Origin: Octopus vulgaris
Lineage: Eukaryota
Assembly: GCA_951406725.2 (NCBI GenBank)
Contig: CATOCA020000001.1
Span: 2,480,001 to 2,544,000, forward strand
Reading direction: 5' to 3'
DNA: 64,000 bases
Shown here: positions 1 to 64,000 of the stretch, piece by piece
How positions within the stretch are numbered: position 1 is the stretch's first letter
Layout: every line of letters begins with the position of its first letter
Program-made: the position numbers and the translations under genes
Notes under the pieces: generated by a model
What the model saw: only the letters and a program-made list of their open reading frames with translations
Database searches by the model: none
Told to the model about the DNA's origin: nothing

Positions 1-13299: not shown

Positions 13300-13478
13300 T
13301 CTATCCCTGTTGCCCGCTTTGGGATCTTTCTTTCTTCTCTCTTCCTTCTTTATGTTTCCGACGAAGAGCTCCGCTCGAAACGTCATACCCTCCTGCTTCC
13401 ATTTCCTGAGCGCCTATTAATAATAATACTGTAATTGTTCCATTGTTGTTGTTTTTTTGTTTTCCCGTTTGGATTAAA
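13300..13478 (+). mobile_element. PLE-type 3' terminus with a minimal hammerhead variant
   Basis: CCGACGA-aGAGC-tcc-GCTC-GAAA-CG-TC at ~13368-13384, then TTCCTGAGCG and a T-rich tail into (TA)n. Same layout as 59225-59388. Confidence 0.55.
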
Positions 13479-13726
13479 ATATATATATATATATATATAT
13501 AAATTAATCAATTTAGGGTAGCAAAAAAAATTCAATAGAAATTTATCGCTACCAGCGGCCTAGTGGAAAAGAGAAAATAGTCAATGACTAAATATATAAA
13601 TATAACAATTTAGGAGTGACCCTAACAGGTCATTCGTCCACCAGAAAGAGCAGCCATAACTCACACCGCCAAGTAGTAGTAATTCAGAAATTAGGTGAAA
13701 ATTTAAAAACATTTACCCTAATTCAT

Positions 13727-13826
13727 CTTTTAGACGTTGCAACGTTTCTGTGTCATTAATGATTAAATTAGCTTAATTAAACTAAATTAAGCTAATCTAC
13801 CATAGGTTACACTTCATCAGTAAAAA
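13727..13826 (-). ncRNA. Type I hammerhead ribozyme, left-arm copy 1 (further copies at 14201-14300, 14674-14773, 15147-15246)
   Basis: Reverse complement of TTTTTA-CTGATGA-aGTGT...ACACa-GAAA-CGTTGCAACG-TC-TAAAAG. Confidence 0.85.
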
Positions 13827-15646
13827 ACCTGGGAGAGACAAATATACACGAGGCGTCTGTATCGATGCCTACGGAATATCTGTCTTAAAATTTTCAAGAC
13901 TGGCGTATTCGCGCCAAACTTATCAGCAGTAAATATAAACTGCCGATTCAATCTCAGAATTATTCAGAAAATTATCAATTAATCAATTTAGGGTAGCAAA
14001 AAAATTCAATAGAAATTTATCGCTACCAGCGGCCTAGTGGAAAAGAGAAAATAGTCAATGACTAAATATATAAATATAACAATTTAGGAGTGACCCTAAC
14101 AGGTCATTCGTCCACCAGAAAGAGCAGCCATAACTCACACCGCCAAGTAGTAGTAATTCAGAAATTAGGTGAAAATTTAAAAACATTTACCCTAATTCAT
14201 CTTTTAGACGTTGCAACGTTTCTGTGTCATTAATGATTAAATTAGCTTAATTAAACTAAATTAAGCTAATCTACCATAGGTTACACTTCATCAGTAAAAA
14301 ACCTGGGAGAGACAAATATACACGAGGCGTCTGTATCGATGCCTACGGAATATCTGTCTTAAAATTTTCAAGACTGGCGTATTCGCGCCAAACTTATCAG
14401 CAGTAAATATAAACTGCCGATTCAATCTCAGAATTATTCAGAAAATTATCAATTAATCAATTTAGGGTAGCAAAAAAATTCAATAGAAATTTATCGCTAC
14501 CAGCGGCCTAGTGGAAAGAGAAAATAGTCAATGACTAAATATATAAATATAACAATTTAGGAGTGACCCTAACAGGTCATTCGTCCACCAGAAAGAGCAG
14601 CCATAACTCACACCGCCAAGTAGTAGTAATTCAGAAATTAGGTGAAAATTTAAAAACATTTACCCTAATTCATCTTTTAGACGTTGCAACGTTTCTGTGT
14701 CATTAATGATTAAATTAGCTTAATTAAACTAAATTAAGCTAATCTACCATAGGTTACACTTCATCAGTAAAAAACCTGGGAGAGACAAATATACACGAGG
14801 CGTCTGTATCGATGCCTACGGAATATCTGTCTTAAAATTTTCAAGACTGGCGTATTCGCGCCAAACTTATCAGCAGTAAATATAAACTGCCGATTCAATC
14901 TCAGAATTATTCAGAAAATTATCAATTAATCAATTTAGGGTGGCAAAAAATTCAATAGAAATTTATCGCTACCAGCGGCCTAGTGGAAAAGAGAAAATAG
15001 TCAATGACTAAATATATAAATATAACAATTTAGGAGTGACCCTAACAGGTCATTCGTCCACCAGAAAGAGCAGCCATAACTCACACCGCCAAGTAGTAGT
15101 AATTCAGAAATTAGGTGAAAATTTAAAAACATTTACCCTAATTCATCTTTTAGACGTTGCAACGTTTCTGTGTCATTAATGATTAAATTAGCTTAATTAA
15201 ACTAAATTAAGCTAATCTACCATAGGTTACACTTCATCAGTAAAAAACCTGGGAGAGACAAATATACACGAGGCGTCTGTATCGATGCCTACGGAATATC
15301 TGTCTTAAAATTTTCAAGACTGGCGTATTCGCGCCAAACTTATCAGCAGTAAATATAAACTGCCGATTCAATCTCAGAATTATTCAGAAAATTATCAATT
15401 AATCAATTTAGGGTAGCAAAAAAATTCAATAGAAATTTATCGCTACCAGCGGCCTAGTGGAAAAGAGAAAATAGTCAATGACTAAATATATAAATTGATA
15501 ATTTTCTGAATAATTCTGAGATTGAATCGGCAGTTTATATTTACTGCTGATAAGTTTGGCGCGAATACGCCAGTCTTGAAAATTTTAAGACAGATATTCC
15601 GTAGGCATCGATACAGACGCCTCGTGTATATTTGTCTCTCCCAGGT

Positions 15647-15746
15647 TTTTTACTGATGAAGTGTAACCTATGGTAGATTAGCTTAATTTAGTTTAATTAA
15701 GCTAATTTAATCATTAATGACACAGAAACGTTGCAACGTCTAAAAG
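15647..15746 (+). ncRNA. Type I hammerhead ribozyme, right-arm copy 1 (CTGATGA at 15653, 16127, 16601, 17075, 17548)
   Basis: Stem I TTTTA/TAAAA, core CTGATGA, long stem II GTGT...ACAC enclosing a perfect 12-bp hairpin ATTAGCTTAATT/AATTAAGCTAAT, GAAA, palindromic stem III CGTTGCAACG, GTC cleavage triplet (after C15740). Confidence 0.88.
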
Positions 15747-18169
15747 ATGAATTAGGGTAAATGTTTTTAAATTTTCACCTAATTTCTGAATTACTACTAC
15801 TTGGCGGTGTGAGTTATGGCTGCTCTTTCTGGTGGACGAATGACATGTTAGGGTCACTCCTAAATTGTTATATTTATATATTTAGTCATTGACTATTTTC
15901 TCTTTTCCACTAGGCCGCTGGTAGCGATAAATTTCTATTGAATTTTTTTGCTACCCTAAATTGATTAATTGATAATTTTCTGAATAATTCTGAGATTGAA
16001 TCGGCAGTTTATATTTACTGCTGATAAGTTTGGCGCGAATACGCCAGTCTTGAAAATTTTAAGACAGATATTCCGTAGGCATCGATACAGACGCCTCGTG
16101 TATATTTGTCTCTCCCAGGTTTTTTACTGATGAAGTGTAACCTATGGTAGATTAGCTTAATTTAGTTTAATTAAGCTAATTTAATCATTAATGACACAGA
16201 AACGTTGCAACGTCTAAAAGATGAATTAGGGTAAATGTTTTTAAATTTTCACCTAATTTCTGAATTACTACTACTTGGCGGTGTGAGTTATGACTGCTCT
16301 TTCTGGTGGACGAATGACCTGTTAGGGTCACTCCTAAATTGTTATATTTATATATTTAGTCATTGACTATTTTCTCTTTTCCACTAGGCCGCTGGTAGCG
16401 ATAAATTTCTATTGAATTTTTTTGCTACCCTAAATTGATTAATTGATAATTTTCTGAATAATTCTGAGATTGAATCGGCAGTTTATATTTACTGCTGATA
16501 AGTTTGGCGCGAATACGCCAGTCTTGAAAATTTTAAGACAGATATTCCGTAGGCATCGATACAGACGCCTCGTGTATATTTGTCTCTCCCAGGTTTTTTA
16601 CTGATGAAGTGTAACCTATGGTAGATTAGCTTAATTTAGTTTAATTAAGCTAATTTAATCATTAATGACACAGAAACGTTGCAACGTCTAAAAGATGAAT
16701 TAGGGTAAATGTTTTTAAATTTTCACCTAATTTCTGAATTACTACTACTTGGCGGTGTGAGTTATGGCTGCTCTTTCTGGTGGACGAATGACCTGTTAGG
16801 GTCACTCCTAAATTGTTATATTTATATATTTAGTCATTGACTATTTTCTCTTTTCCACTAGGCCGCTGGTAGCGATAAATTTCTATTGAATTTTTTTGCT
16901 ACCCTAAATTGATTAATTGATAATTTTCTGAATAATTCTGAGATTGAATCGGCAGTTTATATTTACTGCTGATAAGTTTGGCGCGAATACGCCAGTCTTG
17001 AAAATTTTAAGACAGATATTCCGTAGGCATCGATACAGACGCCTCGTGTATATTTGTCTCTCCCAGGTTTTTTACTGATGAAGTGTAACCTATGGTAGAT
17101 TAGCTTAATTTAGTTTAATTAAGCTAATTTAATCATTAATGACACAGAAACGTTGCAACGTCTAAAAGATGAATTAGGGTAAATGTTTTTAAATTTTCAC
17201 CTAATTTCTGAATTACTCCTACTTGGCGGTGTGAGTTATGGCTGCTCTTTCTGGTGGACGAATGACCTGTTAGGGTCACTCCTAAATTGTTATATTTATA
17301 TATTTAGTCATTGACTATTTTCTCTTTTCCACTAGGCCGCTGGTAGCGATAAATTTCTATTAATTTTTTTGCTACCCTAAATTGATTAATTGATAATTTT
17401 CTGAATAATTCTGAGATTGAATCGGCAGTTTATATTTACTGCTGATAAGTTTGGCGCGAATACGCCAGTCTTGAAAATTTTAAGACAGATATTCCGTAGG
17501 CATCGATACAGACGCCTCGTGTATATTTGTCTCTCCCAGGTTTTTTACTGATGAAGTGTAACCTATGGTAGATTAGCTTAATTTAGTTTAATTAAGCTAA
17601 TTTAATCATTAATGACACAGAAACGTTGCAACGTCTAAAAGATGAATTAGGGTAAATGTTTTTAAATTTTCACCTAATTTCTGAATTACTACTACTTGGC
17701 GGTGTGAGTTATGGCTGCTCTTTCTGGTGGACGAATGACCTGTTAGGGTCACTCCTAAATTGTTATATATATATATATATATATATGTGTGTATATATAT
17801 ATATATATTTATATATATATAGGCGTATATGGCGCAGATTTAGCTCGCCCCTCTCCCTTTTTTGTGAAATACGTAGAAAAGATTGGAGATAATGATTCTG
17901 AAAAAAGTCATTGTTTGTAAAATTCCATGAATTCAAAAGAAAAATAAATAAATCTCACCTCCTGATTCTACGGTTTTCAACCAGGCTATCTACATGCTAG
18001 AAATAACAGCCATACCTCGAGCGAACTTTTTGGGGCACATAATTACAGTCTCTGTATCGAATGCTTTGCATTTTACCCCATGGGGCTACCGAGTCACTTC
18101 GTTACCATCATCTATCTCTTGTAGTTCCTACTATTCGTTTTCACTTTCTCTCTCCTTCCGCTTTGTGAA

Positions 18170-18500
18170 AGTACGTGACTCAATGGTAAGATCGCCAGGC
18201 TTACAATCAGGAGATAGTGAGATCGATTCATGGAACGGGCTGTGCGTTGAAGTTCTTGAGCAAGACACTTTATTTCACGTTACTCCAGTTCACTGAGTTG
18301 TTGAAATGAGTTTTGACATCACTGTGCCGAAGCTGTATCAGTCTTTGAATTGCCATTGGATAACATTGTTGTCATGGATAGGGTATGCAGTTATGCATGG
18401 GTGACTGCCGGTCATCCTTAAACAAATTTGCCCGGATACGTACCTTGGTGGGGAAGTTTCTAGGTACAATCTCCTGGTCATTCATTACCAAAGAGGATCA
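18170..18500 (+). mobile_element. tRNA-derived SINE of a second family
   Basis: GTGACTCAATGGTAAG (A-box-like) ... GATCGATTC (B-box-like) ... TTGAGCAAGACACTTTATTTCACG core. An inverted partial copy lies at ~27370-27440. Confidence 0.55.
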
Positions 18501-19054
18501 AACATATGCATTTCCCTACCTCATTCTCTTATCCACTAGCTTGAAGCTGACCCCCACCCCACCCCACCCAAAAGGTTTTGTAGTTCTGCAACTTGAATCG
18601 CAACGAATAGTCGGGTAGTATGATAAAAAGCACTGAACCCATGCTGTAAATTGGTTGATGTTTGGAAGGGCATCTAACCAGAAATAGCAGACCAAAGCAG
18701 ACATTTATATATATAATATATACATTTATATGTGCGTATGTGTGTGTGTGTGTGTGTGTGATTGTATGTGTGTATGTGTGCGTATGTATGTTTGTGTGTC
18801 TGCGTTTGACCCTCGATTTTGCCTCCTTTTAACTGAAAGAAGGGTTCATATTTTTAGTAAAATTTTTGACATATTGTGTACATGCTGATTATATTGGAAT
18901 TCTTTTAGAAAAAGTTTTTCCTAGAGGGGGGGGGAGAATTTCAAAAAATTCCAATATCGGCATTTGTTGGACGAAGAAAGCTTTGATGAAATAATGAAAG
19001 AAATATGCAATCAATCTACTAATCTACTACCACATCCACCCATCCACACACATG

Positions 19055-19290
19055 CATATATACTCTTTACTCTGTACTGTTTTACTTGTTTTAGGTCATT
19101 TGATTGTGGCCATGCTGGAGCACCGCCTTTAGACAGGCAAATCGACCCAGGGCTTATTTTTTTGTAAACCTATTACTTATTCAATCACCTCATTTTCCCG
19201 AACCGCTAAGTTACGGCGTCGTAAAGACACCAGCATCGTTTGTCAAGCGATGTTGTGGGAACAAACAGAGATACACAAACATATACACAC
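19055..19290 (-). mobile_element. SINE 3' part (family of 280-658); longer copy at 26720-27147 minus
   Basis: TTTTACTTGTTTTAGGTCATTTGATTGTGGCCATGCTGGAGCACCGCC...CCGAACCGCTAAGTTACGG...CACCAGCATCG. Confidence 0.75.
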
Positions 19291-19469
19291 ACACATGTAT
19301 GTATGTATGTGTGTATGTATGTATGTATGTATGTATGTATGTATGTATGTATGTATGTATGTATGTATGTATGTATGTATGTAGGAAGGCGGAACTCTTG
19401 AGAGTCAACGGCCATCCAATAAATTTTTAATGTTTTTTTTCTTTTTTTCTTTTTCTTTTTGTTAATGCT

Positions 19470-22400
19470 TAAGGCTGTAGCATAGGCGGGGACATAGAAA
19501 TAACCGGACTGAATACCCGATCGCGCGGTTAAACCATTGGGAGTGAAGGACTCCTAGCCTTTGTTAGGGCATCCTTCTAGAAGGTAACTCAGGTAACTGG
19601 GATAACTGCGACATAAAACCTGCGGCTCAGTGGTTACCGATGATGTTGACCGATGATGTCTTTTCGGATTATGGCTTCTGTTGCTTAGTGTGTGGGATTG
19701 ACTCAGTGCACAGTCTTTCCTCACTTTGAAAATATCTTCGTGCACAGGCATTGCACGAAAACAACATTGGATTGATTAAAGTGAGTAACTAATTCATGAT
19801 TGTTGTTAGTGCTGTGAGTCTCAACTGAGTGGCTGGCTGTAGCCTTAAAAAGCAAAAATCAATGATGTACCAAAACAGTATAAAAATAAATGGCAGTAAG
19901 GACTCTGGAACCACATCAGCTGAAAGATTCTGGCCCGGCAGGGGCTCCAGAGCATCACAGTCTGAACCCGGCCGTCATCATGCTACTGTGATAGAACCAA
20001 AGAAAATAATGAATATTTGCTGTTGGAATATACGGACACTGCTTGACCATAAGTCCTCTGAATGTCCTGAAAGAAGGACTGCGCTTGTTGCGAAGGAGCT
20101 TCAACGCTATGATCTTGACATCGTTGCTTTATCTGAGACGAGATTACCTGGAGATGGTCATCTTACAGAATCTTGTGGAAAATATACATTCTTTTGGAAA
20201 GGGAGAGATGAAGAGTTTAGAGGAGAAGCTGGAGTGGCATTTGCTGTTAAGACTACTCTTGTGGACAAGTTGGAAGAATTCCCAATCGAAATTAACGATC
20301 GTCTTATGTCCATGAGAATTCCTTTGGCTAAAGGAAATTATATGACCTTGGTGAGTGTGTAAGCTCCAACTATGTGCTATACTGATGACGAAAAACTTTC
20401 TTTCTACCATGCTTTGAAGGGCATTATAAGAAATATCCCTCGGGCAGACAAAGTCATCGTACTGGGTGACTTTAATGCTAGAGTGGGTAGGGATTTTAAC
20501 ACATGGACTGTAATTGGAAAGCATGGGGTGGGGAAGTGTAATAGTAATGGCATGCTTTTGCTGCAGATGTGTGAGGAGCTGAGTCTGTGTGTTACCAATA
20601 CCATGTTTCAACCAAAGAATAAGACTTATGGATGACTAAAGAATGGCATATTCTGGATTACATCCTAGTTAGAGGTGCGTGACAGACAGGATGTGCAGTG
20701 TGATCGTGTTCTTCGTGGAGCTGAGTGTTGGACTGACCACCGCCTAGTACGACGTGCAACAGTGAAATTAGTCACAAAACATAAAATCCGAGCTGCAGGG
20801 ATGATCCTGCCTAAAAGACTGAATATTGGTATAATAGTATGAAGAGAACTTTACGAAGGAAGTTAATGCTGTAGATATTGGGGAGGATTGGCCGAACCTA
20901 AAAAGTCAGTTTATGATATTGGCAGGAAAGTTCTGGGATTGATACAAAGAAAGCATCAAGATTGGTTTAAAGAAAATGATGAACATATAGATGATTTATT
21001 GGCTGATAAAAGGCGTACTTTGTCACGCTATTTGTCAGCAAAGTCACAGGAAAGGGAAGTGTTGCATAGGGAACTCAAGGACGTAAAATCACGTGTGAGG
21101 CAAAGGCTCTCTCAGATGAGGGATACGTGGTGGAGTAAGAAGGCTGACGAGATACAGGCGGCATGAGATTCCAATAACACAAAGTTGCTGTATGGTCTCT
21201 TGCGAGAAGTTTATGGACCGACGTCTTCCCTGATGACACCAATTCAAAACAGGGATGGTAAAGAAGTTCTTCATGATTCACAAGGAATTCTGCGAAGGTG
21301 GCAAGAACACTTTGATGAACTTTTGAATCAACAGTATGTAGTTAGTGAGGATGTTCTCAATCTCTGCCCTGGATTGCCTGTGAAGGCAGCACTCGCAGAA
21401 CCACGAAAGTTGGAAGACGTTGCAATGGCTGTCTCAAGGTTGAATAATGGGAAGTCTCCGGGTATGGATGGCATACAAGCGGAGTTGTTACAGCATGGTG
21501 GTGAGAAACTTCTGCAGAAACTTCACTCTTTGTTTGGTAAGGTATAGACTGGAGAGATGCTGTAATGGTGGCCCTGTATAAGGGACAGGGCAACAGGAAT
21601 GATTGTGGTAATTATAGGGGAGTATCATTGCTGTCTGCTGTAGGAAAGGTTTTATGCAAGATACTTCTTGATCGTCTGCTGAAATACATTGCAGATTGTG
21701 TTCTTCCAGAAAGTCAATCTGGCTATCGTGTGGGACGTGCCACTGCTGGTATGATCTTTTCAGTTAGACAGCTTCAGGAAAAGTGTGTGGAACAGGGTCT
21801 TGATTTGTATCAGGTTTTTATCGATCTGACAAAAGCCTTTGATACCGTCAATAGAAAAGCATTGTGGAAAGTCCTCCAGAAATTGGGGGTCCTGAAAAGT
21901 TCCTTGCTTTGGTTAGGTCTTTTCATGAAGATATGAATGGTAAGGTGAATGCTAGAGGAGTGAAACTGGGGGATATTCTGGCATTGACCCTATTTTCCAT
22001 ATATTTCGCGATGGTGTTCTGTATTGCATTCAGAAACTGCAGATACGGTGTTTACGTCCACTATCGAACCTCTGGCAACATATTTAATATCAGGGGCCTT
22101 GCTGCAAAAACAAAGATATTTACCTCTATCATAAAAAAACATTTTTTATGCTGATGATTGTGAGCTAGTAGCACACACAGAGATTGATATGCAACACATT
22201 TTGTATAGAAGCTCTTGTGTTAAAGCAAAGGCTCAGATGGAGTGGTCATCTGGTCAGAATGAAGGATTCAAGGATGCCAAAACAACTCTTTTATGGAGAG
22301 TTAGCTAAAAAAAGAAGGACCTCCACATAAACCAAAAAAGAGGTATAAGGACTTGCTGAAGGCTTCCTTAAGAGATGCTTGCATCTCTCCTGACACATAG

Positions 22401-22630
22401 CTATTGATCGTAGCAGGTGGAGAAGGATTGTGCATGAGGGGACAGCCACATTTCAGAATTTCAGAAATTTCGAGTTGCACATGAGAAAGTAAGGAGGGAT
22501 GTCAGGAAGGGCATTGCTGTTACACTTCCAGAAGGGAAGGGTCTTCCTTTGATTCTGACATGCTATGTCTGTGCAAGACCGTGCCTCAGTAAAGCTGGAT
22601 TCATGAGTCATCTTCGTAGTCAGAAAACGA
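19470..22630 (+). mobile_element. RTE-clade LINE, decayed (APE plus RT, frameshifts and stops, internal deletion near 22205)
   Basis: NICCWNIRTLL...PERRTALVAKEL...ALSETRL, LGDFNARVG, GKSPGMDGIQAE, NYRGVSLLS, ESQSGYR, FIDLTKAFDTVNR. Embedded in (TATG)n. Confidence 0.92.
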
Positions 22631-22670
22631 TGCATGTATGTATATCTACGTATATATGTGTGTATGTATT

Positions 22671-22705
<35 letters not shown>

Positions 22706-24385
22706 GTGTCTGTAAGTATATATATATGTGATTGCATATATGTATGTATATATGTATGTATGTATGTATGCATGCATGTATGTATGTATGCATGTATGTA
22801 TGCATGCATGTGCGACTGTATGTATGCATGTATGTAGGTATGTTTGCATGCATATATGTATATGCATGCGTGTATGTATGTATGTATGTGTGTATGCATG
22901 CATGTATGTATGTATGTATATATGTATATATGTATATATGTGTATGTATGTATATATGTATAAATGTATGTATGAATATACGCAGGCATGGATGAATGCA
23001 AGTGCATTCATATCTGAATGCGTCTATGTATTAAGGGTGTGTGTATGTATGTTGTGTGTGTGTGTGTGTGTGTGTGCATGCGTCCCTGAGATATTTTGTG
23101 TGTATGCCTGTCCTCTGATCGCAACCTGACACGTTGTTACTTTGTTTATGTCACTATAAAGCAACGTTTAGCGTTACAGGTCGGAAGCATAAGAACAGAT
23201 TACAAGTAAATAAATAAATATATAGGTCCAGTTAAAACGACGAAAATTCTTCAAGGCGGAGCCCCAGCATGGCCACAATCCAATGAATTAAAGAAATCCA
23301 AGGTAACTAAGGAGATTCTAGTCGCCGGGACCTTGCCTATGTAACCTATCGAGTTCAAACTTTGAGGTCACAGTTTTCTGATCACTGTAGTTACATAAAT
23401 CTTTATCTATACATCTAGAAGACCCATCGCTATTCATCCATGTCCACACTGGAGCGTCTGGGTGTTCCAGTATATACGGATTTGCCAGCAAAAAACGCTT
23501 AAGCAGATCGAAGAGGTACGTGTTTTTCCTCCTATCTGTATTCGAGCAAACACAATCCACTAAGGAGTGTGACGTACCTAGAAAATTCTCTAGACTAGAA
23601 AATCGTCTAACTGTCCGGTCGTCGGAGTTTATAAACAACCCCCAGCCTGAAAGACTTATCAATGATGAGGTTTACATCAAATACGACCAGTCTACTCCCA
23701 CCCTCGGATCAATAAAGATTACTCTTGATGCTAAATCCAGTTTTTCTTGAGCAGAATTACGACTGCCCCTCTTCACATTCTGGGTGACCAGGAGAAATAA
23801 ATTTCTCGTTGCAGTTTAGGTGGGGAGAAATGCTTGTCAGTCCACTCAGCCAGGTTTCTCTAACTACTACCACATCCAAATTAAGCGACACGAGGTCATT
23901 GAGGAAAAGCCCTTATTTCCAATTCGATGACAGGATGTAAACATTTAAACTCCCTACATCGAGTGTAAACATGAAGAAAAAACTTAGTTTGGAGATGGGC
24001 GTTAAAACATACAGTTCTATTTATTTAGGAGCTTGTGAAGTCTCTAGGTGTGTGTGTGTTCATGTTTATGCGTGTCCTTATCCTACGATTGCAGCCTGAC
24101 ACGGTGTTGCTTTGTTTCTGTCTCTATAAACAACTTTCAGCAATACAGGACGGAAGAATAAGGAGAAATTACAAATAAATAAATAAATAGGTCCGGTTAA
24201 CCCGTCAGAAATCTTGAAGGCGGTGCTCCAGCATGGCCACAATCCAATGAATGAAGGGAATCCAGGGTGAAGAGCAAACTGTTAAAAGATTCGAGGTAAG
24301 GATGTTCTATAGAGCTTATTACTGCATTACTCCAACCTCCCATGCTTTCCTCTCTCCCTCCCACTCCTTCTCTCGCAAACACACC

Positions 24386-24439
<54 letters not shown>

Positions 24440-24677
24440 CCCGCATATACAAACAGATTCAAGGATAGAAGCGTTTGAACACACCGAACAAAGAACACAC
24501 ACGCAAAAAAATACGCTAACATAAAATAAAATATTTTATCTCAAGGGAAGCTACTCTCAATTATATTTTAATATATTTGAGAGTTACCTCCTTAAAACTA
24601 TTTTATAATTCATTTAAGTGCCTTAAGTATAAATTAATTTGTACGGCCTATCGTTTGCATTACTTAAACGTTGGAAG

Positions 24678-24820
<143 letters not shown>

Positions 24821-24893
24821 CATGTTTATGTATGTCCTTATCCTACGATTGCAGCCTGACATGGAGTTGGTTTGTTTATGTCTCTATAAAGCA

Positions 24894-25310
24894 AATTTTA
24901 GTAATGAACTGCATGCTATTCTTGTCAGCCCCCTTGTATATTTTGTCCAGCTCACATTGCAGGTGCATAGTGTCTTCAGGGTTCTGTGTTACCTGTGAAA
25001 CTTTTGTATCATCTGCATAACTTGTGATCGTGGCGTTCTGAGGGCATTCTGAGAGGGACAATATGAGCAGAAGTGCTCCCAAAACAGAGCCTTGCGGGAC
25101 ACCGGTCCTTATTTGCGTATCATTGGAGGTAGCCCCATTGGCTACTACCACCTGACTTCTATCCTTCAGAAAGTCATGAAGCCATTCTCACAATTTTCCA
25201 ACTATGCCAAGATCACAAAGTTTGTGACATATCGTTCCATGATAAAACTTTATCAACATTTATCGGCGTTTGCAACGTCGAGGTATAACACTTCCACATT
25301 TCAGCAACCA
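24894..25310 (-). pseudogene. CR1/L2-like RT fragment
   Basis: TGVPQGSVLGALL...SYADDTK in ORF 24876..25151. Confidence 0.8.
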
Positions 25311-25329
25311 GTCACAGTATATTGTAAGA

Positions 25330-25375
<46 letters not shown>

Positions 25376-25683
25376 CATTCTACTTCTCTTCTCTCTCTCG
25401 GAAACCTGGAGTAATGCAGTAATAAGCTCCATAGTACATCCTTACATCGAAGGTTTTAGTAAATTGCTCTTTTCCTTGGATTTCTTTCATTCATTGGATT
25501 GTGGCCATGCTGGGGCACCGCCTTGAAGCGTCTCCGTCGGGTTAGCTTTACCTGTTTATTTATGTATTTGTAATCTGTCCTTATTCTTCCGTCCTCTATC
25601 GCTGAACTTTGCTTTATAGAGACATAAACAAAGCAACACCGTGCTAGGCTGCGATCATAGGATAAGGACACACATAAACATGA

Positions 25684-25735
<52 letters not shown>

Positions 25736-26670
25736 ACACACACACATACAGACTTGGCAATGCTTGGGCAATGCTTGTGCACCGCCTTGAAGCGTTTTCG
25801 GCGGATTAACTGGATCTGATTATTTATTTTTTTGTAATCTGTCCTTATTCTTCCGTCCTCTATCAATGAAAGTTGCTTTCTGGAGACATAAACAAAGGCA
25901 ACACCGTGTCAGGCTGCGATCGTAGGATAAGGACACACCTAAACATGAAGACTCACACACACACACACGCACGCACGCACATACACACACACATATTAAG
26001 ACTTCTCTAGCTCCTAAATAAATGAAACGTGAGTGGTTAACGCCCATCTCTAACCTAAGGTAGACCAAATTTTTTCTTCATGTTTACACTCAACGTAAGG
26101 TCTTTAAATGTTTGCAGCCAGGCGACGAATTGGAAACAACGGATTTTCCTCAAAGACCTCAGGTCGCAAAACTTGGATGTGATAGTAGTGAGAGAAACCT
26201 GGCTGGGTGCAATTTGAAGCATTTCTCCCCTCCTTAAACTGCTACGAGAATTTTTTTCTCCTGTTCACCTTGGTGGTAAGGTGAGGTACACATTGTGGAG
26301 ACGTAACCAACCCCTAACACGTTTTTGTATTTTTTACGGAGAACCATGTTTTCGGTTATGGAGATACCGATTCAAAATTTCAATTGCACCCTCCATTCTT
26401 CATTTTTCGCTTTTCAAAATTTCTTTGGGGCAAAATAGGTGATAAAAAAAACGAGATCATGATTCTGGAAATTTTCCAAAATAAGATAAAAAAATCTGCA
26501 TCAACCCTCTCCCCTCCCGATTCTATGGGCTTCAAACAGGATATCCACATGCTAGAAAAAGCAGCAAATCGCACACAAACTGTTTTTGGAACATACGTAT
26601 ATACTCTGTATCGAACGCCTATGGGATATTCCTACACAATTGTACCCTTCAATTTTGCTTCACACACATG

Positions 26671-26723
<53 letters not shown>

Positions 26724-27145
26724 GTTCTTTACTGTTTTGTTCTTTACCGCATTTGGACAGGCAAACCGGCCGTAGGAGATATTTTTTGAAAGCCTTTTAT
26801 TTATTTAATCTCTCTCATTTTAACGAAACGCTAAGAGACGGGGTCGTAAAAACACAAGCATCGGTAATCAAGCGATGTTGCGGGGACACACACAGACACA
26901 CAAACATAAATACACACATACACACACACAAACACACACAAACCAACACACACACACAAACATACACACGTATATATATATATATATATAAATATACGAT
27001 GGGTTTTTTCAGTTTTCGTCTACCAAATCCACTCACAAGGCCTTGGTCGTCCTGAGGCTATAGTAGAAGTCACATGCCCAAGGTAGCACGCAGTGGGACT
27101 GAACCAGGAACCATGTCGTTCGTTAGCAAGCTAATTAACACACAC

Positions 27146-27202
<57 letters not shown>

Positions 27203-27787
27203 ATAATCATTTACAAAACAATTCTAAATTGCTTATAATCATGTTCATCATTTCCTTGATTGTCATCATTAACAAAGTAAATAACATCATCATTGTCATC
27301 ATCATCTAACATCCCTGTTATTTTCTGGCATGGGCTGGACAGGAACCAAGGACTGCACTGTGCACAGATCCGTTCCATGAATCGATCTCACTATCTCGAG
27401 AGTGTGAGCCTGACGATCTCACCACTGAGCCATGCACTTCCACAGAACGGAAGGAGAAAGAAAGAGAAAATGAAAAGAAGGAACTACAAGAGATAGATGA
27501 TAGTAACGAAGTGACTCCGTTGCCCCATGGGGTAAAATGCAAAGCATTCGATACAGAGGCTGTAATTATGTGCCCCAAAAAGTTCGCTCGAGGTATGGCT
27601 GTTATTTCTAGCATGTAGATAGCCTGGTTGAAAACCGTAGAATCGGGAGGTGAGGTTTATTTTTTTTCTTTTGAATAAATGTCATTTTACAAACAATGAC
27701 TTTTTTCAGAATCACTATCTCCAATCTTTTCTACGTATTTCACAAAAAAGTGGGAAGGGTGAGTTAAATCTGCGCCATATACGCCTA

Positions 27788-28038
<251 letters not shown>

Positions 28039-28652
28039 CACACACACTTATACATTTATAGCCTTGATTGTCATCATCAACAGAGTAAATAACATCATCA
28101 TCATTGTCGCCATCACCTAACATCCATGTTCCTTTCTGGCTTGGACTGGACAGGATCCAAGGACTGCACTGCGCTCAAATGTCTGCTTTGGTCTCCTATT
28201 TCTGGTTAGATGCCTTTCCTAACATCAACCAACTCACAGCATGGGCTCGGTGCTTTTATCATACTACCCGACTATTGAAGTTGCCATCTCAATCTGCTTC
28301 AACCTCCACCCCTCCCGATTCTACGGGCTTCAAACAGGATATCTACATGCTACAAAAAGCAGCCAAATCTCACACAAACTATTTTTGGCTCATACGTACA
28401 CAATCTGTATCGAATGCCTATGGGTTATTTCTACACAAATATGACCCTCGATTTTGCCTCCTTTTAACTGGAAGAAAGGTTCATATTTTTAGTAAAATTT
28501 TTGACATATTGTGTACATGCTGATTATATTGGAATTCTTTTAGAAAAAGTTTTATCCTAGAGGTGGGGAGAATTTCAAAAAATTCCAATATCGGCATTTT
28601 TTGGACTAAGAAAGCTTTGATGAAATAATGAAAGAAATATGCAATCAATCTA

Positions 28653-31600
28653 CTAAGTCCTCTGAATGTCCTGAAAGAAGGACTGCGCTTTGTTGCGAAG
28701 GAGCTTCAACGCTATGATCTTGACATTGTTGCTTTATCTGAGACAAAAACTTTCTTTCTACCATGCTTTGAAGGGCATTATAAGAAATATCCCTCGGGCA
28801 GACAAAGTCATCGTACTGGGTGACTTTAATGCTAGAGTGGGTAGGGATCTTAACACATGGACTGTAATTGGAAAGCATGGGGTGGGGAAGTGTAATAGTA
28901 ATGACATGCTTTTGCTGCACATGTGTGAAGAGCTGAGTCTGTGTGTTACCAATACCATGTTTCAACCAAAGAATAAGCTTAGGACTAAAGAATGGCATAT
29001 TCTGGATTACATCCTAGTTAGGGTGCGTGACAGACAGGATGTGCAGTGTGATCGTGTTCTTCGTGGAGCTGAGTGTTGGACTGACCACCGCCTAGTACGA
29101 CGTGCAACAGTGAAATTAGTCACAAAACATAAAATCCGAGCTGCAGGGATGATCCTGCCTAAAAGACTGAATGTTGGTATAATAGTGTGAAGAGAACTTT
29201 ACGAGAGGAAATGAATGCTGCAGATATTGGGGAAGATTGGCCGAACCTCAAAAAGTCAGTTTATGATATAGGCAGGAAAGTTCTGGGATTGATACAAAGA
29301 AAGCATCAAGATTGGTTCAAAGAAAATGATGAACATATAGATGATTTATTGGCTGATAAAAGGCGTACTTTGTCACGCTATTTGTCAGCAAAGTCACAGG
29401 AAAGGGAAGTGTTGCATAGGGAACTCAAGGACGTAAAATCACGTGTGAGGCAAAGGCTCTCTCAGATGAGGGATACGTGGTGGAGTAAGAAGGCTGACGA
29501 GATACAGGCGGCATGAGATTCCAATAACACAAAGTTGCTGTATGGTCTCTTGCGAGAAGTTTATGGACCGACGTCTTCCCTGATGACACCAATTCGAAGC
29601 AGGGATGGTAAAGAAGTTCTTCATGATTCACAAGGAATTCTGCGAAGGTGGCAAGAACACTTTGATGAACTTTTGAATCAACAGTCTGTAGTTAGTGAGG
29701 ATGTTCTCAATCTCATCCCTGGATTGCCTGTGAAGGCAGCACTCGCAGAACCACGAAAGTTGGAAGACGTTGCAATGGCTGTCTCAAGGTTGAATAATGG
29801 GAAGTCTCCGGGTATGGATGGCATACATGCGGAGTTGTTACAGTATGGTGGTGAGAAACTTCTGCAGAAACTTCACTCTTTGTTTGGTAAGATATGGACA
29901 AGTGAATCTGTACGAGGACTGGAGAGATACAGTAATGGTGGAAGGGAAAGGGCAGCAAGAATGATTGTGGTAATTATAGGAGAGTATCATTGCTGTCTGT
30001 TGTAGGAAAGGTTTTATGCATGGTACTTCTGGATCGTCTGCTGAAATCCGTTGCAGACTGTGTTCTTCAAGAAAGTCAATCTGGCTTTCGTGTGGGATGT
30101 GGCACTGCTGATATAATCTTTTCAGCTAGACAGCTTCAGGAGAAGTGTGGAACAGGGTCTGGATTTGTATCAGGTTTTTGTAGATCTGACAAAAGCCTTT
30201 GATACCGTCAATAGAAAAGCATTGTGGAAAGTCCTCCAGAAACGTGGGTGTCCTGAAAAGTTCCTTGCTTTGGTTAGGTCTTTTCATGAAGACATGAATG
30301 GTAGGGTGAATGTTAGAGGGAAAATGTCGGAGCCCATTGCAATACAAAATGGAAATAGGGGGATATCCTGGCACCGACCCTATTTGCCATATATCTTGCG
30401 ATGGTGTTCTGTATTGCATTCAGAAACTGCAGATACGGTGTTTACATCCATTATCGAACCTCTGGCAGCATATTTAATATCAGGCACTTTGCTGCGAAAA
30501 CAAATGCATTTACCTCTATCATGAGAGACCTTTTGTATGCAGATGATTGTGATCTAGTAGCACACACAGAGATTGGTATGCAACACATTTTTAATGCATT
30601 CTCTGATGCTTGCACTGCCTTAGGATTGACAGTGAATCTCAAGAAAACTGTTGTCATGCATCAATCTGCCCCTGGTAAGCAGTATAGTGTACCAAATATC
30701 TATGTGTATCTTAAACGACTTGATGTAGTTGATCAGTTTGTCTACCTGGGAAGCACTATTAATAGATATAGCAATTTGGATGATGAAATTCCACATAGAA
30801 TTAGGAAAGCAAGTGTTGCTTTCGGAAGGGTAGAAAAGCGCCTCTGGAGTCGGCGAGACATATGCAGAAAGACAAAGATAAAGGTGTACAAGGCATGTGT
30901 GCTCCCTTCTCTTCTCTATGCCTGCGAGACGTGAGTCACATATCGATACCACTTTAAACAACTGGAACGTTTCCATCAGATGTGTCTTAGACGGATCTAT
31001 GGCATTAAGTGGAAGGACCGCATCAGTGATCTTGAAATATTGGAAGGCTCTCGGTGTGAAAGTGTAGAAGAGCTCTTGTGTTAAAGCGAAGGCTCAGATG
31101 GAGTGGTCATCTGGTCAGGATGAAGGATTCAAGGATGCCAAAACAACTCTTTCATGGAGAGTTAGCTAAAGGAGAACAACCTCCACATAAACCAAAAGAG
31201 AGGTATAAGGACTTGCTGAAGGCTTCCTTAAAAGATGCTTGCATCTCTCCTGACACATGGGAAGGCATAGTTATTGATCGTAGCTGGGGAGAAGGATTGT
31301 GTACGAGGGGACAGCCACTTTTGAGAAATCTCGAGTGGCACATAAGAAAGTAAGGAGGGATGTCAGGAAGCGCATCGCTGATACACTTCCAGATGGGAAG
31401 GGTCTTCCTATGATGCTGACATGCAGTGTCTGTGCAAGACCCTGCCTCAGAAAAGCTGGACTCAAGAGTCATCTTCGTAGTCATAAAGCGAGAAAGATGA
31501 GTGACAACCTGGCCACTGGTGGTGGTGTAACACACCATACAAATAATATCTGCCGGGCATGCAAAAGAGAGTGTAATTCGGCAGGAGGACTTAAAAAACA

Positions 31601-31720
31601 TGCACAGGTACATGAAGCCCAGTTACAACTACAGCCGGCTATTACCGGTAAAGGTTTTAGTTGCCAATTCTGTACAAGACTGGGCTAAAAAGTCACATTC
31701 GATCACACCGCCAGTAACAG
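28653..31720 (+). mobile_element. RTE-clade LINE, second decayed copy retaining YADD and C-terminal C2H2 fingers
   Basis: Near-identical to 20050-22620. LLYADDCDL, FVYLGS, RLRWSGHLVRM; C2H2 fingers CSVC...HLRSH, CRAC...HAQVH and a broken CQFC...HIRSH. Confidence 0.92.
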
Positions 31721-31965
31721 TTAAGCTTGAAATATGTTACAAAAGGAAAATATAAAATACACGTGAAAATTTAAGGGGAGAATAAAAAAAATCAACGAAA
31801 ATGCACATTGTAAATAAAAAAAGAAAAAGCTTTTTATGAAAGGTAACGACAGATATATACTTTTAGATGGGATGAGGTAGTAATAAAAGTCATTATTACG
31901 AGATGATTAAAAAGTCAGAAAGCAAAGCATACCATGGTTTCGTCATAAGCTATTCGTTCCCCCGC

Positions 31966-32059
<94 letters not shown>

Positions 32060-32070
32060 ATATAACTACG

Positions 32071-32102
<32 letters not shown>

Positions 32103-32531
32103 TACATATGCAGTCAGATCTAGTCAAGTAATTTGCCTCATTTGTTTGTTAAATCTAGTTGGAACCGATAGATAAGAGAAAATCATTTGGTCATTATATT
32201 TGATTGACTGTAGTTGTTGATTTTTTCGTAGAAGCTATTGGCTTGAAGCAGGGTTAGGTGTTTATGTAGTTTTCTGATGGTAGTAGGGACAAACAGAGGC
32301 ACACAATCGTACACATATATACACTTCTGTACGACGGGCTTTTTTCAGTTTCCGATACGAAATCGAATCATAAGGATTTAGTCGACCCGGGACGATAGAA
32401 GAAAACACTTGTCTAAGCTGCCACGCGGTGGGACTGCACCAGGAACCGTGTGGTTGGTAAGCAGGCAACCCCCCACTGAGATATATTTACACACACACAC
32501 ACAATATATATATATATATATATATATTGAT

Positions 32532-32749
32532 AGGCGTAGGAATGGCTGTGTGATAAGTAGCTTCCCTACGAAACGCAGTGTTCTTGGTTCAGTCCCACTG
32601 CATGGTATCTTGGGCTAGTGTCTTCTACTATAGACTCGTGCCGACCAATCCTTGTGAGTGGAATTGATAGGCGGAGCATACACACACACACACACACACT
32701 CACACAAACATATATATATACATATATGTGTGTGTGTGGGGGGGGGGGC

Positions 32750-32803
<54 letters not shown>

Positions 32804-32975
32804 CACGTTTGTATGTCTGTTTATCCCTCCAACACCGCTTGACAACCAGTGCTGGTGTGTTCATGTCCCCGTAACTTAGCGTTTCGTCATAAGAGAAAAT
32901 AGATTAAATACTAGGCCTACAAAAAATAAGTATTGGGTTCGAATTTCGCGAATAAAGGCGCTGCTGCGGCATGGA
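32532..32975 (+). mobile_element. tRNA-derived SINE (family of 280-658); an oppositely oriented partial copy lies at 32332-32476
   Basis: GGCGTAGGAATGGCTGTGTGATAAG...GGTTCAGTCCCACTGC...CCCGTAACTTAGCG. Confidence 0.8.
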
Positions 32976-33039
<64 letters not shown>

Positions 33040-33277
33040 TATAACCTTCGTGAGCTGTCTAGAGTAAACATTATCTGAGAGAAATTTTCTTTAAGTAGTA
33101 GAAATGGCTAAAAAAATTTTTTGGGCTGCTATTTCTACTAAGTCCAGTATGTGGCAAAGTAATTTATTTTACTAAGCCCTAATTATATAATGTAATATTT
33201 TGAATTCGCCTTAAATGGTCCTTTTACATACTGAACACTTGGTGAAATTGATTAATTAATTTTACCCTCAATTGTTG

Positions 33278-33349
<72 letters not shown>

Positions 33350-33860
33350 CCGATAGTTTAAATACTAGGCCTACAAAGTATAAGTCCTGGTGTCGATTTG
33401 CACGAATAAAGGCATTGCTCCACCATGGCCGCAGTCAAATGATTGAAAAATTAAGTGTATAAAACAGAAAATAACCAGAAAAGTTTATATTCTCTTAACT
33501 ACATAATTAAGGGAGATAACTGAAAATCAACTTTTAGAGTTACTTCCCTTTACATATTAATAAAAGACATGACAGTTTAAGATGTAGGTGCGTTTGTTTT
33601 TCGCATGCGAAGGGCACGCTTGCATTCCTGCAAGAAGAGACAAACATACACATGCAAATTTTCTGCTGTTCACTTTAACAAATAAACATTATAATTTACA
33701 TTTAATTACACCCGAAAACTATGTAAAGTACTCACCCTATCCAGTACTACCCTTTGGACATGATCGGGTTTTCTTTTGTTTTAGATAGTATATATGCGTA
33801 TGTGGGTATAGACACGTCTATATGTATGAATGCATGCATTTATGTATATAAATATATATA

Positions 33861-33909
<49 letters not shown>

Positions 33910-33924
33910 AAACAAATCGCTTGC

Positions 33925-35368
33925 CGTGAATTACCGTCCAATCTCACTCACCTCTCATATCATTAAGGTATTTGAGAGAGTGCTGAGATCGCGTATGACT
34001 CACTTCCTTGAGAGTCATATGCTGAACTCCAACCAGCATGGATTCCGTAATGGAAGAGATTGCCTGACGCAGCTACTGCATCATTTTGATGTCATTTTGA
34101 GAGCCTTGGGAGAGGGCTCCAACACTGATGTCATCTTCCTTGATTTCAGCAAGGCCTTTGACAGGGTTGATCATAAGATCCTTTTGAGAAAGCTGTCCAA
34201 TATTGGTGTCACTGGAAAGCTGCTGCAGTGGATCAAGTGCTTCCTGTCTAACAGAACCCAACATGTTGTAGTCGAAGGAGTCAAATCCAGCCCAGCCAAA
34301 GTCAGCAGTGGTGTCCCACAAGGCACTGTGTTGGACCCACTTCTCTTCATCATCTACATTAATGATATTACTGACACCATCAAACACAATAACATCAGAA
34401 CTTTCGCTGATGATTCCAAGCTCCAGAAGGTCATCAATGGCGTGGATGACCGAATAAGCCTTCAGTCAGACCTACTGGCTGTTCTCCAATGGGCGGAAAA
34501 GAATAACATGTTACTAAACGAAGACAAATTCGAACTGATCCACTTTGGAAGGGAGGACGCTCTAAAACTCCCATACTCTCTTCCTTCTGGAGAAATTCTC
34601 ATGGCGTCTAACAACATCAGAGACTTGGGAGTAACAGTGGACAACAACATAAGCTGGGCTACACATATAAGCAGCAAAGTTGATATGGCCCGCAGAATGT
34701 GTTCCTGGATTCTCAGAACCTTCCAGTCGAGAGATTCCCACACCATTATCCTTCTCTTCTCCACTTTTGCCCGACCCCACCTTGAATACTGCTGTCCCAC
34801 TGTGGTCTCCCTACACAAAACAAAATATTATGAGAATTGAAGCTCCCCAAAGGTCAATCACAAAAAAGGTAGATGGCATGTCAGACCTTGACTACTGGGG
34901 TAGACTAGAGAAACTGAAACTGTATTCACTCCAACGACGCCGTGAACGCTACATTATCTGTATGATGTGGAAAATATTCCATCAGCACTGTCCGAATGAT
35001 GTTGGCATCACCTTCAAAATACCTCCAAGGCTTGGACCACGTGCCATCCGTCCACAACAAAAATCTAAATCGCATCACATAACAACAATATCATTCCATC
35101 TCAATTGGAACCGCTCTCTTCAACATTACACCAGGACACGTCAAAACAGAAACTGACCACACAAAATTCAAGAAGTCTTAGGACAAATTCCTTCAAACAG
35201 TCCCGGACAAACCACCCACACCCGGATATGTCTCCGCAAACAATAACTGTCTGCTCGAATGGGCCTTGGTGCCCAAATCCTGAATTGAAAGACTTCGCCA
35301 GGTGGTGCTATTAAGTTAGACATGGCCTGGGCCAATACTGGCCAAAACCTTTCTAAGTTATTCTAAGT

Positions 35369-35370
<2 letters not shown>
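33925..35370 (+). mobile_element. CR1/L2-group LINE, 5'-truncated (RT plus 3' UTR)
   Basis: NYRPISLTS, QHGFR, FLDFSKAFD, SGVPQGTVL, FADDSK, RDLGV, LQRRRERY. Ends in the short repeated tail CTAAGTTATTCTAAGTTA. Confidence 0.9.
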
Positions 35371-35453
<83 letters not shown>

Positions 35454-35562
35454 GTATGTATATATGTATGTATATATGTATGTATATATGTATGTATGTA
35501 TATATCTATATATATCTATATATATATGCATGCATATAACTATATATATATATGTATGTATA

Positions 35563-35615
<53 letters not shown>

Positions 35616-35758
35616 ATATATGTATGTATATATGTATTTATGTATATATGTATGTATATATATATATCTATATATATATACATGCATATAACTATATATA
35701 TATATACATACATACATACATACATACATGTATATATTTATGTATATATGTATGTATG

Positions 35759-35791
<33 letters not shown>

Positions 35792-36619
35792 ATATATATT
35801 TGTATGTATGAGTATAAGCGTATGTATGAGTATGTATGAGAAGGAGAAATTTTTTTTCAAGAATATTGTTTACTTTAATATTTGTGTCTTTGTGAAATAG
35901 ATGTTGGTTGGATTATGTTCTTCATTATCTTTGTATTAATGGCGGTGGAGAAGGATGGCGTTCCAGTGTCTTTTGTTTATTTGAACTCATAAAATTATGT
36001 GTAATTAAAATTACTTCATCAGTAAATGAAGGATTTAAAAATATCCTTCCTTCCCCCCATCCGCATCCACTCTAATACTCCAATATAAATATGTTTAATA
36101 GGTAATTCCAGCCTGAAGAATTCAATGTTATATAATAATGATAAGTCATTAAAGGCATCATTATGAAAACATATTCAAAATTTGGTTATTAATAACCAAA
36201 TAGTAGAAACCGATTGACAAGATGAGACATTTCAAATAGATTTTTTATAATGAACTGCTGTCAAATGTAAATAAAGGAAATGTTAACACAGGAGATAATG
36301 ACTGCGAACGATCTGCTAATTAAAGTGCAATTAGCAACATGGGTGATGGTTTAATTAGCAACACTCACTGGTAAGAAAAACAGGGATTACCTCCCCTTGC
36401 CTTTCAACTCCATCCAAGCATGTTCCATGCATTAAATACCTGCCAGTTGTTACTTGGGGATTCGACAGGATTGTTAGCGGATTGCTTAGAATGTATTGAA
36501 GTAGTCATTCTGGCATTCTGTGCCCTGAGTTCAAATCCCATCAACGTCAACTTTGCTTTTTCATTCTTTCAATACAACATCAGGTACTGAAAGGAATACA
36601 TCATTATATTTTGCACTCT

Positions 36620-36695
<76 letters not shown>

Positions 36696-37387
36696 TTGAA
36701 AGATTTCCACTGTGGTTTGACAGAGAGATGGGTTAGCTACATCATGTTTTAAATACCCAAATATGAGTGTGAGGAAGGCATCCTTAGGATTCTGACAACA
36801 TATGATGACTGAAGACAGGGAATGGATATGAATAGACCCCCTCATCAATAGATATACCCAATACTCAATCCTATTGAACAACCACAGTTATCTGTGGTAG
36901 TAGTAAGTACATCAGATAAAAATGCTATCTGATGCGTCTACTGAAAATCTAAGCAGGGTCCTGTCAAACTGTTCCTGTCTATTTATTTGCACAAGCTAAT
37001 AATGAACCAATGAGAGATCGTGTATGTGGTGGTTAGGTCTGTTAGATGTAGCAGCCACATCTGCCTCGTATCTTAAAACAAGGACATGTGAACTCACATG
37101 GTTATATGGTCATTGCAAATAGGAAAAAGACAGGATGGTCACAGCTAGAATGCTATTGATCTCAGGCCTGCACAGTCAGGGTTGACCAAGGGCTAAGCAA
37201 TAAATTTGTTCACAAGGGATGTATGTATGTTTATCCCTCCAACACCGAATGACAACCGGTGCTATTGTGTTCATGTCCCCGTAACTTAGCATTTCGTCAA
37301 AAAGAGAAAGATAGATTAAATACTAGGCCCACAAAGAATAAGTCCTGGTTTCGATTTTCTCGAATAAAGGTGCTGCTGCGGTATGGA

Positions 37388-37467
<80 letters not shown>

Positions 37468-37563
37468 CCGATAGTTTAAATACTAGGCCCACAAAGTATA
37501 AGTCCTGGTGTCGATTTACACGAATAAAGGTGCTGCTGCGGCATGGAATACATATATATATAC

Positions 37564-37617
<54 letters not shown>

Positions 37618-38111
37618 CCGATAGTTTAAATACTAGGCCTACAAAGTATAAGTCCTGGTGTCGATTTACACGAATAAAGGCATTGCTCCACCATGGCCGC
37701 AGTCAAATGATTGAAAAATGAAGTGTATAAAACAGAAAATAACCAGAAAAGTTTATATTCTCTTAACTACGTAATTAAGGGAGATAACTGAAAATCAACT
37801 TTTAGAGTTACTTCCCTTTAAATATTAATAAAAGACATGACAGTTTAAGATGTAGGTGCGTTTCTTTTTCGCATGCGAAGGGCACGCTTGCATTCCTGCA
37901 AGAAGAGACAAACATACACATGCAAATTTTCTGCTGTTCACTTTAACAAATAAACATTATAATTTACATTTAATTACACCGAAAACTATGTAAAGTACTC
38001 ACCCTATCCAGTACTACCCTTTGGACATGATCGGGTTTTCTTTTGTTTTAGATAGTATATATGCGTATGTGGGTATAGACACGTCTATATGTATGAATGC
38101 ATGCATTTATG

Positions 38112-38158
<47 letters not shown>

Positions 38159-38182
38159 ATATGTATGAAACAAATCGCTTGC

Positions 38183-39636
38183 CGTGAATTACCGTCCAAT
38201 CTCACTCACCTCTCATATCATTAAGGTATTTGAGAGAGTGCTGAGATCGCGTATGACTCACTTCCTTGAGAGTCATAATATACTGAACTCCAACCAGAAT
38301 GGATTCCGTAATGGAAGAGATTGCCTGACGCAGCTACTGCATCATTTTGATGTCCTTTTGAGAGCCTTGGGAGAGGGCTCCAACACTGATGTCATCTTCC
38401 TTGATTTCAGCAAGGCCTTTGACAGGGTTGATCATAAGATTCTTTTGAGAAAGCTGTCCAATATTGGTGTCACTGGAAAGCTGCTGCAGTGGATCAAGTG
38501 CTTCCTGTCTAACAGAACCCAACATGTTGTAGTCGAAGGAGTCAAATCCAGCCCAGCCAAAGTCAGCAGTGTTGTCCCACACGGCACTGTGTTGGACCCA
38601 CTTCTCTTCATCATCTACATTAATGATATTACTGACACCATCAAATACAATAACATCAGAACTTTCGCTGATGATTCCAAGCTCCAGAAGGTCATCAATG
38701 GCGTGGATGACCGAATAAGCCTTCAGTCAGACCTACTGGCTGTTCTCCAATGGGCGGAAAAGAATAACATGTTACTAAACGAAGACAAATTCGAACTGAT
38801 CCACTTTGGAAGGGAGGACGCTCTAAAACTCCCATACTCCCTTCCTTCTGGAGAAATTCTCATGGCGTCTAACAACATCAGAGACTTGGGAGTAACAGTG
38901 GACAACAACATAAGCTGGGCTACACATATAAGCAGCAAAGTTGATATGGCCCGCAGAATGTGTTCCTGGATTCTCAGAACCTTCCAGTCGAGATATTCCC
39001 ACACCATTATCCTTCTCTTCTCCACTTTTGCCCGACCCCACCTTGAATACTGCTGTCCACTGTGGTCTCTCTACACAAAACAAAATATTATGAGAATTGA
39101 AGCTCCCCAACGGTCAATCACAAAAAAGATAGATGGCATGTCAGACCTTGACTACTAGGGTAGACTAGTGAAACTGAAACTGTTTTCACTCCAACGACGC
39201 CGTGAACGCTACATTATATGTATGATGTGGAAAATATTCCATCAGCACTGTCCGAATGATGTTGGCATCACCTTCAAAATACATCCAAGGCTTAGACCAC
39301 GTGCCATCCGTCCACAACAAATATCTAAATCGCATCTCATAACAGCAATACGGCACAATCATTCCATCTCAATTGGAACCGCTCTCTTCAACATTACACC
39401 AGGACACGTCAAAACAGAAACTGACCACACAAAATTCAAGAAGTCTTTGGACAAATTCCTTCCAACAGAGCCGGTCAAACCATCCACACCAAGATATGTC
39501 TCCGCAAACAATAACTGTCAGCTCGAATGGGCCTTGGTGCCCAAATCCTGAATTGAAAGACTTCGCCAGGTGGTGCTATTAAGTTAGACATGGCCTGGGC
39601 CAATACTGGCCAAAACCTTTCTAAGTTATTCTAAGT

Positions 39637-39638
<2 letters not shown>
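38183..39638 (+). mobile_element. Duplicate of the CR1/L2-group LINE at 33925-35370
   Basis: Same 5' truncation point and same flanks; ORF 38184..39158. Confidence 0.9.
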
Positions 39639-39681
<43 letters not shown>

Positions 39682-39757
39682 ATATATGTATGTATATATG
39701 TATGTATATATGTGTCTATATATATATGCATGCATAATAACTATGTATATATGTATG

Positions 39758-39822
<65 letters not shown>

Positions 39823-39947
39823 ATATGTATGTATATATGTATTTATGTATATATGTATGTATGTATATATATATATCTATATATATATACATGCATATAA
39901 CTATATATATATACATACATACATACATGTATATATTTATGTATATT

Positions 39948-40732
39948 ATGGACAACAACGTAAGCATCGTGGACAACAACGTAAGCATTGTGGACAACAA
40001 CGTAAGCTGGGCCACTCATATAAACACCAAAGTTGACATGGCCCGCAGAATGTGTTCCTGGATTCTCAGAACTTTCCAGTCGAGAGAAATCCACACCATT
40101 ATCCTCCTCTTCTCTCCACTTTTGCCCGACCCCACCTTGAATACTGTTGTCCACTGTGGTCTCCCCACACAATACAAGGTATCATAAAAGTTGAAGCACC
40201 TCAAAGGGCAATCACAAAAAAGATAGATGGCATGACAGGCCTCGACTATTAGGGTCGACTAGAAAAGCTAAAACTCTATTCTCTCCAACGTCGTCGTGAG
40301 CGCTACATCATCTGCATGATGTGGAAAATTTTCCATCAGCATTGCCCAAATGATGTTGGCATCACCTTTAAGGTACATCCAAGGCTTGGGCCCCGTGCCA
40401 TCCGCTCAAAACAAAAATCGCACTCTCATCTCATAACAACAATACGGCACAATTATTTCACCTCAATTGGCCCCGCTCTCTTTAACATTACACCAAAACA
40501 CATTAAAACAGAAACTGACCCTATAGGGTTCAAGAAGTCTTTGGACAGATTCCTTCAAGAAATCCCGGATAAAGCCCCTACACCCGGATATGTCTCTGTA
40601 AACAATAACTCTCTACTTGAGTGGGCCATAGTGCCCAAATTCTGACTTGACAGACTTCACCAGGTGGTGCTATTAAGTTAGACATGGCCTGGGCCAATTA
40701 TGGCCGAAACCTATCAAAGTATCAAAGTAAGT
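39948..40732 (+). mobile_element. CR1/L2-group LINE 3' fragment of a sister subfamily
   Basis: Homologous to, but diverged from, 38898-39638. Tail TATCAAAGTATCAAAGTA. Absent from duplication copy 1. Confidence 0.85.
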
Positions 40733-40743
40733 ATACATGTATG

Positions 40744-40826
<83 letters not shown>

Positions 40827-41666
40827 ATATATATTTGTATGTATGAGTATAAGCGTATGTATCAGTATGTATGAGAAGGAGCAATTTTTTTTCAAGAATA
40901 TTGTTTACTTTAATATTTGTGTCTTTGTGAAATAGATGTTGGTTGGATTATGTTCTTCATTATCTTTGTATTAATGGCGGTGGAGAAGGATGGCGTTCCA
41001 GTGTCTTTTGTTTATTTTAACTCATAAAATTATGTATAATTAAAACTACTTCATCAGTAAATGAAGGATTTAAAAATATCCTTCCTTCCCCCATCCGCAT
41101 CCACTCTAATACTCCAATATAAATATCTTTTATAGGTAATTCCAGCCTGAAGAATTCAATGTTATATAATAATGATAAGTCATTAAAGGCATCATTATGA
41201 AAACATATTCAAAATTTGGTTATTAATAACCAAATAGTAGAAACCGATTGACAAGATGAGACATTTCAAATAGATTTTTTATAATGAACTGCTGTCAAAG
41301 GTAAATAAAGGAAATGTTAACACAGGAGATAATGACTGCGAACGATCTGCTAATTAAAGTGCAATTAGCAACATGGGTGATGGTTTAATTAGCAACACTC
41401 ACTGGTAAAGAAAAACAGGGATTACCTCCTCTTGCCATTCAACTCCATCCAAGCATGTTCCATGCATTAAATACCTGCCAGTTGTTACTTGGGGATTCGA
41501 CAGGATTGTTAGCGGATTGCTTAGAATGTATTGAAGTAGTCATTCTGGCATTCTGTGCCCTGAGTTCAAATCCCATCAACGCCAACTTTGCTTTTTCATT
41601 CTTTCAATACAACATCAGGTACTGAAAGGAATACATCATTATATTTTGCACTCTCTCATTCTCTCT

Positions 41667-41733
<67 letters not shown>

Positions 41734-59388: not shown

Positions 59389-59433
<45 letters not shown>

Positions 59434-60319
59434 CGTGCGTGCGTCTGTGTGTTTGTGTGTGTGTGCGTCTGTGTGTGTGTGTATGTGCGTGTGAATGAAG
59501 GCTACCATTAGTTTCATTAAAAGAAAGTAGGAAAATATCCTACTGTCTTAACGAATCGTCAAGTCAATCAGGCGAATACCTTTAACATGAAACCAAACCA
59601 ATGGTAGCCTTAACTCACAACTAAAGAAGTTATATATCCACCAATCTGGTGTTGAGCGCTCATTTTACCGGTCTACATTTATGCATATACGTATAAATAT
59701 ATATATATATACTTTATAATTAGGGTTCAGCAAAGATTTGCTTCACATACCGAAGTTTAAAAATAGCAGTAAAAAAATTCAAAATACGAATGAGAGTTCA
59801 TCACCTTCCCCTGCCCATTAGCGTGTCGCCAAGTAAGATGCTTCAGGGAGAAACTGTAGTTTGTTATCAGGGAGAAAAATTCCATTATCAATAATAACAA
59901 AGGGTAAAATTAATTAATTAAGAAGTAATCAGTAATTTTACCAAGCAGAATTCGGCATGAAAAATACCATTTCATTGTAAGCTTAATTAATACTTTAAAA
60001 TTAGGGTTCAGCAAAGATTTGCTCACCACATACCGAAATTTAGAAATAGCAGTCAAAAAATCTTAGCTATTCCTTCTACATTAAAACTGTAGTGATTTTT
60101 ATTGGCGCAGATGGTTGTGAATGTATCCGGTATCGAAGTACGATAAGCTGGAAAAGGTAATTCTTTAGTTCACGGTTAGCAACTGTGGTTTGGATATGTA
60201 TGTGTGTGACTTTATATATGAATATATATATATTCACTCACCCTCTCTCTCTTCTTCCCTCTCTCTCTCTCTCATCCTCTCTCTCGTTCTCTGTGTATAT
60301 TCATACACACCCGCACTCA

Positions 60320-61530
60320 TCTACTAAGGAAAGTTTGAAATTATCTTCATTTACTAAAACTTTCTGTGGTTGGACTGCCTTATGCGCTCGTGTGCTAAAC
60401 AAAAGGTTGTACTCATGTAGTTACCTAACTGAGGGCTGACTTTCATCGCTCCAGTTTTCTTTCTTGTGTTGCAGAGTAAACATGGCTTGCAGTGTGCCCA
60501 AAGAAAACTCAGAGATCAGTGACTGAATTTCCAAGACCGAAGGTGTTCCAGGGGCTGAAATTCATTGTAGGCCTTCAGCACAATACTAGGACAGCACTCT
60601 GGCCGCGTAGAAGTGACTTTGAGCGGATGGATAAGCTTTAAAACGGTTGGGCAAACGTGAAGCAGGAAGAGGGAGCAGGGTGCCCATCATCCTCCACCAC
60701 TGACGTGAAGAATTTACAAACTTGCGTAATGGAGCCGAGTAAACCGTCGAGTGATCACCGACGGCGTGGTATGTTCTCTGCAAATTAGTCAGGGTTCTGC
60801 ATACGAAATCATCCACGACAAGCTTCCCTTTCTGAAAGTCTGTGCGAGATGGGTACCAAGAGAACTTATCAAAGCTCATAAATGCAATTCTGTGGAGATC
60901 TATCAATGCTTACGTGACTACTACAACGATGAAACCGAAGAGTTGTTTGGAGAAAATGGTCACAGGAGATGATACCCGGATATATCACTTTGAACCACAA
61001 TCCAAACGGTAGAGTATGGAGAGAAATACCCGGAATCGCAAGCGAAAAGGAAATTCAAAACTCAACCTTCCGCCGAATAAAGGGTACACAGAATGGCTTA
61101 TACCTAAATATTACCCGGAAAAGTAGTTTATAGTGACAAGTTTAAGCTATTGTGAAATGCTGGCCAACAAAGTGTAACTAGAAATTTGCCCTAAACGCCG
61201 AGGTTTGTTGTCAAGGCAAGTGTTGAGGCCAATGAAAACTTTGGATTCGAGTTGCTGGAACCACCTGAATACCATGCACATCTCGGCCCTTCCGATAACC
61301 ATCTCGTCGGACCGCTCAGTCTTCCTTTACGAGGTCATACATTTGTTATGGATTAAGAAGTCCAAGAGGCCGCGAAGAAATGGCTGTGCAGCCAATCGAA
61401 AACCTTCTTCTCCGACGGAATAAACAAGCTTGCAGAACACACTGGAGGAGGTGCATCGAATAACATGGAGTCTATGTGGGAAAATGATGTAATTGTCTAA
61501 CACCCTGATTTTGTTTTAATACATTACAGA
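60320..61530 (+). mobile_element. Mariner (Tc1/mariner) transposon fossil
   Basis: ISQGSAYEIIHDKL...KVCARWVPREL, followed by frameshifted TGDDTRIYHFEPQSK. Many stops. Confidence 0.85.
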
Positions 61531-61867
61531 AACAAAAGTGTGTGTAATATATTTATATGTATGTATATGTATGTGTCCATTTATATAAACACACACACGC
61601 GCGCGTATATATTTATATATGTATACACAATGCACACACGCAGAGAATACAGCTATTGTTGCTGCCGTTGATGACGACGACGATTATGATGATGATAAGG
61701 AGGGGGAGGATAATGGCGATGACAACAGCGGTGTTGATATTTTTTGATGACGTCTATCGTAAAAGTGCTTGTGTTGTTGGAACTGTTGCCTGTGATTATC
61801 CCCATCATGACAATATTGGCGATGCTTTTGATGGTACAATGGATAAAAAAAGACAAATCGCACTCAC

Positions 61868-62256
61868 TTTTGCCGGTGGTAAATTTCCAGGGATTCGCTC
61901 TCTTTCGTTTGATCACAAACTCCTTGACGCCATCTCTGGTATCTTTCTTGTATAAACAATAGAATACGAAGATGAAGATTCCTTGAAGGGTATTGCATAC
62001 AAGAAAAAGGTACTGAAACACTGTTGCTGCTTCGCTAACAGCGAAGAATGCAAAGACCCATGTGAGTCCAAACAAAAACAGCAAACCAACCAGGCCCAGA
62101 ACACGTACTATACTTCTTTTGCGATCAAACCTCTTGTTTCTTTGCGGTGATATGAGACGCCATGTCACGAGAGATATCAGGATAAAGTTGAAGATGAGAA
62201 TTATCACCACGGGAGTCAGGAAAGCAACATAGAAGGCAGGTTCTGATAACCAACAG
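61868..62256 (-). CDS. Internal exon of an adhesion/secretin-class (7tm_2) GPCR encoding TM5-TM7 and the start of the C-tail
   Basis: CWL...FLTPVVIILIFNF...LLFLFGLTWVFAFF...FQYLFLVCNTLQGIFIFVFYC. Acceptor ttttctttgtag| ends at 62257; candidate donor AAAA|gtgagt starts at 61867. Confidence 0.88.
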
Positions 62257-62593
62257 CTACAAAGAAAATGGAAAGGCAATGAAGAAAAGAAATTTGCCAA
62301 ATGTTCAGTCAATAAAATGAAGTATCACAGAAGCATTAAGGGCAAGAGATTTCGATCCAAAACAAAACGAAACATTTCTCAAACTTGCAGCAAATTAGGT
62401 ACGTTAATGAGTAGAATATATTTATTGAAACTTTCAGTTTACGGACACACAGAATCACACACACATATATATATGTATGTATATATTTATATACATATAT
62501 GTATGTATGTATGTATGTATGTATATATGTATGTATGCATGTATGTATGTATGCATGTATGTATGTATGTATGCATGTGTGTATGTATGTATG

Positions 62594-62627
<34 letters not shown>

Positions 62628-63039
62628 TGTATGTATGTATGTATGTATGTATGTATGCATGCATGCATGCATGCATGTATGTATGTATGTATGTATGCAT
62701 GTATGCATGTATGTATGTATGTGTGTGTGTATGTATGTATGTATGTATGTATGTATGTATGTATGTATGTATGTATGTATGTATGTATGTATGAATGTAT
62801 ACTGGTCCACTGGTCTCGATGCTAGAAGGTGTTAGGAGTTCACTCCCGTGCTCGCAATTCATCGGATGCAGCTGTGAATCGTTAACCACATAGAGATGTA
62901 CTTTTGGGTTTAAAAAATCGCAGTAGAGTCCGCTCGAACGGACAGCCATGTTAAAGTGGCTACGAATATTACTTCTCAGTACAACTACTGTGTTGATTCC
63001 TTAAAGAGATTTTAGGACTAGCATTTTTGTTTATATATT

Positions 63040-63330
63040 AATATATATCCATATACATTGATAGACATTGCAATGACCAAAATATTTTCCGCAAAAGTTA
63101 TGGAGATATTGGCAGAGTGCAAAGACCTCGAAATTGAAGAAAAAAAAGTTGTGGGGTATGAAGGGGAAAACAGTACCAGTAATATCTGTAGCAGTAGACA
63201 TGATAAAAACATATGAACAAAATCGTGGAAGCTAGTTTTGGACAATTCAGTACTATACACTTCCCAAAATATAGTCGTGCTAGGAACAGCCCATATCGTA
63301 CGCAAGATATTATCAATTCAATACTACAAA
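63040..63330 (+). pseudogene. Dong/R4 C-terminal fragment
   Basis: KDLEIE...VPVI...SQNIVVLGTAHIVRKILS, homologous to the 3' ends of the elements at 43 and 47 kb. Confidence 0.65.
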
Positions 63331-63858
63331 CAAAACGATCCACAAACACAACACACTCTCTATACAGCAAATATCCAGGAAAATAAACAACCAGCAACAA
63401 GCTGGTGGATGGGTGCTACAAGAGAATGCTGATGATGGCTCTGAATATTAATCAGTATATACTGATGATGAAGAAGTGATAGATGTACGAGCGCCTCCCA
63501 AAATTTAGCTCGAAAATAACACAGAGGAGGAGACTGAGGTTAGCTAGAGATGCTCACTGTCATTCAGAGTTGATACGGCAATCAGTGCTCCGTACATGTA
63601 CACACTAGAGGAGGGAGACCGAGAATGACACATGCTGATGTCCTAAGGACGGACACTGGACTCTGGGAGACGCAGGACATAGCAGCGATGATTGAAGGAC
63701 AAGAACTGCTAGAGAGAACTCGTCCATGGATCTCGGGAATTTTATCCACACTAGGTAGATGATAGTGAATTAGGTTTACCACCAGCAATCAAAGTCGTGG
63801 CTTTACCTTGGTGCTAGATGACCTACTATTCTACAATATTAAAAGTATAAATAAATCG

Positions 63859-64000
63859 TGGCATCTTGGGCAAGTGTCTTCTACTCTAGCCCCGGGCCGA
63901 CCAATGCCTTGTGAGTGGATTTGGTAGACGGAAACTGAAAGAAGCCTGTCGTATATATGTATATATATATAAGTGTGTGTGTATATGTTTGTGTGTCTGT
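63859..64000 (+). mobile_element. SINE fragment (family of 280-658), runs off the window
   Basis: GGCATCTTGGGCAAGTGTCTTC...CCTTGTGAGTGGATTTGGTAGACGGAAACTGAAAGAAGCC. Confidence 0.8.

Follow-up and report, generated by a model that had tools for sequence, protein, structure and literature searches.

A two-armed array of hammerhead-bearing units in Octopus vulgaris, a candidate non-LTR retrozyme probably copied from both DNA ends

Structure of the Array

The window, a stretch of 64,000 nucleotides from Octopus vulgaris (assembly GCA_951406725.2, contig CATOCA020000001.1, positions 2,480,001 to 2,544,000), contains a series of near-identical 473-475-bp units without an ORF. These units had been noted in a preliminary description and are borne out, with cut-to-cut monomers of 473-474 nt and a longest stop-free frame of 55 aa. 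The nine hammerhead motifs reported at unit spacing could all be located. Five are found on the plus strand (15646..15747, 16120..16221, 16594..16695, 17068..17169 and 17541..17642), with CTGATGA starting at 15653, 16127, 16601, 17075 and 17548 and predicted cuts after 15740, 16214, 16688, 17162 and 17635, respectively. The other four are on the minus strand (13726..13827, 14200..14301, 14673..14774 and 15146..15247), with CTGATGA from 13820, 14294, 14767 and 15240 and predicted cuts after 13733, 14207, 14680 and 15153. The predicted cut falls between GTC and TAAAA.

The units had been taken for one tandem array. Instead, they form two head-to-head arms, which meet at 15493..15495 and are bordered on both sides by a (TA)n target tract (left part 13480..13501, right part 17769..17821). 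TRF likewise reports two arrays, 13498-15495 (4.2 copies) and 15482-17776 (4.8 copies), each with 99% matches. With monomer position 1 defined as the base directly after the predicted cut site, the left arm (13502..15495, minus strand, 4.21 units) runs in the sense direction from position 132 at the junction to position 230 next to the left TA tract; this end is termed site B. The right arm (15493..17768, plus strand, 4.80 units) runs from position 227 at the junction to position 133 next to the right TA tract, an end termed site A. At the junction, the 5' ends of both arms overlap by 3 nt. The segment of about 96 nt between site A (133) and site B (about 229-230), here called the tail, lies at 16348..16444 on the plus strand in one of the units.

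A representative cut-to-cut monomer of 474 nt, the predicted circle, occupies 16215..16688 on the plus strand; it has a GC content of 34% and folds well below its shuffles (z −5.9). A monomer of this length had been thought large for the class, yet it falls inside the range of 51-972 bp given by Li et al. 2026 (10.64898/2026.07.22.740005). The unit lacks the RT and GIY-YIG ORF of an autonomous Penelope-like element (PLE), and no PLE match is present at the window array.

The Hammerhead Motif

Each motif had been described as a complete type I hammerhead. Stems I-III are present, but the core is not fully canonical, as the window's subfamily carries A·A at positions 10.1-11.1, where hammerheads usually carry G10.1–C11.1. 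Stem II contains about 60 extra nt, which probably explains why an Rfam hammerhead search of the window gave no match at the gathering score, nor at E values up to 10. Stem III, taken from the motif at 16120..16221, is a 12-nt palindrome. The constrained hammerhead fold reaches −23.1 kcal/mol compared with −24.1 kcal/mol for the best structure, and in both the 136-nt and the circular folds the best predicted structure pairs stem III elsewhere.

At 10.1-11.1, the second subfamily of this family has A·C or A·A and the third, which is the oldest, has G-C. Since the pair was lost in the window's subfamily and kept in the oldest, the window's subfamily may cut poorly. An A·A pair at this position slows cleavage. 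No cleavage rate for such a pair was found in the parts of PMC544870 and PMC2837043 that were covered. By analogy with published members, which tolerate a mismatch there, A·A would lower the expected activity and not question membership; the axolotl retrozyme Amex2, for example, has U·U at 10.1-11.1 and is described as cutting weakly.

In a set of eight sequences, stems I and III contain double-sided, compensatory changes between related subfamilies. In a separate comparison, stem II was seen as GTGT/ACAC or GCGT/ACGC. The covariation score of 0.224 was reached in 0/500 shuffles, a control that ignores relatedness, and slid controls rose to 0.12, with stem II out of register in three rows. The cleavage triplet varies between GUC and GUA only, and the palindromic stem III/loop 3 is kept by double changes across all three subfamilies. 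These comparisons point to a hammerhead that is conserved as a structure within the family.

Palindromic stem III/loop 3 elements are likewise reported for the dimeric hammerheads of PLEs (PMC4209133), and the extra base after A9 described there is one possible reading of the window core. The window stem III has 4 bp, unlike those hammerheads, and is predicted to be able to fold in a monomer. The G10.1-C11.1 pair flush against the core, reported in PMC4209133 to be highly conserved, is missing in the window's subfamily.

Dispersed Copies and Class

A 26-base core occurs 121 times at 46 loci of the 2.8-Gb genome, and its reversed control 0 times, so the motif is not a product of chance. The genome-wide search revealed dispersed copies at 46 loci of the window's subfamily, in addition to two older subfamilies; all 46 loci of the young subfamily and 40 of its relatives were examined. 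Near-identical sequence was also found in runs of 8 studies carrying three organism labels. None of the matches in contig sets is recorded as RNA; four sets guessed to be RNA cover parts of the unit, some reaching (TA)n, and a left-flank search of the contig sets returned no locus-specific match.

The earlier assignment to the non-LTR retrozymes, as a young and dispersed element, agrees with the 46 loci, the two older subfamilies and the compensatory hammerhead changes. The class itself is already known. As described in PMC7229834 and by Li et al. 2026, metazoan non-LTR retrozymes are tandem repeats whose non-coding units measure a few hundred bases, with under 50% GC and one type I hammerhead in each; they are dispersed, have no LTR features and occur in genomes that contain PLEs. 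The window family differs from these accounts in being two-armed, with fixed start sites, a single haplotype per insertion and an A·A core. For published retrozymes, circles and cleavage were demonstrated, whereas the window family is known from its sequence.

Arm Ends and Target Sites

Two fixed sites form the arm ends, A lying 133 nt and B about 229 nt beyond the cut site. In a scripted census of 85 loci, both ends could be called in 44, comprising 24 A/B and 20 B/A combinations and no A/A or B/B; one end was called at 39 loci and none at 2. B/A was likewise found at the remaining, 46th locus of the window's subfamily, so that one of each is present wherever both ends could be called (45/45 loci). 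The 3' ends are fixed, point outward and are set in (TA)n, whereas the 5' ends are scattered; the opposite polarity was seen at no two-armed locus. An inverted, 5'-truncated second copy is present in 28/45 loci according to a k-mer map, and tiny second arms were detected at 5 more. The longest arms contain several whole units, up to 6.8. Insertions of the window's subfamily and its relatives lie in AT-rich or (TA)n targets, and site A bears TATAT-like homology to the target.

The (TA)n target, the two fixed start sites and the inverted second arm support the earlier proposal of copying by a Penelope-like enzyme. They also suggest that the array was likely copied from both ends, a point that the preliminary description had missed.

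In L1 twin priming, an inverted 5' segment results from a second priming event and is joined via microhomology, and the 5' end of one arm meets the priming site of the other. In the window, each arm starts within 1-2 nt of the monomer position at which the opposite arm ends, and the nine units were considered as the product of twin priming on one circle. This idea was abandoned, because such a match occurs in 1/28 loci of the family (2.9 expected by chance) and the match in the window is therefore probably fortuitous; in addition, both start sites are fixed in this family, which differs from L1. A pairing of sites A and B in one helix was also rejected, as it appeared in one fold but was absent from a consensus of 18 sequences, in which 0/19 pairs were double-changed.

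One Template per Insertion

Multi-round copying of one template, as originally proposed, is supported by haplotype-pure arms. Across 18 loci, the two arms of an insertion differ by 0.59 changes per 474 nt, compared with 6.0 for shuffled pairs (lowest value 2.0 of 2000). Minority letters amount to 40 in 44,132, while 23 haplotypes exist among 30 loci. Allele 425G, located in one unit at 16639 (plus strand), is shared by all nine window units in both arms, and all of its genome matches (9/9) lie inside the window array. Alleles 148A and 225T had appeared to be private to the window as well, which is true within the subfamily only; older subfamilies carry both. Variants at sites with four or more copies comprise 24 singletons, one shared within one arm and one shared across arms. 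This predominance of singletons indicates that the units arose together.

The sequence within 12 nt of the cut site is unchanged in 116/117 crossings, and 4/76 5' ends lie near the cut site, with 3.2 expected. At three loci (L046, L048 and L031), both arms are built of two alternating types of unit, an arrangement that hints at dimer templates.

PLEs of the Same Genome

PLEs that combine RT with a GIY-YIG domain at the C terminus are present in the octopus genome, where intact PLE proteins include those of a 781-aa family. Like the window family, they terminate in (TA)n, either at a short site or at a long one, and 8/11 intact two-armed copies have one of each site; one copy is long on both sides. 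One PLE family, in which no hammerhead was found, still makes partial tandems, which weighs against the explanation favoured below. The monomer has no match beyond AT-rich bits in 50 GIY-YIG loci or 25 loci of a third PLE family, a comparison for which 150 of 6136 candidates were scored. A relative of the element that abuts a PLE 3' end was considered as a template switch that could name the helper, and was not used, since the join lies about 10 nt from the short end of that PLE family and a subsequent insertion accompanied by a small deletion would fit equally well.

EN+ PLEs, as portrayed in PMC11167929 and PMC8557442, share several features with the window family: insertion into AT-rich or (TA)n sequence, partial tandems, a second copy that is inverted and 5'-truncated, and a tail that is often present at one end only and is bounded by two RT start sites. 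The window element differs in having no ORF, in its tail of about 96 nt instead of 30-40 nt and in the ability of both arms to run several whole units. A PLE protein studied in vitro cuts both strands, extends them and starts at two internal sites, which bound the tail (Frangieh 2024, PMC11167929).

Possible Origin of the Arrays

The arrays are best explained by a non-LTR retrozyme for which a PLE extends both DNA ends on an RNA template that is probably circular, an explanation that we consider reasonably probable on the sequence features described. Transcripts would self-cleave, perhaps as dimers via the palindromic stem III, and the cleaved RNA would be ligated into monomer and sometimes dimer circles. 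A PLE protein, probably acting as a dimer, would cut both strands of a (TA)n tract, with one DNA end priming at site A and its partner at site B, which lies about 96 nt downstream. Each RT would travel along the circle until it dissociates, in many cases at a hairpin, and repair would join the two 5'-truncated ends. The further proposal that the genome preserves in these arrays the traces of two-ended rolling-circle RT, in which the subunits of a PLE dimer start at separate fixed sites and circle one hammerhead-made circle (monomer or dimer) several times, is tentative, with a little under an even chance of being correct.

A two-ended PLE insertion could also use an uncut linear multimer, which the A·A hammerhead would leave intact; both RTs would copy the same molecule, and arrays would grow by RT re-entering a homologous unit. 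We regard this, the main rival, as rather unlikely, although it accounts for several observations. Uncut RNA was the main substrate in the PLE assay and hammerhead cleavage was not needed there (Frangieh 2024, PMC11167929), which also weighs against copying from a circle. When the first 100 matches listed for each subfamily are compared, 44 tandem neighbours are seen with A·A and 7 with G-C (P about 1e-9, although age is a confounder), one locus (L051) has a possible longer parent (L058), and in the oldest subfamily 7/32 listed 5' ends, counted by eye, lie at 372-380, which could be a transcription start. However, pure copying of a parent only shortens arrays, and new alleles are fixed in all units of both arms at 5/18 loci, which requires a one-unit bottleneck followed by regrowth. 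A longer array of the same haplotype exists in the assembly for 1/7 loci with an arm of over 3 units, leaving 6/7 without a parent there; parent arrays may lie on chromosomes outside the assembly. Furthermore, 5' ends should accumulate at the cut site under partial cleavage, which is not seen, and re-entry in cis is an extra assumption.

Short PLE insertions of 1-2 units per arm that were later lengthened in DNA by unequal exchange or slippage are improbable. Local amplification by unequal crossover was proposed by Li et al. 2026, and at locus L030 one variant occurs in units 5 and 7 of a single arm, a pattern that fits later DNA duplication. Yet gradual growth predicts many variants shared within an arm, and 1/26 is; at the window, L030, L048 and L051, each of the two arms would also need its own expansion, all with less than 0.1% divergence.

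It is very improbable, and largely refuted, that the hammerhead look is incidental and that the array is a satellite or fold-back DNA element spread without RNA, or an artefact of assembly or amplification. The lack of an Rfam match and the AT-rich, hairpin-rich unit agree with such a reading, but the 3' ends are fixed and polarised in (TA)n with scattered 5' ends, the different end sites of the two arms mean that they are not fold-backs, the hammerhead stems are maintained by compensatory changes, and near-identical sequence recurs in the runs of 8 studies.

Implications for Retrozymes and PLEs

No description of the family or its two-armed architecture was found in the open-licence literature, and the main texts of PMC7229834 and Li et al. 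2026 do not mention inverted arms, a tail or cephalopods. Both propose mobilisation of retrozymes by PLEs, and PMC7229834 proposes tandem cDNA from a circle; retrozyme reviews put forward, as a hypothesis, the copying of a circular RNA into cDNA of more than unit length by a helper that cannot be read from the sequences. Papers on PLEs call the tandem and inverted insertions and the tail unexplained. The completely sampled young subfamily provides counts for these processes: the two start sites are strictly paired, each insertion derives from one template, copying went through several rounds on both sides, and there are hints that some templates were dimers. For the assay already established with one PLE protein, it also supplies a small substrate with exactly located start sites.

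If two-ended copying of a circle is correct, circles of the youngest subfamily, which has lost G10.1-C11.1, would stay closed for a longer time and thereby give longer arrays. The 474-nt substrate and the mapped start sites would be suited to an in vitro test, and a single mechanism would then account for both retrozymes and the tandem and inverted insertions of PLEs.

Array Architecture and Genomic Distribution

Re-mapping of the window recovers the nine hammerhead motifs of the preliminary description at their 473-474-nt spacing, and the longest reading frame in the ~474-nt unit does not exceed 55 aa, in agreement with its being described as lacking an ORF. The repeat units of the proposed single tandem array are likewise real, but the stretch is not one array: it consists of two opposed arms, a left arm on the minus strand (13502-15495, 4.21 units) and a right arm on the plus strand (15493-17768, 4.80 units). 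An overlap of 3 nt joins their 5' ends, and on either side the outer 3' end faces (TA)n. Differences among the units amount to four single substitutions and four indels of one base. The TA tract carrying the array comes right after a very abundant repeat (about 13180-13480), near the end of which lies a minimal hammerhead-like core (13350-13400, plus strand) with CCGACGA, a 4-bp stem II, GAAA, CG, TC and a poor stem I.

The element is dispersed, as had been anticipated, with 121 exact copies of the hammerhead core in the genome searched (2.8 Gb, 227 contigs). Two allele-specific searches returned 81 and 40 places, giving 46 loci of the window's subfamily, all of which were examined, the window's own included. 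Of 21 loci recovered with a second search pattern, 20 were examined, and for the third subfamily 20 loci, taking those with multiple matches first; because of this choice of loci, both samples are partial and biased.

Conservation of the Hammerhead

The motif comprises stem I, CUGAUGA, a stem II extended by a long hairpin, GAAA, a palindromic 4-bp stem III and GUC. An Rfam search returns no hammerhead match for the unit motif. In the 102-nt motif, the hammerhead fold lies 1 kcal/mol above the best predicted fold, but in folds of longer context stem III pairs instead with bases ~20 nt beyond the cut. In monomer and circle folds, post-cut bases (16228-16243) pair with GAAAC and stem III (16670-16682), and one position of this pairing apparently, if weakly, covaries across subfamilies; such pairing might block the ribozyme and bring the monomer ends together.

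Two related subfamilies are ~90% and ~76% identical to that of the window, the latter with 102 exact 22-mer matches in the genome. Across subfamilies, stem III is changed on both sides with its palindrome kept, a U-A pair in stem I is exchanged for C-G, and the cleavage triplet is GUC or GUA. Among eight sequences, 89% of cells are paired, and the covariation score is above 500 of 500 shuffles and every slid control, with the shuffle ignoring relatedness and stem II out of register in three rows. At the sequence level, the stem changes and covariation identify the subfamilies together as a hammerhead family. At 10.1-11.1, the subfamily farthest from the window's has G-C, the intermediate one has either A·C or A·A, and the window's own has A·A. 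A mismatch here is expected to weaken the hammerhead core, and the core of the window's subfamily is probably weakened by its A·A.

Many unrelated type I hammerhead motifs, several arranged as inverted pairs, occur in the flanks of loci L066, L109, L110, L113, L117, L148, L153, L158, L162, L164, L169 and L171, which suggests many additional hammerhead families in this genome.

Arm Ends and Polarity

Counted from the first base 3' of the predicted cut, arm 3' ends fall at position ~133 (site A) or ~229 (site B) and are followed by TA repeats, and 5' ends are scattered over the monomer. Scripted end calling at 85 loci, using motifs defined post hoc once ends had been inspected, gave 24 A/B, 20 B/A and no A/A or B/B loci, with one end called at 39 and none at 2; L201 is a further B/A locus outside this set. 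Five ends matching both motifs were assigned to site B, with which their monomer coordinates concur. Homology to the target is TATAT-like at site A and slight at site B. The left arm is minus and the right arm plus without exception, the polarity predicted if cDNA extends both DNA 3' ends.

At 28 loci, the arm junctions show a 0-7-nt overlap (15 loci) or 1-24 nt of filler (13 loci). The 5' ends are not enriched near the cut site (4 of 76, against 3.2 expected) but do cluster at a hairpin edge (nine of the 76 at positions 179-188; P about 0.01). The 9-mer CCTAAATTG (16333-16341 and 16430-16438) directly precedes both start sites in the window's subfamily; the similarity is lower in the oldest subfamily. 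Insertions L032 (4394-4947), L074, L085, L086 and L092 are rearranged: they contain three segments, or filler built from short pieces of the unit, and template switches in repair probably account for this.

A Probable Single Template per Insertion

Of 44,132 letters compared within loci, 40 depart from the majority letter of their locus; comparison of 30 loci with one another gives 23 haplotypes and an average distance of 5.9 per unit. Arms of the same locus differ by 0.59 per unit (18 loci), as against 6.0 in shuffled pairs. Subfamily-private alleles are fixed in every unit of both arms at 5 of 18 loci, and 425G, an allele of the window array, is private to it genome-wide (nine of nine matches). 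Of the 76 arm segments, 46 are longer than one unit; 18 run past two units, 8 past three and 6 past four. Variants at sites with at least four copies comprise 24 singletons, one shared within an arm (L030) and one across arms (L046), and this singleton excess implies that the units mostly arose at once. The multi-round copying previously envisaged is supported by one haplotype per insertion, private alleles in all units and mostly singleton variants.

At L046, an allele without other occurrence in the subfamily alternates along both arms, as G,T in one and as G,T,G,T in the other; both arms also alternate at L048 (an error-prone T run) and L031 (an 8-9-nt duplication). Most simply, these patterns would reflect a dimer template read repeatedly. 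The sequences indicate that every insertion passed via a template of one or two units, from which many units regrew on both sides.

Penelope-Like Elements as Candidate Helper

The helper of the retrozyme is likely a Penelope-like element (PLE). Young PLEs are present in the genome, many copies retaining a 781-aa frame that encodes RT and, C-terminally, GIY-YIG. Copies of three PLE families run into (TA)n at one of two sites, a short and a long one, ~26-36 nt apart. Eleven two-armed copies comprise eight short+long, one long+long and two unclassified, short+short being undetectable in one family because it was found via its long end; the long+long copy (L181:2097-4672) is the sole exception seen to the one-of-each rule. 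These ends agree with published accounts of a PLE tail often present on one end only (Craig 2021, PMC8557442) and of a PLE protein that in vitro cuts and extends both strands from two start sites bounding the tail (Frangieh 2024, PMC11167929).

Between the monomer and the examined PLEs of this genome there is no real sequence match. The window holds decayed PLE RT/GIY-YIG fragments (50129-51054) that most resemble the L153 family; a short piece lies on the opposite strand. A young family with an intact 781-aa frame (L139:744-5990 and L136-L152) has an overlapping upstream 479-aa frame with no Pfam match, and no canonical hammerhead was found in its pLTR. At L075:2538-5471, a two-armed PLE of a different family is directly abutted at its 3' end by a third-subfamily arm, either a chimera or a later insertion.

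Circular and Alternative Templates

We consider it reasonably probable that a PLE enzyme copies one RNA, probably circular, from both DNA ends. A ligated circle would directly give the one- or two-unit bottleneck and the regrowth, and the retrozymes of coral, mussel and axolotl have been shown to form circles (Cervera 2020, PMC7229834). Uncut linear RNA, with the RT re-entering in cis, would have the same DNA outcome and is a possible, if doubtful, template; the PLE assay is reported to favour uncut RNA as substrate (Frangieh 2024, PMC11167929). Arrays are longest in the A·A subfamily, with 44 tandem neighbours per 100 matches listed versus 7 in the G-C subfamily, a comparison confounded by age and compatible with a circle that persists longer as well as with uncut multimers of greater length. 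Later DNA-level expansion of the arms accounts for L030 but fails to explain the singleton excess, and is improbable. Sloppy jumping between cut monomers is ruled out by the clean cut-site crossings, only one of 117 showing a change within 12 nt.

Non-LTR retrozymes are a known class, and their occurrence alongside PLEs, together with similarity to pLTRs, has served as the argument for a link between the two (Li 2026, 10.64898/2026.07.22.740005). The main texts of Cervera 2020 and Li 2026 make no mention of inverted arms or a tail in retrozymes, and neither this family nor genomic evidence of multi-round copying was found in the open-access main texts searched. The main value of the octopus arrays is that the proposed circle-to-tandem step becomes countable and testable.
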